64,000 nt of DNA, from the NCBI GenBank assembly GCA_027021445.1, contig JALUUH010000177.1, forward strand, positions 9,667 to 73,666. Reading direction: 5' to 3'. The position numbers and the translations under genes were made by a program. Shown piece after piece: positions 1 through 64,000 of the stretch. The notes under the pieces were generated by a model. That model made no database searches, was not told where the DNA came from, and was given only the letters and a program-made list of their open reading frames with translations. This stretch comes from Gammaproteobacteria bacterium (GTDB lineage: Bacteria; Pseudomonadota; Gammaproteobacteria; S012-40). Each line of letters begins with the position of its first letter. Position 1 is the first letter of the stretch.

Positions 1-1278
1 CCAACCTATGTTTTTGCTCACATTTATACTAATTTAACCGAGCAAGACGGTTGGATAGGTATCGCTTGGATGGCAATATTTGGTGATAACATTGCCATTC
101 CAGATCTTTACAATATATTTGGCGCAACATTTATATTGTCTCTAGCTGGTTTTTCCTATGTTTTTTTATTAGTGCGTAGCGCCTTATCACGTTCAACTAA
201 AAACTTAGAAGAAGCCGCCCGTCTGCAAGGCGCATCCACTACCACTATTTTCTGGCGAATCAATTTACCCTTACTACGGCCAGCAATCGCGGCGGGCTTA
301 GCCGTCATCGTATTGCACACGCTTTCCGATTTTGGTGCCGTAAGTATGTTACGTGTACAAACATTCACGCTGAGTATTTATAATCAAATGAGCGGTCGCT
401 TAGACTATCAAAGTGCTGCAGCGCTCAGTCTTGTACTCATTGCATTAAGTTTAACTTTTCTTGTTTTGGAACGATTTTTTCGCAATCGACAACGCTTCTA
501 TTCAGGCGCTCAATCTCGGCAATTAGAACCCGTAAAAGCGCAGCCTTTCGAGCAACTTCTTATTTGGAGCTGGTTAGGACTCATCGCTTTTTTTAGCTTT
601 ATACTGCCGCTAATTTGGTTAATTTCGTGGAGCTGGGAAGCCTGGCAACAGGATTTAATCAGCGAAGAGTTTTGGGGTTATGCGATGAATACTGGGGTCG
701 TTTCTTTTATTGCGGCTACGATTGCATTGATAGTTGCATTTCCGGTTGCTTTTTACCACACCCGCCACAACACCTTACTCAGCCAATCCTACCTGCACTT
801 ATCTAGCGTCGGTTTTGCACTACCGGGACCGGTCATCGCTCTTGGCGTTCTCAGCTTTGTACTTGCCCAATTACCCATATTATACGGAACACTCGCAGCG
901 CTTGTTTTTGCAATGGTGGTGCGTTTTCTACCGTTGGCTATTCAAGCACAAGAAGCTGCGCTACAACAACTCACGCCCTCCATCGAACAAGCAGGAAGAG
1001 TCTTTGGAGCTGGCCCACTCGAAAACCTTCAGCGCGTGATTTTGCCCATCATACGTAGTGGAATGGCAAGCGCATGGGTCTTGGTATTTATTGATACATT
1101 AAAAGAACTTCCCGCTACGTTAATTCTACGACCAACAGGATTCGACACCTTGCCCGTACGAATTTGGATAGAAGCCAGCGAGGAAATGTTGGAACTCGCA
1201 GCACCCGCAGCATTGCTACTTGTCATCGGTACGCTACCCGCGATTTGGATTATGATGAAAATGGAAAAACCAGCTTAA
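1..1278 (+). CDS. Fe3+/thiamine-type ABC transporter permease (FbpB family), 5'-truncated by window edge
   Basis: Frame is open from base 1 (PTYVFAHIY...). Multiple TM helices and two EAA-type loops (LEEAARLQGA, IEQAGRVFGA), plus DFGAVSML and FDTLPVRIW motifs typical of FbpB. Confidence 0.85.
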   Translation, partial: PTYVFAHIYTNLTEQDGWIGIAWMAIFGDNIAIPDLYNIFGATFILSLAGFSYVFLLVRSALSRSTKNLEEAARLQGASTTTIFWRINLPLLRPAIAAGLAVIVLHTLSDFGAVSMLRVQTFTLSIYNQMSGRLDYQSAAALSLVLIALSLTFLVLERFFRNRQRFYSGAQSRQLEPVKAQPFEQLLIWSWLGLIAFFSFILPLIWLISWSWEAWQQDLISEEFWGYAMNTGVVSFIAATIALIVAFPVAFYHTRHNTLLSQSYLHLSSVGFALPGPVIALGVLSFVLAQLPILYGTLAALVFAMVVRFLPLAIQAQEAALQQLTPSIEQAGRVFGAGPLENLQRVILPIIRSGMASAWVLVFIDTLKELPATLILRPTGFDTLPVRIWIEASEEMLELAAPAALLLVIGTLPAIWIMMKMEKPA

Positions 1279-1291
1279 GAAGACCGCTAAA

Positions 1292-1699
1292 TTACTCTCT
1301 AAGCGCTCCGTCAGCAATCCATTGTCGAATTTTATCGATAACAGATTGTGGCAATGGAGAACCGTTTCTAGGCATTGTACCTACTGTGGATCTAGCATTG
1401 CCTTCTAGCACGTCAATCAAGTAACTGTTATTAGGGTCACCAGAGGCAACGCGTAATATTGATGAGGAGGTAGTACTTGGCCTATCAACAATTGAGGCAT
1501 AGGCATTAGCGGCTTCGAGATTCAAACCCGCCTTCGGCACACTCCCACGATGGCAGTTTGATAATGCACATGTGGGAGTAAATACCACATCTTGTATAGA
1601 CTGATAATCGGCAGTCAGGTCCGCAAATGTATTCACCGAATCATCTGCAGCACAACCACTTAAAAAAATAAAACTGAGCAACATCATTCTGAGCAACAT
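1292..1699 (-). CDS. Putative c-type cytochrome lipoprotein with atypical CX4CH motif
   Basis: AGGAGGAG RBS precedes ATG at 1699 (MLLRMMLL...). Lipobox LSGC, CALSNCH motif, GTMP candidate axial Met, C-terminal IRQWIADGA resembling planctomycete-type cytochrome c domains. Confidence 0.6.
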   Translation of the reverse strand: MLLRMMLLSFIFLSGCAADDSVNTFADLTADYQSIQDVVFTPTCALSNCHRGSVPKAGLNLEAANAYASIVDRPSTTSSSILRVASGDPNNSYLIDVLEGNARSTVGTMPRNGSPLPQSVIDKIRQWIADGALRE

Positions 1700-1721
1700 C
1701 GTTTTCTCCTCCTGTTTAGAT

Positions 1722-3608
<1,887 letters not shown>

Positions 3609-3638
3609 TTATATATTGTTACTGTAAAACGCAAAAAA

Positions 3639-3657
3639 GGCAGAGAAAAGCCGCCTC
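3639..3657 (-). terminator. Riboswitch expression-platform terminator hairpin
   Basis: Minus strand GGCGG-CTTTTCT-CTGCC followed by TTTTTT, overlapping the 3' P1 strand of the TPP aptamer. Confidence 0.55.
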
Positions 3658-3755
3658 CCTACGCCGGTTCTAACCAGATCAGGTTTTAAGGGTATATCTC
3701 AGCCTATCTAAAAAAACTCACCTTTATGAAAGCTTTTATAGGCACCCCTGGTAGC
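3652..3755 (-). promoter_or_regulatory. TPP riboswitch
   Basis: Minus strand reads CAGGGGTGCC...GGCTGAGATATACCCTTAAAACCTGATCTGGTTAGAACCGGCGTAGGGA, the TPP aptamer consensus (GGGG, CTGAGA, ACCTGATC, GCGTAGGGA), directly upstream of thiC. Confidence 0.95.
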
Positions 3756-3968
3756 ACCTAAACCATAACACACAAAGACCAAACCTGGATACGCTGAAAT
3801 TTTATACCAATGACGACGCAATCACTCAACTACGCAGCATGAATCAAAGTTAAGCACATTATAAACTACGAACCCGCATAGGATATTTGTTGCCTATTTG
3901 CTACAAAGTGCTTAATCTAAAGCGCTCTTAATGTATGTGAACAATCTTTATCAATAGGCGCTCAAACA

Positions 3969-4637
3969 ATGAACAGCTCAAACCTTGACCTAGACCAAGC
4001 TAGATTCAATATGGTTGAACAACAAATCCGCACTTGGGAAGTGTTCGACCTTGATGTACTCGATATTCTGCAGAACACACCCAGAGAAAATTTCGTTCCC
4101 GATAAATATAAAAGCATCGCTTACTCGGAAATCGAGATACCTTTAGATCATGGCGTAAAAATGCTCTCACCGATGATTCAAGGCCACTTATTACAAGCTT
4201 TGGAAATCAAGAACACCGATGTCGTACTGGAAATTGGCACTGGCACTGGCTATGTCACTGCTATGCTCGCAAAACTCGCAATGCATGTTTACAGCATAGA
4301 CTTTTATAAGGAAGCCATAGCTCTTACTACTAAGAACTTGAAAAATCTCAATATTCAAAATGTTAGCACTGAAACAGGCGATGCCTCTCAGGGCTGGAAA
4401 GACCAGGGGCCCTATAATGCTATTGCGGTTAACGGATCAATGAACGAGGTTCCCCAAACCATCAAAGAACAATTAAAATTGGGAGGACGATTATTTGTCA
4501 TTGAAGGTAAAGCACCCACGATGCTGGCCAAGTTAATTACACGCTCAGGCCCTAAACAATGGGATGAGCACGTTTTGTTTGAAACAACCGTACCTCCATT
4601 GCTGAATTGCGGAGCAACTCCTCAGTTTATTTTTTAG
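3969..4637 (+). CDS. pcm: Protein-L-isoaspartate O-methyltransferase (Pcm family)
   Basis: ARFNMVEQQIRTW, PRENFVP, SAM motif VLEIGTGTGY, QLKLGGRL. Confidence 0.9.
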   Translation: MNSSNLDLDQARFNMVEQQIRTWEVFDLDVLDILQNTPRENFVPDKYKSIAYSEIEIPLDHGVKMLSPMIQGHLLQALEIKNTDVVLEIGTGTGYVTAMLAKLAMHVYSIDFYKEAIALTTKNLKNLNIQNVSTETGDASQGWKDQGPYNAIAVNGSMNEVPQTIKEQLKLGGRLFVIEGKAPTMLAKLITRSGPKQWDEHVLFETTVPPLLNCGATPQFIF

Positions 4638-4644
4638 CGTTTCC

Positions 4645-4959
4645 ATGCAACAAATGACGCCCAAAGAGCTTCAGGCTTACCTTGTCAACAAGAACCCAGT
4701 GATTCTTGATGTACGAGAAGAATGGGAATTTGATATTTGCAAGCTCACTAACAGTATCAATATTCCAATGGGGAAATTGCAAAACCACATCAATGAACTC
4801 AACTCAGAAGCAAGCTATGTCATGGTGTGCCATCACGGAGTTAGAAGCCTGCAAATGGCGCACTATTTGGAGCAAGCTGGATTTACAAAAATCATAAACC
4901 TCTCAGGAGGTGTTGCAGCCTGGGCTAATGAAATCGACCCTAATATGGCACATTATTAG
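4645..4959 (+). CDS. Single-domain rhodanese-like sulfurtransferase
   Basis: LDVREEWE and CHHGVRS active-site loop, NLSGGVAAW. Confidence 0.9.
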   Translation: MQQMTPKELQAYLVNKNPVILDVREEWEFDICKLTNSINIPMGKLQNHINELNSEASYVMVCHHGVRSLQMAHYLEQAGFTKIINLSGGVAAWANEIDPNMAHY

Positions 4960-4981
4960 TATCTAAAACTTTTACTCGATG

Positions 4982-5148
4982 CTAGGAGCCTGTCCAAGAA
5001 CAGACTGACCTACTGCGGCCAATCCATTGTGGCCAGATTTTCCGATTAAATTCGTTAAATATGCTCAATATTCGCCTCATTGAGTCGAAAAATCTGACTC
5101 AAAATGGTTTGCCCTCGTGACGATCACTGTTCTCGGACAGCCTCCTAG
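4982..5148. mobile_element. MITE-like non-autonomous element (167 bp)
   Basis: 22-bp terminal inverted repeats, 20/22 identical (CTAGGAGCCTGTCCAAGAACAG / revcomp CTAGGAGGCTGTCCGAGAACAG). CTAG at both ends, nested internal IR (CAGATTTTCCGA / TCGAAAAATCTG), no ORF. Confidence 0.75.
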
Positions 5149-5181
5149 GAGATTGTCAATTAACAGGGAGCAGATAGCTTA

Positions 5182-6549
5182 GTGAATCAATCTAAAATTG
5201 TGACGAGAATTGCTCCACGCGCTAAACATAAACATCTTCTGTTCTCATTTATTTTCGTCATCTTAAATACTACTAGCAGCTTTATCCATGCAAACGATTT
5301 ACTTTATACTTTTCAGCAAGCACTACAACACGATCCCACGTTTAAAGCTGCTGAAGCAATAAAGAACTCTGCGAGTGAGTTTAAGACCCAGAGTTTTGCT
5401 CATTTTTTGCCGTCTATTGCTGCCAATGCAAATGCTAGCCAAACCAATCAGCAACTCGACAAATCTGCTTTTGTCAGCAACGATCAACTCGGAAACAACT
5501 CATTCAAGAGTTCAGAATTTTCACTAAAATTGCGCCAACCTCTTCTAAACTGGCAGGCAATTCAATCATATAAAACGGCTAATTTAAAACAAACAAAAGC
5601 CGAAGTAGATTATCGCATCGCTCAGCAAGACTTACTCTACCGTGTCGCCAAAACTTATTTTCTCGTATTATTGAAAAAAGAAGCACTATTTTTTGCACGC
5701 GCAGAAAAAAAAGCGATAAATACGCAATTAAATCTCACTAAAAAACGCTATGAACTCGGCATTGTTGCAATAACTGAAGTACATGAAGCATCAGCACGAC
5801 TTGATCTCGCTTCCGCCAACGAAATTATACTCGAAACTGCATTGCAAATAGCCGAATCAAACTTGCAAAACATTACATATTCAAAAATAGTACGCTTTAA
5901 ATTCTTAAAGGAGAATCTACCACTTATAGCTCCGTCTCCCGCAAATATAGATAGCTGGGTTAATACGGCAAAAGTTCAAAACTTAAATATCGCGGTAGCC
6001 CAGCTAGAGGCGGACATTGCCAAACTACAAATTGACCTCATTCGTGCTAAACGCTTACCCACTATCGACCTAACAACCACCCTCGCCTATAACACGCGAG
6101 GCGGCCCATATCGAGAAGAACGGCAAGATAATCAGATAGCTTTTGATATGAACCTGCCTTTGTTTGGCGGTAATCGCATCAGCTCGGAAATAAGACAAGC
6201 TATTTTTTTATATGAAGCCGCTAATCAACATACTGAGGCAATTGAACGCATCGCCCTCGGGGAAACTCGCTCAGCCTATTTAAAAGTCATCGCTGCAATG
6301 AGCTTCATTAAAGCCATTAGCCAAGCGAACATATCGACGGAAAAAGCACTTAATGCCATAAAAGCGGGGTTTGAAATCGGCGCAAAATCAACTAAAGATG
6401 TTCTTGATGCACAAAATTTACTCTACCACAATAAACGAGATCATGCTCAAGCTCGTCATGACTATGTTTTAAACACCCTAAAACTTAAGATGTCTGTAGG
6501 ATTGCTGAGTATAAACGACTTAGAACAAGTCAACTCTTGGCTGGAATAA
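5182..6549 (+). CDS. tolC: TolC-family outer membrane efflux protein
   Basis: Signal peptide, A...LP.I motifs, repeated helical OEP halves, C-terminal LKLKMSVGLLSINDL. pcm-rhodanese-tolC synteny. Confidence 0.85.
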   Translation: MNQSKIVTRIAPRAKHKHLLFSFIFVILNTTSSFIHANDLLYTFQQALQHDPTFKAAEAIKNSASEFKTQSFAHFLPSIAANANASQTNQQLDKSAFVSNDQLGNNSFKSSEFSLKLRQPLLNWQAIQSYKTANLKQTKAEVDYRIAQQDLLYRVAKTYFLVLLKKEALFFARAEKKAINTQLNLTKKRYELGIVAITEVHEASARLDLASANEIILETALQIAESNLQNITYSKIVRFKFLKENLPLIAPSPANIDSWVNTAKVQNLNIAVAQLEADIAKLQIDLIRAKRLPTIDLTTTLAYNTRGGPYREERQDNQIAFDMNLPLFGGNRISSEIRQAIFLYEAANQHTEAIERIALGETRSAYLKVIAAMSFIKAISQANISTEKALNAIKAGFEIGAKSTKDVLDAQNLLYHNKRDHAQARHDYVLNTLKLKMSVGLLSINDLEQVNSWLE

Positions 6550-6596
6550 GGCGCACAATTTTTGCGAGGGAATAATATTTTTATTAGCAAGAGATC

Positions 6597-7157
6597 TTAG
6601 GGTGTGTCGTCAAAAGCTTCACAGAGAAAATGCAGAAGAAAGATATGACTTTCTTGAATACGCGATGTTCTTTGACCATCAACGATAATTGCCATATCCA
6701 CGAGCGGCGCTATACGCCCACCATTCCTACCGAGCAGACCTATCGATTTGATATTCATTTGCTGAGCCTTCTCAGCAACACAATAAAGATTAGCAGACTC
6801 ACCCGAGGTACTGATGACAATAAGAACATCACCCTCTTGTCCTAAGGATTCCAATTGCCTGGAAAATATGTGTTCAAAGCCATAGTCATTGCCAATGGCC
6901 GTCAGTGCGGAGCAATCTGTGGTCAAGGCAATGGCAGCATAACCTTTGCGATCTTTTTCAAAACGCCCCGTCAACTCAGAGGCGAAGTGCTGAGCATCTG
7001 ACGCAGAACCACCATTCCCACAAACATAAACGGTACGCTTACTTGCAAAACATGTCGCTAAAACCTCAACGACCGCTTGCAAGCGATCTTCTAAGGATGC
7101 TAGCCGGTCAATAACGGTTTGGTGCTCAATAATGGCATCAGCCAGCTTTATAGACAT
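6597..7157 (-). CDS. gmhA: D-sedoheptulose-7-phosphate isomerase
   Basis: CGNGGSASDAQHFASELTGRF, GNDYGFEHIFSRQ, ISTSGES, RIQESH. Confidence 0.93.
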   Translation of the reverse strand: MSIKLADAIIEHQTVIDRLASLEDRLQAVVEVLATCFASKRTVYVCGNGGSASDAQHFASELTGRFEKDRKGYAAIALTTDCSALTAIGNDYGFEHIFSRQLESLGQEGDVLIVISTSGESANLYCVAEKAQQMNIKSIGLLGRNGGRIAPLVDMAIIVDGQRTSRIQESHIFLLHFLCEAFDDTP

Positions 7158-7236
7158 TCTTACTCCCACACAAATAAGCTACAATATTCCCAAAACCGAC
7201 ATTATCACACTTAAACCTAACGCTTTCTCTAAATTA

Positions 7237-8151
7237 ATGAATTCATCCAATCATTTAAAATACTTACATCCTAAATTTTGGCCTATCTGGATAGCCATTG
7301 TATTCATACGGCTCAGCGTTATGTTGCCACAACATATTCGCATGAAGCTCGGGGCTGGTATTGGTAAATTGCTCTACATCTTTAGTAAAAAAAGAAGAAA
7401 AATTGCAAACATCAACTTAGCACTATGCTTTCCTAAAAACGATGCCAATTGGCGAAAACATATCATCAAACAACATTTTAGGACACTTGGACAAGCCATC
7501 TATGAAACCGCAATGACATGGTGGTTGCCCGATTCAAAACTCGCGCCTTTGATTAAAGTTGAGGGCCTTACCCATATTAAAAACGCGCTCGCGAAAAACC
7601 AAGGCATTATTTTATTAAGCGCTCATTTTAATTGCTTAGAACTCGGTGTCAGAGCCTTGCACATTAAAATTAACCAACAAATCGCCCCTGTATACCAAAA
7701 GAACAAAAATACTTTATTAGATTCTATTATTAACAAAGGTCGCTTAAATAATGCCACCAGCATCATTGAGCGCAACGATGTACGCAAGATAATCCGCACC
7801 TTGAAGCAAAAAAAATTAATCTGGTATGCCCCAGATCAAGCTTACAGTGAAAACAATAGCGAGATTGTTTCTTTTTTTGGCATTCCTGCAATGAGTAATA
7901 CCGCAACCCCACGTTTGGCAGCCATGGGAAATGCGATCGTCGTGCCTATGTTTATCAGGCAAAACGAGGATCAATCAGGCTATATTATTACCATAACACC
8001 TGAATTAGAACATTATCCCAGCGATGACCCCATCAAAGATACGGCGCGATTTCATAATCTCTTAGAAAATGAGATCAAAAAATCACCTCATCAATATTTA
8101 TGGGTACATAAAAGATTTAAAAGAAGGACGGGCTTACAGGATATCTATTAA
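7237..8151 (+). CDS. lpxL: Lipid A lauroyl/palmitoleoyl acyltransferase (LpxL/HtrB family)
   Basis: HPKFW N-terminus, SAHF, WYAPDQ, FFG, PHQYLWVHKRFK. Start moved to ATG 7237 to avoid overlap with gmhA. Confidence 0.88.
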   Translation: MNSSNHLKYLHPKFWPIWIAIVFIRLSVMLPQHIRMKLGAGIGKLLYIFSKKRRKIANINLALCFPKNDANWRKHIIKQHFRTLGQAIYETAMTWWLPDSKLAPLIKVEGLTHIKNALAKNQGIILLSAHFNCLELGVRALHIKINQQIAPVYQKNKNTLLDSIINKGRLNNATSIIERNDVRKIIRTLKQKKLIWYAPDQAYSENNSEIVSFFGIPAMSNTATPRLAAMGNAIVVPMFIRQNEDQSGYIITITPELEHYPSDDPIKDTARFHNLLENEIKKSPHQYLWVHKRFKRRTGLQDIY

Positions 8152-8175
8152 GATATACCCTCTTTACACAAAAAA

Positions 8176-8796
8176 TTAGCTTTCTTTTTTAATTAAAAAA
8201 TTAATAACCTTAATGGTATTTGCATTTCCACCCGTCATTCTATTCGATACTAAATATTTCCCATTGACAATAACGGCGGGAACTCCTTTTATTCCATAAC
8301 GACTCACCAGTGTTTTGGCTCTTCTAATTCGGGTTTCCACCGCAAATGAACGAAAAGTTTTAGTAAACTCAATTTTATCAACGCCATGCTCAGCAAAAAA
8401 ATCGCGCAAGGATTCTTCTGAATTCAACTTTCGCTTTTGCAAATGCAGCGCATCAAATAATGCCTGATGAACAGTATCAAATACTCCCAGTAATTGTGCT
8501 GTATAAAATGCGCGCCCATGAACCTCCCAGTCACTCCTGAGTACGCCGGGCAATCTGACAAATTCTGCATTTTCAGGTTTTCTTTTTAACCAACGCTCTA
8601 GATAAGGCTCAAAACGAAAACAGTGAGGACAGCCATACCAAAACACTTCAAGCACTTCTACTTTGCCTTTTGTGCTTGTCGGCTGAGGCGCTGACAGCCG
8701 CTCATAATGTACACCTTCTTCATATTCCTCGGCAAACGCAGGCATGGTAAAGGCCACAAAAATTGCCAATAAGGCCGCTAAACGAAATACGAACAT
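8176..8796 (-). CDS. dsbA: Thiol:disulfide interchange protein DsbA
   Basis: Signal peptide, EVFWYGCPHC active site, GVPAVIVNGKY cis-Pro loop. Confidence 0.93.
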   Translation of the reverse strand: MFVFRLAALLAIFVAFTMPAFAEEYEEGVHYERLSAPQPTSTKGKVEVLEVFWYGCPHCFRFEPYLERWLKRKPENAEFVRLPGVLRSDWEVHGRAFYTAQLLGVFDTVHQALFDALHLQKRKLNSEESLRDFFAEHGVDKIEFTKTFRSFAVETRIRRAKTLVSRYGIKGVPAVIVNGKYLVSNRMTGGNANTIKVINFLIKKES

Positions 8797-8970
8797 GCTA
8801 AAAAATCTCCTTTGAACGCTACCTACTAATGCAATAGGTGAATAATAAACTATTTGGTATTATATCGTTTTGTAAAACCTAACTGGAGTATTCCAGTCAT
8901 TTAAGCTGGTATGAATATATACGAAGTAACTCAAATTCCATAATAATTCCGAAAAAATAGGCTCTAAAAC

Positions 8971-9459
8971 ATGACTTCAGATAAAATTAATTTAGTAGAC
9001 TTGCTCAAACAACAACGATTATGCGACTCGTTAACTGTAAAAGAAGTTCAATTATTCCTCGACTATACCGAGATTCTCACCTATAAAAAAAATGAAGTTA
9101 TCGCCGATATTGGAGAAATAGGTGATTCTTTATTTTTTCTTATACAAGGCGAAGCCGGATTATTTCATGATGCGGGAGCGGGTGAAACAGTGGTAGGTAC
9201 CATTCACGAAGGTGAATTAATGGGAGAAATGTCATTTTTTGACATGGAACCACGCTCCGTGAGAATGAAAGCATTGAACAACAATACCAAATTGCTAACC
9301 CTTTCCCGAAAAATGTATACGCGCTTACGGGTTGAGCACCCCTACATAGCCGTAAACTTATTAGAACATGCTATTGTCAGCTTAGATCATTTGTTTCGCA
9401 GAGTGAGTTCAGACGTTGCTACTTTTTCCACCTATTTATACGGGAAAGGTAAACGCTAA
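8971..9459 (+). CDS. Stand-alone cyclic nucleotide-binding domain protein
   Basis: GEIGDSLFFLIQGE...GELMGEMSFFDMEPRSVRMKA phosphate-binding cassette; no HTH. Confidence 0.8.
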   Translation: MTSDKINLVDLLKQQRLCDSLTVKEVQLFLDYTEILTYKKNEVIADIGEIGDSLFFLIQGEAGLFHDAGAGETVVGTIHEGELMGEMSFFDMEPRSVRMKALNNNTKLLTLSRKMYTRLRVEHPYIAVNLLEHAIVSLDHLFRRVSSDVATFSTYLYGKGKR

Positions 9460-9465
9460 TCACCG

Positions 9466-10086
9466 ATGTTATCAACCACCCAAAAAGTATTACGTGCGGC
9501 GAATTTCACCATGGCCGCTGCAGAAGCAAAACAATTACTAAAAGATCAAGGGTTAGAAGTCGCGTTTGCAGGCCGCTCAAACGCAGGCAAGTCGAGCGCA
9601 ATAAATGCCATAACAGCAAGATCATCGCTGGCAAGAACCAGTAAAACACCTGGCCGCACTCAGCAAATCATTTTTTTTGAACTCGATGAAACTCGTCGGC
9701 TTGTTGATCTACCGGGGTATGGTTTTGCCAAGGTACCCAATAGAATCAAAAAACATTGGCGCACTCTTATGTCGGGCTATTTTACCGACCGCTCATCACT
9801 TCAAGGTTTAATTTTGCTCATGGATATTCGCCATCCACTTCGAGATGAAGATATTCAGATGATTGACTGGTGCGTGGACACGCAAACTCCTATGCATATA
9901 TTGTTAACTAAATCTGACAAACTGAGTAAAGGTGCGGGCGCCAACCAGCTACAAAAAATCAATAAAGAACTTAATACCTTGGGTTATGAAGGGGCTTCTA
10001 TGCAATTATTTTCCGCTCTTAAGAAAACAGGAATCCCTGAAACACTGGATATTATAAGCGAGTGGTTAGACATTTCGGCAGAATAA
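9466..10086 (+). CDS. engB: Ribosome biogenesis GTPase YihA/EngB
   Basis: GRSNAGKSS, SKTPGRTQ, DLPGYG, TKSDKL; adjacent to polA. Confidence 0.96.
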   Translation: MLSTTQKVLRAANFTMAAAEAKQLLKDQGLEVAFAGRSNAGKSSAINAITARSSLARTSKTPGRTQQIIFFELDETRRLVDLPGYGFAKVPNRIKKHWRTLMSGYFTDRSSLQGLILLMDIRHPLRDEDIQMIDWCVDTQTPMHILLTKSDKLSKGAGANQLQKINKELNTLGYEGASMQLFSALKKTGIPETLDIISEWLDISAE

Positions 10087-10104
10087 TCACCATCATTGTT
10101 AGCT

Positions 10105-10228
10105 AAAAAAAACCCCAGTGGGAGAAACACCGGGGCCTTTGAGATACTCGATTCTGGGTAAATCGAGCTTTTTATAAACCCCGACTCTGGGAGGATGAGA
10201 GAGGGTAAGTAGAATATCGCCTACTAGT
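10105..10228 (-). ncRNA. Candidate trans-acting sRNA (Spot42/ErsA/sX13-syntenic)
   Basis: Four consecutive hairpins on the minus strand, three with C-rich loops, ending in CCCCGGTG-TTTCTCC-CACTGGGG plus T8. RpoE-like promoter just upstream; lies between polA and engB. 5' end inferred. Confidence 0.7.
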
Positions 10229-10233
10229 AAATA

Positions 10234-10260
10234 TTGACACGCCCTTTTCCTATTAGTTCC
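10234..10260 (-). promoter_or_regulatory. RpoE/AlgU (ECF sigma)-type promoter
   Basis: Minus strand GGAACT-N16-GTCAA, matching the sigmaE consensus GAACTT-N16-TCAAA. Confidence 0.6.
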
Positions 10261-10288
10261 CACAAAGATTAAACGAACCAGGTGATTC

Positions 10289-13006
10289 TTAATGCGCCTC
10301 ATCCCAATTATCACCCATTCCATAATCTACAACCAAGGGTATAGAAAGCACCGCCGCTTGCTGCATACGCTGACTAATTTCTGCCGCCGATTTATCGAGG
10401 TCACTTTCCTTAATTTCGAATACTAATTCATCATGTACCTGCATAATGAGTTTCAGCTCAGGCGCAGTTTGCTGGATCCATTGATCAACTGAGATCATCG
10501 CTCTTTTTATGATATCTGCTGCAGTTCCCTGCATCGGCGCATTAATCGCGGTGCGCTCCGCATACTGTCTTCGCTGATGGTTTGCAGCGTTTATATCTGG
10601 AAGATATAAACGTCGTCCAAACAAGGTTTCCACATAACCTTGCTCACGCGCTAACTCACGTGTGTTATCCATGTAAACTTTCACCCCTGGATATTCATCA
10701 AAATATTGATTAATATAGGTTTGTGCCTGATGCCGCTCTATTCCAAGCTGCTTAGCTAAGCCAAATGCAGACATTCCATAGATCAACCCGAAGTTTACTG
10801 CCTTAGCATGTCTACGCTGCTCTGTAGATACTTCTTCAGGCAATACCCCCATAATTTGTGCCGCTGTAATTCTATGGATATCTTCTCCATTATTAAAGGC
10901 TTCCAATAAACGCGAGTCTTGGGATAAATGCGCCATAATCCTAAGCTCAATTTGAGAATAGTCGGCAGCAAGAATTTTATGCCCTGGCGCAGCAATAAAT
11001 GCCTGGCGAATTCGACGACCTTCGGCGGTTCTTATCGGTATATTTTGTAAATTGGGGTCAGAAGAAGATAATCGACCGGTTGCGGCAACCGCCTGGTGAT
11101 AAGAAGTATGAACCCTATTTGTCACTTCACTAATCTGTAAAGGCAACTTATCCACATAAGTAGAGAGCAGCTTACTCATACTTCGGTGTTCGAGAATAAT
11201 ACGTGGCAACGGATACTTTATTGCTAGCTCTTGCAACACATCCTCCGCCGTGGATGCTTGTCCTTTCGGGGTTTTTTTAATGACCGGTAATTTCTGATCT
11301 TCAAATAATATTTTCTGAATTTGCTTGGGAGACGCCAAATTAAAACTTTCACCCGCAAGCTCATGGGCTTCTTGAACGAGTTTTGTTAATTTTGAGCTTA
11401 ACTCTACACTTTGTTGAGCCAGTAGATCTTTATCAATTAATACGCCGTTTCGCTCCATGCGAGATAAAACGCTAATTAACGGCAATTCTAGCTCCGTCAA
11501 TATTCTACTAAGATTTTCTTTTTGTTTTAAGTCCGCCCACAGTACATTGTGTAATTTTAAGGTAACGTCTGCATCTTCTGCCGCATAAGAACCTGCCTGC
11601 TCTAACGCAATCTGATTAAAGCTTAACTGTTTAGTCCCTTTGCCTGCAACATCCTCAAAATGTATTGTTTTATGTCCTAAGTATTTTAACGCCAACGTAT
11701 CCATATCATGCCTGGAGCTAACACTATCCAATACATAGGACTCAAGCATTGTATCGAATGCAATTCCCGCTAAGTAAATACCATAACGAGCGAGCACATT
11801 CATATCGTACTTTAAATTCTGCCCCACTTTTTTAGATTGGACATCTTCTAATAAAGGTTTAAGCGCTTGCAGAACAAAGTCTCTCTCCAATTGCTCTGGT
11901 GCGCCTTCATAATCATGTCCACAGGGCACATACGCAGCCTCACCTTCAACTACCGAAAATGAAACACCAACTATTTCAGCTACTATATAGTTGAGACTAG
12001 TTGTTTCCGTATCAAATGCAAAAAGTCGGGCACTCTTGAGCTTTTTTAACCACTCGTTAAGGTGATCCTTAGAAGTAATTATTTGATAATTTATAGCTTG
12101 GGCAGTTTCAACATGCTGATCATTACTTTGCGTGCTCACATTATTTTGCTCGTCGCTTAATAATTCATGCAGCCAACGTTTAAATTCAAAATGTTGGAAG
12201 TACGTTTTCAATGCCGCAGCATCCGGCGGGTTCAATTTAAGCTGTGTTATATCTATCGGTAAATCAACATCACATTTAATCGTCACCAAGGCTTGTGACA
12301 GAGGAATACGGGTGAGAACACTTCGCAAGTTTTCACCTACTTTGCCTTTTATTTCATCTGCACGAGTGATAATTCCCGCCAGGCTCCCATACTCCTTTAA
12401 CCATTTAACTGCTGTTTTTGGCCCTACTTTAGGCACACCTGGAATATTATCTGCGCTATCACCAACCAAGGCTAAATAATCAATGATATGGTTGGGGCCA
12501 ATGCCAAACTTTGCATGCACACCTTCAATATCCATTGCAGTATCAGTCATCGTATTGATCAACGTCACCCGGGAATTAACCAACTGCGCAAGATCTTTAT
12601 CACCGGTTGAAATGATGACATCTCTATCCATATTACAGGCTTGCTTAGACAAAGTTCCAATCACATCATCCGCTTCAACACCAACAACAGCAATGATGGG
12701 AAAGCCCATCGCTTGCAAAATTTCATTGATTGGCTCTATCTGTGCCACAAGATCGGCAGGCATAGAAGGTCTGTTTGCCTTATATTCTGGATACATATCA
12801 TCACGGAAAGTCTTGCCTTTGGCGTCAAATACAATAAGCACCTCTTCCGGCGAGTAGTCTTTAAGCAATTTTTTTAGCATGTTAACAACGCCATAAATTG
12901 CGCCCGTAGGCTGCCCTTTAGCATTCGTTAAATTCGGCATCCCGTGATAAGCGCGATACAAATATGACGAACCGTCAACTAAGATGATGGGCTTTTCTTG
13001 CTGCAT
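10289..13006 (-). CDS. polA: DNA polymerase I
   Basis: 5'-3' exonuclease (LVDGSSYLYRA), 3'-5' exonuclease (FDTETT) and polymerase motifs (ADYSQIELR, RHAKAVNFGLIYG, QVHDEL). Confidence 0.99.
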   Translation of the reverse strand: MQQEKPIILVDGSSYLYRAYHGMPNLTNAKGQPTGAIYGVVNMLKKLLKDYSPEEVLIVFDAKGKTFRDDMYPEYKANRPSMPADLVAQIEPINEILQAMGFPIIAVVGVEADDVIGTLSKQACNMDRDVIISTGDKDLAQLVNSRVTLINTMTDTAMDIEGVHAKFGIGPNHIIDYLALVGDSADNIPGVPKVGPKTAVKWLKEYGSLAGIITRADEIKGKVGENLRSVLTRIPLSQALVTIKCDVDLPIDITQLKLNPPDAAALKTYFQHFEFKRWLHELLSDEQNNVSTQSNDQHVETAQAINYQIITSKDHLNEWLKKLKSARLFAFDTETTSLNYIVAEIVGVSFSVVEGEAAYVPCGHDYEGAPEQLERDFVLQALKPLLEDVQSKKVGQNLKYDMNVLARYGIYLAGIAFDTMLESYVLDSVSSRHDMDTLALKYLGHKTIHFEDVAGKGTKQLSFNQIALEQAGSYAAEDADVTLKLHNVLWADLKQKENLSRILTELELPLISVLSRMERNGVLIDKDLLAQQSVELSSKLTKLVQEAHELAGESFNLASPKQIQKILFEDQKLPVIKKTPKGQASTAEDVLQELAIKYPLPRIILEHRSMSKLLSTYVDKLPLQISEVTNRVHTSYHQAVAATGRLSSSDPNLQNIPIRTAEGRRIRQAFIAAPGHKILAADYSQIELRIMAHLSQDSRLLEAFNNGEDIHRITAAQIMGVLPEEVSTEQRRHAKAVNFGLIYGMSAFGLAKQLGIERHQAQTYINQYFDEYPGVKVYMDNTRELAREQGYVETLFGRRLYLPDINAANHQRRQYAERTAINAPMQGTAADIIKRAMISVDQWIQQTAPELKLIMQVHDELVFEIKESDLDKSAAEISQRMQQAAVLSIPLVVDYGMGDNWDEAH

Positions 13007-13035
13007 GATTTTCCGTAGGTTGAAGAATGCCGGGC

Positions 13036-13059
13036 TTATCCTAGATTAATCTAGGATAA
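13036..13059. repeat. Perfect 24-bp palindrome TTATCCTAGATTAATCTAGGATAA
   Basis: Sequence equals its own reverse complement; sits in the short gap between divergent polA and the DUF2782-like gene. Confidence 0.9.
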
Positions 13060-13062
13060 TGA

Positions 13063-13404
13063 ATGGTATCAGATTATAATCAGGGAATGAGAAACCTTTT
13101 GCACAAAGCCAGCAAGCAACCCCTTTTGGTGTTATTAATGACCCTATGCGCATCAGTGTATGCCAATGACATTACTTCTGATGAAACCGAGAATGATGCT
13201 CAGGGAATTATTATTCAGGATAAAAATAATTCTCGAATACAAGAGTTTCGATCTAATGGCCAAGTATATATGATCAAAATAACCCCGAACAAAGGCTTTC
13301 CCTATTATTTAGTCGATACCGATGGGGATGGTCTATTAGAAAGTCGTAAAAATGGAATGGAACCCAACCTGCTCATTCCATCATGGGTGATTTTTAGCTG
13401 GTAA
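13063..13404 (+). CDS. Periplasmic DUF2782-like protein
   Basis: Signal peptide, EFRSNGQVYMIKITPNKGFPYYLVDTDGDG, C-terminal IPSWVIFSW; usual neighbour of polA. Alternative start 13087. Confidence 0.8.
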   Translation: MVSDYNQGMRNLLHKASKQPLLVLLMTLCASVYANDITSDETENDAQGIIIQDKNNSRIQEFRSNGQVYMIKITPNKGFPYYLVDTDGDGLLESRKNGMEPNLLIPSWVIFSW

Positions 13405-13455
13405 ATCTGATTTTAGGATGATGCTTACAATATCTCTGCATAGAGAGTATGAAAT

Positions 13456-13484
13456 AAAAAAGCCGGTTAAAAACCGGCTTTTTT
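13456..13484. terminator. Bidirectional intrinsic terminator
   Basis: AAAAAAGCCGGTT-AAA-AACCGGCTTTTTT between convergent genes. Confidence 0.85.
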
Positions 13485-13503
13485 ATACTATTCTTGTTAA
13501 GGA

Positions 13504-13839
13504 CTAACCTAAACTAAGAATAAAGTCTACTAACTCTCCGATGTCCGCGTCGCTTACACGTGGAGAATATGGAGGCATTGGTACACCTTTAGTAACTTCA
13601 GTCCAGTTGCCTTTTCCACCTTTCTTGACTTTACCAATAAGAGTGTCTTTTGCAGCAGCATCGCCTTTATAACGCTGACCAACAGCTGCCCAACCTGGAC
13701 CAACTACTTTCTTATCAATAGCGTGACAAGCAGTACAACCACTTTTCTTCGCCAATGGAGGCATATCAGCTGCTTGAGCCTGAGATACGCCAAAAACTAA
13801 CATAGCAGCCGCAGGTAAACCTAACCACTTCGCCTTCAT
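13504..13839 (-). CDS. Class I cytochrome c (c551/c552 type)
   Basis: GAGGAG RBS before ATG 13839, signal peptide AQA, CTACH, KKVVGP, GKGNW, MPP axial Met. Confidence 0.92.
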   Translation of the reverse strand: MKAKWLGLPAAAMLVFGVSQAQAADMPPLAKKSGCTACHAIDKKVVGPGWAAVGQRYKGDAAAKDTLIGKVKKGGKGNWTEVTKGVPMPPYSPRVSDADIGELVDFILSLG

Positions 13840-14074
13840 GATGTCTCCTCCCAAAAAATTATATTCTAAATGTCCTTGAGAATCGGATGAGCGATTATCA
13901 CTCGCCAAGGACTAAAAAAACCAAGTGCATTGATTACTTTATCAAAACCGCATGGAAGACGTCTTTATGCCACGGCCTAGTACTTAGTGTCAAGCAAAAC
14001 GTGAACCTAAGCTTAATATCGTGTGATTATTGCAAAAATATTAAGGGAATATAAAATTTTCAAATCAATAACCT

Positions 14075-14102
14075 AAAAAGACCTCATAAGGAGGCCTTTT
14101 TT
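14075..14102 (-). terminator. Putative intrinsic terminator of the barrel/lipoprotein pair
   Basis: AAAAAGACCTC-ATAAG-GAGGCCTTTTTT hairpin with flanking A/T tracts, just downstream of ORF 14133. Confidence 0.6.
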
Positions 14103-14132
14103 ATTTTTTTACTGTAGGGCATAAAACGATTG

Positions 14133-15593
14133 TTAATTCCACTCCACTAATTCTCCACCGATGTCTACTAAATAACCCGTGCCATCATCATTTGTCTTCA
14201 ACACATACGACTCTGTTACTCCGGGTATTGGCTCAACCGTCATTACTATTGTGCCATCATCTATTTGCTCATAAGTCCCATTAAGCGGATCACCTGCTGT
14301 GAAACTCGCACTTGCCTCTCCACCTAAGTCTAGGTTTCCGGTCAATGCCATTGTTCCATCCTCGTTAAATGTCAAACCAACACTCGACCCAGCACCATCT
14401 GCAATATTAATCGGTGAACTTGTATCGATTGACGCCCGCGCACTAAAATCCGCACTGCTTGCATCGACATAGGTACCGTTTAAGAACTTATTGACTAAAC
14501 TGGTTAAACTGAATTTGTCATTCTCTAGGTTCTTCAAATATATACCAGCATCAAGATCCGTAGTTGCCGCTGCAACAGCTCGATTAATCGCATCATTTGC
14601 AACCGTGGCAATATTATTCGAACGCATTAGGTTAACAACTACTTCTATTGCCCGTGCTCGACTATAGGCATCCGCTTGAGAGCTAAGATCCGATTTAAAC
14701 AGGGTGGAAACTAATGCGGATAATACGCCTAGCTTAGCGGAAGTCGCGGTATTTGATGTTGCACCAGTCGTCGTTGTACCTTCAGCTGTCGCTGATGCGT
14801 TCATATTCCTAATAGCGGACTCAATAACAGTATTTACACTACTGACTAAAACATCTGCTACTTTGCGGGTCCCTAAATTTTCTTGAATGGCCGCATATGC
14901 CAAATGTGTTGGATCAAGCGGTAAGTTGTCACCGAATAATGTGTTATTTAACGTAACACCCATAAGATCCGCAGACTTGTGTAATAAAAGCGCCATTTTG
15001 AACAAGGCTGTGCGCTTTGCAAAAGTCTGGCTGCTCGAAAAATCCAAATAATCTGAATTCATATCTGCTACAGTAAGATCATTTGCTTCAGTTGCTACAA
15101 ACGTATTTATTTCTGCATCAGTCATTGTCGACATTAAGCTAGTAATCGGTGAGACCACGAGCACCGATGATGAAACATTCTTAATCGCGACTTTACGACT
15201 TAAAACTCCTACAAACGATTCACTAATGGTTTTGCTATAACCCCCCGAAACACGAATCATCGCCTCGGCTTGCCCTGCCGATAACTTAAAGCAGTTTTCA
15301 GGCTCATCCGCGCCCTCCGCACAATGATCTACAGCTGCGCCGCCCTCTCCTCCCGTAGGACTACTCGACGTATACCCGTCTTTATCCGTTTGCGCAGCGC
15401 TACCAACTTCTCCGGTATCTTTAATCCCGTCTTGATCAAAATCCTGGAAAAGCTTCCCTCTGGTAATATATCCATCAATCGCTCGAATGCTCAGCTGTAT
15501 ATCCGCTGAACCATTATCCTGATCTGGCACCGCACAACCCACTAAGCCTATTATGATGAGGACAGCGGCAATAAAACTTATTTTTTCAAACAT
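14133..15593 (-). CDS. Hypothetical Ala/Thr/Ser-rich lipoprotein (486 aa)
   Basis: Lipobox LVGC; AIDGYITRGKLFQDFDQDGIKDTGE (DxDxDG Ca-loop-like) N-terminal motif; long helical middle; beta-rich C-terminus. Confidence 0.7.
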   Translation of the reverse strand: MFEKISFIAAVLIIIGLVGCAVPDQDNGSADIQLSIRAIDGYITRGKLFQDFDQDGIKDTGEVGSAAQTDKDGYTSSSPTGGEGGAAVDHCAEGADEPENCFKLSAGQAEAMIRVSGGYSKTISESFVGVLSRKVAIKNVSSSVLVVSPITSLMSTMTDAEINTFVATEANDLTVADMNSDYLDFSSSQTFAKRTALFKMALLLHKSADLMGVTLNNTLFGDNLPLDPTHLAYAAIQENLGTRKVADVLVSSVNTVIESAIRNMNASATAEGTTTTGATSNTATSAKLGVLSALVSTLFKSDLSSQADAYSRARAIEVVVNLMRSNNIATVANDAINRAVAAATTDLDAGIYLKNLENDKFSLTSLVNKFLNGTYVDASSADFSARASIDTSSPINIADGAGSSVGLTFNEDGTMALTGNLDLGGEASASFTAGDPLNGTYEQIDDGTIVMTVEPIPGVTESYVLKTNDDGTGYLVDIGGELVEWN

Positions 15594-15608
15594 TCGCTTA
15601 TCCCCTAA

Positions 15609-16946
15609 TTAAAACATAAAATTAATGCCGGCATTTAATGCAATACCGCGCGCAGCAAATGGCACATCCTCTAAACCTTGTATTTGACTGGTATCAAAAG
15701 GCTTTAATCCATAGGCAATATCAATGTGAGCAATAAGCCATGAAATACCAAAAGTGAGGTAATTCATTTGCGTGCCTACTAAGTTTTGACGATATCCCAC
15801 ACGTACACCAGGTGCCCAAAACCATTTACTCCAGAGTTTGGGTATAAATGAAGAACTCACCGTAAACCACTGATATTCATTGGCCACCATGTCTCTGATA
15901 GGGTTCACCTCTAACGAGGTGGAAACAGCCCACATTCGGCTTAATGAATAGAGTGAAGCCTCTAAATTTAACTGGGGAAACATCGTATAGGTTTCTTTCA
16001 GGTCAATTTCATCCGAAAAAGCGAGTGCTGCAAAACACGCATCATCGGTGCAATTATTTCCAATTGTTGGGTAGTCAAACGAAGGCGCATTAATATTCTT
16101 GAGTGTGCCTCCTACCTGGTAATGCGGAGTAACAAATAAAGCACCAATATCTAGGCCTATACCTGCCTTGCCACCACCACTGATCGCATCAGACATATTA
16201 TCCTCTAACAAAGTCGTTGCATCGCTAAACTCCTGAAAACTTATCAAGTTCTTGGTTAATAAAACTTGATAATAGGCAAGGCGAAAACCGCCGTAGATAA
16301 TTCCTTCCGGTAACTCATAAACCTCTTTACTATAGGATACTGAACCTTGCACCAAGCCTCCCACTTTCAAATAAGCAGCTGAATTAGTCTGAATCTGATC
16401 ACCTTCGGCGGCTAAGAAATCAAGCGCTAATGGCGCATCTAAAAACCCTATTTTGGCTTGCACATCAATTCCAAGATCAAAAACCAAAGAACCAAGATCC
16501 GGCCCCGTAGTTACAAATGGGCCGAGAGGTTGAACACCTATAGCAGCGTCCATATAAAATGAATCACCTAATTCTGCGAGCAAATTATCGGCATCGTTTT
16601 TTAAGGCCTCAACAACTGATAAGTCTGGAGTAGCAGAACCACTTAAAAATGAACTTTGCACCGCATCTAAGCGTTGCTGAATCCCATCAATGTTATTGTA
16701 AATCTGTTCCATCGGACCAAATTCCAAGGCCACTCCCACAGAATTAACAATACTCATGCCGAATCCGCGTTTTTCTGAGAACAACAGTGTAACGCCCGTT
16801 GCCGGGTTGCCCGAGTAAGCTGATAGATTATAGGGACTACTCACATTTCCGTGGGTTAGGTTCGCGCCCGATGGCAAAGCTGACGTTTGCGAGAATACGC
16901 CTGTTGAAGCCCCACACATTACCAGCGCAGTCAATATTCGCTTCAT
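15609..16946 (-). CDS. Outer-membrane beta-barrel, TraF-like (TraF_2)/FadL superfamily
   Basis: Signal peptide, N-terminal ...SGNPA hatch motif, alternating beta-strands (GIGLDIGALF, YQVGGTLKNIN, VRVGYRQN), C-terminal aromatic ...GINFMF. Confidence 0.65.
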   Translation of the reverse strand: MKRILTALVMCGASTGVFSQTSALPSGANLTHGNVSSPYNLSAYSGNPATGVTLLFSEKRGFGMSIVNSVGVALEFGPMEQIYNNIDGIQQRLDAVQSSFLSGSATPDLSVVEALKNDADNLLAELGDSFYMDAAIGVQPLGPFVTTGPDLGSLVFDLGIDVQAKIGFLDAPLALDFLAAEGDQIQTNSAAYLKVGGLVQGSVSYSKEVYELPEGIIYGGFRLAYYQVLLTKNLISFQEFSDATTLLEDNMSDAISGGGKAGIGLDIGALFVTPHYQVGGTLKNINAPSFDYPTIGNNCTDDACFAALAFSDEIDLKETYTMFPQLNLEASLYSLSRMWAVSTSLEVNPIRDMVANEYQWFTVSSSFIPKLWSKWFWAPGVRVGYRQNLVGTQMNYLTFGISWLIAHIDIAYGLKPFDTSQIQGLEDVPFAARGIALNAGINFMF

Positions 16947-17168
16947 AGCTGACCCTCTAATTGATGCTTCATGATCATTTCTCTTAAATTTAACATTCTT
17001 AAACGGTTCCCATCTTTATCGCTTTATGCTATTTGTATCTGCTTTCGACCATGCTTCGATTAGACTTGATAGCTCATTACATGTTTTTACAAAGATATTT
17101 CTTAGCTAGAACTGAATGGAAGACATAAACACATTACAATCAATGCACTGCAAAAAGAGAACCAATAA

Positions 17169-17483
17169 ATGCATAAAACACCTTGTCCCCACTGTGAAAA
17201 AGATGCGATAAGCATTTCAGACCGTTTAAAAGCCTTGCACTGGCACACCATTCACTGCGCAGATTGCGGCAAACGATCTTGCATGAATCCTATTATGTTA
17301 TCCATATTTTGGTTTGTTCTGGTTTGGGATTTTTTCTTTTTTGGGTTTATGGCTTGGTTTGAAAGTAGCTATATCTATCTGGCAATAATGCTGATTGGCT
17401 GGCTTATCATTGATGTATTCGGCTATTACATTCCACTTTCTCGAATGCGGTCGTTACCGATACCTGACGGCAAAAGCGGCTAA
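17169..17483 (+). CDS. Small membrane protein with N-terminal Zn-ribbon-like motif
   Basis: CPHC...HCADC followed by two hydrophobic helices. Confidence 0.6.
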   Translation: MHKTPCPHCEKDAISISDRLKALHWHTIHCADCGKRSCMNPIMLSIFWFVLVWDFFFFGFMAWFESSYIYLAIMLIGWLIIDVFGYYIPLSRMRSLPIPDGKSG

Positions 17484-18085
17484 AATTCTAGCGGTCGGAT
17501 ATGATCTAGGTGATCTAATACGCCGGTCAAACGCTCAAGCCGTTCGATCGAATCATCTATTTGTAAAAAATATTGCTTTTGCGAAAGCTTTAAGGGCAAT
17601 AGTTCTGCTAAACGATAACCAACCCAAGTCGCATTGCTATATTTCATTGGCAAATCAGAATATCGGTTAGAGTTTTGACTGATACACTCCTTCAACAAAT
17701 CCACTAGATGCTCATAATCGTCAGGAATACTGGCATCTGGCGTTTCAGCAAGTATACTAATATTTGCCACATGAAGTTGCTTACTTTTTTTTTCTTCGAA
17801 GTCTATTTTAAATCGCTCTAAACCAACAACGTTTATACCTAACATTCCGTCATTACGCATGTGCCAATCGTTAATCTTAGCAATGGTACCTATTTCAAAT
17901 GTCGATGGTTCGGGGCCAGATTCGCTTTCTTCTCGAATCAGACAAATTCCAAATGGCGCATTATTTTTAACACAATAACTCACCATATCGGTATACCGTG
18001 GTTCAAATATTTTTAGCGGGAGTGGACCTTCGGGAAATAACACAGAATGCAGCGGTAACAGCGGAATTTGTTTTTCACTCATCAC
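17480..18085 (-). CDS. Lon protease N-terminal (substrate-binding) domain protein
   Basis: [41 protein letters not shown]; no AAA+ or protease domain. Confidence 0.88.
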
Positions 18086-18695
18086 TATTCGCTCCCCAAC
18101 GGGGCGCGAGTTTTTGGTCGATACCTAAATGATCTAATATTCGAGCAACAACAAAATCAACCATATCGTTGATGGTTTTTGGTTGATGATAAAAAGCTGG
18201 GCTTGCCGGCATAATGGTTACACCCAATTTCGAAAGTTTAGTCATATTTTCCAAGTGAATGGCTGATAAAGGCATTTCTCTAGGCACCAGAATGAGAGGC
18301 CTATTTTCTTTTAATATGACATCAGCCGCACGTTCAATTAAGTTTCTGCTCGCTCCGACCGAAATTGCAGAAAGTGTGCCGGTGGAGCAGGGACAAACCA
18401 CCATGGCATCCGGTGCATTTGAACCACTCGCCACAGGAGCCATCCATTGTTCTTTATTGAAAACTTGCAGTTGACCTTCTTCAATCACATACTTATCGGC
18501 AAAAAATTTTTCGATCTCCTGACTTCGACTAGGTAAGGCCAGATCCGTCTCAGTAGCAATAACGATACGCGCTGGAGACGAAATCATAAGATAAACGTTT
18601 ACTTTTGCCTCAAGCAAGCACTGCAGAAGTTTCAACCCATACACAGCTCCGCTTGCACCAGTAATCGCTACACTAATTGTTGAATTAATTTTCAT
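18075..18695 (-). CDS. ubiX: Flavin prenyltransferase UbiX
   Basis: [47 protein letters not shown]. Confidence 0.96.
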
Positions 18696-20056
18696 ACTGG
18701 GACATTTTGTAGCCCATCAAGTAAACGCTGGTGAATATTGTCAAAACCACCATTACTCATAATTAGCACATAATCTCCAGCAACTGCGACTTTCTTTATA
18801 TAGGCAATAATTTCAGCCACTGAGTCCATGGAAATACCGTTAGCAACTTGAGAGAGCATAGGCGCTACATCCCATGATAGGTTCTCCGGCTTAAACATAA
18901 TGACCTGATCCGCTTCGATTAACGCATCTGCGAGTACGCCTTTATGTACACCTAGCTTCATGGTATTTGAACGCGGCTCAAAAACTGCGAAGATCCTAGC
19001 CTCACCGACTTTTTGCCGCAATCCTTGCAACGTCAACTTTATCGCAGTCGGATGGTGTGCAAAATCATCATAAACGGAGATACCATTTACCTGGCCTTTT
19101 AGCTCCATGCGGCGTTTCACATTCCTAAAATCACCCAATGCAGCGATTGCCTGCGTGGGCAATACCCCAACATGCTTAGCCGCCGCTACTGCCGCGATAG
19201 CATTAGAAACATTATGTAATCCGATTAAATCCCAGCCAACTAAACCAAGGCGCTTGCCGTTAAAATTAATGTAAAACTCACTCCCGTCTTCCTGTACTAA
19301 TTCAGCCATCCAATCACTTTTAACACCGACAGCAGTTTTCTGTAAAGGAGTCCAAGCACCTCTATCAATGACATCATCAATGTTCTTTTCATTTTGTGGA
19401 TATATTATCAAGCCATTCGATGGAACCGTTTTTACTAAATGGTGAAATTGTTTTTTAATCGCCTCTAAATCATCAAATATATCAGCATGGTCAAACTCTA
19501 AATTATTCATGATCAAGGTATTCGGCTGGTAATGGACAAACTTAGAGCGCTTATCAAAAAAAGCGGTGTCGTATTCATCCGCTTCTATTACAAAGAAAGA
19601 GGACTCTCCAATTCTCGCAGAAACTCCAAAATTTTCAGGAATTCCACCCACGAGAAACCCTGGACTCATGCCCGCAAATTCTAAAATCCAACTCAGGATA
19701 CTCGTCGTTGTCGTCTTTCCATGGGTACCTGCTACCGCTAATACCCATTTGTCTTGCAAAATATATTTAGCAATAAATTCAGGACCAGACATGAAAGCGA
19801 GTTTAGAATTTAGAACGTATTCTATACATTCCACACCTCTGCCAAGCGCGTTTCCTATTACCACTAAATCGGGTTTTTTTTTAAATTGTTGAGATGAATA
19901 TCCGTCGAATAGTGTAATACCTAAACTCTCAAGCTGAGTACTCATCGGTGGGTAAACGGATTCGTCTGACCCAGTTACAGTATATCCGAGTTGCCGCGCG
20001 ATCATCGCAACCCCACCCATAAATGTTCCGCAAATTCCCAAGATATGAATATGCAT
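18692..20056 (-). CDS. mpl: Murein tripeptide ligase Mpl
   Basis: [59 protein letters not shown]. Confidence 0.97.
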
Positions 20057-20072
20057 CAGGAAAACGACTCAA

Positions 20073-20594
20073 TCATGTGGTAAAAATGGCAATTGTCTTG
20101 ATTAATCTTAAGGTAATCGTAAAACTAAGATACATAAACAACAAGGACACACCTAGTCCCGCAAGCAACGAAATTTCGAGGGAGTAACGCAAAATATGCC
20201 CCAGAATTGCGGTTTCCCAAACCACCAGCGCGAGCCAAAAAACCATGAAAACATTTTCGCTTCCTACGCCCGCCTGACTCACCCAAATAAGTAAAGGCAT
20301 CGCAATCACCGCAATGACTGCAGAAGTACCCGCACTTGCACTAATCGTCTGAATGATTCGCTCAGGCATTTTTTTTATCCATAGTGCAATTTGGATCACG
20401 AATATAAGTAAAATAGTTTGCAGTGCCGCAACCAATATCGATGTCGCAAAATTTTGCGAAAACAAGGTTATTATAGTGCCCGTAACGAAGTATAAAGTTA
20501 CCGCAATATATTGGGATATTTTTGAGCGAGGAGCATCTTGAGGAAGAGCTTGCAGGCGACACAGCCTCCAATAATAATTAAGCCAGTTAGCCAT
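20073..20594 (-). CDS. Hypothetical inner-membrane protein
   Basis: About 5 TM helices, PQDAP motif, 16 bp upstream of mpl. Confidence 0.7.
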   Translation of the reverse strand: MANWLNYYWRLCRLQALPQDAPRSKISQYIAVTLYFVTGTIITLFSQNFATSILVAALQTILLIFVIQIALWIKKMPERIIQTISASAGTSAVIAVIAMPLLIWVSQAGVGSENVFMVFWLALVVWETAILGHILRYSLEISLLAGLGVSLLFMYLSFTITLRLIKTIAIFTT

Positions 20595-20727
20595 TGTACA
20601 AACTCCATGTCATGTTATTGATTAGTATAAGATCTAAATCCTATCAGTGATTGCTTGCCAGGACTCATATTTTCCATCCCAGCAACAACGTTCACTCTCA
20701 ATCAGTAAATCCAAGCTTGCAAAAATA

Positions 20728-22563
20728 TCACTCCACAGTTACCGATTTAGCAAGGTTTCGCGGTTGATCAACATCCGTACCCTTTAAAATTGCAACATAA
20801 TAGGATAATAACTGTAATGGTATTGTATACAAAATTGGAGCCAAGATTTCATCTATTGAAACAAGATGAATAATCTTAACATTATCCTCTTCTTTAATTT
20901 GAGATTTAGGATCAGCAAATACATAAAGTTGACCACCGCGAGCAGCGACTTCCTGAATATTCGATTTCAATTTTTCCAATAAGTCATCATTGGGGGCAAC
21001 CGTGATAATAGGCATATCCGCATCAACTAATGCAAGTGGCCCATGTTTAAGTTCTCCTGCAGGATAAGCCTCCGCGTGTATATAAGAAATTTCCTTAAGC
21101 TTTAACGCGCCTTCCATCGCCACAGGATACATTGGTCCACGACCCAGAAAGAGAGAGTGGTCTTTTTCAGTAAAGTCTTCTGATAATGATTTAACCACAT
21201 CATGACTTTCTTCAAGCGCTTGCTCTACTTTTCTAGGTAATTTTTCGAGTTCTGCAACAATATGCTTTTCAGTAAGCTCATCTAAGCCATTTTTCTGCCC
21301 AACCGCTAATACCAATAACATTAAAGCAACTAACTGAGTAGTAAACGCCTTAGTGGAAGCAACCCCGACCTCAACCCCAGCACGGGTCAGTAAACACAGA
21401 TCTGAAGCCCTCACTAAAGAACTTTCCGAGACATTACAAATGGCTAAAGAATACCCAAAGCCGCGTTTTTTCGCCTCTTCCAAAGCCGCCAAAGTATCTG
21501 CAGTTTCTCCAGACTGGGAAATAGTCACAATCAGATTATTTTTTCTAACAACCGGTTTTCGATATCGAAATTCACTTGCAATTTCCACATTGCAAGGAAT
21601 CTTAGCAATCGACTCCATCCAATATTTAGCAATGAGTCCCGCATGGTAACTCGTACCACATGCGATAATATGCACGCCTTCAATTTCACTTAATATTGAC
21701 GAGGCTTTCATTCCAAAACTTTCTTCAATCACGGATCCATTTAAGATTCGCCCTTCCAAAGTATCCGTAATAGCTTTTGGCTGCTCAAAAATTTCTTTGA
21801 GCATATAATGCTTATAAGGACCTTTCTCTACTGAATCAGCCGATAATTTAGAATGTGTTATTTCTCTAACAACGCATTCGTTGTTTAAATCATAAATAAC
21901 AACTTCTTCTCGCGTTATCTCAGCAATGTCTCCATCTTCAAGGAATATAAATCGATTGGTAACCGGTAATAAAGCCGCAACATCAGAGGCTATAAAATGT
22001 TCGCCTATTCCAACTCCAATCACTAAGGGGCTGCCTTTTCTTGCAACAATCACTTTTTCGGGTTGGCTTTTACTAATAACGGCGATTGCATAAGCGCCTT
22101 GCAACTCTTTTAAGGAATCCTTAACTGCAGCGAGTAACTCCTTACCACCTTGCAGTTGATGATATACCTCGTGAACAACAACTTCAGTATCTGTTTCGGA
22201 AGTAAACTCATATCCTAAATCCGTTTGTTTTTTACGCAGCGCTTCATGGTTTTCTATTATCCCATTGTGAACAATGGCGACAGAATTTCGGCAAACATGG
22301 GGATGGGCATTTTTTTCACTAGGTTTGCCATGTGTCGCCCAACGAGTATGCGCAATACCAATAGAGCCCTTCAAAGGAGTTTGCAGTAAGGATTTTTCAA
22401 GATCGTTTACTTTGCCTAAAGAGCGTACACGCTCAATTTGCAACTCAGCACTTAATACAGCAGTGCCTGCCGAATCATAACCCCGGTATTCCAGACGTCT
22501 TAATCCTTCTAACAAAATTGGAACAACATCCCTCTCTGCAATTGCACCTACAATTCCACACAT
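20728..22563 (-). CDS. glmS: Glutamine-fructose-6-phosphate aminotransferase
   Basis: [40 protein letters not shown]. Confidence 0.99.
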
Positions 22564-22576
22564 TATAAATACTCCA

Positions 22577-23953
22577 TTACTTCGTTTTCTTTTCCGGACG
22601 ATTCCAACCCGATATGGATTGTTGCCGACTTCGGGCTAAGGTTAATTCATTTTCTGGTGTATTTTTTGTTATGGTGGATCCCGCTCCTATCGTTGCACCT
22701 TTACCGATACAAACAGGAGCAACCAGCTGTGAATCCGATCCCACAAATACATCATCATGAATAATAGTTAAATGCTTGTTAGCGCCATCATAATTACAGG
22801 TGATGGTTCCAGCACCAATATTCACGTTCTTTCCCATATTCGTATCACCGATATAACTTAAATGATTTATTTTAGATTCAATGTCTATTGATGATTTTTT
22901 AATCTCCACAAAGTTACCCACTTTAACATGGGAACTCAGTACTGAATCCGGGCGAATTCTGGCAAAAGGACCAATAACACAAGATTCTCCAATCATGCTG
23001 CCATCAACCATACTATTTGGCGCTATGACTGAATTTGCACCAATGCTTGAGCGCCGAATAATGCAATTAGCTCCAATGTTTACATTGTCACCTAATACCA
23101 CGCCGTCTTCCAACACTACATTGATATCTATAGTTACATCCATACCTACTGTGACAGAACCGCGCACATCTAACCTAGCCGGGTCTCTCAAGCAAACACC
23201 CTTTTCCATCAAACTTTTAGCCATATTGAGTTGATAAACTCGCTCTAACTGCGCAAGTTGGTTTTTGTCATTAATACCTAATGTTTCCCAATGATAACTA
23301 GGGTTTACGGTATCTATGGTCAGCCCATCCTTGACCGCCATACGAATAATATCGGTGAGATAATATTCATTTTGTGCATTATTATTCTCAAGTGCATTAA
23401 GCCATTTATTTAAACCCTTTGCAGATACGGCTAAAATACCTGTATTTATCTCTTTGCTCTGCAGCTCTTTAGGATTTGCATCTTTTTGCTCAACAATACG
23501 TAGTACGCGTTTACTTTCATCACGAATGATTCGACCATAACCATTAGCATCATCCAAAACATCTGTCATTAATGCAAAAACATTAGAATCTGAATCTAAT
23601 TTATTTAAGAGTAATTGTAATGTCTCAGGTTTAGTCAGCGGAACATCGCCATAAAGCACTAATACATTATTCGCATCATTAACATAAGGCATCGCTTGTT
23701 GAACCGCATGACCCGTTCCTAATTGCTCTTTTTGCTCAACCCAAGAAACCTTAAGATGCGAAAGCTGATCTTTAACATCTTCTCCACCATGCCCATAGAT
23801 AATAATTATTTCGCAAGGATTCAAACTTTCAGCGGTAGAAACTACGTGCTCTAATAACGAATAAGACCCTAGAATATGCAGAACTTTAGGTCGCTTTGAA
23901 CGCATCCTTGTTCCCTTTCCAGCGGCTAAAATTACAACACTTAGGTTTTTCAT
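22577..23953 (-). CDS. glmU: Bifunctional GlmU
   Basis: [19 protein letters not shown], hexapeptide repeats, NYDGANKH. Confidence 0.98.
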
Positions 23954-23995
23954 ACGTAATCCTTGCTTTATAAAAGCAGTTAGCTATAAACAAAA

Positions 23996-24027
23996 AAAGC
24001 AAAAAGGAGAAATCTCCTTTTTGCTTT
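23996..24027 (-). terminator. atp operon intrinsic terminator
   Basis: 15-bp perfect inverted repeat AAAGCAAAAAGGAGA/TCTCCTTTTTGCTTT followed by a T-run on the minus strand. Confidence 0.85.
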
Positions 24028-24074
24028 CAATAGAATTCAAAATAGTGATCAAAAATAACTATAACCTCATAGTT

Positions 24075-24494
24075 TTACCTTCTACTTTTCATTTTCTTAA
24101 TGGTTTGAATTTGTGCTATTGCCTCAGCAAGTTCAGCTTCAGCTCGAGCAAAATCAACTTCTGAGTGTTTATCTTGAAGTAATTTTTCAGCTCTTTCCTT
24201 CGCTTCTAATGCAGCCGCTTCATCCAAATCCTTAGCTCGAATCGCCGTGTCTGATAGAATGGTCACAACATGTGGCTGAATCTCGAGCATTCCCCCAGAA
24301 ATATAAACGGAAGATTCTTCACCATCAGTCGTCTTTATTCTCACTTCACCAGGCTTCAAAGCCGTCAACATCGGTGTATGACGTGCTAAAATACCCACTT
24401 CGCCCATTTCAGCAGGGGCAAAAAGCATTTCAGCAAGACCCGAATAAATTTCTTCTTCGGCACTCACAATATCTACATGGAATGTCATAGCCAT
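24075..24494 (-). CDS. atpC: F1 epsilon subunit
   Basis: [27 protein letters not shown]; operon position. Confidence 0.97.
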
Positions 24495-24526
24495 AATATC
24501 AATAACCTCTTTAATGCATTACCGCG

Positions 24527-25918
<1,392 letters not shown>

Positions 25919-25956
25919 TTAAATTCAAAAATAAAAAATCTTTTTAGCATGTTTAA

Positions 25957-26823
25957 TTAAACCGCTGCCGCACCGCTCACAATTTCAGAAATTTCCTGAG
26001 TAATAGCTGCTTGACGTGCTTTGTTGTATACCAGCTGTAATTCGGAAATAAGATCGCCGGCGTTATCAGACGCACTTTTCATTGCAACCATTCGAGCAGC
26101 TTGCTCACAGGCTGAATTTTCAACAACACCTTGATAAACCAGTGACTCGATATAACGTGTCATCAACTTATCTAAAACAACCTGAGCTTCTGGCTCATAC
26201 AAATAATCCCAATGATGCTTTAACTCGTCTTCGGGCTCTGCAACTTGAACAGGTAATAACTGATCAATTTGAGGGTTTTGAGTCATGGTGTTAACAAAGT
26301 CACTGGATGCAAGAAATAATCTATCAATTTTTCCTTCATCATATGCATCAAGCATAACTTTCACACTACCAATGAGATCAGCAATTTCTGGTTCATCACC
26401 AAGATGAACAGCCTTGGATACAATCTGGCCACCAAAGCGTTTAAAAAAACTCACACTTTTCTGACCGATGGCACAGAGTTCTATTTCTATACCGTCATCA
26501 TTCCATTTCTTCATTTTAGCAAGCAATTTTCTGAAAAGATTGGTGTTCAGACCACCACACAATCCTCGATCAGATGAAACAATAATAACACCTACTCTTT
26601 TAACCGACTCCCGGTCAGCCAGATAAGGATGTTTGTATTCAGGATGAGCATGTGCCAAGTGAGCAACCACATTACGCATTTTTAATGCATATGGACGAGA
26701 AGCCCGCATACGTTTCTGTGCTTTGCGCATTTTACTCGCAGCAACCATTTCCATCGCACGTGTGATTTTTTGAGTATTTTTAATACTCTTAATTTTAACG
26801 CGTATTTCTTTTCCGACGGCCAT
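25957..26823 (-). CDS. atpG: F1 gamma subunit
   Basis: [29 protein letters not shown]. Confidence 0.99.
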
Positions 26824-26840
26824 TTATAAACTCCTGTTAT

Positions 26841-28382
26841 TTACCAGGCGCTGTTAGCTTTGAAAGCTTCAATTGCTGCACGCATTTTAGCCGCGATGTC
26901 GTCGTTAAAATTTGCCGACTCATCAATACTATTCACTAATTCTGCACAATTAGATTTTATATAAGAATGCAATGCACTTTCAAAATCAACGACCTTAGAA
27001 ACCTCAACATCGTCCAAGAAACCTTCATTTGCAGCGAAGAGTGAAAACGCCATCTGTGAAGTACTCAAAGGCCGATACTGGGCTTGCTTCATAAGCTCGG
27101 TAACACGCTGGCCACGTTCAATTTGCTTTCTAGTGCTTTCATCAAGATCAGAAGCAAACTGAGCAAATGCGGCCAACTCTCTATATTGCGCTAAATCTAA
27201 TCGAACACCACCACCCAGCTTTTTAATAATCTTAGTCTGTGCAGCACCACCTACTCGTGATACGGATAAGCCAGCGTTTATAGCGGGACGGATACCCGAA
27301 TTAAATAAACTGGTTTCCAAAAAGATCTGACCATCGGTAATAGAAATTACGTTGGTAGGTACAAAAGCAGAAACATCACCGGCCTGCGTTTCGATAATCG
27401 GCAAAGCAGTCAATGAACCTGTTTTACCTTTTACCTCACCATTAGTGAATTTTTCAACATAGTCTGCATTAACTCTAGCGGCTCTTTCAAGCAAACGAGA
27501 ATGTAGATAAAAAACATCTCCTGGGTAGGCTTCACGACCGGGTGGTCGACGTAGCAACAAGGAAACCTGGCGATAAGCCCACGCTTGTTTGGTTAAATCA
27601 TCATAGACAATTAGTGCATCCTCACCACGATCGCGAAAATATTCACCCATCGCACAGCCTGCATAGGGAGCAATATACTGCATTGCTGCGGATTCAGATG
27701 CAGCCGCTGCCACAATAATCGTATTTTCCAAAGCGCCATGTTCTTCGAGTTTTTTGACCACGTTAGCAATCGACGATGCTTTTTGGCCAATAGCAACATA
27801 CACACAAAATATACCAGAGTCTTTCTGATTGATAATCGCATCAATCGCAACCGCAGTTTTACCGGTCTGTCTATCACCAATAATTAATTCTCGTTGTCCA
27901 CGACCAATTGGAACCATCGCGTCAATAGATTTCAGACCTGTTTGCACCGGTTGATCTACAGATTGACGCGCAATAACGCCTGGTGCGATACGTTCAATCG
28001 GAGATACTTCTTTACAGTTAACCGGCCCTTTTCCATCAATGGGGGTACCTAGTGAATCGACAACACGACCCAATAGTTCACGACCAACAGGAACCTCAAG
28101 AATCTTACCTGTGCATTTAACTGAATCGCCTTCAGATATGCCTTGGTAATTACCGAGAATTACAGCACCCACTGAATCACGCTCTAAGTTAAGCGCCAGT
28201 CCAAATATATTGCCTGGGAACTCAAGCATTTCACCTGACATGACATCAGATAAACCATGAACTCTTGCAATGCCGTCAGTTAAACTAACGACTGTTCCCT
28301 CTGTTCTTGCTTCTGTTGAAGCATCAAAATTCTTAATCTTTTCTTTAATAAGATCGCTTATTTCTGCAGGATTTAATTGCAT
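26841..28382 (-). CDS. atpA: F1 alpha subunit
   Basis: [18 protein letters not shown]. Confidence 0.99.
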
Positions 28383-28407
28383 GGGGTTTTCCCTCTAAAA
28401 CTTCAGA

Positions 28408-28944
28408 TTAGTGAGCCAATACACTCGCCAACCGATCCAGTTGCCCGGAAACTGAACCATCGATAACAATATCACCAGCCCTGATAATCGCACCGCCTAA
28501 AATTGATTCATCTACTGTTACAGATAGATCTATTTTGCAGCCAAGTCGATTTGTCAATGCTTGGGATATTGCCGCTTTTTGCTTTGCGTCAACGCTTGCT
28601 GCAGAAATCATTTCCGCAGCAATTGTCTTTTCTGCCTCTGCTTTTTGCTGTTCAAAAAGCTCGGATATTTCTGGCGCTACAGAAAGACGACCATTTTCCG
28701 CGAGTACTTGTACGAAATTTTTGCCTTGTTGATTCAAAATTTTTCCGCACACATCAATAATAAATGACGCTAGTTTTCCACTAGAGTACTTTGGATTATT
28801 GAGGATTGAAATTACATCAGAATCTTTAACTACAGAAGCCAACGTTGACAACATACCTGACCACTCAGATAAACGCTTATCCTCATTCGCTAGTTTGAAA
28901 ACAGCAAATGCATAGGGACGAGCAATTGTAATTGATTCAGCCAT
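28408..28944 (-). CDS. atpH: F1 delta subunit
   Basis: TIARPYA, ENGRL, ILGGAIIRAGD. Confidence 0.97.
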   Translation of the reverse strand: MAESITIARPYAFAVFKLANEDKRLSEWSGMLSTLASVVKDSDVISILNNPKYSSGKLASFIIDVCGKILNQQGKNFVQVLAENGRLSVAPEISELFEQQKAEAEKTIAAEMISAASVDAKQKAAISQALTNRLGCKIDLSVTVDESILGGAIIRAGDIVIDGSVSGQLDRLASVLAH

Positions 28945-28962
28945 ATCGGATACCTAGCTCTA

Positions 28963-29433
28963 TTATATTTGAGCAGCTAGATCTTTTAACAGATCAGCAT
29001 GTTCGTTAGCATTGATTTCTTTTTTCAAAATTTTGCTCGCACCAGCTACCGCTACCGCTGATACATCTTTGCGCAGCTGTTCTTTTGCTCGATTTAGCTC
29101 TTGTTCAATTTCTGTATTCGCAGCATGAACAATTTTTTCAGCTTCTGATTTAGCGGAGTTTTTAGCATCATCAACAATTTCACTACTGCGTTTTTGAGCT
29201 AACCCGACTATTTCAGCGGCTTGTTTTTTCGCTTCACCGATTACATCAAGCGCTTTTTTTTCAGCTAACTCTTGGTCTTTTATCCCTTTCTCAGCGGCTG
29301 CAAGTCCATCAGCAATTTTCTTTTGTCGGGCGTCCATCATATCTGTTAATGGCTTCCAAAGTACTTTGTTAACAAAATATATTAGAACAACAAAAGCGAT
29401 AACCTGAGCTAGTAGAGTGACGGTAATATTCAT
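28963..29433 (-). CDS. atpF: Fo b subunit
   Basis: N-terminal TM helix, RQKKIADGL, coiled coil. Confidence 0.97.
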   Translation of the reverse strand: MNITVTLLAQVIAFVVLIYFVNKVLWKPLTDMMDARQKKIADGLAAAEKGIKDQELAEKKALDVIGEAKKQAAEIVGLAQKRSSEIVDDAKNSAKSEAEKIVHAANTEIEQELNRAKEQLRKDVSAVAVAGASKILKKEINANEHADLLKDLAAQI

Positions 29434-29471
29434 TAATAATTCCTCTTAAGCCAGTTTAACAGTGCTTAGCA

Positions 29472-29753
29472 TTAACCAATTGCAGCTTGTAGTGCGCCAA
29501 CAAAAGGATTAGCAAACAAGAACCACATTGCGAAAGCAAGAATAATGAACGGGAAAGATTCCATTAGACCAGCAAAGATAAACATATTAGTCATCAATGC
29601 AGGTTTCATTTCTGGTTGACGTGCAATACCTTCAAGTGTTTTTGCACAAATCAAACCCCAACCAATTGCCGATCCAAGACCTGCTGCAGCTAGGATAACA
29701 CCAACGCCAATCGCGGTGGACGCGTAAATGGTAGCAATCATGTCAGGTGTCAT
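29472..29753 (-). CDS. atpE: Fo c subunit
   Basis: GxGxxxG helix, ARQPE loop, catalytic Glu in GLMESFP. Confidence 0.97.
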   Translation of the reverse strand: MTPDMIATIYASTAIGVGVILAAAGLGSAIGWGLICAKTLEGIARQPEMKPALMTNMFIFAGLMESFPFIILAFAMWFLFANPFVGALQAAIG

Positions 29754-29803
29754 AATTTATCTCCTTCAAATATATAAAAAGTTAAAAAACAAAAATTCAA
29801 AAA

Positions 29804-30652
<849 letters not shown>

Positions 30653-30671
30653 TTAAACTCCTTCAGTAAAA

Positions 30672-31058
30672 TCAATTTTTTGCTCGCTCTTTAATTCCGA
30701 AAACAAAGCTAAGTTGGGCTAACGCAAATCCCACTGCAAGTGCTAACGGATCTAATTCTGCCAATTTGATTCCTGCAATAAAAAACACTATTACAAAAAG
30801 GAACCGCTTTACTGCACCTAAATACAGCATACCCATGCTCTTGCCGGGATTTTCTACTGCTTCTTCACTTGCTTTTTCAACCCCTGAACCGAGGATCAAT
30901 GTTGAAATCATGCTTCCAAACGCACCCAAAAAAGCCGAAATTGCCGCGTGAGGGTCGTCATAAAAACCAAAACCTAAAGCGACGATTAACCCAATACCTG
31001 TTTGGATTGCTACTAAACGTCGCGACCGTTGCGCAACTTCACCTGTGCTCGCAGTCAA
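30672..31058 (-). CDS. atpI: ATP synthase protein I
   Basis: Four TM helices directly upstream of atpB; G..KR motif. Confidence 0.8.
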   Translation of the reverse strand: MTASTGEVAQRSRRLVAIQTGIGLIVALGFGFYDDPHAAISAFLGAFGSMISTLILGSGVEKASEEAVENPGKSMGMLYLGAVKRFLFVIVFFIAGIKLAELDPLALAVGFALAQLSFVFGIKERAKN

Positions 31059-31264
31059 TTCAACTCCGGATCAGTCAGTAGCTTATATGCTTTCAAAATT
31101 CCACCCAGAATACCTAAAAACCCAAAAGACAATAAAAAGATAGGTGTTGTCTGGAACAAGCTATCGACAAAGAACCCCAATAGAAACCCTGCGAGTATCA
31201 TCGAAGTTAATATGGTTCCGACACTGATAAGCATCAAATTTGGTTTTTCAGCGCCCGCCATCAT
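31055..31264 (-). CDS. AtpZ/AtpI-family small membrane protein
   Basis: Two TM helices with G.LLG.FVD....T.P.F signature; first gene of atp operon. Confidence 0.78.
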   Translation of the reverse strand: MMAGAEKPNLMLISVGTILTSMILAGFLLGFFVDSLFQTTPIFLLSFGFLGILGGILKAYKLLTDPELN

Positions 31265-31372
31265 TCAGCCTACATTTTGAAGCGGCGAAATTATAAGGGG
31301 TGCAACATAAGTCCGCAAGCTAAAAAACCACTTACTTGAAAAATAAAAGGTAAAACGATGATATGGTTATTC

Positions 31373-32263
31373 TTATTTGATGTGGGCCAAAATTCCATCA
31401 AGCTCATCCAAGGAATTATAATTGATCTCCAATTTACCCTTTCCTTTTTCAGAATGTTGGATCTTAACCTTGGCACCCAGACGTTCAGATAAACTATTTT
31501 GCAGCGACCTAATGTTAGGATCTAACACTCTTGCGGAAACTGTCCCTTTTTCCACCTGTTGTAATAATGATCTAACAAAACGCTCGGTTTCTCTCACTGA
31601 AAATGCTTTCGACACAACATGTCGAGCCGCTTTCACTTGCTGTAAGCCCTGTAGTGCAAGCAATGCTTTGGCATGCCCCATTTCGAGTTCTTTACTCGTT
31701 AACATTAATTTAACATCAGCACTTAGGGTGAGTAAGCGCAATAGATTAGTCACCGCAGCTCGAGACCTTCCTACGGCTTCAGCTGCTTGCTGATGCGTCA
31801 TCTCAAATTCTTCAATGAGGCGATGCAATGCCGTCGCTTCTTCCATTGGGTTAAGCTCTTCTCGCTGAATATTTTCAATCAAAGACATCGCAACAGCTGC
31901 TTCATCAGGCACATCCCTGATGATTGCAGGTACTGAATCTATTCCGGCAAGCTGGGTTGCCCGCCAACGTCTTTCCCCGGCAATAATCTCATATCGACCT
32001 TCGTCCACCGGACGAACGACAATAGGCTGAACAACACCTTGAGCTTTTATAGAGTTCGCAAGATCCTCTAAGCTCTCTGGATGCATATCAACACGTGGCT
32101 GATATTTTCCACGCTGAATAATATCCACCGGAAGCTCACGCAAATCACCTTCTGAAGATGAATGATCAGGTGCGAGGTGAGTGGATTTAGTGGATTTGGC
32201 GGATGATACTGATGCACTCAATAGGGCATCTAGACCACGACCTAGCGCTCTCTTTTTAACCAC
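31373..32263 (-). CDS. parB: Chromosome partitioning protein ParB
   Basis: KKRALGRGL, YQPR, IIAGERRWRA, ENIQRE, HTH GRSRAAVTNLLRL. GTG start at 32263 with GAGG RBS. Confidence 0.97.
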   Translation of the reverse strand: MVKKRALGRGLDALLSASVSSAKSTKSTHLAPDHSSSEGDLRELPVDIIQRGKYQPRVDMHPESLEDLANSIKAQGVVQPIVVRPVDEGRYEIIAGERRWRATQLAGIDSVPAIIRDVPDEAAVAMSLIENIQREELNPMEEATALHRLIEEFEMTHQQAAEAVGRSRAAVTNLLRLLTLSADVKLMLTSKELEMGHAKALLALQGLQQVKAARHVVSKAFSVRETERFVRSLLQQVEKGTVSARVLDPNIRSLQNSLSERLGAKVKIQHSEKGKGKLEINYNSLDELDGILAHIK

Positions 32264-32300
32264 TGGTATACCTCTCAATTTGCAAATAGAGAACAGCCTC

Positions 32301-33089
32301 CTAATTTGCCACTATATATTCAGGTAAGTCATGTCGGCGTAATATTTCGCCCGCTAATGCCAGATATGCTTGCGCACCACGTGATGACTTATCATATTGT
32401 AATACAGGCAAACCATGGCTAGGAGCTTCAGCCAGTTTAATATTTCGGGGGATTATCGTACGATAAACCTTATCACCAAAAAACTTGGCTAATTGCTCAG
32501 TAACCTGGCCGGATAAATTATTTCTTGGGTCATACATTGTGCGCAATAAACCTTCGATTTCCAAATCGGGGTTTAAAGATTGCTGAATTCTATTAATAGT
32601 ACCAATTAAAGCCGAAAGCCCTTCTAATGCATAATATTCACACTGCATGGGAATCATCACTGACTGCGACGCCACTAATGCATTCAGCGTCAGCATGTTC
32701 AACGAAGGTGGGCAATCTATAAGAATGAAATCAAAATCATTTTTGATGATTTTAAAAGCTTCTTTCATTCGCGACTCTCTGTTTTCCAAATCCAGCATAT
32801 GTACTTCCGCTGCGGTTAAATCGCTATTACTCGGCAATACATAATAACCCGCGTCTTCAACCTTAACGATGGCATCAAGCACCGGCATATTTTCCACTAA
32901 CACATCGAAACTGGAAAACTCAACTTCATTTTTATTCACTCCACTGCCCATGGTTGCATTGCCTTGTGGATCAAGATCAACGAGTAACACCTTTCTTTTG
33001 GTTGCACTTAAAGATGCGGCGAGATTAACAGAAGTCGTTGTTTTGCCAACACCGCCCTTTTGATTAGCGATCGAAATAATTTTATTCAT
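32301..33089 (-). CDS. parA: ParA/Soj ATPase
   Basis: ANQKGGVGKTT, DLDPQGNAT, DCPPSL, QCEYYALEG; start at MNKII. Confidence 0.97.
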   Translation of the reverse strand: MNKIISIANQKGGVGKTTTSVNLAASLSATKRKVLLVDLDPQGNATMGSGVNKNEVEFSSFDVLVENMPVLDAIVKVEDAGYYVLPSNSDLTAAEVHMLDLENRESRMKEAFKIIKNDFDFILIDCPPSLNMLTLNALVASQSVMIPMQCEYYALEGLSALIGTINRIQQSLNPDLEIEGLLRTMYDPRNNLSGQVTEQLAKFFGDKVYRTIIPRNIKLAEAPSHGLPVLQYDKSSRGAQAYLALAGEILRRHDLPEYIVAN

Positions 33090-33093
33090 AAAA

Positions 33094-33735
33094 TCAATGG
33101 CTCCGAGACATCTTTGGGACATCTTTTGAAGATATTTCAACCAAAAAGCTTTCGTTAGAAAATTCATTTTCAAGTTTCGAGGATATTGACTGAAACTTAG
33201 CAGGTAAAGATTGTAATTCTTGCGTCAGTAAATTCCCCTTCATGAGATAATAAACGCCTTTAGGGGAACGTAAATGCTCTAACAAGGAAAGGGTTTCTTC
33301 GATAGATGAAAATGCCCTCGTCACTAGGCCATCGTAAGTATGTTCTTGAAACTTTTCAACACGGGAATGAATAACTGTCACATTTTTTAGCCCAAGATCA
33401 ATTTTTACCTGGGTTAAAAAACGCGCTTTTTTCCCATTAGAATCAAGCAAGGAAATTTTTTTTTGGGGTAATAAAATAGCCAGCGGAATGCCTGGTAACC
33501 CACTACCACTGCCCACATCGATAATATTTTCTCCAATAATATGCGGTGTTAAACATATACTGTCGATCAAATGGCGGGTAAAAAATTCAGCCGGATCTCT
33601 GGTAGCAGTTAAGTTATAGGATTTATTCCATTTCATAACAAGTTCTTGATAGTTCAGCAATAATGAAATAGTTTCTTCATTAAATTCCACATCAAGTTTA
33701 TTGAGAACCTGTTCTAATGTCCGCTTTTCGTTCAT
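33094..33735 (-). CDS. rsmG: 16S rRNA m7G527 methyltransferase
   Basis: KWNKSYNLTA, HLIDS, DVGSGSGLPG, RAFS, MKG. Confidence 0.95.
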   Translation of the reverse strand: MNEKRTLEQVLNKLDVEFNEETISLLLNYQELVMKWNKSYNLTATRDPAEFFTRHLIDSICLTPHIIGENIIDVGSGSGLPGIPLAILLPQKKISLLDSNGKKARFLTQVKIDLGLKNVTVIHSRVEKFQEHTYDGLVTRAFSSIEETLSLLEHLRSPKGVYYLMKGNLLTQELQSLPAKFQSISSKLENEFSNESFLVEISSKDVPKMSRSH

Positions 33736-33754
33736 AAGTCAGGGGGAAAGAATA

Positions 33755-35644
33755 CTACCGGGTAGAAGCAACATATTTTTTCTTTTTCATATGAACGTGT
33801 AATAATGAAATCGCAGCAGGTGTTACACCTGGAATACGACTAGCTTGGCCAATACTCTCAGGTTTAGCTTGTAATAGTTTTTGTAACACTTCAGTTGAAA
33901 GCCCCTTTATCTCTTTAAAATCAAAATTAGCAGGTATTTTGACGCTTTCATTTTTGCGCGTTTTTTCTATTTCTAATTGCTGCCGAACAATATAACCGTG
34001 ATATTTCGCCTTAATTTCAACTTGCTCAATGACTTTCTGGTTCGTTAACTTGTTTTTGTCTTCGAGTAGCCGAGTTACGGATTGGTAATTAACTTCAGGC
34101 CTTTTTAATAAATCCATTAAATTCGTTTCCCGCGTAAGCGGCTTACCCAGTATTTCCAAGACTAAATTCTCATCTACTTTCTCTGGCCGAACCCAGGATT
34201 GTGCTAAACGAGACTCCTCCTGAGCAATTGCATCGCGTTTTTCGGCACAGCGTTGCCAACGAATTGCGCTGACTAAACCCAGACGATATCCGGTTTCTGT
34301 CAGTCGCAAATCTGCATTATCTTCACGCAATATTAATCGATACTCTGCCCGACTAGTAAACATCCGATAAGGCTCCAAGGTACCTAATGTCGTCAAATCA
34401 TCTATAAGTACGCCAATATAAGCTTCATCTCGTCTAGGAAACCAAGTTTCCTTGCCTTGAACCTGCCGTGCAGCATTAAGCCCTGCAATTAACCCCTGAG
34501 CAGCAGCCTCTTCATAACCTGTCGTTCCATTTATTTGGCCGGCAAAAAACAAATGCTGAATAAACCTTGATTCCAATGTAGATGATAAGTCACGTGGATC
34601 AAAAAAATCATATTCAATCGCATACCCTGGTCTTAAAATATGCGCATTTTCAAAACCTGTAATACTGCGAACTAAATCATATTGCACATCATAAGGTAAG
34701 CTGGTCGAAATTCCATTGGGATAAACCTCATGGGTGTCCAAACCTTCTGGTTCTACGAATATTTGATGAGAATTTCTATCTGCAAAACGCACCACTTTAT
34801 CTTCAATGGATGGACAATAACGCGGGCCAATCCCTTCTATTACCCCCGAATACATAGGTGAGCGAGATAAGCCTTTTCTAATTAAATCATGCGTTTGCTC
34901 ATTTGTATGCGTTATAAAGCAATTGATCTGTCGTGGATGCTCATTACCATCACTGAGAAATGAAAATGACGGTATGGGATTATCCCCAGGTTGTTGCTCC
35001 AACACATCAAAATTAATCGATCTGCCGTCGATTCGCGGTGGTGTACCTGTTTTTAGGCGTTTAATATTGAACGGTAAATCGCGTAATCGCTTTGCAAGCG
35101 CATTTGCAGGAGGGTCGCCTGCTCGACCACCTTGACTATTTGCTTCGCCAATATGAATTTGACCGGCTAAAAAAGTGCCAACCGTCAAAACCACAGATCG
35201 AGCTTTAAGCACCAGGCCCATTTGAGTAACAACGCCTGTTATTCTGCCGTCTTCAATCACCAAATCCTCTACAGCCTGTTGAAACAACTGTAAGTTCTCT
35301 TGGTTTTCGAGAATATTTCGAATCGCTTGTTTGTATAATATACGGTCACACTGGGCTCGAGTCGCCCTGACTGCATGACCTTTACGTGAATTAAGAATGC
35401 GAAATTGAATACCTGCTTTATCTGCTGCCAGACCCATCACTCCGCCTAAAGCATCAATTTCTTTGACTAAATGGCCTTTTCCTATTCCACCAATCGCCGG
35501 ATTGCAGCTCATTTGGCCCAAGGTATCAATATTGTGCGTGAGCAATAAGGTACTTGACCCCAAGCGCGCAGCAGCGAGTGCGGCTTCGGTACCCGCATGG
35601 CCGCCTCCGACCACAATAACGTCATACATTTGATGAGATAACAT
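33755..35644 (-). CDS. mnmG: tRNA uridine-5-carboxymethylaminomethyl modification enzyme MnmG (GidA)
   Basis: [41 protein letters not shown]. Confidence 0.99.
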
Positions 35645-35657
35645 AATCCTGTGTTTT

Positions 35658-36998
35658 TCACTTACCTATGCAAAAAGAGGAAAAAATATGGCCTAGCAAA
35701 TCTTCATTTGAAAATTCTCCCGTAATTTCACTTAATGCCTGTTGTGCAATACGCAATTCCTCAGCAAGCAACTCACCTGCAATATGCCCTTCCATATGCG
35801 CACACCCTTGAATTAGGGCTTGCTCACACCTTTGCAAAGCATCTAAATGTCGTCGACGTGCTAAAAATAACCCCTGACCTGTGTGCTCATACCCTATTGT
35901 TGTTTTTATTAGCTGTTTTAACGCTGCGATACCTTCACCTGTTTTTGCCGAAATCGCTATTCCGGCAAAATCATCGTTTAATTTTCGCTGGTCTATAGCG
36001 TCTAATAAATCTATTTTATTAATCAAAAATATCTGCGGAATATCCGCTGGGAGCTGCGCGATTAACGACTTATCTTTTGCAGAAAGACCTACCCCGCCAT
36101 CAATCATAAATAAAATAAGATCTGCAACCTCAACTTCCTTCCAAGCACGACGAATGCCTTCTAATTCTACAATGCCTGTGGTATCTCTAAGCCCAGCCGT
36201 ATCGGAAACATGTAAAGGTATTCCATCAATATGAATACTTTCACGTAAAATATCGCGAGTAGTTCCCGCGATTGCCGTCACTATCGCAGAATCACGCCCA
36301 GATAGGCCATTGAGCAAAGTAGACTTTCCCACATTAGGCTGTCCTAGAATGACAACCTTAATACCTTCGTTTAATAATACGCCCTGCTTAGCGACTTGTA
36401 GAATATTATTCACATCGCTACGCAAATCCTTTAATGTAGATAAAACCTTTGCTTCTGCTAAAAAATCAATTTCTTCCTCTGAAAAATCAATCGAAGACTC
36501 CACATAAATTCTAAATTGAATAAGCTTTTCTAGAAATTCTGTAATAGTATTGGAAAACTCTCCAGACAAAGAACGAATAGCAGAGCGCGCTGCTTGCGCA
36601 GATGAAGCATTAATAAGATCAGATATTGCTTCTGCTTGCACTAAATCCAGTTTATCGTTTAAAAAAGCACGCTCAGAAAACTCACCTGGCTTGGCCAATC
36701 TAGCGCCTAACTCAATAACACGCTGCAACAGCAAATCTAATATAAATTGACCGCCGTGGCCATGCAGTTCTAAGACATCTTCGCCGGTAAAAGAATTCGG
36801 ACCCGGAAAAAATATTGCGATACCGATATCCAGCACATTACAAGAAGAATCATAGAATGATAAATAAGAGGCAATACGAGGCGTTAGAGGTTTTTTTAAT
36901 ATTTCCCCAGCAATACTTTTAGACAACGGGCCAGAGATACGAACAATGCCAACACCGCCTTTTCCTGGTGGTGTCGCTAAGGCCGCAATAGTATCCAA
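35658..36998 (-). CDS. mnmE: tRNA modification GTPase MnmE
   Basis: [34 protein letters not shown]. Confidence 0.98.
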
Positions 36999-38711
36999 TT
37001 AACTGGGTTTTGCATTAGTCGCTTTTTCCACCTGCTTAGTAATATACCACTGCTGAGCAATTGACAATAAATTGTTAACAACCCAATATAAAACAAGACC
37101 TGATGGAAACAGCATAAAAAATAATGTGAAGATAATCGGCATGAAATTCATGATTTTTTGATGCATTGGATCTAATGATGGATTATGACTCAGCTTTTGC
37201 TGAACATACATCGATATACCCATTAACAGAGGCAATATATAAAATGGATCTTTTGCCGATAAATCATCAATCCACAAAATAAATGGCGCTTGGCGAATTT
37301 CGACACTCTCTAGGAGCATCCAATAAAGTGAAATAAATACCGGAATTTGTACTAACATTGGCCAACAACCCGATAATGGATTAACCTTTTCCTTCTTATA
37401 CAATTCCATCGTAGCCGCACTCATTTTTTGGCGATCTTCACCATAACGATCACGAATCGCTTGAAATTTTGGTGCTAACTTGCGCATATTCGCCATCGAA
37501 CGGTAACTGGCTGCGGACAACTTATAGAACACAATTTTAATTAATAGTGTCAGAATGACAATTGCAAATCCCCAGTTTCCGAGTTTCGAATGCAACCATT
37601 CAAGCACCCAAAAAAGAGGTTGTGCAATAATGGTTAAAAATCCGTAATCAACAGTTAACTTTAAATTTTCTGATATTTTTTCCAATCTATCTTGAATTTT
37701 TGGTCCGACGTATAAGTCCGTAGAAAACGTATATGAACTTCCCGCTGGAACGGTAAATTCAGCACTCGTTAAACCAAGAATATAACGCGTATTATTAATA
37801 CTTCTTGTGTAGAAATGATTAACTTCGCCTGGTTTAGGAACCCAAGCACTGACAAAATAATGCTGTAGCATTGCCACCCATCCACCACTAAAATAGCTTT
37901 GGGTCGGCTTCCAGGTTTCCATTTCCTTTAAATCTATTTTTTCGTAAGGCTCTTCCGGCGTAGAAACCGCGCCACCTGTAAACGTATAAAGTAGTCTCGA
38001 TTTGCCAGGCTCATCATATTCATTTCTTTGAAATTGGCGATAAAGACGCCCATCCCAATCATTGGCCGTATTATTTTCAATAACGTGATCAATGTGAATG
38101 AGATAACTATCCCGTTTAAAGGTATAAATTTTTGTTACTTTCAGTCCGTCTTCACCGACCCAGTTTAAAAAAACTTTCGACTCAGCTTGGCCTTCTTTTA
38201 GAATAACCTCGGTTTGCTCAGATGAAAAAATAGCATGATGATCTGGTGATGGCGTTTTTGATAATAAACCTGTTTGCGCAATAAATAACTGCGGCAAGGC
38301 ATCGTCCATAAGGGGATAAGGGTTCTCAGGCTCGTGTACATCAATTGGATAATTTTTTAAGAAAGCTCGTCGCAAATCACCACCCACGACATCAATATCT
38401 ATATCAAAAACATCAGTTTCAACATGAATCCGTTTATTTGAGGTAAGCGCAGATTGCACATTTGCAGCAGGTTTATCAGCCACGCTTTCCGCAACAGCTG
38501 TTGGTGTATCAGGTGTATCACTTGGTATACTTTCAGCGGTATTTTCAGTGGGTGTAATAGCCACAGAAGATGATTCTGGTGTAATAGCAACATCAGAAAC
38601 AGGATTGTTAGCAGTGATAATAACGGGTTGGTTTTTTGCGTTCCAGGCATCCCACATAAGCAATACAACAAAACTCAGTGCGATAAACAGAAGCAGTCTT
38701 TGATTATCCAT
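36999..38711 (-). CDS. yidC: Membrane protein insertase YidC
   Basis: VDYG, GNWG, NPLSGCWP, QAPF, DPFYILP, GLVLYW. Confidence 0.98.
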   Translation of the reverse strand: MDNQRLLLFIALSFVVLLMWDAWNAKNQPVIITANNPVSDVAITPESSSVAITPTENTAESIPSDTPDTPTAVAESVADKPAANVQSALTSNKRIHVETDVFDIDIDVVGGDLRRAFLKNYPIDVHEPENPYPLMDDALPQLFIAQTGLLSKTPSPDHHAIFSSEQTEVILKEGQAESKVFLNWVGEDGLKVTKIYTFKRDSYLIHIDHVIENNTANDWDGRLYRQFQRNEYDEPGKSRLLYTFTGGAVSTPEEPYEKIDLKEMETWKPTQSYFSGGWVAMLQHYFVSAWVPKPGEVNHFYTRSINNTRYILGLTSAEFTVPAGSSYTFSTDLYVGPKIQDRLEKISENLKLTVDYGFLTIIAQPLFWVLEWLHSKLGNWGFAIVILTLLIKIVFYKLSAASYRSMANMRKLAPKFQAIRDRYGEDRQKMSAATMELYKKEKVNPLSGCWPMLVQIPVFISLYWMLLESVEIRQAPFILWIDDLSAKDPFYILPLLMGISMYVQQKLSHNPSLDPMHQKIMNFMPIIFTLFFMLFPSGLVLYWVVNNLLSIAQQWYITKQVEKATNAKPS

Positions 38712-38712
38712 T

Positions 38713-38940
38713 TTATTTCTTATTTAGTTCTTCTGGCACGGGGTCTATTCCCCCTTCATGCCAAGGATGACAACGAGTAATTCGTTTAAAAGCTAACCAG
38801 CCACCGTGGATAGCACCGAAGCGTGATATAGACTCTTCGGCATAAGAAGAACAACTAGGGTAATAACGGCAATTTGAACCCAAAAAAGGGCTGATAAAGT
38901 ACCTATATATCTTAATAAAACTAGTTAGAATCTTTCTCAT
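38713..38940 (-). CDS. yidD: Membrane protein insertion efficiency factor
   Basis: [25 protein letters not shown]. Confidence 0.95.
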
Positions 38941-39292
38941 TGACCGATAAACTACGCCAAATACTGTTTAGAATCAGCTTTAACTGCTGATTAGATGTAA
39001 GCTCTAGACCAGGACGAGCGAGAAGGATAATATCGACTCCCTTATCGCCAAAGCAATGTAAGCGAAAACTTTCTCTACAAATACGCTTTAAACGGCTACG
39101 TTCTACAGATTTTCGAACTGCTTTTTTAGAGAAGGCCATCCCTAGTCTAGGGTTATTTTTTTCATTAACTCTAGAATATGCTACAAGTACTTTTTTATTA
39201 TTTTTACGTGGCTTAGCAAACACCCACTTAAAATCTGCCGGTGTCAAAAGACGATATCTTCGAGGAAAATGTTGACGACACTGACACATCAA
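38921..39292 (-). CDS. rnpA: RNase P protein component
   Basis: [20 protein letters not shown]-like [13 protein letters not shown]. Confidence 0.92.
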
Positions 39293-39367
39293 CTAACAAG
39301 CAACTTATGCATTACGCGCAGGTTAAACCAGTCCATGATTAATCTAAAACTATTTAACCTAATAAAT

Positions 39368-39502
39368 TTAGGCGGTTAAACGAACTCGTCCTTTACGACG
39401 ACGCGCATTCACGATTTGGCGACCTGCTTTAGTAGCCATACGTGCGCGAAAACCATGTGTGCGAGCTCTTTTTATACTACTTGGTTGAAAAGTTCTTTTC
39501 AT
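39368..39502 (-). CDS. rpmH: 50S ribosomal protein L34 (missing from ORF track)
   Basis: Manual translation: [44 protein letters not shown]. Confidence 0.98.
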
Positions 39503-39682
39503 AATTCCATACCTATAAAGGCTCGAAGCCCCGGATAAAAGGCGGTCAAGATACGCATCACGTTAACACTTGTCAATAGAAATAAATCTTTAAAACTCGA
39601 TAAAAACTCTGGAAGGAGTTATCAGAGATAGTTAGACTGACGAGTCCTCTAACTTTAATGCCTTTCAACGTGGTAAAAAACA

Positions 39683-41074
39683 TTGTCGCAAACTCTCTGG
39701 AGCAAGTGTTTAACTCAGCTAGAACATGAGCTAAGTGCACAGCAATATAATACATGGATTAAACCCCTAAATGCAGAAGTCACAGAAAATGGGTTGATCA
39801 TCATTGCCCCTAATCGCTTCGTGCTTGACTGGGTTAATAGAAAGTTTCTTCTTAGAATAAAGGAGATTAGCTCAACCGTTCATGGTAACAATTCTTCAAT
39901 CACCTTAAAAATCAAAAAAACGCCGCCTTTAGGCATTGAACCCAAATTAAAACCTAAAATTCAAGTCGATGTTCAGGCACAGCAGCCTTCAATACCTGCA
40001 AAACTAATTCGGCCAAAAACGCAACGTACCGAATTAACTCCTAATGTTATCCGTCAAAGCTCATTAAATCCTTTATACAATTTTGAGAATTATGTCGAAG
40101 GAAAATCAAATCAGCTCGCACGCGCCGCTTCATTTTTAGTCGCTGAAAACCCCGGAGGTGGTTATAATCCATTGTTTTTATACGGTGGAGTAGGTCTTGG
40201 TAAAACACACTTAATGCATGCAATCGGTAATTATTTTATTAATACTAATCCCAAAGCAAAAGTCGCCTATTTGCATTCCGAAAAATTTGTTCAAGACATG
40301 GTTAAAGCATTACAACACAATTCGATAAGTCGTTTTAAAAACTATTATCGATCTCTTAACGTGTTGCTTATTGATGATATTCAGTTTTTTGCAGGGAAAG
40401 AGCGTTCTCAAGAGGAATTTTTTCATACATTTAATCAATTACTTGAAGGTCAAAACCAAGTTGTGCTTACGTGTGATCGCTATCCAAAAGAAGTCGATGG
40501 TTTAGAAGAGAGACTTAAATCAAGATTTGGTTGGGGGCTCACTGTTTCTGTAGAACCGCCTGACTTAGAAACTCGAATTGCAATATTAATGAGCAAAGCA
40601 AAGCAAATGGATGTTGATTTAAGCGATGATGTGGCTTTTTTTCTCGCGAAAAACATTCGCTCAAATATTCGTGATTTAGAAGGCGCATTACGACGTGTCA
40701 GTGCAAATTCTAAATTTACCGGAAACGCGATAACCTTGGATTTTACCCGTGAGGCATTACGTGACTTACTCGCTGTACAACAAAAACTTGTCACTCTTGA
40801 GAATATTCAAAAAACAGTAACTGAATATTATAAAATACGATTTTCAGAGTTATTGTCGAAAAAGAGAACACGCTCAATTGCCAGACCAAGGCAAATAGCA
40901 ATGACATTGGCTAAAGAATTAACAAACCATAGTTTACCTGAAATTGGGAATGCATTCGGTGGTAGAGATCATACAACCGTCTTACATGCATGTAAAAAAG
41001 TGAATGAATTAAAAAAATCTGACCTAAAAGTTGAGGAAGATTACAGCAACCTGTTGAGAAGACTGACAACATAG
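39683..41074 (+). CDS. dnaA: Chromosomal replication initiator DnaA
   Basis: [40 protein letters not shown]. Confidence 0.99.
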
Positions 41075-41084
41075 TGGTAAAACC

Positions 41085-41285
41085 TGTGAATAAGATGAGT
41101 CGGCATAAATAAGCCAATATCATGCACAAGTTATCCACAGACCACATACAGCTAAACCAGGGTTTCATATTCAATTAAATAGTTATTAACTTATTGAAAT
41201 ACAAAAATAAATAAAAGTTAATAACAAAATTAAGCTGGGTATTTAATAGCAATAAGTTTTTTAAAAAATATAGGGTAATTATAAT
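41085..41285. other. Putative oriC (DnaA boxes plus AT-rich unwinding region)
   Basis: TGTGAATAA 41085-41093, TCATGCACA 41120-41128 and TTATCCACA 41131-41139, followed by a very AT-rich tract with inverted repeats. Apparent GC-skew switch around here. Confidence 0.7.
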
Positions 41286-42389
41286 ATGAGGTTCGAAACA
41301 ACTAGGGAAAACTTATTAAGACCGATCCAATTCGCAAGTAGTGTAGTTGAAAGAAAACAAACCTTACCTATCCTTTCGAATGTGCTAATAAAACTTAAGG
41401 ATAATGAGATTTCCGTGACCGCAACCGATTTGGAAATGGAAATAATAGCGAAACTTCAAGTCGAAAATGGAACTGATGGAGAAATCACGATACCTGTTAG
41501 AAAATTGTTAGATACTTGTAAAGCTTTGCCTGATGAGGCTCATATAAGCTTTATAGTTGAAAATGATAAAGCAGTTATCAAAAGTGGGCGAACCCGTTTT
41601 CGTTTAACCACTATATCTGCTGAAAATTTTCCGGTTATTGAAACACTGAAATCCTTATATTCTTTTGATATGGCGCAAAATGAATTTAAAAACTTACTCG
41701 ATAAAACAAGTTTTTCCATGGCTTTGCAAGATGTAAGGTTTTACCTAAATGGCTTATTACTGGAAATCAAAGAAGATAGTGTTACGGCAGTTGCTACGGA
41801 TGGACACCGACTTGCGTTAAGCCGTTTAAATGCAGAAACCAAAGCTCCAGAAACCTTGCATACGATTATTCCTCGAAAAGCAGTGATTGAAATAGCCCGT
41901 TTATTGCTAGAAGATGAGAGCCAGGTTTCTGTGACCGTTGGTGAAAATTTTTTCCGTTTAGAATTTAACCAAATTGTATTTACTACTAAACTTATTGATG
42001 CACAGTACCCAAATTATAATAATGTAATTCCGCAAACGGGAGAAAATCAGCTTATTGCAAATAAGGAGGCGATTAAGCAATGCTTGCTTAGAACCTCAAT
42101 ATTATCTAACGAAAAATACCGTGGAATCCGCGTAGAAATTGAAAATAATAAATTGAAAGCGCAAGCAAATAATCCAGATCAAGAAGAAGCTGAGGACGAA
42201 ATTGAAGTATCTTATACCGGCGAAAACCTACGTATCGGATTTAATGTAAATTACCTTATTGATGCTATTACAGCGGTTGATTCCAATGAAGTTCTTATTA
42301 AGTTTTCGGATGCAAACGGCAGTGCGGTTATTGCACCTGCGGACGGTGATCAATATATCCTTTATGTCGTTATGCCAATGAGGCTTTAA
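41286..42389 (+). CDS. dnaN: DNA polymerase III beta clamp
   Basis: QTLPILSN, ATDLE, ATDGHRL, GFNVNYL, VVMPMRL. Confidence 0.98.
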   Translation: MRFETTRENLLRPIQFASSVVERKQTLPILSNVLIKLKDNEISVTATDLEMEIIAKLQVENGTDGEITIPVRKLLDTCKALPDEAHISFIVENDKAVIKSGRTRFRLTTISAENFPVIETLKSLYSFDMAQNEFKNLLDKTSFSMALQDVRFYLNGLLLEIKEDSVTAVATDGHRLALSRLNAETKAPETLHTIIPRKAVIEIARLLLEDESQVSVTVGENFFRLEFNQIVFTTKLIDAQYPNYNNVIPQTGENQLIANKEAIKQCLLRTSILSNEKYRGIRVEIENNKLKAQANNPDQEEAEDEIEVSYTGENLRIGFNVNYLIDAITAVDSNEVLIKFSDANGSAVIAPADGDQYILYVVMPMRL

Positions 42390-42397
42390 GTTAATTC

Positions 42398-43483
42398 ATG
42401 CAGTTGCAGGAGATATTCTGTAAAAACCTAAGAAATCTAGTTGAACAAAAAGTCGTTTTAAACGCTGGAATGAATGTTTTTCATGGTGTCAATGGCAGTG
42501 GCAAAACCAGCTTTCTGGAAGGTATACATTTACTCACTACCGGAAAATCATTTAGAAATCATCTTACGTCACAAATTGTGACTCATGATGCAGATGAGTT
42601 GTGCATAAACGGCTTATTAATTGATAGAGATCAAGATAGCCATACTTCGTTGGCAATTATAAAAGGTCGGAAAACTAACCAGTTAAAAATAAATCAGAAA
42701 AAAGAAACAAAATTAAGTACCTTAGCGCGAATTGCACCGATGCTTGTTATTACCCAAGAAACTCAAAAACTCTTGCAGGATGGGCCTCAATGGAGAAGAC
42801 GTTTCATCGACTGGGGATTGTTCCACGTGGAACAACAATTCTCAAATACCTGGTTAGACTTTAATAAAGCACTGAAACACCGAAATCGATTATTGCAAAA
42901 TGGCATATCCAAAGAAGATAAGCATTTTATACTTTGGACTGAAAATGTTGCAAACCTGGGTAATCAGTTAACCAAATTTCGTCAGCATTATCTTATCGAG
43001 TTAGCTGAGTTTATTCAGCATATATCCGCAGAATTACTAGATAATGTAAAAATAGAAATTATTTTCAAAAAAGGTTGGAAAAAAGATTCTGACTTAAAAA
43101 CAGCGCTTATTGAAAGCTACTCAAAGGATTTATTAGCTAAGACAACCCATGTCGGCCCACAGCGCGCAGATTTCATTTGTAAGTTTCAGTCGCGGAAAGC
43201 AAATGGATATGTTTCTAGAGGACAACAAAAATTAATTATATATGTTCTCATTCTAGCTCAAGTTTGTCATTTAAAACAAAAAATTGATAAAGATGTTATC
43301 CTGTTGATTGATGAACTTGGAGCGGAGTTAGATGAGTCCAATTTAAAACAATTATTAGTTATTTTAGAAAAATATCTTTCACAAACGTTTATTACAACCG
43401 CTAATGCCAAATTAATTCCTATGCATGTATTAACTCAATGCAAAATGTTCCACGTGGAACAAGGAATGATTAACGCAGCATAA
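42398..43483 (+). CDS. recF: Recombination protein RecF
   Basis: GVNGSGKTS, P..RRRFIDWG, SRGQQK, LLIDE. Confidence 0.95.
   Translation: MQLQEIFCKNLRNLVEQKVVLNAGMNVFHGVNGSGKTSFLEGIHLLTTGKSFRNHLTSQIVTHDADELCINGLLIDRDQDSHTSLAIIKGRKTNQLKINQKKETKLSTLARIAPMLVITQETQKLLQDGPQWRRRFIDWGLFHVEQQFSNTWLDFNKALKHRNRLLQNGISKEDKHFILWTENVANLGNQLTKFRQHYLIELAEFIQHISAELLDNVKIEIIFKKGWKKDSDLKTALIESYSKDLLAKTTHVGPQRADFICKFQSRKANGYVSRGQQKLIIYVLILAQVCHLKQKIDKDVILLIDELGAELDESNLKQLLVILEKYLSQTFITTANAKLIPMHVLTQCKMFHVEQGMINAA
42819..42834. other. parS site 1
   Basis: Perfect palindrome TGTTCCACGTGGAACA within recF. Confidence 0.9.
43446..43461. other. parS site 2
   Basis: Second identical TGTTCCACGTGGAACA near the recF 3' end. 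Confidence 0.9.
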
Positions 43484-43500
43484 TTAACTATTTTAGGTGA

Positions 43501-45924
<2,424 letters not shown>

Positions 45925-45927
45925 GAT

Positions 45928-45956
45928 AAAAAACCCGGTTAATATACCGGGTTTTT
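45928..45956. terminator. Bidirectional intrinsic terminator gyrB/fbp
   Basis: AAAAAACCCGGT-TAATAT-ACCGGGTTTTT. Confidence 0.85.
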
Positions 45957-45976
45957 GGATTTATAAATAATAAAAA

Positions 45977-46978
45977 CTATTGGTGATATGAGTCAACGCG
46001 TTTAACTTCATTAGTCGATCCAAGGATGACCGGGACTCGTTGATGTATTTCTTTAGGTTTCAATTCCATTATTCTTTCACGACCCGTTGAGCTTAAACCT
46101 CCAGCCTGTTCAACGATGAAAGACATTGGATTTGCTTCATACATTAAGCGCAGTTTTCCCGCTTTAGCAGGGTCTTTTGTATCAAACGGATACATGAAAA
46201 TACCGCCGCGAGTGAGTATTCGATAAACTTCTCCCACCATTGATGCGACCCAACGCATGTTGAAATTTTTGTCTCTTGCGCCAGTAACACCGTCAATGCA
46301 TTCTTGAACATAACGTTGTACGGGTTTTTCCCAAAAGCGTTGATTAGACATATTAACTGCAAACTCAGCGGTGTCTTCAGGAATCATCATGTTTTTATGA
46401 GTTAACTTAAATTCATTGGATCCTGGATCTAATGTAAAACCTTGAACACCGTTACCCGTAGTAATAATCATTAATGTAGAAGGCCCATATAAGCAAAACC
46501 CCGCACAGATTTGCTCGGTTCCGGGTATAAGATAATCGGCTAATTTTGGATCAGTTACGCCTTCAGGACATCTTACAATAGAAAATATCGATCCTACTGT
46601 TATGTTCACATCGATATTTGATGACCCGTCAAGCGGATCAAAATACATTAAGTAAGGGCCTTTTTTATACTGTGGTGGGATACTATAAACATCTTCTTCT
46701 TCTTCTGAAGCCATTCCGGCCAATGTTCCCGATTTTTCGGTATGTCGAATAAACATTTCATTGGACATAACGTCAAGTTTCTTCTGCGTTTCACCCTGAA
46801 TATTTTCAGATTCAGCGGAACCCAAAACGCCATAAAGAGCACCATGATTTATCGCGGTATGAATCTCCTTACACGCAGCAGAGACATCTTCAATTAAGCT
46901 TATTAAGTTTGCATCGATATCTTGTCCCGCTTGCTGCTCTTTTAGCAGATAGTCTTTAATGTTGACAGTGTTTTCCAT
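45977..46978 (-). CDS. fbp: Class 1 fructose-1,6-bisphosphatase
   Basis: GETQKKLDV, ASEE, FDPLDGSSNIDVN, GKLRLMYEANP. Confidence 0.95.
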   Translation of the reverse strand: MENTVNIKDYLLKEQQAGQDIDANLISLIEDVSAACKEIHTAINHGALYGVLGSAESENIQGETQKKLDVMSNEMFIRHTEKSGTLAGMASEEEEDVYSIPPQYKKGPYLMYFDPLDGSSNIDVNITVGSIFSIVRCPEGVTDPKLADYLIPGTEQICAGFCLYGPSTLMIITTGNGVQGFTLDPGSNEFKLTHKNMMIPEDTAEFAVNMSNQRFWEKPVQRYVQECIDGVTGARDKNFNMRWVASMVGEVYRILTRGGIFMYPFDTKDPAKAGKLRLMYEANPMSFIVEQAGGLSSTGRERIMELKPKEIHQRVPVILGSTNEVKRVDSYHQ

Positions 46979-47124
46979 CGTATTTCCTTAAGTTAGGTTT
47001 AATCTTTTACCTCAAAATATCAGCCGGTTACTCTTGAGAGCTTGTCCGAGAGATCCGTGCTTGATTTGTTTTCAAGTCTAATATTGTGGCGGATTGTATC
47101 AAAATCGGGTGCGCAAAATAACTA

Positions 47125-47859
47125 TTAGATAGCGGTAATCGGTTTAAGCTTATCATTAGTTATTTCTTGCATTTGCTCCTCAATCCATTTTTCGACTTCG
47201 GTGGTCAATTCGGATGAGTTTTTTCCGTTAGGTTGGATCGGAGTTCCTAGTTTTACCCTGATAACTCCAGGATTTATTATAAATGAGCCCTTAGCCCAAA
47301 ACTCGCCAGCATTATGAGCCATAGGGATTATAGGGTAGCCCGTACTAATCGCCAGTCGAGCACCGCCTTGGCGATACTTTCCGCGTTTTCCAGCACGTAT
47401 ACGGGTTCCTTCAGGAAACAAAACAACACAGCGATTATCATCTAATCTTTCTTGACCTTGTTTTATAAGTTGTTGCATGGCTTCTTTGCGCGAATCCCGG
47501 TTAATGGCAATAGGTTCGGTTAATGCTAAACCCCAACCAAAAAAAGGTATGCGTAATAGTTCCTTTTTTAATAACCAAGCTTGCTCGCGAAAAATTTTCT
47601 GTAAGGCCAGTGTTTCCCAGGTAGATTGATGTTTACTGAGGACAATGACTGCAGAATCAGGAATATTCTCCGAACCTTCAATTTTATAGTGAAGTCCGCA
47701 AATAATACCCAGTGCCCAAATATTCATTTTGGCCCATTGGCTGATAAACGCATAACGGACTCGAAATGAAAAGGGGAATAAAAAAAGCGCGGGAATGGCG
47801 ATGATTATGGCCGTTATAGCCATGAATGAATTAAATAAGGTAGAACGTAATACTAACAT
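47125..47859 (-). CDS. plsC: 1-acyl-sn-glycerol-3-phosphate acyltransferase
   Basis: KHQSTWET, LKKELL..PFFG, FPEGTR. Confidence 0.9.
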   Translation of the reverse strand: MLVLRSTLFNSFMAITAIIIAIPALFLFPFSFRVRYAFISQWAKMNIWALGIICGLHYKIEGSENIPDSAVIVLSKHQSTWETLALQKIFREQAWLLKKELLRIPFFGWGLALTEPIAINRDSRKEAMQQLIKQGQERLDDNRCVVLFPEGTRIRAGKRGKYRQGGARLAISTGYPIIPMAHNAGEFWAKGSFIINPGVIRVKLGTPIQPNGKNSSELTTEVEKWIEEQMQEITNDKLKPITAI

Positions 47860-47894
47860 AAAGCCTTCTTCTCTTTTTTTCAGAGGGCCAAATT

Positions 47895-48437
47895 TTACAC
47901 GTGATTGCTTAGAATAGCATCTACCGCTTGAGCTAAATTTTTGTATACGGGGAAGTTAATATTTTTTTTCTGCTCTTTTAAAGTGAGTTCTCCTTTCCCG
48001 GTTTTGACCAGGATAGGTTTTCCCTTGCATTGTTTAGCCGCAAGGATATCGCGGTAGGAATCGCCAATACAGTAGACGTTTTCCAAGCTAACATTGAAAA
48101 CTTGCTCGACCCTTTTAAATAAACCCGCTTTGGGTTTTCGGCAGTTGCAATTATCTGCAGGTCCGTGAGGGCAGTAAAATATAGCATTTATTACACCGTT
48201 GAATTGAGTGACGAGTTTGCACATTTTATTATGCATAGCTGCCAAGGTTTTGTGCTCGTAAAAACCGCGACTTATACCCGACTGATTAGTAATGATGATG
48301 ACTTTATAATTGTTTTTGGAAAGTTTAGAGATAGCCTCGATGCTTCCAGGTATCGGTATCCATTCATCTACCGATTTAATGTATTGATCCGAGTCCTCAT
48401 TTATGACGCCGTCTCTGTCTAAGATGATTAATTTCAT
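47895..48437 (-). CDS. gmhB: D-glycero-D-manno-heptose-1,7-bisphosphate phosphatase
   Basis: LDRDGVIN, TNQSG, CPH...CNCRKP, GDS. Confidence 0.93.
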   Translation of the reverse strand: MKLIILDRDGVINEDSDQYIKSVDEWIPIPGSIEAISKLSKNNYKVIIITNQSGISRGFYEHKTLAAMHNKMCKLVTQFNGVINAIFYCPHGPADNCNCRKPKAGLFKRVEQVFNVSLENVYCIGDSYRDILAAKQCKGKPILVKTGKGELTLKEQKKNINFPVYKNLAQAVDAILSNHV

Positions 48438-48446
48438 CAGTATATT

Positions 48447-50525
48447 TTAGGTCTGCAGCAAGGAAATATCCGCAATCATCAAAAATTGATCGCTGACTGT
48501 TTTCAGCAAGGCTAAGCGATTTTTTCGGGTTTCGATTTGCTCGGACATAACCATAACGTGCTCGAAAAATTGATTAATATGTTGCTCCAGTGTAGAAAGC
48601 AAACGTAGAACTTCAGTATATTGTTTTTCATTGATCAGTTTTATTGTAGAAGATTGAATTTCTCCCAGTTTTTCAAAAAGAGTAATTTCTTGCGGTTCAA
48701 CTAACAGTGAAGGTTTGATCTTTAGAGGAATATCTTCGCCTGTCTTTTTTAGTATATTGCTAATTCTTTTATTGGCGGCAGCTAAATTAGTCGCTTCCGC
48801 TTGTGTCTTGAACGATTCTACCGCGAGAATCCGAAGATGAAAATCATAGGGTTCGAATGATCCGGTCTCTCTTACCGCGTGAAAGGAATCCAAACTAATA
48901 TCTTGCTCGGAATAATAGGCCTTGAGTCGATCGAAAATAAAATCCAGTAATTGAGTAGCTAAGTGATCTGTAACTGAAAATTTTCCTTGGTAAGTTGAAA
49001 TGGAATATTTGATTAGTTCATCCAGGTTTAAGTCGATTCGATTTTCAATAATGATCCTGAGAATACTTAATGCAGCTCGCCTGAGACCAAAGGGGTCTTT
49101 GTCACCGGTGGGTAATTGTTGAATTCCAAAAATACCGACTAATGTATCCATTTTATCGGCGATAGATAAAATTTGCCCACTAGTGGTAGTTGGCAATAGA
49201 TCACCTGAAAAACGCGGCAGATATTGCTCTCTGAGAGCGATCGAAACTTCAGATTCTTCGCCATCATGGCGCGCATAATATTCCCCCATGATTCCTTGTA
49301 ACTCAGGAAACTCACCGACCATTGCGGTGATTAAGTCACTCTTACTGAGATAAGCGGCGCGTTTAGCCATGTTTGAATTGACGTGAAGAAATGGTGAAAG
49401 CCATATTGCGATCTGTTCATTTCGTTTAACTTTTTCATACACAGTGCCTAATTTTTTTTGAAAAACGATGTTCTTGAGTCGTGTATTTTTTTCTGCTAAA
49501 GATGTTTTTTTGTCTTGCTTCCAGAAAAATTCTGAGTCCGCAAGGCGAGGCCGAATAACGCGTTCGTTGCCTTGTCGAACGGTTTTTTGATTGCTGCTTT
49601 CAAGGTTAGAAATGGTAATAAAATGCGGCAGCAGATTTCCTTTTTTATCGAGTATATGAAAATACTTTTGGTGCCCTTTCATTGCTGAAATGATTGCCTC
49701 GGCAGGCACATCCAAGAAATTTTTATCAAAACTTCCGACAATCGCAGTGGGCCATTCTACCAACGAGGTCACTTCATCTAGCAAGTCTTCGTCAATCTGC
49801 GCTATACCGTTAAGGCTCGCAGCCGCCTCTTCAATTTGGGCTTTGACCGTTTTTTTCCGCACTTCATAATCTGCAAGCACTTTAGCCTTTGATAGTAGAA
49901 GTGGCGCATAATCTATTGGCTGCGAAATATTAATCGGGTCAGGATGATGGAAGCGATGACCTAAGCTGGAGCGCCCCGTTTTTAGATCAAGAATATGGCA
50001 ATCAATCACATTATCACCGAGTAACATGAGAACCCAATGCACTGGGCGTACAAAACGGGTTGCTTTGTCGCCCCATCTCATTCTTTTGGGAATGGGGAGT
50101 TTATTTAATGAGTGCTCAATAATATCGGGTAAAAGTTTTTCAGCGGCTTTCCCTGGTATCTGGTGATGGAATACTAGTGATCCACCTTTTTTATTGTCCT
50201 CGGTTGCAAGATCATTGACCGCAATACCACACGAGCGTGCAAAACCTTCAGCAGCGGGTGTTGGGCAGCCATCTTCATCGAATGCGGCTTTAAGTGAAGG
50301 CCCCTTACGCATTGCATTTTTATCTTCTTGCTTTGTTTGTAAGTTTTGAATGATAACGGCCAACCTTCTGGGAGTGGCAAACTGCTGGGTACTGGTATAG
50401 CTCAGTTCCGCATTATCCAAGCCTTGAGTGATACCGCTATCTAAGGCAGTGATGAGTTTTTTTAAGGCTTTAGGAGGAAGCTCCTCAGTACCAATCTCTA
50501 GTAGAAAATCTTTTGTTAAGCTCAT
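48447..50525 (-). CDS. glyS: Glycyl-tRNA synthetase beta subunit
   Basis: [37 protein letters not shown]. Confidence 0.98.
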
Positions 50526-51430
50526 CGTATACTCTCCTTTAACACGGGAAAGCCGAGTTTTTCACGGTTATCATAATAGGTTTGTGCGACGGCACGCGAT
50601 AAGCTTCTAATCCGCCCAATATAGCGAGCTCTTTCGGTCACTGAAATAACTTGCCGAGCATCTAAAAGATTAAATGTATGAGAAGCCTTTAAAATAAACT
50701 CATACGCTGGCAGTGCTAGCCCACATTCAACGAGTCTTTTGCTTTCTTGTTCACAATGCTCAAACCAATCAAAGAGAATTTTAGTATCTGCTTGTTCAAA
50801 ATTATAAGTAGACATCTCAACTTCGTTTTGATGAAAAACATCACCGTAAGTAACCTTCCCTTGGGCGCCATTTGCCCACACCAAATCATAGATACTTTCA
50901 ACACCTTGTAAGTACATTGCCAGTCGTTCTAAGCCATACGTGATTTCGCCGGTAACCGGTTTACAATCAAGACTGCCGACTTGTTGAAAATAAGTAAACT
51001 GAGTGACTTCCATGCCATTTAACCAGACCTCCCAGCCCAAGCCCCAGGCTCCCAAAGTCGGAGATTCCCAATCGTCCTCTACAAATCGAACATCATGCTC
51101 GAGAAGGTCGAATCCTAGAGACTTAAGAGACTCAAGATATAACACTTGAATATTGTCAGGCGAGGGCTTGAGCATGACTTGAAACTGATAATAGTGTTGT
51201 AACCTGTTTGGGTTTTCACCATATCGTCCGTCGGTTGGCCTTCTGCAAGGCTGAACATATGCCGTTCTCCAAGGTTCTGGCCCGATAGAACGTAAAAAGG
51301 TAGAGGGATGAAATGTACCGGCACCTATTTCCATATCAAAAGCTTGAGTAATGACACAGCCTTGTTGCGCCCAAAAATCCTGTAACGTAAAGATTAGGCC
51401 TTGAAAAGTAGAAAGATCATTAGCTTGCAT
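50522..51430 (-). CDS. glyQ: Glycyl-tRNA synthetase alpha subunit
   Basis: [34 protein letters not shown]. Confidence 0.99.
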
Positions 51431-51674
51431 GTAATTACCACTGTTTGTTGTGAATCGGCTGAATCGGCCGATTCATATACCCTCAATTAAGATGCTGTGG
51501 ATTATATCGTGGAACAAAAAATAAATATATAAATCCGGGGCTTAAGGATGTTATTAGGAAAACCAGATTGAAGGTCAATATTAGCGTTCAGCACTTGGCA
51601 TTTTATGGGCCTAAATATAAAGCTTTCTAGGCATTTGGCCGATCTGCTAAGTATATAGCATTAAAAGGATTTTT

Positions 51675-52244
51675 ATGACTTCAATTGTACTGGGTTCCTC
51701 CACGTCTCAATGGCAGCGAATTATTCATGAAGCAGGTGAAAGTTGCCAACTTCAATTGGATGAAGAAATGGAGAGCTATCTCGTGTTTCTAATGATGCGT
51801 TTTCAGGACTGTCCTGAAGTTGCAGAGTCGGTAATCGCTTTAGAATATCTGAATAGTCAATTAACGTCCGGGCGGCTTAAACAAGATCAGCTTAGGGAGG
51901 TGGGAGATCGCTGCTTACTGTTTTCTGGTTTTTTTCCCAAACGTGCAGACAAATGCCGTGTGAAAATCAGTTACTTTGTGGAGATCGGACGCAGTGCCTA
52001 TCATCAACTTGCGGGCCATTCTGCGGCCAAGATTCAACAATTGTATCTACATCTGGCCGAAGGTTTTGTTCCTTTGATGGATGTTTTACAGACTGTTAGA
52101 CAAATGGGACAAGATTTACCGGTCTTAGGACCTTTAGAGGCTACTGAGTTATGGCAAGACACCGGAAGTAAAAGTGCATTAAGTTCTCTCAGGAATCACA
52201 CCAATGTCCTACCCGTTAGGTTTTCTACTCAGATCAAGCATTAA
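51675..52244 (+). CDS. Conserved-looking hypothetical protein
   Basis: 189-aa helical ORF with LREVGDRCLLFSGFFP...SYFVEIGRSAY motif; no function recognised. Confidence 0.75.
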   Translation: MTSIVLGSSTSQWQRIIHEAGESCQLQLDEEMESYLVFLMMRFQDCPEVAESVIALEYLNSQLTSGRLKQDQLREVGDRCLLFSGFFPKRADKCRVKISYFVEIGRSAYHQLAGHSAAKIQQLYLHLAEGFVPLMDVLQTVRQMGQDLPVLGPLEATELWQDTGSKSALSSLRNHTNVLPVRFSTQIKH

Positions 52245-52307
52245 CCTCGATTCCGTTTCCTGCTAGAATACGCGCCTTATTTTTATCCAGGTTGCGTTTT
52301 GTAGATC

Positions 52308-53375
52308 ATGAGTCATTCAGTGAATAAACCCGAAAAAAAGCAAAGAAAGGCCGTAGCGCTCATTTCTGGTGGATTAGATTCACTGTTAGCAGCGAAAGTG
52401 ATTATCGATCAAGGCATTCATGTCGAAGGGATTAATTTCTATACAGGTTTTTGTGTTGAAGGCCATACACATGCGATACGCAAAAAGGACAAAGCAAAAC
52501 CTAAACGGAATAATGCGCTTTGGTCGGCTGAACAATTGGGTATTCAATTGCATATCGTTGATGTTATAGAGCCCTATAAAGAGGTTTTGATTAATCCATC
52601 ACATGGTTACGGCGCAAATATGAATCCTTGCCTTGACTGTAAAAGTTTTATGGTTGGCCAGGCTGTTGAATGGATTAAGGAAAATGATTTTGACTTTATA
52701 ATAACAGGTGAGGTGATTGGTCAGCGCCCGATGTCACAACGGCGCGATACCATGCCCGTCATCGCTGCGGAATCAGGTGCCTCAGACTTATTATTACGTC
52801 CGCTATGTGCGCAGTTGCTACCCCCTACCCTGCCGGAAAAAGAAGGCTGGGTGGATAGGGAAAAGCTACTGGATTTCAATGGACGCACTCGAAAGCCACA
52901 AATAGAACTCGCAAACAAACTGGGTTTTCAAGATTTTGCGCAACCCGCTGGGGGCTGTTGTTTTCTAACGGATAAAAACTATTCGGATCGTCTCGTTGAC
53001 TTATGGCAAGCAAGAGATACTAAAGCATATGAACTAGATGATGTTATGTTGCTGAAAGTGGGTAGACATATCAGACCCAAACCGAATTTTAAACTTATTA
53101 TTGGCCGTGAAGAAGGCGAAAATAAATTTATGGAGGGTTATCGTAAACAGTTTATACACTTATATACCATCAGCGCAAAGGGCCCTTTAGTATTAATAGA
53201 AGGTAATACAGATGAAAAAGATCTTCAGCTTGCTGCTGAAATTACCGCTCGCTATAGCCAGGGCAGGCAAGAAAAAACGGTTACGGTTGCAGTAAAAGAT
53301 CAAAATGGTGTGAGCAAACTGCTTAATGTAAAACCATTTTCTAACGAAGAAAAACTCAGGGATTGGTATATATGA
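52308..53375 (+). CDS. PP-loop tRNA sulfurtransferase-like protein (MnmA/ThiI-related, C-terminal DUF814-like domain)
   Basis: SGGLDS PP-loop, NPCLDCK, TGEV.GQRPMSQ, PAGGCC, C-terminal LIIGREEGEN. Confidence 0.75.
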   Translation: MSHSVNKPEKKQRKAVALISGGLDSLLAAKVIIDQGIHVEGINFYTGFCVEGHTHAIRKKDKAKPKRNNALWSAEQLGIQLHIVDVIEPYKEVLINPSHGYGANMNPCLDCKSFMVGQAVEWIKENDFDFIITGEVIGQRPMSQRRDTMPVIAAESGASDLLLRPLCAQLLPPTLPEKEGWVDREKLLDFNGRTRKPQIELANKLGFQDFAQPAGGCCFLTDKNYSDRLVDLWQARDTKAYELDDVMLLKVGRHIRPKPNFKLIIGREEGENKFMEGYRKQFIHLYTISAKGPLVLIEGNTDEKDLQLAAEITARYSQGRQEKTVTVAVKDQNGVSKLLNVKPFSNEEKLRDWYI

Positions 53376-53605
53376 GCCATCATATTCTTGATGCAAAGCG
53401 TCTACTTTGTCCAATGCCTGTCATTCGTACACAAAATAAAGTAAAACAATTATCGCCCGGCGATATCCTTGATGTTATTTGCACTGATCCGGGCGTGACG
53501 AGTGATATACCGGCATGGTGTCGAATAACGGGGCATCGTTTCATTGACGTCAAATCTGATGCGGATGAAATCGTTATACGGATCGAGATCAGAAGCCGTG
53601 ATTAA
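53372..53605 (+). CDS. tusA: TusA-family sulfur carrier
   Basis: LDAKRLLCPMPV, TDPG...DIPAW; ATGA overlap with the upstream stop. Confidence 0.88.
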   Translation: MSHHILDAKRLLCPMPVIRTQNKVKQLSPGDILDVICTDPGVTSDIPAWCRITGHRFIDVKSDADEIVIRIEIRSRD

Positions 53606-54782
53606 GCATTCGGGTCATCCGCATTCTTCTTCTAATAGCGAAGAAGACAATCCAGCACGCTATATAGAAATTCGTAAAGTTAGCTTTGTTTCGATCCTGG
53701 TAAACAGTGTGTTATCCCTGGTAAAAATTGTATTGGGATTCATTGGACAATCACAGGCTTTGATTGCCGATGGGATACATTCTCTGGCTGATTTATTCAG
53801 TGATTTTGTCGTTTTATTTGCTGCGAAGCAAAGCACTAAAGAAGCGGACGAAGAACATCCCTACGGTCATGGACGCATTGAAACAGTTGTCTCGGTGGCA
53901 TTAGGTGTCCTATTAGTGGTGGTGGCATTTGGCATTTTGACCGATGCGGTTGATCGAATATTACACCCTGACGAACTGTTGCAGCCGACAGGTATTGCCC
54001 TATTTGCCGCTTTATTTTCAATTTTTGCAAATGAGGGATTGTTTCAATACACCATCGTTGTAGCCAACAGAATAAATTCAAACATGCTGAAAGCGAATGC
54101 GTGGCATCATCGCACCGACGCTATTTCATCCATTATCGCGAGTGTTGGCATAGCCGGAACAATGGCTGGAATGCCGCTGTTAGATGCCGTAGCGGCTATA
54201 GGCGTGAGTTTAATGATCGCCAAGGTTGGATGGGATATCTCCTGGGTTTCATTGCAGGAATTGATGGATAAAGCGCTGGATGCGGAAAAGAGCGAGCACA
54301 TAAAAAAACACATCGTTGCTATTCATGGGGTGAAAGCGGTTCATGCATTGAGATCGCGCAGTCATGGCGGGCAAGCATTCGTTGATGTACACATATTGTT
54401 GGATGAACCTAAGTTAAGTGTTTCCGAAGGTCATCGTATTAGTGAAGTTGTGCAAGCGACTTTATTGACTGAAATTGATGAAGTGACAGATGTTACTGTC
54501 CATATCGATGCAGAAGACGATGAAAAAGCGGCTCCGTGCAATGAGTTGCCACTCAGGGATGAATTATTAAAGCGTCTCGAAACGCTTTGGGGTGACAAAC
54601 CATTGCATAAAAAAATAAGACGCGTAACCTTGCACTACCTTAATGGGCAGATATTTGTTGAATTAACATTGCCATTGGAGCTGATAGGGTCAACCCAAGA
54701 GGGTAAGCGGATAACTTTGGAGTTTTCACGGCTTGCTGAGCGCGATCCCGATATAGCAGAAATTTCCGTTCAATACGAATAG
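53598..54782 (+). CDS. Cation diffusion facilitator (FieF-like) with C-terminal extension
   Basis: ALIADGIHSLAD, HPYGHGRIE, NAWHHRTD, VHIDAED. GTG start at 53598 inferred. Confidence 0.9.
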   Translation: MIKHSGHPHSSSNSEEDNPARYIEIRKVSFVSILVNSVLSLVKIVLGFIGQSQALIADGIHSLADLFSDFVVLFAAKQSTKEADEEHPYGHGRIETVVSVALGVLLVVVAFGILTDAVDRILHPDELLQPTGIALFAALFSIFANEGLFQYTIVVANRINSNMLKANAWHHRTDAISSIIASVGIAGTMAGMPLLDAVAAIGVSLMIAKVGWDISWVSLQELMDKALDAEKSEHIKKHIVAIHGVKAVHALRSRSHGGQAFVDVHILLDEPKLSVSEGHRISEVVQATLLTEIDEVTDVTVHIDAEDDEKAAPCNELPLRDELLKRLETLWGDKPLHKKIRRVTLHYLNGQIFVELTLPLELIGSTQEGKRITLEFSRLAERDPDIAEISVQYE

Positions 54783-54828
54783 CACTTTGATGGTGCGACC
54801 GCCGAAATGAACGCGCTATGACGGTGCT
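54781..54828. promoter_or_regulatory. Tandem NtrC enhancer sites upstream of glnA
   Basis: AGCACTTTGATGGTGCG (54781-54797) and CGCGCTATGACGGTGCT (54812-54828) versus consensus TGCAC-N7-GTGCA; 31-bp spacing. Confidence 0.7.
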
Positions 54829-54901
54829 TTGGTCTTGCTTGTTTTCCAAACTTAATGTGCGCGATGATTATAAATATCTGTTAATTATGGCATTATTTTC
54901 A

Positions 54902-54916
54902 TGGCATATTATGTGC
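54902..54916 (+). promoter_or_regulatory. Sigma54 -24/-12 promoter of glnA
   Basis: TGGCATATTATGTGC: GG-N10-GC, about 100 bp downstream of the NtrC sites. Confidence 0.65.
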
Positions 54917-55007
54917 CCTAATCGTAGTTCTTCATTATTTTTCTATCGCATATGATTTAAGTGATAAACCTAAACTAACTAAAACACTTTCTAATTGGAG
55001 GAGTGGT

Positions 55008-56414
55008 ATGTCTTCAAAAGTAACAGACATCATAAAAGAGAATGATGTGAAATTCGTAGATTTTCGTTTTACCGATACAAGTGGAAAGGAGCAACATGTC
55101 ACTGTTCCTGCAAAATGTGTTAATGAGGACAGCCTTAAAGAGGGTCAAATGTTTGATGGTTCCTCAATCGCTGGATGGAAAGGAATTAACGAATCAGACA
55201 TGATTTTAATGCCAGATCAAGGAACTGCAGTGATGGATCCTTTTTCTGAAGATGCCACGTTAATAATCACGTGTGACATTATTGAGCCAGATACTATGCA
55301 AGGCTACGAGCGTGATCCTCGTTCACTTGCAAAACGTGCAGAAGCCTATTTGAAGTCTTCGGGTGTTGGTGACGCGGCTTATTTTGGCCCAGAGCCAGAA
55401 TTTTTTGTCTTCGATGATGTTCGTTGGGGCGCAACTATGGCGGGGTCTTTTTACAAAGTAGATTCTGAAGAAGCCGAATGGTCAAGCGAAAAAGTATATG
55501 AAGACGGTAATATGGGTCATCGTCCGAGTGTCAAAGGTGGTTATTTTCCAGTACCGCCGGTTGACTCTCTTTATGACCTTCGCTGTGCAATGTCCGGCAC
55601 TATGGAAGAAATGGGTCTTGAAGTAGAAGTACATCATCATGAAGTCGCCACCGCAGGCCAATGTGAAATAGGGGTTAAATTTAATACGCTTGTGAACAAA
55701 GCCGACGAAACACAAAAATTAAAATACTGTGTTCACAATGTTGCCCATGCGTATGGAAAAACAGCAACCTTTATGCCTAAACCACTGGTCGGTGATAATG
55801 GTAGTGGCATGCATGTGCATCAATCTATTTTCAAAAATGGTAATAATATATTTGCCGGTGATGGTTACGGTGGATTGTCTGATGAAGCGTTGTTTTACAT
55901 CGGTGGAATTATTAAACATGCGCGTGCAATAAATGCATTTGCTAATGCATCAACTAATAGCTATAAACGCTTAGTGCCAGGATTTGAAGCGCCGGTAATG
56001 TTAGCTTATTCAGCACGTAACCGTTCTGCATCGATTCGTATTCCTTATGTACATAGTCCTAAAGGACGGCGTATTGAGTTACGTTTTGGTGATCCTACGG
56101 CTAATCCTTATCTTGCTTTCTCCGCAATGTTAATGGCGGGTATTGATGGTATCCAAAACAAAATTCATCCAGGTGAAGCCATGGATAAAGATCTCTATGA
56201 CTTACCACCGGAAGAAGAAGCTAAAATACCAACGGTTTGTAGTTCGTTCGATCAAGCATTAGAAGCTTTAGATAAGGATCGTGAATTTTTAACTAAAGGT
56301 GGTGTCTTTACCAATGACGTTATTGATGGCTATATTGCACTAAAAATGGAAGAAGTAACACGTTTACGCATGTCTACTCATCCCGTAGAGTTTGATATGT
56401 ATTACAGTGTTTAA
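55008..56414 (+). CDS. glnA: Glutamine synthetase type I
   Basis: [36 protein letters not shown], adenylylation loop DLYDLP. Confidence 0.99.
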
Positions 56415-56459
56415 GTTATAAAGGTTTCATATGGCTAGAATAATTAAAAAGATGTTCGT

Positions 56460-57014
56460 TTGATTATGGCCAAGTTGATTTCTTTCGCTTTATTAAAACG
56501 CCCCTATCTTGGGGCGTTTTTTTTTACTGCATTTTCAGCGACGAATGCCGCTGTCTATCAAGGTTTAGATGCAAATGGAAATCCCGTTTTTTCCGACCAA
56601 TCGAGTAGCGGTGTTGAAATTATTATCCCAAGTCCTAATTCTATGGAGGCAATTCCGGAAAGTGAGCTTACTCCTACCCCAAGCTTATTTCCTAAAGTGA
56701 ATGAGGCTAAAAATAGCTACGAACAATTTCGAATAATTTTTCCGGTCGAAAACCAGGTGATTAGAAATAACGAAGGCATACTAAAGATAGCATTATTTAT
56801 TTCACCTGAATTGAAAAAAAGCCATGTTATCCAAATCCAACTTGATGATGAAATATTATCGATGAACTGGAAGCAAACCACTTTTCATATATCGGATGTT
56901 CATCGTGGAACGCATTCAATCATAGCTCGAATAGTCGATTCGAGTTCAGGGAATATAATTAAGGCATTGCCTAAGCTGATTTTTCACTTCAAACATTCTT
57001 CAAAAAACTTCTAA
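56460..57014 (+). CDS. DUF4124-like periplasmic protein
   Basis: VYQG.DANGNPVFSD motif, Pro linker, Ig-like C-terminal domain (IRNNEG, HRGTHSI); typical gene between glnA and ntrB. Confidence 0.7.
   Translation: MIMAKLISFALLKRPYLGAFFFTAFSATNAAVYQGLDANGNPVFSDQSSSGVEIIIPSPNSMEAIPESELTPTPSLFPKVNEAKNSYEQFRIIFPVENQVIRNNEGILKIALFISPELKKSHVIQIQLDDEILSMNWKQTTFHISDVHRGTHSIIARIVDSSSGNIIKALPKLIFHFKHSSKNF
56495..56525 (+). terminator. glnA intrinsic terminator
   Basis: AAAACGCCCC-TATCTT-GGGGCGTTTT followed by additional Ts. Confidence 0.8.
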
Positions 57015-57048
57015 CTTAAATTTTATCTTTACGCTTGAATAAGAATGG

Positions 57049-57065
57049 CGCACTATAGTAGTGCG
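57049..57065. promoter_or_regulatory. NtrC site upstream of ntrB (autoregulatory)
   Basis: CGCACTATAGTAGTGCG, near-palindromic NtrC consensus. Confidence 0.75.
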
Positions 57066-57208
57066 TTTTTTTTGACAAATTTTTACGGTTTTTATCCGTT
57101 TCTCATATTTTATCATGCTGTTTTTTATAGAGTTAATTGCTAATCGGTATTCCGTAGCATAAGTGGATAGCTTATTGCTCAGCTTAATAATCCGAGCCGA
57201 GGTTTGTT

Positions 57209-58267
57209 GTGGTCACTAAAGAATTTTTTCAAACAGTTATTGATACTTTGGATACAGCGGTCATGATTGTTGATCATAAGTTGGTTGTTCAATTTTTGAA
57301 CCCGTCAGCTCAGACCTTATTAGGTGTTAGTGCCAAACAAATTGAAGGTTCAACGCTACATAATCTATTTATAAGTAGCAGTGAATTCATCTCAGCAACG
57401 GAAAGAGCGCTGCAAGAGGAGAACTCTTTTACTAAGCGTGAGATAGACATAGTGCTTGCGAATTATGCCTACCATATGAAAATCGACTGTACGTTCTCTG
57501 CATTGAGTATTCACGATTCTCAGCCGCAAATGCTGATAGAGTTAAGACAGGTTGATAAGTTTCTAAAAATAGCGCGCGATGAAAATCGGTCGGTGCAACA
57601 AAATGCACTCAAAGAATTAGTAAAGGGTTTAGCACATGAGGTGAAAAACCCGCTTGGTGGCTTGCGCGGCGCGGCGCAATTGCTAGAGAAAGAATTACCG
57701 AGTGAGGATCTCAAAGAGTATACCCAAGTGATTATTGATGAAGCAGATCGTTTGCACAAATTAGTGGACGAAATGTTAGGGCCGAATAAATTACTCAAAA
57801 AAAAGCCAGTCAATATTCATCGAATTATAGAGCATGTGTCGCAACTTATTATGGTGGATGCACCTGCTACGTTACAACTCGAAAAAGACTATGACCCCAG
57901 CATACCGGATATTGAAGGGGATCAAGACCGGTTGATTCAGGCAACTCTAAACATCATGCAGAACGCGCGATTGGCAGTAGAGGATCAAGGGACGATAACG
58001 ATTCGAACACGAACCAAGAGGCAGTATATTGTAGGGCATGAAATTTTTCGGTTAGTACTTAAAGTACAAATTAAAGACAATGGCCCAGGTATAGAAGAAA
58101 ATATGATTGATCAAATATTTTATCCGATGGTAACAACGAGAGCTGAAGGTACGGGACTAGGATTATCAATATCACAAACTATACTTAATCAACATGGTGG
58201 TTTGATAGAGTGTGAAAGTGAACCGGGAAGAACGATATTTTCAATTATATTACCGCTAAAAAAATAA
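57209..58267 (+). CDS. glnL: Nitrogen regulation sensor kinase NtrB
   Basis: PAS domain, LAHEVKNPLGGLRGAAQLL, DYDPSIP, DNGPG, GTGLGL. Confidence 0.96.
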   Translation: MVTKEFFQTVIDTLDTAVMIVDHKLVVQFLNPSAQTLLGVSAKQIEGSTLHNLFISSSEFISATERALQEENSFTKREIDIVLANYAYHMKIDCTFSALSIHDSQPQMLIELRQVDKFLKIARDENRSVQQNALKELVKGLAHEVKNPLGGLRGAAQLLEKELPSEDLKEYTQVIIDEADRLHKLVDEMLGPNKLLKKKPVNIHRIIEHVSQLIMVDAPATLQLEKDYDPSIPDIEGDQDRLIQATLNIMQNARLAVEDQGTITIRTRTKRQYIVGHEIFRLVLKVQIKDNGPGIEENMIDQIFYPMVTTRAEGTGLGLSISQTILNQHGGLIECESEPGRTIFSIILPLKK

Positions 58268-58290
58268 AGCTACAGGTCAAATAGAAAGTT

Positions 58291-59721
58291 ATGTCAGAAA
58301 CAGAAATGATTTGGGTTATTGATGATGATAGATCAATTCGCTGGGTACTTGAGCGTGCGCTAAAAAAAGCATCAATGGAAGTTAAAAGCTTTGAAAGTGC
58401 AAAGGGAGTCATCGAAAAACTACACTTCAGTCAACCGGATGCGATCATTAGTGACGTGCGTATGCCGGGAGTGGATGGTTTAGCCTTATTATCTGAGATT
58501 AAAGATAATTACCCATTGCTACCCGTGATCATCATGACTGCTCATTCTGATCTAGACAGCGCAGTATCCGCTTATGAAGGTGGTGCGTTTGAATATTTGC
58601 CCAAGCCCTTTGATGTTGATGATGCGATAGAATTAGTACGCAGAGCGGTAGATCATTCGCGAGTTAAAATATCAACCATTACTCAAGATAGTAGTAAGGT
58701 TTCTCAAACTGAACTTATTGGTGAAGCACCTGCTATGCAGGAAGTTTTTCGTGCGATTGGGAGGCTATCCCGTTCTAATATCACGGTCATGATTAATGGT
58801 GAGTCTGGTACGGGAAAAGAATTGGTCGCGACTGCATTACACCGTCATAGTCCTCGATCCGTAAACCCATTTATTGCGATAAATACTGCGGCAATTCCGA
58901 AAGATCTTTTAGAGTCTGAGTTATTTGGGCATGAGAAAGGTGCATTTACTGGTGCGCAAGCGATGCGTCGTGGGCGGTTTGAACAGGCAAACGGTGGTAC
59001 ATTGTTTCTCGATGAAATTGGTGATATGCCTGCAGAATTACAAACGCGATTATTAAGGGTTTTGGCTTCAGGGGAGTTTTATCGGGTTGGTGGTCATGAT
59101 CCCATTAAGGTGGATGTTCGGATCATTGCAGCTACCCATCAAAATTTGGAAGAACTAGTAAAGCAAGGGCAATTCCGTGAAGATCTTTTTCACCGGCTGA
59201 ATGTCATACGAGTTCATTTGCCATCATTGCGTGAGCGACGTGAAGATGTGCCACTTTTGTTGACACATTTTCTTGCTAATGCAGCTACAGAACTAAATGT
59301 TGAGCTGAAACAATTACGTGCGGAGACAGCCCAATTTTTAATGCAGTTTGATTGGCCTGGAAATGTACGACAATTAGAAAACGTATGCCGTTGGTTAATG
59401 GTCATGGCTCCGGGGCCTGAAATTCATATTGATGACTTGCCAGCGGAACTAAAAACGGTATCCACAAATGCATGCAACACGGATGATTGGCAGCAAGCTT
59501 TGAAGTTATGGACAACCGCAGCCTTGAATTGTGGTGAAAAAAACCTAATGAGCCGTTCAACACCTTGTTATGAGGCGGTTATGATTTCTGCCGCTTTAGA
59601 ATTTACCGGCGGTCGTAGACAAGAAGCTGCAAAGTTATTAGGTCTAGGTCGAAATACGTTGACTCGAAAAATTAAAGAACTAAATTTAGACGGTATTGAT
59701 GTGTTGGATCAGGCATATTAA
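58291..59721 (+). CDS. glnG: Nitrogen regulation response regulator NtrC
   Basis: REC domain, GESGTGKE, ESELFGHEKGAFTGA, Fis-type HTH (LGLGRNTLTRK). Confidence 0.97.
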   Translation: MSETEMIWVIDDDRSIRWVLERALKKASMEVKSFESAKGVIEKLHFSQPDAIISDVRMPGVDGLALLSEIKDNYPLLPVIIMTAHSDLDSAVSAYEGGAFEYLPKPFDVDDAIELVRRAVDHSRVKISTITQDSSKVSQTELIGEAPAMQEVFRAIGRLSRSNITVMINGESGTGKELVATALHRHSPRSVNPFIAINTAAIPKDLLESELFGHEKGAFTGAQAMRRGRFEQANGGTLFLDEIGDMPAELQTRLLRVLASGEFYRVGGHDPIKVDVRIIAATHQNLEELVKQGQFREDLFHRLNVIRVHLPSLRERREDVPLLLTHFLANAATELNVELKQLRAETAQFLMQFDWPGNVRQLENVCRWLMVMAPGPEIHIDDLPAELKTVSTNACNTDDWQQALKLWTTAALNCGEKNLMSRSTPCYEAVMISAALEFTGGRRQEAAKLLGLGRNTLTRKIKELNLDGIDVLDQAY

Positions 59722-61040
59722 CCCAATTTTGCATTTTCTTTAACTTCGTTATTGTCTAGTTGCGCTAACATCAATTGAGCTACTTGATTTTGAGTGGCTT
59801 GAAGTTCAGTTGTCAAATTGTTTACCTTATCTATTTCGCCATTGTCGATAAGAATTTCCATTTCTGCAGCGATGATATTCAAGGTCTTTGCACCAAATTG
59901 CGCGCTGGTTCCCTTTATTGAATGAATCGTTTTTTTTAATGTTTCTAAGTCATCTTGTTGAGCTGCTTCCATCGCACGATTTACATTTTCGACGGCGTTG
60001 TTGATGTGTTTATCCAAAAGAGTAGAAAATCTACAATTTCTGAAAAATCTAAAATGTCATTGATTATCGTTAGTAAAGCGTCCGCTGATTTCATGGTAGC
60101 TTCTGCGTAGCTGCGTTGTTTGCTCGATAAAACGGTGTCTAGTAATAATCCCGACATTCCGATAATACCATTCATTGGTGTGCGTATTTCGTGGCTCATA
60201 TTGGCTAAAAACTCTGACTTCAGGCGTGTGGCTGATTCAGCATTTTCCTTGGCTTCACGTAACTCAAGTTCGCCTTGTTTGCGTATAGTTATGTCAGCAC
60301 GGATAGCGATGTAACTCTTAGGTTTTCCATTGCTTTCCATAATGCGATGATTGTTGCCGAGTAATTCTTCACGGCTGTATCCACTGATTTCAGTAAATTT
60401 GTTATTTACAAAAGTTATTGTGCCGTGAACATCGAGCTATTAATAATAGAATTATGCATATGTTCATTAATCCGATCGAGGCGTAATTGAAGCGCAAAAA
60501 TACCAATTTTATTGCCATGTTCATCTAGCATGGGTGTGATAAGAAAACCTGCTACTTGATTGCTGGAGGGTGCATAATGTTCTAGATCAGAAAAAAGAGT
60601 GCGCCCTGTATCTAAGCTGAATTGACTTTTTTTTGCGAATTGAGAGTTGGCATAAATGCCGTTGAAAAGATTAGTGCCCAGATCAGGTTGACGGGCTGTA
60701 GAGAATAATATGTTGCCATCGACATCAACCAGAAACAAGTCGTGGATGTAATCATATCGGCGGGTAAGCGTCAAAGATCATGTTGTCGTTCGTTTAAGCG
60801 AGGCCCAGGTAAAACTATGGATGAATTCCTCTAGACTTTTTCCGCTACGTTTAAAGCTTTCTTTGAGTGTCATCAGAAACTCAGCATTTCTAAGGTTTTC
60901 AGATTGAATACTGAGATCCATAAATCGATATTCAAACCAATAGCTTATCCGGTTGTTCCCTAGCTTGTGTCAATACTAAAATAATCGAAATAATCGTTTG
61001 TTTGGTAGCGGCAAAATATCAGAAAAATGAAGCATAATTT
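59718..61040 (-). pseudogene. Decayed hybrid sensor histidine kinase (Cache-PAS-HisKA...Hpt fragments)
   Basis: Collinear fragments in different frames: Cache (YDYIHDLFLVDVDGNILFS), PAS start ([14 protein letters not shown]...NHRI) joined directly to PAS end ([15 protein letters not shown]), HisKA ([15 protein letters not shown]...DILDFS), then Hpt (HSIKGTSAQFGA). HATPase and REC domains are absent. Confidence 0.85.
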
Positions 61041-61297
61041 GCCGTGCTATGAATCTAATTCTGCAGAAAATAGCGCTAATCTATAGAATCCAACATGTTG
61101 CTGCAACCAGACAGTTTCACTTTACTAACGCAGGAGACGTATGTTGAAACTCTGAAGTTATTAACGTAATCAATTGTTTTCATAATAATTAAATTTTTTT
61201 GTATTTTTTGGCTTCAACATTGCCTTAAGCAGGTATCGTATCGTTGATGGTACGGTATTGTTGATATGTTAAATTAAATTGGAAGGAATCCTATCTC

Positions 61298-61570
61298 ATG
61301 AATAGAAAACTGGTTTTAGGTGTCTTGATGGGAGTTGCAGTGAGTGGTTATGCTTTCGCAGGAGAAGGCATTAAATCCTCCTCTAATCCAGACAAAACTT
61401 TTAGTTCTTTAGATACTGATAAGAGTGGTACATTAACCAAGGAAGAAGCCACCAAACATAGTGGTATAGCTCATAATTTTAGTGCTGTTGATTTAGATCA
61501 AGATGGTACATTGGATAGTAGTGAGTTTTTAGCGGCTATTCAAAAAATTAATGTAGCGAATCAAGAATAA
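61298..61570 (+). CDS. Secreted two-EF-hand calcium-binding protein
   Basis: Signal peptide AFA; DTDKSGTLTKEE and DLDQDGTLDSSEF loops. Confidence 0.85.
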   Translation: MNRKLVLGVLMGVAVSGYAFAGEGIKSSSNPDKTFSSLDTDKSGTLTKEEATKHSGIAHNFSAVDLDQDGTLDSSEFLAAIQKINVANQE

Positions 61571-61582
61571 ACATTGCAAACA

Positions 61583-61620
61583 GGGACATTCCTAGTATTA
61601 ATAGAGGAGTGTCCCCTTTT
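61583..61620 (+). terminator. Putative intrinsic terminator
   Basis: GGGACATTCCT...AGGAGTGTCCC hairpin followed by TTTT. Confidence 0.6.
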
Positions 61621-61686
61621 GTGTTATTGTTTCTTTCATTCACACTTGTTTTGCCCTTGCTGCTATTATGCTTTTTATCGTTCCTT

Positions 61687-62112
61687 TCATAATGTGAGAT
61701 TTAGCAATAAAAACAATCCGAATACAAAAGAACTCGCCCCAAATATAAACCCAACCCAATCTTCACGTGAAGGTCCAGGCTCTAGTGTGGTGACTTCTGG
61801 AGAGTCTGGGTTGTAGTAGACCTCTACTGTTTTATCTAAAGGATAATTGCTTATCAAATTGCTGCTGAGTTCTGGTGCTGCGGTAACTTCACTGGAGAAG
61901 GCTATTTCTTGCCGGTATTTGATTTCGCCTATTTTGTATTGATATACAACCTTTGGGACAAGACTCTTTGATACTTCGGATTGTATTATCACCCCCTCAC
62001 TTTTTGGCCACGCGAGTTGGCGTTTGCGTTTATTGATTTTTTGCCAGCTCCAGATAGCCAGTATTAATCCTGCGATGGCGAATAATATGATGATGACAGC
62101 GTAAGGATTCAA
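61687..62112 (-). CDS. DUF3592-like membrane protein
   Basis: N-terminal TM, WPKSEGVIIQS, P.V.YQY, V.VYYNPDSP....LEPG, C-terminal TM. Confidence 0.8.
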   Translation of the reverse strand: MNPYAVIIILFAIAGLILAIWSWQKINKRKRQLAWPKSEGVIIQSEVSKSLVPKVVYQYKIGEIKYRQEIAFSSEVTAAPELSSNLISNYPLDKTVEVYYNPDSPEVTTLEPGPSREDWVGFIFGASSFVFGLFLLLNLTL

Positions 62113-62238
62113 ATGAGTCTCTCTTTATTAGCTAAGTTCTTTGTAAAATGCAGCTTAGGAATGGGTGCGTACAACTTCTCCGTTTGGCATCTCATCCCTG
62201 AATATTTCAGTATTTATGTTGGATTAATTTAGAGGTAC

Positions 62239-62703
62239 TTATTGTCCACCAAGAAACCCATGTTGTCGCCAAGCTTCACAGCTAATGATGGCAACCGCAT
62301 TTGCTAAATTTAAGCTTCGACTATCTGGCCGCATTGGGATTTTCAAACGAAGGCTAGAGTCGATGCCTTGAAGTATATTTTTCGGAAGTCCGTGTGTTTC
62401 AGAGCCGAATAAAAGAACGTCGTTTTTTTGATACGCAATTTGATCATGAAATCGACTTCCTTTAGTTGTGCACGCCAAAATTCTGCATCCTTTCATGATC
62501 TCTATAAAAATATCGAAGTTTGGATGTCGTGTAACATTTGCCATATCGCGGTAATCCAGGCCTGCTCGCCGAAGTTTCTTTTCTTCAAGGTCAAAACCTA
62601 AAGGCTCAATAAGATGAAGATGGCAACCGTTATTGGCGACTAACCTAATAATATTACCTGTGTTGGGTGCAATGCGTGGTTCGTAAAGTGCGATATGGAA
62701 CAT
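62239..62703 (-). CDS. trmL: tRNA (cytidine/uridine-34 2'-O)-methyltransferase
   Basis: [31 protein letters not shown]...RSLNLANA. Confidence 0.96.
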
Positions 62704-62724
62704 AAATAGTTTATTTTATTAGCA

Positions 62725-63741
62725 TCAATCAAGCTCTGAACGTATTGCTCGTGTCAGTAGTGATTTTACCGCAAGTCTTGGGTCTTCATTTTCATAGATG
62801 ATTCGATAAACATGTTCTGTTATTGGCATGTCTACGTCTAGTTTTTTTGCGAGTCGATGAACTTCTTTGGTGGTATATACACCTTCTGCAACTTGTCCGA
62901 GGTCTTGTAATATAGCCTCGAGATTTTTGCCTTCAGCGAGTGCAAGCCCTACCCTTCTGTTGCGTGATTGGTTATCGGTACAGGTTAAGACGATATCGCC
63001 TAAGCCAGTAAGGCCCATGAAGGTATCATGCTGTCCCCCTAATTTGATACCGAGGCGTGTTACCTCTGAGAGGCCTCGGGTAATGAGTGCGGCACGACTA
63101 TTTGCCCCAAGCTTCATTCCATCGGCAATACCTGCAGCGATAGCGAGTATATTTTTCACAGCACCACCGATTTGTACTCCAATCGCATCGCTGCTGGTAT
63201 ATGCGCGAAAAGTGTCGTTGTGTACTAAGCTTGCAAATTTTGCGGCATAAGATTGCTTAGTCGAGGCAACAGTGATGGCTGTGGGTAATCCGTTGGCGAC
63301 TTCTTTCGCAAATGTGGGGCCTGAAATAATGGCGATGCTTCTTTCTGCGCCGAGTTCTTCTCGTATTAGTTGCTCGAGTAATTTAAAGGTTTTAGGCTCC
63401 AGCCCTTTGCTCGCGGATGCAATACCGACGTGGTTTGCGACGTGGGGTTGTAATTGCTGCAAGACTGAGCGGTAACTTTTTGAGGGCATGACTAGTAAGA
63501 TATGATCTGCTTTTTCAGCCGCTGTTTGCATATCGGATGTTGGGTATAAAGTATCGGGAAATTTATTATCGGGTAGGTAGCGCTTATTAAACCGGCTTTG
63601 TGCCATATCCCGCATGTGCTCGGCATTTCTTCCCCAGAGCCAAACTTTATGCCCATTTTTTGCGAGCGTTAATGCAAGCGCAGTACCCCAGGAACCTGCG
63701 CCAACAACGCAAATCGTGGCCTTATTCACCCTATAATCCAT
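62725..63741 (-). CDS. gpsA: NAD(P)H-dependent glycerol-3-phosphate dehydrogenase
   Basis: GAGSWGTAL, SKG, SGPTFA, GGAVKN, TCTDNQSRN. Confidence 0.97.
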   Translation of the reverse strand: MDYRVNKATICVVGAGSWGTALALTLAKNGHKVWLWGRNAEHMRDMAQSRFNKRYLPDNKFPDTLYPTSDMQTAAEKADHILLVMPSKSYRSVLQQLQPHVANHVGIASASKGLEPKTFKLLEQLIREELGAERSIAIISGPTFAKEVANGLPTAITVASTKQSYAAKFASLVHNDTFRAYTSSDAIGVQIGGAVKNILAIAAGIADGMKLGANSRAALITRGLSEVTRLGIKLGGQHDTFMGLTGLGDIVLTCTDNQSRNRRVGLALAEGKNLEAILQDLGQVAEGVYTTKEVHRLAKKLDVDMPITEHVYRIIYENEDPRLAVKSLLTRAIRSELD

Positions 63742-63744
63742 CGT

Positions 63745-63999
63745 TTAATGGGTAACTTTGTCAGCTTGGGCTTGTTGGTTTTGCGCTTGTTGTAGATGTT
63801 GTTGGTAGAGCGCATCGAAATTTACTGGAGCCATTAACATTTGCGGAAAGCCACCTTTTGCAACGAGTTCGGAGATAGCCTCGCGTGCATAAGGAAACAG
63901 AATATTAGGACAATATACACCCATCATCGCGCCCATCTCTTGTTCACTGTAACCACTGAGATTAAATATACCGGCTTGGTTTACTTCCGCAAGATATGC
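63745..63999 (-). CDS. secB: Protein-export chaperone SecB, 5'-truncated by window edge
   Basis: [12 protein letters not shown]...[11 protein letters not shown]...[15 protein letters not shown]; directly upstream of gpsA. Confidence 0.95.
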
Positions 64000-64000
64000 T

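Follow-up and report, generated by a model that had tools for sequence, protein, structure and literature searches.

Through its C-rich loops, the small RNA (sRNA) sX13 represses mRNAs with G-rich motifs at their ribosome-binding sites; mutating either these loops or the G-rich target motifs abolished repression, and 63 genes were changed (PMC3771888). ErsA, which is sigma22-dependent, is located in the gap between polA and engB (PMC8575079, PMC13613067). The hemB/anti-hemB element goes back to a CMfinder motif from Betaproteobacteria, for which the strand was initially ambiguous (PMC1950547), and ncS04 of Burkholderia cenocepacia J2315 is a discrete RNA of ~105 nt, verified by Northern blot and with reported Hfq binding (PMC5688073). 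A 2026 preprint reads anti-hemB as an antisense regulator of hemB (10.64898/2026.09.01.748597). The Rfam entries for anti-hemB, sX13, and ErsA stand without a clan, and a joint mention of sX13 and ErsA was not found in the literature searched. We take sX13 to be the only relative with a tested C-rich-loop mechanism, and for anti-hemB, which also goes by the alias “Burkholderia RNA 7,” we know of no published function or promoter type. In E. coli, spf (Spot 42) lies between polA and yihA/engB on the polA strand, and its promoter is known as a CRP-repressed sigma70 promoter, not one of the sigmaE type.

We analyzed a 64,000-nt stretch of DNA (the window) from an uncultured gammaproteobacterium, the assembly of which is 67% complete with a G+C content of 41.6% and the sole congener of which is a metagenome-assembled genome (MAG) labeled Ectothiorhodospiraceae. 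The window holds a predicted RNA in its polA-engB gap, and the reading that best explains the evidence as a whole, which we consider probable, is that of a sigmaE-dependent, trans-acting sRNA with C-rich loop seeds that belongs to one family with anti-hemB/ncS04 (Burkholderia), sX13 (Xanthomonadaceae), and, more distantly, ErsA (Pseudomonas).

The predicted RNA and its promoter motif

The convergent pair polA (10289..13006, minus strand, 905 aa) and engB/yihA (9466..10086, plus strand, 206 aa), both taken from the list of open reading frames (ORFs), flanks a gap of 202 nt, on the minus strand of which a predicted sRNA of ~124 nt extends over positions 10105..10228. polA is upstream of the RNA on the same strand, its stop codon (10289) being 60 nt from the RNA start near 10228, while engB is convergent with the RNA, the 3′ end of which falls 18 nt past the engB stop codon without overlapping the engB coding sequence. 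This is the position that the earlier note had assigned to the RNA by comparison with Spot 42, ErsA, and sX13, and the comparison holds for the polA-engB gap of the ErsA locus and of E. coli spf and for the location of sX13 downstream of polA. The 5′ end was placed from promoter geometry, at an A at 10228 or 10225, and the 3′ end is a run of eight T residues (T8).

Folding of the minus strand gives hairpin 1 (10225-10208; AGUAGG/UCUACU with loop CGAUAU), hairpin 2 (10206-10178; ACCCU..CUC/GAG..GGGGU), hairpin 3 (10168-10146; CUCGAUU(UA)/(UG)AAUCGAG with loop UACCCAG, containing ACCCA/CCCAG), and a 13-bp Rho-independent terminator (10140-10108) in which positions 10140-10128 pair with 10120-10108 around the loop UUUCUCC. 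The apical loop of hairpin 2, AUCCUCCCA at 10196-10188, includes an anti-Shine-Dalgarno-like CCUCC(C), and the T8 tail after the terminator stem was read from the sequence at 10112-10105. The minimum free energy of the RNA is −42 kcal/mol versus −28.95 ± 3.78 for 200 dinucleotide shuffles (z = −3.45), with one shuffle equally stable. Three hairpins, a terminator, and T8 had been claimed for the minus strand beforehand, and all are present at their coordinates in both sequence and fold; the RNA had also been called unannotated, which stands, since no Rfam family reaches its gathering score at this position. Rfam at its gathering thresholds yields a single match in the 64 kb, a TPP riboswitch at another place in the window. 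A simple scan for sigma70 promoters and terminators left the promoter and the terminator of the polA-engB gap unflagged because it seeks other patterns.

Upstream of the RNA lies a sigmaE/AlgU-type promoter motif, GGAACTA-N16-TCAAT (10233..10260, minus strand), with its −35 box GGAACT at 10260-10255 and its −10 box TCAAT at 10237-10233, the 16-nt spacer being counted after GAACTA. The sigmaE/AlgU consensus, known from E. coli RpoE and P. aeruginosa AlgU promoters, is GAACTT-N16/17-TCNNA, and the fit of the motif to this consensus is what places the transcription start at about 10228-10225. From this match in sequence, we infer sigmaE dependence of the predicted sRNA. The source genome encodes an RpoE equivalog, detected by profile search (TIGR02939, 315.6 bits versus a cut-off of 236). 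A motif search of the source genome did not find Hfq, unlike an HMM search, which found one Hfq-family frame there and two in the congener.

The same interval could in principle encode a small protein, either through the 74-aa ORF at 10099-10323 on the minus strand or as a shorter peptide in the manner of Spot 42/SpfP. An ATG-started 74-aa frame does span the region, and the annotation of E. coli spf includes the small protein SpfP; against this, the start of the 74-aa ORF is within polA, in a different frame, the predicted RNA lacks an AUG, the congener differs by indels of 23 and 2 nt and keeps only a different 57-aa GTG frame open there, and substitutions keep base pairs rather than codons. 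The 74-aa ORF was rejected as a coding sequence, its frame not being preserved by the congener, and a small-protein explanation of either kind is extremely improbable.

Conservation of structure, promoter, and gene neighborhood

A DNA search among 60 relatives matched only the congener, at 84% identity, and plain DNA search alone would therefore have suggested a lineage-specific RNA. The congener keeps all three loops and the −35 and −10 boxes unchanged but differs in its promoter spacer and its hairpin 1 loop; in hairpin 3, a U-A pair is replaced by C-G, a compensatory change, and in the terminator, a C-G pair by U-G. The DNA downstream of engB in the source’s taxonomic family and in distant Gammaproteobacteria shows the same layout with different stem sequences, namely a promoter followed by hairpin 1, two further hairpins, the first with the loop CCUCCCU and the second with UCCCCAA or UCCCAGA, and a terminator, the loop of which is often CCUCCCC. 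Members of the source’s taxonomic family have the hairpin 1 sequence GAGUAGGCGCAA in common. Despite their differing stem sequences, all 25 of 25 relatives each fold alone into the four-hairpin layout. From a plain MAFFT alignment, RNAalifold recovered helices 3 and 4 only (11 of 16 pairs compensated), and it took a structure drawn by hand, followed by re-alignment to a covariance model, to resolve helices 1 and 2.

The covariance model R1 was built from 17 seed sequences in the engB-flanking DNA of relatives, with the window among the seeds, and found 38 copies in 33 of 93 sources. In the window, its sole match is at 10105-10232 with 82 bits (E = 2e-18), a score that is partly so by construction given the seed membership, which does not hold for the congener and the 21 non-seed matches. 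In the 38-copy alignment, which was fitted to the model and thus leans towards structure in its pair counts, 85.2% of cells pair versus 37-49% when the partners are slid by one to three columns, double changes occur in 27 of 29 pairs, and the observed values were reached by none of 500 shuffles. By helix, changes on both sides are seen at all six pairs of helix 1, all seven of helix 2, six of seven in helix 3 (93% of cells pairing), and eight of nine in helix 4, the terminator (95% of cells pairing). Conserved structure at orthologous loci had been set as a test beforehand, and these four covarying helices bear it out.

A second covariance model, R2, gives 69 bits on the window RNA, its single match in the genome. 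Among 301 genomes sampled evenly across the class, R2 matches in 154 (139 of 271 genera), mostly once per genome and up to four times in a few. The RNA had earlier been thought lineage specific and one of a positionally conserved but sequence-divergent group; its family instead occurs in roughly one in two of the genomes sampled from the class, and the covariance model resolves what had seemed a group defined by position into one detectably homologous family. Most likely, the family is old and ranges over the Gammaproteobacteria in the GTDB sense, a class that takes in Burkholderiales. In a sample of the phylum outside the class, R2 gave weak matches only (31-35 bits); these were not accepted as evidence for homology, as the four inspected had neither polA nor engB within 1.5 kb, and two of them look alpha-r14-type.

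The promoter is conserved along with the RNA. The motif [GA]AAC[TCA]N-N15-17-TCNN[AT] was found just upstream of 56 of 67 family copies versus 75 of 2,000 random windows (3.75%), the controls being 67-nt windows from the same loci and several of the misses being window-edge effects. An ErsA-like sigmaE promoter had been proposed from the window, and the motif at 10260-10233 thus proves to be family-wide.

These results bear on whether the predicted RNA is only the 3′ untranslated region (UTR) of polA with its terminator, any small RNA being a processing or read-through product without a promoter or function of its own. The RNA begins 60 nt past the polA stop codon, on the strand of polA, and its terminator is the only strong one after polA, both of which agree with such an origin. 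The class-wide conservation of two promoter boxes at fixed spacing, while the spacer and the polA-proximal sequence vary, argues against it, as do three conserved covarying hairpins upstream of the terminator, the persistence of the RNA at loci without a polA neighbor, and the mapped primary transcripts of ErsA, sX13, and ncS04 (PMC8575079, PMC3771888, PMC5688073). We therefore regard the polA 3′ UTR explanation as very unlikely, and a real, independently transcribed sRNA gene as highly likely.

Gene neighborhood raises a different alternative. Of the best 30 family loci, 24 have engB directly after the RNA and convergent with it, and in 18 polA precedes the RNA on the RNA’s own strand. The most constant neighbor is engB, also at family loci that adjoin engB without polA, among them L132 and L145. 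A cis element acting on engB, be it a convergent transcript or bidirectional terminator that sets 3′-end formation or a source of transcription interference, would explain why the RNA has stayed beside engB over long evolutionary distances. The short distance from the RNA end to the engB stop codon in the window would suit such a role, as would two loci of the source’s taxonomic family (L120 and L123) where the RNA directly precedes engB and shares its strand. However, the engB coding sequence is not overlapped, the terminator hairpin read on the plus strand is followed by just three T residues, the RNA has its own conserved stress promoter, and its loops are more conserved than its stems, which a mere terminator would not need. 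Moreover, sX13, which has lost the engB neighbor, still uses its loops to act in trans (PMC3771888). A cis role at engB is accordingly an unlikely account of the locus, and a separately transcribed, trans-acting sRNA remains the reading that we prefer.

Relation to anti-hemB, sX13, ErsA, and Spot 42

The nearest curated relative of the window RNA is anti-hemB (RF02837), which the earlier note did not name. The anti-hemB model scores 21.9 bits on the window RNA versus a gathering score of 49.5 (E = 0.006-0.01), while four family loci (L126, L132, L136, and L145) pass the gathering score, L126 coming from the source’s taxonomic family. R1 and R2 match the window RNA and these four loci over the full length, the latter at 77-92 bits. 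Both RNAs have a hairpin with a CCUCCCU-type loop (here hairpin 2, AUCCUCCCA), a short spacer, and a Rho-independent terminator. The Rfam anti-hemB model differs from the window RNA in covering hairpin 2 and the terminator only (81 positions), with the hairpin 3 region unstructured and hairpin 1 absent, both of which are present here. Anti-hemB was, moreover, defined in Betaproteobacteria beside hemB, whereas the window RNA lies beside polA and engB. The L136 locus, which passes the anti-hemB gathering score, neighbors both polA and engB, which shows that the hemB context is not essential to the family; the antisense interpretation that the 2026 preprint gives of anti-hemB does not fit the polA-engB location.

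The sX13 model (RF02232, gathering score 50 bits) gave no match on positions 10000-10400 at E values up to 10. In the reverse direction, the best genome-wide R2 match fell just downstream of polA in all six named Lysobacterales genomes (28-39 bits; E = 2.6e-6 to 1.7e-3 per genome), and five of these six loci are Rfam sX13 at 70-122 bits, although no sX13 sequence had been used in building R2. The proposal that the RNA has sX13-like C-rich loops is strengthened by both R2’s recovery of sX13 loci and the model alignment, in which the three C-rich loops of sX13 align onto the loops of hairpin 2, hairpin 3, and the terminator. The two RNAs share their position, on the polA strand and downstream of that gene, and the C-rich apical loops of their stem-loops (AUCCUCCCA, ACCCA(G), and UUUCUCC in the window RNA); with respect to hairpin 1, a GCGCAA loop occurs in sX13 loci too. 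The differences lie in the loop sequences, which are CCCC or CCCCC in sX13 and CCUCCC in the window RNA; in the neighborhood, as no engB was found beside the sX13 loci while the window RNA adjoins engB; in the sigmaE-type promoter, present at the window RNA but not evident in all sX13 loci inspected; and in the action of sX13 without Hfq. Shared ancestry of the window RNA with anti-hemB and sX13 appears quite probable. The window RNA itself combines a full-length match to R1 and R2 with four covarying helices, C-rich loops, the promoter, and adjacency to engB and polA, the features by which this family is recognized.

The position of ErsA is less firm. The Pseudomon-1/ErsA model (RF01719, gathering score 50 bits) had no match in the source genome at E ≤ 0.001 and was absent from a permissive Rfam scan of the polA-engB gap. 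Among 300 genomes, the model found one true ErsA (121 bits), on the locus of which (L164) R2 scores 23.7 bits; all five sub-threshold Pseudomon-1 matches (E = 1e-4 to 1e-3) fell in polA-engB gaps, three of them on strong R2 matches. The true ErsA locus has a GAACTT-N17-TCATA promoter, polA upstream, and a C-rich terminator loop, CCCCCUCCCCC. ErsA thus resembles the window RNA in its polA-engB gap, orientation, and sigmaE-type promoter motif, and in the succession of stem-loop 1, middle domain, stem-loop 2, and terminator with a C-rich loop; the middle of ErsA, however, is a 34-nt U-rich unstructured pairing domain II (PMC8575079), where the window RNA has the CCUCCC hairpin 2. The weak reciprocal matches at a syntenic locus suggest a weak link, and we lean only slightly towards placing ErsA in the same lineage as the family of the window RNA.

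Spot 42, an RNA of Enterobacterales and Vibrionales, shares with the window RNA the slot between polA and yihA/engB on the polA strand and a GC-rich terminator end, but it has no C-rich loops. The Spot_42 model (RF00021) gives 14.9 bits on the window versus a gathering score of 80 (E = 2.6). R2 falls exactly on E. coli spf in a 6-kb search, with 17.8 bits (E = 9e-4) that are mainly borne by the terminator, and at such a score no homology with Spot 42 is claimed.

Below the gathering thresholds, the best Rfam score on the RNA belongs to ar14 (RF02344; 30.6 bits versus 58.8, E = 5e-4). Its alphaproteobacterial RNA, alpha-r14, likewise has hairpins with CCUCCUCCC loops plus a terminator, a likeness that may have arisen by convergence on anti-Shine-Dalgarno loops. 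Matches to His_leader, PyrR, NsiR1, sR36, and ZNRD1-AS1_3 (E = 0.9-8) were set aside as terminator or composition noise.

C-rich loops and the proposed mode of action

Across the 38 family copies, the loop motifs are better conserved than the stems, which vary freely. YYUCCC is found in the hairpin 2 loop of 28 of these copies and CCC(C)A in the hairpin 3 loop of 35, and 27 have a C-rich terminator loop. Such conservation of loops over stems is the pattern expected of functional single-stranded seeds. In the mechanism that we propose, an independent gene just downstream of polA would encode a trans-acting sRNA of ~124 nt, transcribed from a sigmaE (RpoE/AlgU)-dependent promoter and ended at the Rho-independent terminator. 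The seeds would be CCUCCC of hairpin 2, CCCAG of hairpin 3, and CUCCC of the terminator loop, these C-rich loops pairing with G-rich or Shine-Dalgarno-like sites near the start codons of target mRNAs and thereby lowering their translation, so that the RNA would form a post-transcriptional arm of the envelope-stress response. The experimental basis of this mechanism is that of sX13, and control by a stress sigma factor is experimental for ErsA only; by analogy with sX13, loop pairing is a reasonably likely mode of action. We infer transcription, any role of Hfq, and the targets of the predicted sRNA.

A target scan of the predicted start regions of the source genome, based on duplex energies and on exact complementary stretches of 8 nt or more, was dominated by ordinary Shine-Dalgarno sequences and returned 17 candidates of mixed function that form no coherent set. 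CCUCC is the anti-Shine-Dalgarno core, and complementarity of the loops to ribosome-binding sites is therefore nearly unavoidable and weak evidence for particular targets. GGAGG occurs in ~100 of the 1,467 predicted start regions and GGGAGG in 19, which would also suit a global anti-Shine-Dalgarno mimic, that is, an RNA that binds many mRNAs or competes with the 3′ end of 16S rRNA and so dampens translation broadly in envelope stress. The presence of this core in the hairpin 2 loop, the conservation of two or three C-rich loops per molecule, and the rank of ar14, with its similar loops, as best sub-threshold Rfam match point the same way. Nevertheless, the genes changed by sX13 were limited to 63, with repression depending on specific G-rich motifs (PMC3771888); longer and more specific seeds are suggested by the conserved sequences that flank the loops (CCCUGAG and UCCCCAA/UCCCAGA); and a single sRNA is unlikely to out-titrate ribosomes. 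Broad damping of translation is thus an improbable account of the conserved loops, and pairing with a narrower set of mRNAs near their start codons is the explanation we retain.

Whether anti-hemB/ncS04, sX13, and ErsA all descend from one ancient, sigmaE-driven, engB-anchored sRNA gene is finely balanced, with the evidence tilting just in favor. This unification of three known sRNAs is apparently unpublished. Taken alone, the window adds one more unannotated sRNA gene in an uncultured gammaproteobacterium, and its value lies in the family picture, in which one model links three RNAs with separate literatures and separate Rfam entries. On the practical side, genome annotation pipelines could label a very common intergenic gene that is missed by current Rfam thresholds, and sigmaE control is predicted wherever the conserved promoter occurs. 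The family link also offers a candidate mechanism for anti-hemB/ncS04, namely the action of C-rich loops on G-rich ribosome-binding sites in envelope stress. If the single origin is true, the published antisense reading of anti-hemB would be wrong, a class-wide envelope-stress sRNA would ancestrally have acted through the C-rich-loop mechanism known from sX13, and lineage-specific remodeling of the same gene would account for the U-rich seed of ErsA and perhaps for Spot 42.

Position and copy number beside engB

In two genomes of the window's taxonomic family, the sRNA shares its strand with engB and sits directly upstream of that gene (L120, 1353-1477, plus strand, genome G011; L123, 1359-1474, plus strand, genome G009), not in the downstream, convergent arrangement. 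The engB adjacency of the sRNA has been kept through a rearrangement. Copy number also varies, with three tandem sRNA copies found between engB and the next gene in two Chromatiaceae MAGs (L031, 2130-2615; L055, 2124-2597); most of these copies are preceded by their own GAACTT-N16/17-TCNNA promoter motif. Dispersed copies, up to four per genome, were present in some genomes of the class (G135 and G311).

Variant loops and the 5' end of sX13

The CCUCCC motif is missing from the hairpin 2 loop of four variant family members in Thiogranum/Thiohalobacter-like MAGs (L041, L050, L071 and L040). Three of these (L041, L050 and L071) instead carry a single-stranded UAUUCCUCCAA between hairpins 2 and 3. 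The seed has apparently left the loop, an arrangement that recalls the unstructured domain II of ErsA.

At the sX13 loci L171-L175, the second covariance model of the family (R2), which contains no sX13 sequence, aligned a well-formed hairpin 1 (about 1617-1632, minus strand), e.g. CGACAG-GCGCAACGC-CUGUCG. The Rfam sX13 model has its 5' end about 16 nt downstream of the point where this hairpin begins, so that sX13 as annotated (115 nt) may start inside a conserved hairpin; alternatively, the aligned hairpin could be part of the promoter region.

Weak R2 matches were also found outside the class, in genomes of family f252 (L189 and L192). These RNAs consist of one long hairpin with the loop CCCUCCCCUCCCUCCCC followed by a terminator, neither polA nor engB is near them, and they are probably alpha-r14-type 'CCUCCUCCC' sRNAs. 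The L192 RNA adjoins what appears, as judged by eye only, to be a tRNA gene.

Genomic context and the reading of anti-hemB

A profile search of the congener (G001) recovered Hfq-family genes at two places, C64:6016-6195 and C1:65813-65980; one of the two genes is canonical (103 bits), the other divergent (66 bits). Only the divergent type was found in the incomplete assembly of the window's genome, as a 71-aa frame (C227:19572-19739, minus strand, 65.6 bits). The Rfam scan of the 64-kb window gave a sole match at the gathering threshold, a TPP riboswitch (RF00059) at 3639-3759 on the minus strand, scoring 66.8 bits.

In a 2026 preprint, anti-hemB, a described relative of the sRNA, is read as regulating hemB in antisense, with a link to low salinity (bioRxiv 10.64898/2026.09.01.748597). 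The synteny of the sRNA family argues against a hemB-specific cis role, since engB is its constant neighbour and polA often lies upstream.

Follow-up and report, generated by a model that had tools for sequence, protein, structure and literature searches.

Genes of the Pfam family TraF_2 (PF13729) carry the name of a plasmid transfer protein, and the presence of one of them next to a lipoprotein gene in a gammaproteobacterial chromosome raises the question of what this pair does. We analysed the pair within a 64,000-nucleotide stretch of DNA (hereafter the window; positions are counted from its first letter). An earlier interpretation made from the letters alone (the sequence-only reading) had proposed an undescribed two-partner system for export or display of a surface lipoprotein, rather than a plasmid transfer gene.

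Both genes lie on the minus strand. The upstream gene (15609-16946) encodes a 445-residue outer-membrane protein of the TraF_2 family with a FadL-superfamily fold (hereafter the barrel), as judged from the open reading frame (ORF), the PF13729 match, an AF2 model and Foldseek, while the downstream gene (14133-15593) encodes a 486-residue lipoprotein of an unannotated family (AF2 model pLDDT 80, pTM 0.84). They are co-oriented, as had been claimed, and are separated by a 15 bp spacer (15594-15608) that holds a Shine-Dalgarno sequence, GGGGA (15601-15605), 7 nt before the lipoprotein ATG. Of 23 barrel-lipoprotein pairs, 21 had a corresponding gap of between -14 and 45 bp; the two exceptions had gaps of 71 and 142 bp. 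The unit ends at an intrinsic terminator on the same strand, which the sequence-only reading had correctly placed as its boundary, with a hairpin and U-run at 14075-14101; the hairpin has a folding energy of -13.1 kcal/mol (z = -3.8), matched by 1 of 200 shuffles. A simple consensus scanner missed this terminator. On the other side, a 222 bp divergent intergenic region (16947-17168) is the presumed promoter site and contains a Shine-Dalgarno sequence, GAGGG (16953-16957), before the barrel ATG. This region yielded no convincing sigma-70 consensus, and promoter-like sites were no commoner there than in shuffles. The barrel and lipoprotein genes are one self-contained two-gene module.

The window is the replication-origin (oriC) region, with a GC skew switch at approximately 40 kb, and the pair is surrounded by housekeeping genes (dnaA, dnaN, gyrB, yidC, gidA, parB, atpD, glmU, glmS, polA and mpl) with envelope genes for a TolC-like OEP, a lipid A acyltransferase and DsbA close by. 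A Pfam scan detected no tra/trb, relaxase or integrase domains in 37 window proteins, comprising the pair and 35 others that cover 32 of the 46 other distinct ORFs of at least 150 amino acids. polA and glmS were recognised by visual inspection. Of the ORFs left unscanned, several belong to the atp/par/mnm stretch or probably represent spurious overlapping frames; the systematic check covered ORFs of 150 amino acids or more. When both proteins were compared by tblastn with 72,556 plasmids, no match was obtained, and the locus is vertically inherited and syntenic throughout the window's taxonomic family. The idea that the pair is a remnant or cargo of a conjugative element, with the barrel as a true TraF transfer gene, has nothing but the Pfam family name in its favour and is refuted as far as the present data reach. 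As the sequence-only reading had maintained, the surroundings hold no transfer genes among the proteins scanned and the barrel is not a plasmid transfer gene; TraF_2 is a Pfam family name only, and the barrel-lipoprotein pair is unconnected with plasmid transfer.

We then considered whether the two genes belong together beyond this locus. Homolog sets were built from whole-genome HMM searches and an exhaustive search of representatives; word-indexed searches returned three close relatives per protein, and a pattern scan of contigs returned one locus. None of the 16 genomes of the window's taxonomic family lacked the pair, and it was also seen in four further families, amid unrelated neighbours and in one case with the gene order inverted. 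Starting from the lipoprotein side, a TraF_2 gene was found directly upstream on the same strand in all 10 distant representatives examined. In a tree of TraF_2 barrels, the paired barrels formed a clade with support of 100/100, in which 26 of 28 members had the lipoprotein beside them, compared to 0 of 24 other TraF_2 barrels. The distance matrices of barrels and lipoproteins were correlated (Mantel r = 0.84), with none of 2000 permutations as high, showing that the two proteins co-occur in a clade-specific manner and are co-inherited. In two lineages, the pair lies within a type II secretion operon, in the order gspD-barrel-lipoprotein-OMP-gspE-gspF. The sequence-only reading had made its proposal depend on such barrels regularly adjoining such lipoproteins, and the pairing proved to be near-constant from both directions. 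Because more than 30 independent loci show the same adjacency, coincidence does not explain it, and its retention down to approximately 25% protein identity and in unrelated contexts argues against chance neighbours as well. We therefore consider it extremely improbable that the pair is either conjugative cargo or a coincidental neighbourhood.

Next, we asked what kind of protein the barrel is. It matched PF13729 with E = 3.5e-35 and 122 bits (cut-off 25) over model positions 4-262 of 264, in line with the family assignment that had been suggested for checking. There was no match to PF03349, the canonical FadL/Toluene_X family, and hmmscan at E <= 1 gave TraF_2 alone; a separate canonical FadL gene (PF03349) is present elsewhere in the same genome. 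No NCBIfam model matched, including that of PorV, and a sequence-profile search of the PDB returned nothing for this protein. Profile-profile alignment with canonical FadL homologs (hhalign) gave a probability of 8%, yet the alignment ran end to end with the NPA motif in register; the FadL template set included one wrong-strand ORF row, and fold evidence was used instead. The AF2 model, of moderate confidence (pLDDT 73), has 14 strands by DSSP, short periplasmic turns and long outer loops. In Foldseek, its top 18 matches were to FadL, TodX, TbuX and a FadL homolog of Pseudomonas, with PorV (6h3i_F, 8gl6_F) next in rank; E was 1e-6 to 1e-4 and the probability 1.0, at a TM of only about 0.4. On the basis of this model, the barrel belongs to the FadL-superfamily fold class of 14-stranded plugged channels.

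The translation bears out further elements of the earlier description of the barrel. A signal peptide (16890-16946, residues 1-19, seen as a low-pLDDT N-terminal helix in the model) is predicted to be cleaved at VFS/QT, after MKRILTALVMCGASTGVFS and before QT, and the protein ends in GINFMF, with the expected C-terminal Phe. Ortholog and clade alignments define a hatch or plug segment at 16767-16889 (residues 20-60) with NPA at 16800-16808, corresponding to residues 47-49 (mature 28-30). N47 and P48 do not vary across 16 orthologs, and in alignments the motif coincides with the NPA of canonical FadL homologs taken from related genomes and with that of every other TraF_2 clade; its distance of about 28 residues from the mature N-terminus also matches FadL. 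The FadL/PorV-type barrel with an NPA hatch that had been proposed is supported by strand number, fold matches and conservation alike.

An NPA-bearing N-terminus and barrel core are shared by the paired barrels and other TraF_2 proteins, including the name-giving plasmid TraF, while several features set the separate, paired clade and its chromosomal member in the window apart. In the hatch, P.G..LT.G replaces the GMGG of other TraF_2 barrels, and with GMGG lost the transport pathway may be altered. Loop L4 (15975-16097, residues 284-324), predicted to be extracellular from the alignment and model, carries a clade-specific insertion: the stretch equivalent to window residues 289-318 spans 30-41 residues in lipoprotein-paired barrels, compared to 7-13 in unpaired TraF_2 proteins, and contains a Cys299/Cys304 pair that is nearly invariant among orthologs. 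In the model, loop L1 (16557-16718, residues 77-130) forms a long helical hairpin between strands 1 and 2 (helices 80-101 and 109-129), which by FadL-type topology would also be extracellular. Among the clades in the tree, this is the only TraF_2 clade with a lipoprotein partner.

The partner begins with a signal peptide, a lipobox (LVGC, ending in Cys20) and a tether with the motif C-x4-QDxG (15507-15593, residues 1-29, from the homolog alignment), with Ala at position +2 after Cys20 and the sequence DGYI at residues 40-43; it is thus the DGYI-bearing lipoprotein that had been described. The tether residues C20, Q25, D26 and G28 do not change among 17 homologs, and 98 of 137 representatives of the family have the pattern [QE]D.[GS] no more than 14 residues from the Cys, 65 of them at an offset of 4. 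The pLDDT of this segment is below 50, so it is probably flexible. It is followed by an N-terminal beta-sandwich (15153-15506, residues 30-147) with calcium-type motifs (DGY...D.N.NG..D..E...TD.DGY) and a Cys91-Cys101 pair, identified from the alignment and model, in which D51, E62, T69, D70, G73, C91 and C101 are invariant. A motif of approximately 35 residues from this domain repeats 13-21 times in giant proteins, where Pfam assigns it to SdrD_B or CarboxypepD_reg. Domains of these types are typical of extracellular stalks and proteins.

The remainder of the lipoprotein consists of a central all-helical domain (14451-15149, residues 149-381, from DSSP of the model), for which neither sequence profile nor fold gave a meaningful PDB match, and a modelled C-terminal nine-strand beta meander (14136-14411, residues 395-486) that may be a small ligand-binding barrel. 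Foldseek gave this last domain a weak CRABP/FABP/NanoLuc-type likeness (E = 0.2-1, probability 0.2-0.5, target-normalised TM of about 0.3). For the whole protein, there was no Pfam or NCBIfam match and no PDB fold match at E <= 1e-3, and a PDB sequence-profile search returned helical designed proteins and nothing else. Pfam scans of 17 and then 73 members of the family, which comprises 217 clusters at 50% identity (E <= 1e-30), found no shared domain, and no lipase or hydrolase domain was detected in the window lipoprotein or the 72 other members scanned.

FadL-type barrels encoded beside lipoproteins have been described in other bacteria, and the closest arrangement to that of the window is in Vibrio cholerae. 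There, vca0862-vca0863 encode a FadL homolog and, 16-23 bp on, the cotranscribed surface lipoprotein VolA, an 81-kDa lysophospholipase whose surface exposure was shown experimentally (PMC3656444). VolA lacks Asp at +2, a feature that leads to outer-membrane sorting. The window pair resembles this system in the order of barrel and lipoprotein genes at 15 bp, the Shine-Dalgarno sequence, the single terminator and the Ala at +2, and it may resemble it in logic, with a surface lipoprotein that acts on or captures lipid and an adjacent channel that imports it. Unlike VolA, the window lipoprotein has no hydrolase or other Pfam domain, and the window barrel falls in the separate TraF_2 clade, not in canonical FadL (Toluene_X) like its Vibrio counterpart. 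A second precedent is the BAM complex of Bacteroidota, in which the 14-stranded FadL-homolog barrels of BamG-BamH and BamG2-BamH2 (Bt1785/Bt1786) bind a surface lipoprotein by their extracellular loops, with the lipid anchor of BamH placed beside the BamG barrel (PMC12578637). The window pair comes from another phylum, and FadL, TodX and PorV were the top matches to its barrel, with no BAM chain in the best 50 Foldseek rows. The lipoprotein export signal of Bacteroidota is not applicable to Gammaproteobacteria.

Two further systems provide looser parallels. PorV (LptO), a barrel of type IX secretion, has the FadL fold and an NPA motif and uses its outer loops to bind secreted or surface proteins. 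Its likeness to the window barrel is at the level of fold only, and in contrast to PorV cargo the lipoprotein has no type IX C-terminal domain and is encoded next door rather than being shuttled. Slam (DUF560) proteins are 14-stranded barrels whose genes lie beside those of the lipoproteins they serve (TbpB, fHbp, HpuA), as in the window. The analogy with Slam that had been drawn did not hold beyond this adjacency: the pre-barrel region of approximately 40 residues in the window protein is a hatch, with no periplasmic TPR domain and no DUF560 match at E <= 1, and the lipoprotein lacks the TbpB-like handle or barrel lobes of Slam clients. A literature search found no paper on PF13729 and none relevant on FadL-like gene pairs or on TraF/FadL/IncI. 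The description of the pair as an undescribed system was therefore correct for its unannotated lipoprotein family and distinct barrel clade and not for its general type; because FadL-type barrels with cognate surface lipoproteins are already known from VolA-FadL and BamG-BamH, the novelty lies in the families involved.

By analogy with VolA-FadL, the reading that we prefer, which we put at slightly under even, is a surface complex of barrel and lipoprotein that captures and imports a hydrophobic ligand. Both genes would be expressed from one transcript as a dedicated outer-membrane module, and the lipoprotein, lipidated at Cys20, would be sorted to the outer membrane and exposed on the cell surface, where the two proteins would form a complex. 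That they bind each other at all is probable given their pairing and co-inheritance. Docking could involve the clade-specific extracellular loops of the barrel, namely the L1 helical hairpin and the disulfide-bearing L4 insertion, and the C-x4-QDxG tether and calcium-type beta-sandwich stalk of the lipoprotein. The helical and small beta-barrel domains might then capture a hydrophobic or amphipathic ligand and pass it to the barrel, from which the ligand would diffuse laterally, as in FadL, into the outer membrane or the periplasm, following the logic of VolA-FadL with a binding protein in place of a lipase. Uptake as the function of the pair is the more tentative part of this proposal.

An interface on the surface side is favoured by the L4 insertion and its Cys pair, the SdrD_B/CarboxypepD_reg-type N-domain and the invariant residues in a disordered tether, with the type II secretion operons of two lineages as a further hint. 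Against uptake, there is no recognisable ligand-binding or catalytic domain, and the calycin likeness of the C-terminal domain is below significance. The core, syntenic locus near oriC fits a constitutive envelope role equally well or better, and since the same genome encodes a canonical FadL, a second fatty-acid channel is not obviously required.

Many of the same features could instead reflect a module that transports nothing, in which the barrel brings its cognate lipoprotein to the surface or holds it there, acting like PorV or BamG or, in function, like Slam, and the lipoprotein serves as an adhesin, a shield or a structural surface protein. We regard this as rather unlikely. The strict clade-specific pairing, the clade-specific extracellular loops and the core-gene status within the taxonomic family are all compatible with it, as are an invariant tether motif right behind the lipid anchor that recalls export signals, an adhesin-type calcium-binding beta-sandwich, PorV among the fold matches and the embedding in type II secretion operons; BamG, moreover, holds the surface lipoprotein BamH by its outer loops (PMC12578637). 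However, with its FadL-type plug and NPA still in place, the barrel is unlikely to pass a protein of approximately 50 kDa through its lumen; it also lacks the DUF560 and TPR signatures of Slam, and the lipoprotein consists of a large helical and a small beta domain without adhesin-like repeats. It is more doubtful still that a FadL-fold barrel in Gammaproteobacteria is a dedicated surface-delivery and anchoring device recognising the C-x4-QDxG tether. Overall, capture and uptake of a substrate suits the pair no less than export or display does.

By default, lipoproteins of Proteobacteria are oriented towards the periplasm, and the Ala at +2 is in keeping with this Lol sorting topology. The lipoprotein could accordingly sit in the inner leaflet of the outer membrane on the periplasmic face of the barrel, gating the plug or receiving cargo, or act as a BamG-BamH-like biogenesis accessory, and the core, housekeeping locus near oriC and the nearby genes for the TolC-like OEP, lipid A acyltransferase and DsbA would suit such a role. 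This arrangement appears improbable, because the differences between paired and unpaired barrels sit in the predicted extracellular loops while the periplasmic turns are short, and because calcium domains of the SdrD_B type typically occur in extracellular proteins. In addition, the lipoprotein gave no significant Foldseek match, and no BAM-complex chain was among the best 50 rows for either protein. Surface capture followed by uptake remains our preferred, if tentative, reading.

How proteobacterial lipoproteins are placed on the surface and how hydrophobic compounds are captured ahead of FadL-type channels are both only partly understood, and this pair offers a compact two-gene model for either, with the tether motif, the L4 disulfide loop and the L1 hairpin as experimental handles. 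If the lipoprotein were displayed by its barrel, the pair would add another surface route to those of Slam, BAM-assisted threading (RcsF) and type II secretion, and would be an equivalent in Proteobacteria of the complexes that barrels and surface lipoproteins form in Bacteroidota. The data also link a distinct clade of the misnamed TraF_2 family to an unannotated lipoprotein family, and correct an annotation trap in that such chromosomal genes should not be named conjugal transfer proteins. Genes for a Zn-ribbon membrane protein, DUF2782, a cytochrome c and a Lon-N protein were considered as additional members of the module and rejected; they are kept beside the pair only in the window's taxonomic family, where their proximity reflects synteny.

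The barrel gene (15609-16946, reverse strand, 445 aa) and the lipoprotein gene (14133-15593, reverse strand, 486 aa) are separated by 15 bp, with GAGGG 5' of the barrel ATG and GGGGA in the spacer, 7 nt 5' of the lipoprotein ATG. A hairpin followed by a U-run lies 3' of the lipoprotein gene (14075-14101; -13.1 kcal/mol, z = -3.8) and was absent from the list produced by a simple terminator scan. The barrel starts with a signal peptide (ending in GVFS, followed by QT), carries NPA at residues 47-49, with N47 and P48 invariant among orthologs, and ends in Phe. The lipoprotein has the lipobox LVGC, with Cys20 and Ala at +2, and its residues 40-43 read DGYI. The sequence-only reading was correct on every point of its description.

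The only Pfam family matched by the barrel was TraF_2 (PF13729, 122 bits), and no NCBIfam model matched it. The AF2 model (pLDDT 73), based on 16 orthologs, had 14 strands, with short turns on the inferred periplasmic side and long outer loops, including a 54-residue helical hairpin (L1), a loop with a helix (L3), and one of 41 residues (L4). A Foldseek search of the PDB placed E. coli FadL, wild type and mutants, at the top together with TodX, TbuX, and a Pseudomonas FadL homolog; PorV from the type IX translocon came next (E = 1e-6 to 1e-4, probability 1.0, TM only ~0.4). Canonical FadL homologs and every other TraF_2 clade have an NPA that aligns with the one here. A sequence search of the PDB produced no match, hhalign against canonical FadL homologs gave a probability of 8%, and the same genome encodes a separate true FadL (PF03349). 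Collectively, the family match, Foldseek ranking, shared NPA, weak sequence link, and separate FadL gene indicate that the barrel is a TraF_2-family member of the FadL superfamily, not a canonical FadL, in agreement with the FadL/PorV-type barrel originally proposed.

To survey the surroundings, 37 window proteins were scanned against Pfam: the pair, 32 of the 46 other distinct ORFs of at least 150 aa, and three shorter neighbours. These were housekeeping or envelope proteins, or had no Pfam match (five, the lipoprotein among them). Genes identified included thiC, a TolC-like OEP, a lipid A acyltransferase, DsbA, a YihA-type GTPase, DUF2782, cytochrome c, a Lon-N-domain protein, a UbiX-type flavoprotein, Mpl, glmU, atpD, parB, gidA, yidC, dnaA, dnaN, gyrB, glyQS, glnA, and ntrBC-like genes; polA and glmS, outside the scanned set, were identified from translations. 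The sign of the GC skew switches next to dnaA, close to 40 kb, placing the window at the chromosomal oriC region; the order of the genes suggests a gammaproteobacterium. We saw no transfer, relaxase, or integrase domains in the 37 proteins, and tblastn of the barrel and lipoprotein against 72,556 plasmids returned no match for either. As far as these data and the oriC setting reach, a conjugation role is excluded, and the earlier view that the pair is not a plasmid transfer gene holds. The replication-origin region spans ~38700-41100, with the lowest G+C just downstream of dnaA (41-44 kb), and a TPP riboswitch (3639-3759, reverse strand) lies upstream of thiC. Three consecutive short ORFs at 59718-60774 (reverse strand) resemble pieces of one hybrid sensor kinase (HPt-like, 99 aa; HisKA, 119 aa; sensor, 119 aa), and probably reflect either a pseudogene broken by frameshifts or a misassembly of this metagenome-assembled genome.

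PF13729 was found in all 16 genomes of the window's family, compared to only 5 of 45 genomes from other families of the class. Each of the 16 carries one barrel ortholog followed by a lipoprotein homolog, and one genome has two pairs. In a class-wide sample of 400 genomes, full-length lipoprotein homologs occurred in four further families, each time adjoining a barrel ortholog in an unrelated context, with gene order inverted in one; a phylum-wide sample yielded no full-length homolog outside the class. For distant lipoprotein representatives from metagenomes and MAGs, a PF13729 gene lay directly upstream on the same strand in 10/10 cases, in ten different contexts. With genes at related loci called simply as longest ORFs, the intergenic gap was -14 to 45 bp in 21 of 23 pairs, while the remaining two had gaps of 71 and 142 bp. 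Across these pairs, mean identity was 33% among barrels and 25% among lipoproteins, and the two distance matrices were correlated (Mantel r = 0.84; 0/2000 permutations as high), a result that demonstrates co-inheritance but not contact. In a maximum-likelihood tree, 52 TraF_2 barrels resolved into three clades. The lipoprotein was present for 26 of 28 members of the paired clade (support 100/100), while it accompanied 0/24 of the small and "orphan" barrels that form the other two. Barrels of the paired clade are therefore regular neighbours of such lipoproteins, contrary to the rarity that would have refuted the proposal made from sequence.

The lipoprotein itself matched no Pfam or NCBIfam model, nor did 16 close and 72 diverse relatives. 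Its AF2 model (pLDDT 80, pTM 0.84) runs from a disordered tether (residues 21-29) through a beta domain (30-147) and a helical domain (149-381) to a beta meander of nine strands (395-485), four parts in all. Foldseek found no match at E <= 1e-3; the only recurrent matches were weak and linked the C-terminal domain to small barrels of the CRABP/FABP/NanoLuc type (E = 0.2-1), a likeness that is no more than a hint. The N-domain motif, DGY…D.N.NG..D..E…TD.DGY, also occurs in 13-21 copies in giant proteins, where Pfam labels the repeats SdrD_B and CarboxypepD_reg, calcium-type beta-sandwiches typical of extracellular stalks. Residues invariant in 17 homologs include C20, the tether residues Q25, D26, and G28, and the pair C91/C101. 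A lipobox-like Cys is present in all 137 family representatives bar a few that are N-terminally truncated, and [QE]D.[GS] follows within 14 residues in 98 of them, most commonly at an offset of exactly four. An exhaustive search (E <= 1e-30) yielded 217 clusters at 50% identity, nearly all full length at 500-600 aa; the family is sizeable and undescribed. Other lipoproteins, 600-770 aa long and with no adjoining barrel gene, share the N-terminal module of lipobox, tether, and calcium-type beta-sandwich (loci L096:3958-6255; L098:1-1958; and a tandem pair, L097:4501-6300 and 6452-8245).

Two features distinguish paired from unpaired barrels. The hatch motif D.R..GMGG of unpaired TraF_2 barrels is replaced by P.G..LT.G, and a stretch that is 7-13 residues long in unpaired barrels reaches 30-41 in paired ones, which have a near-invariant pair of Cys there (C299, C304). 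Assuming standard FadL-type topology, with both termini periplasmic and short periplasmic turns, this insertion would lie in extracellular loop L4. Together, the clade-specific change on the outer face, the extracellular-type stalk domain, and the conserved tether motif suggest a surface-side interface. In two lineages (L105:950-8411; L126:1-7815), the pair and a further predicted outer-membrane beta-barrel protein (313-362 aa, signal peptide, C-terminal YWNF, no Pfam match) lie inside a type II secretion operon, flanked by gspD on one side and gspE-gspF on the other, with 54% identity between lineages for the barrel and 34% for the lipoprotein. Since type II systems place some lipoproteins on the cell surface, this context weakly supports a surface location.

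FadL-type barrels with cognate surface lipoproteins are already known, and PorV holds surface proteins through its loops. BamG does likewise (PMC12578637). Functionally, the nearest precedent is the VolA-FadL pair from Vibrio cholerae, in which the cotranscribed lipoprotein gene follows the FadL homolog by 16-23 bp, compared to 15 bp here, and surface exposure was demonstrated experimentally (PMC3656444). What is new is the combination of an uncharacterised TraF_2 clade with an unannotated lipoprotein family in Gammaproteobacteria and, in detail, the tether motif and clade-specific disulfide loop.

Gene structure, barrel fold class, and co-occurrence are established here, and we propose a mechanism in which the genes would be cotranscribed, the barrel assembled as a plugged 14-strand channel, and the lipoprotein lipidated, then sorted to the outer membrane. 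The two proteins probably form a complex, on the outer face, where the lipoprotein is presumably exposed. There it could capture a hydrophobic or amphipathic ligand and hand it to the barrel's FadL-type pathway, although we put this uptake function forward only tentatively. The main rival is that the barrel may only anchor or deliver the lipoprotein, in the manner of PorV or BamG, a reading favoured by the pair's place in the window's family as a core locus among housekeeping genes near oriC; the boldest proposal, a FadL-fold barrel serving as a device for lipoprotein surface delivery, has a low probability. Less probably than the main rival, the lipoprotein may be a periplasm-facing partner.

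No third gene common to all pair loci was found. DUF2782, cytochrome c, the Lon-N protein, and a zinc-ribbon membrane protein accompany the pair only inside the window's family. The last of these (17169-17483, forward strand, divergent from the barrel gene) has 104 aa, an N-terminal CxxC…CxxC zinc ribbon, two transmembrane helices, and no Pfam match; 14 loci of the family keep it in this position, but the pair loci of other families do not. An exception to the pairing lies at L056:5851-8633 (genome G058), in the same DUF2782-cytochrome c neighbourhood. A paired-clade barrel gene there is convergent to the gene of another TraF_2-type barrel (392 aa, basal to the stand-alone clade in the tree), and the space between the two holds no lipoprotein gene, which may have been lost. 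In 8 of the 16 family genomes, outside the window's genus, the lipoprotein gene is followed immediately by a convergent third gene, whose product is a smaller barrel of the TraF_2 type, 310-400 aa long with a GMGG…NPA N-terminus (L033:2915-4012, L041:5788-6987, L050:8726-9808, L051:8826-9782, L055:8798-9946, L060:6842-7963, L061:2635-3798, and L062:4341-5276). With 97/94 support, these small barrels group in a clade of their own, whose sister group is the stand-alone TraF_2 barrels.
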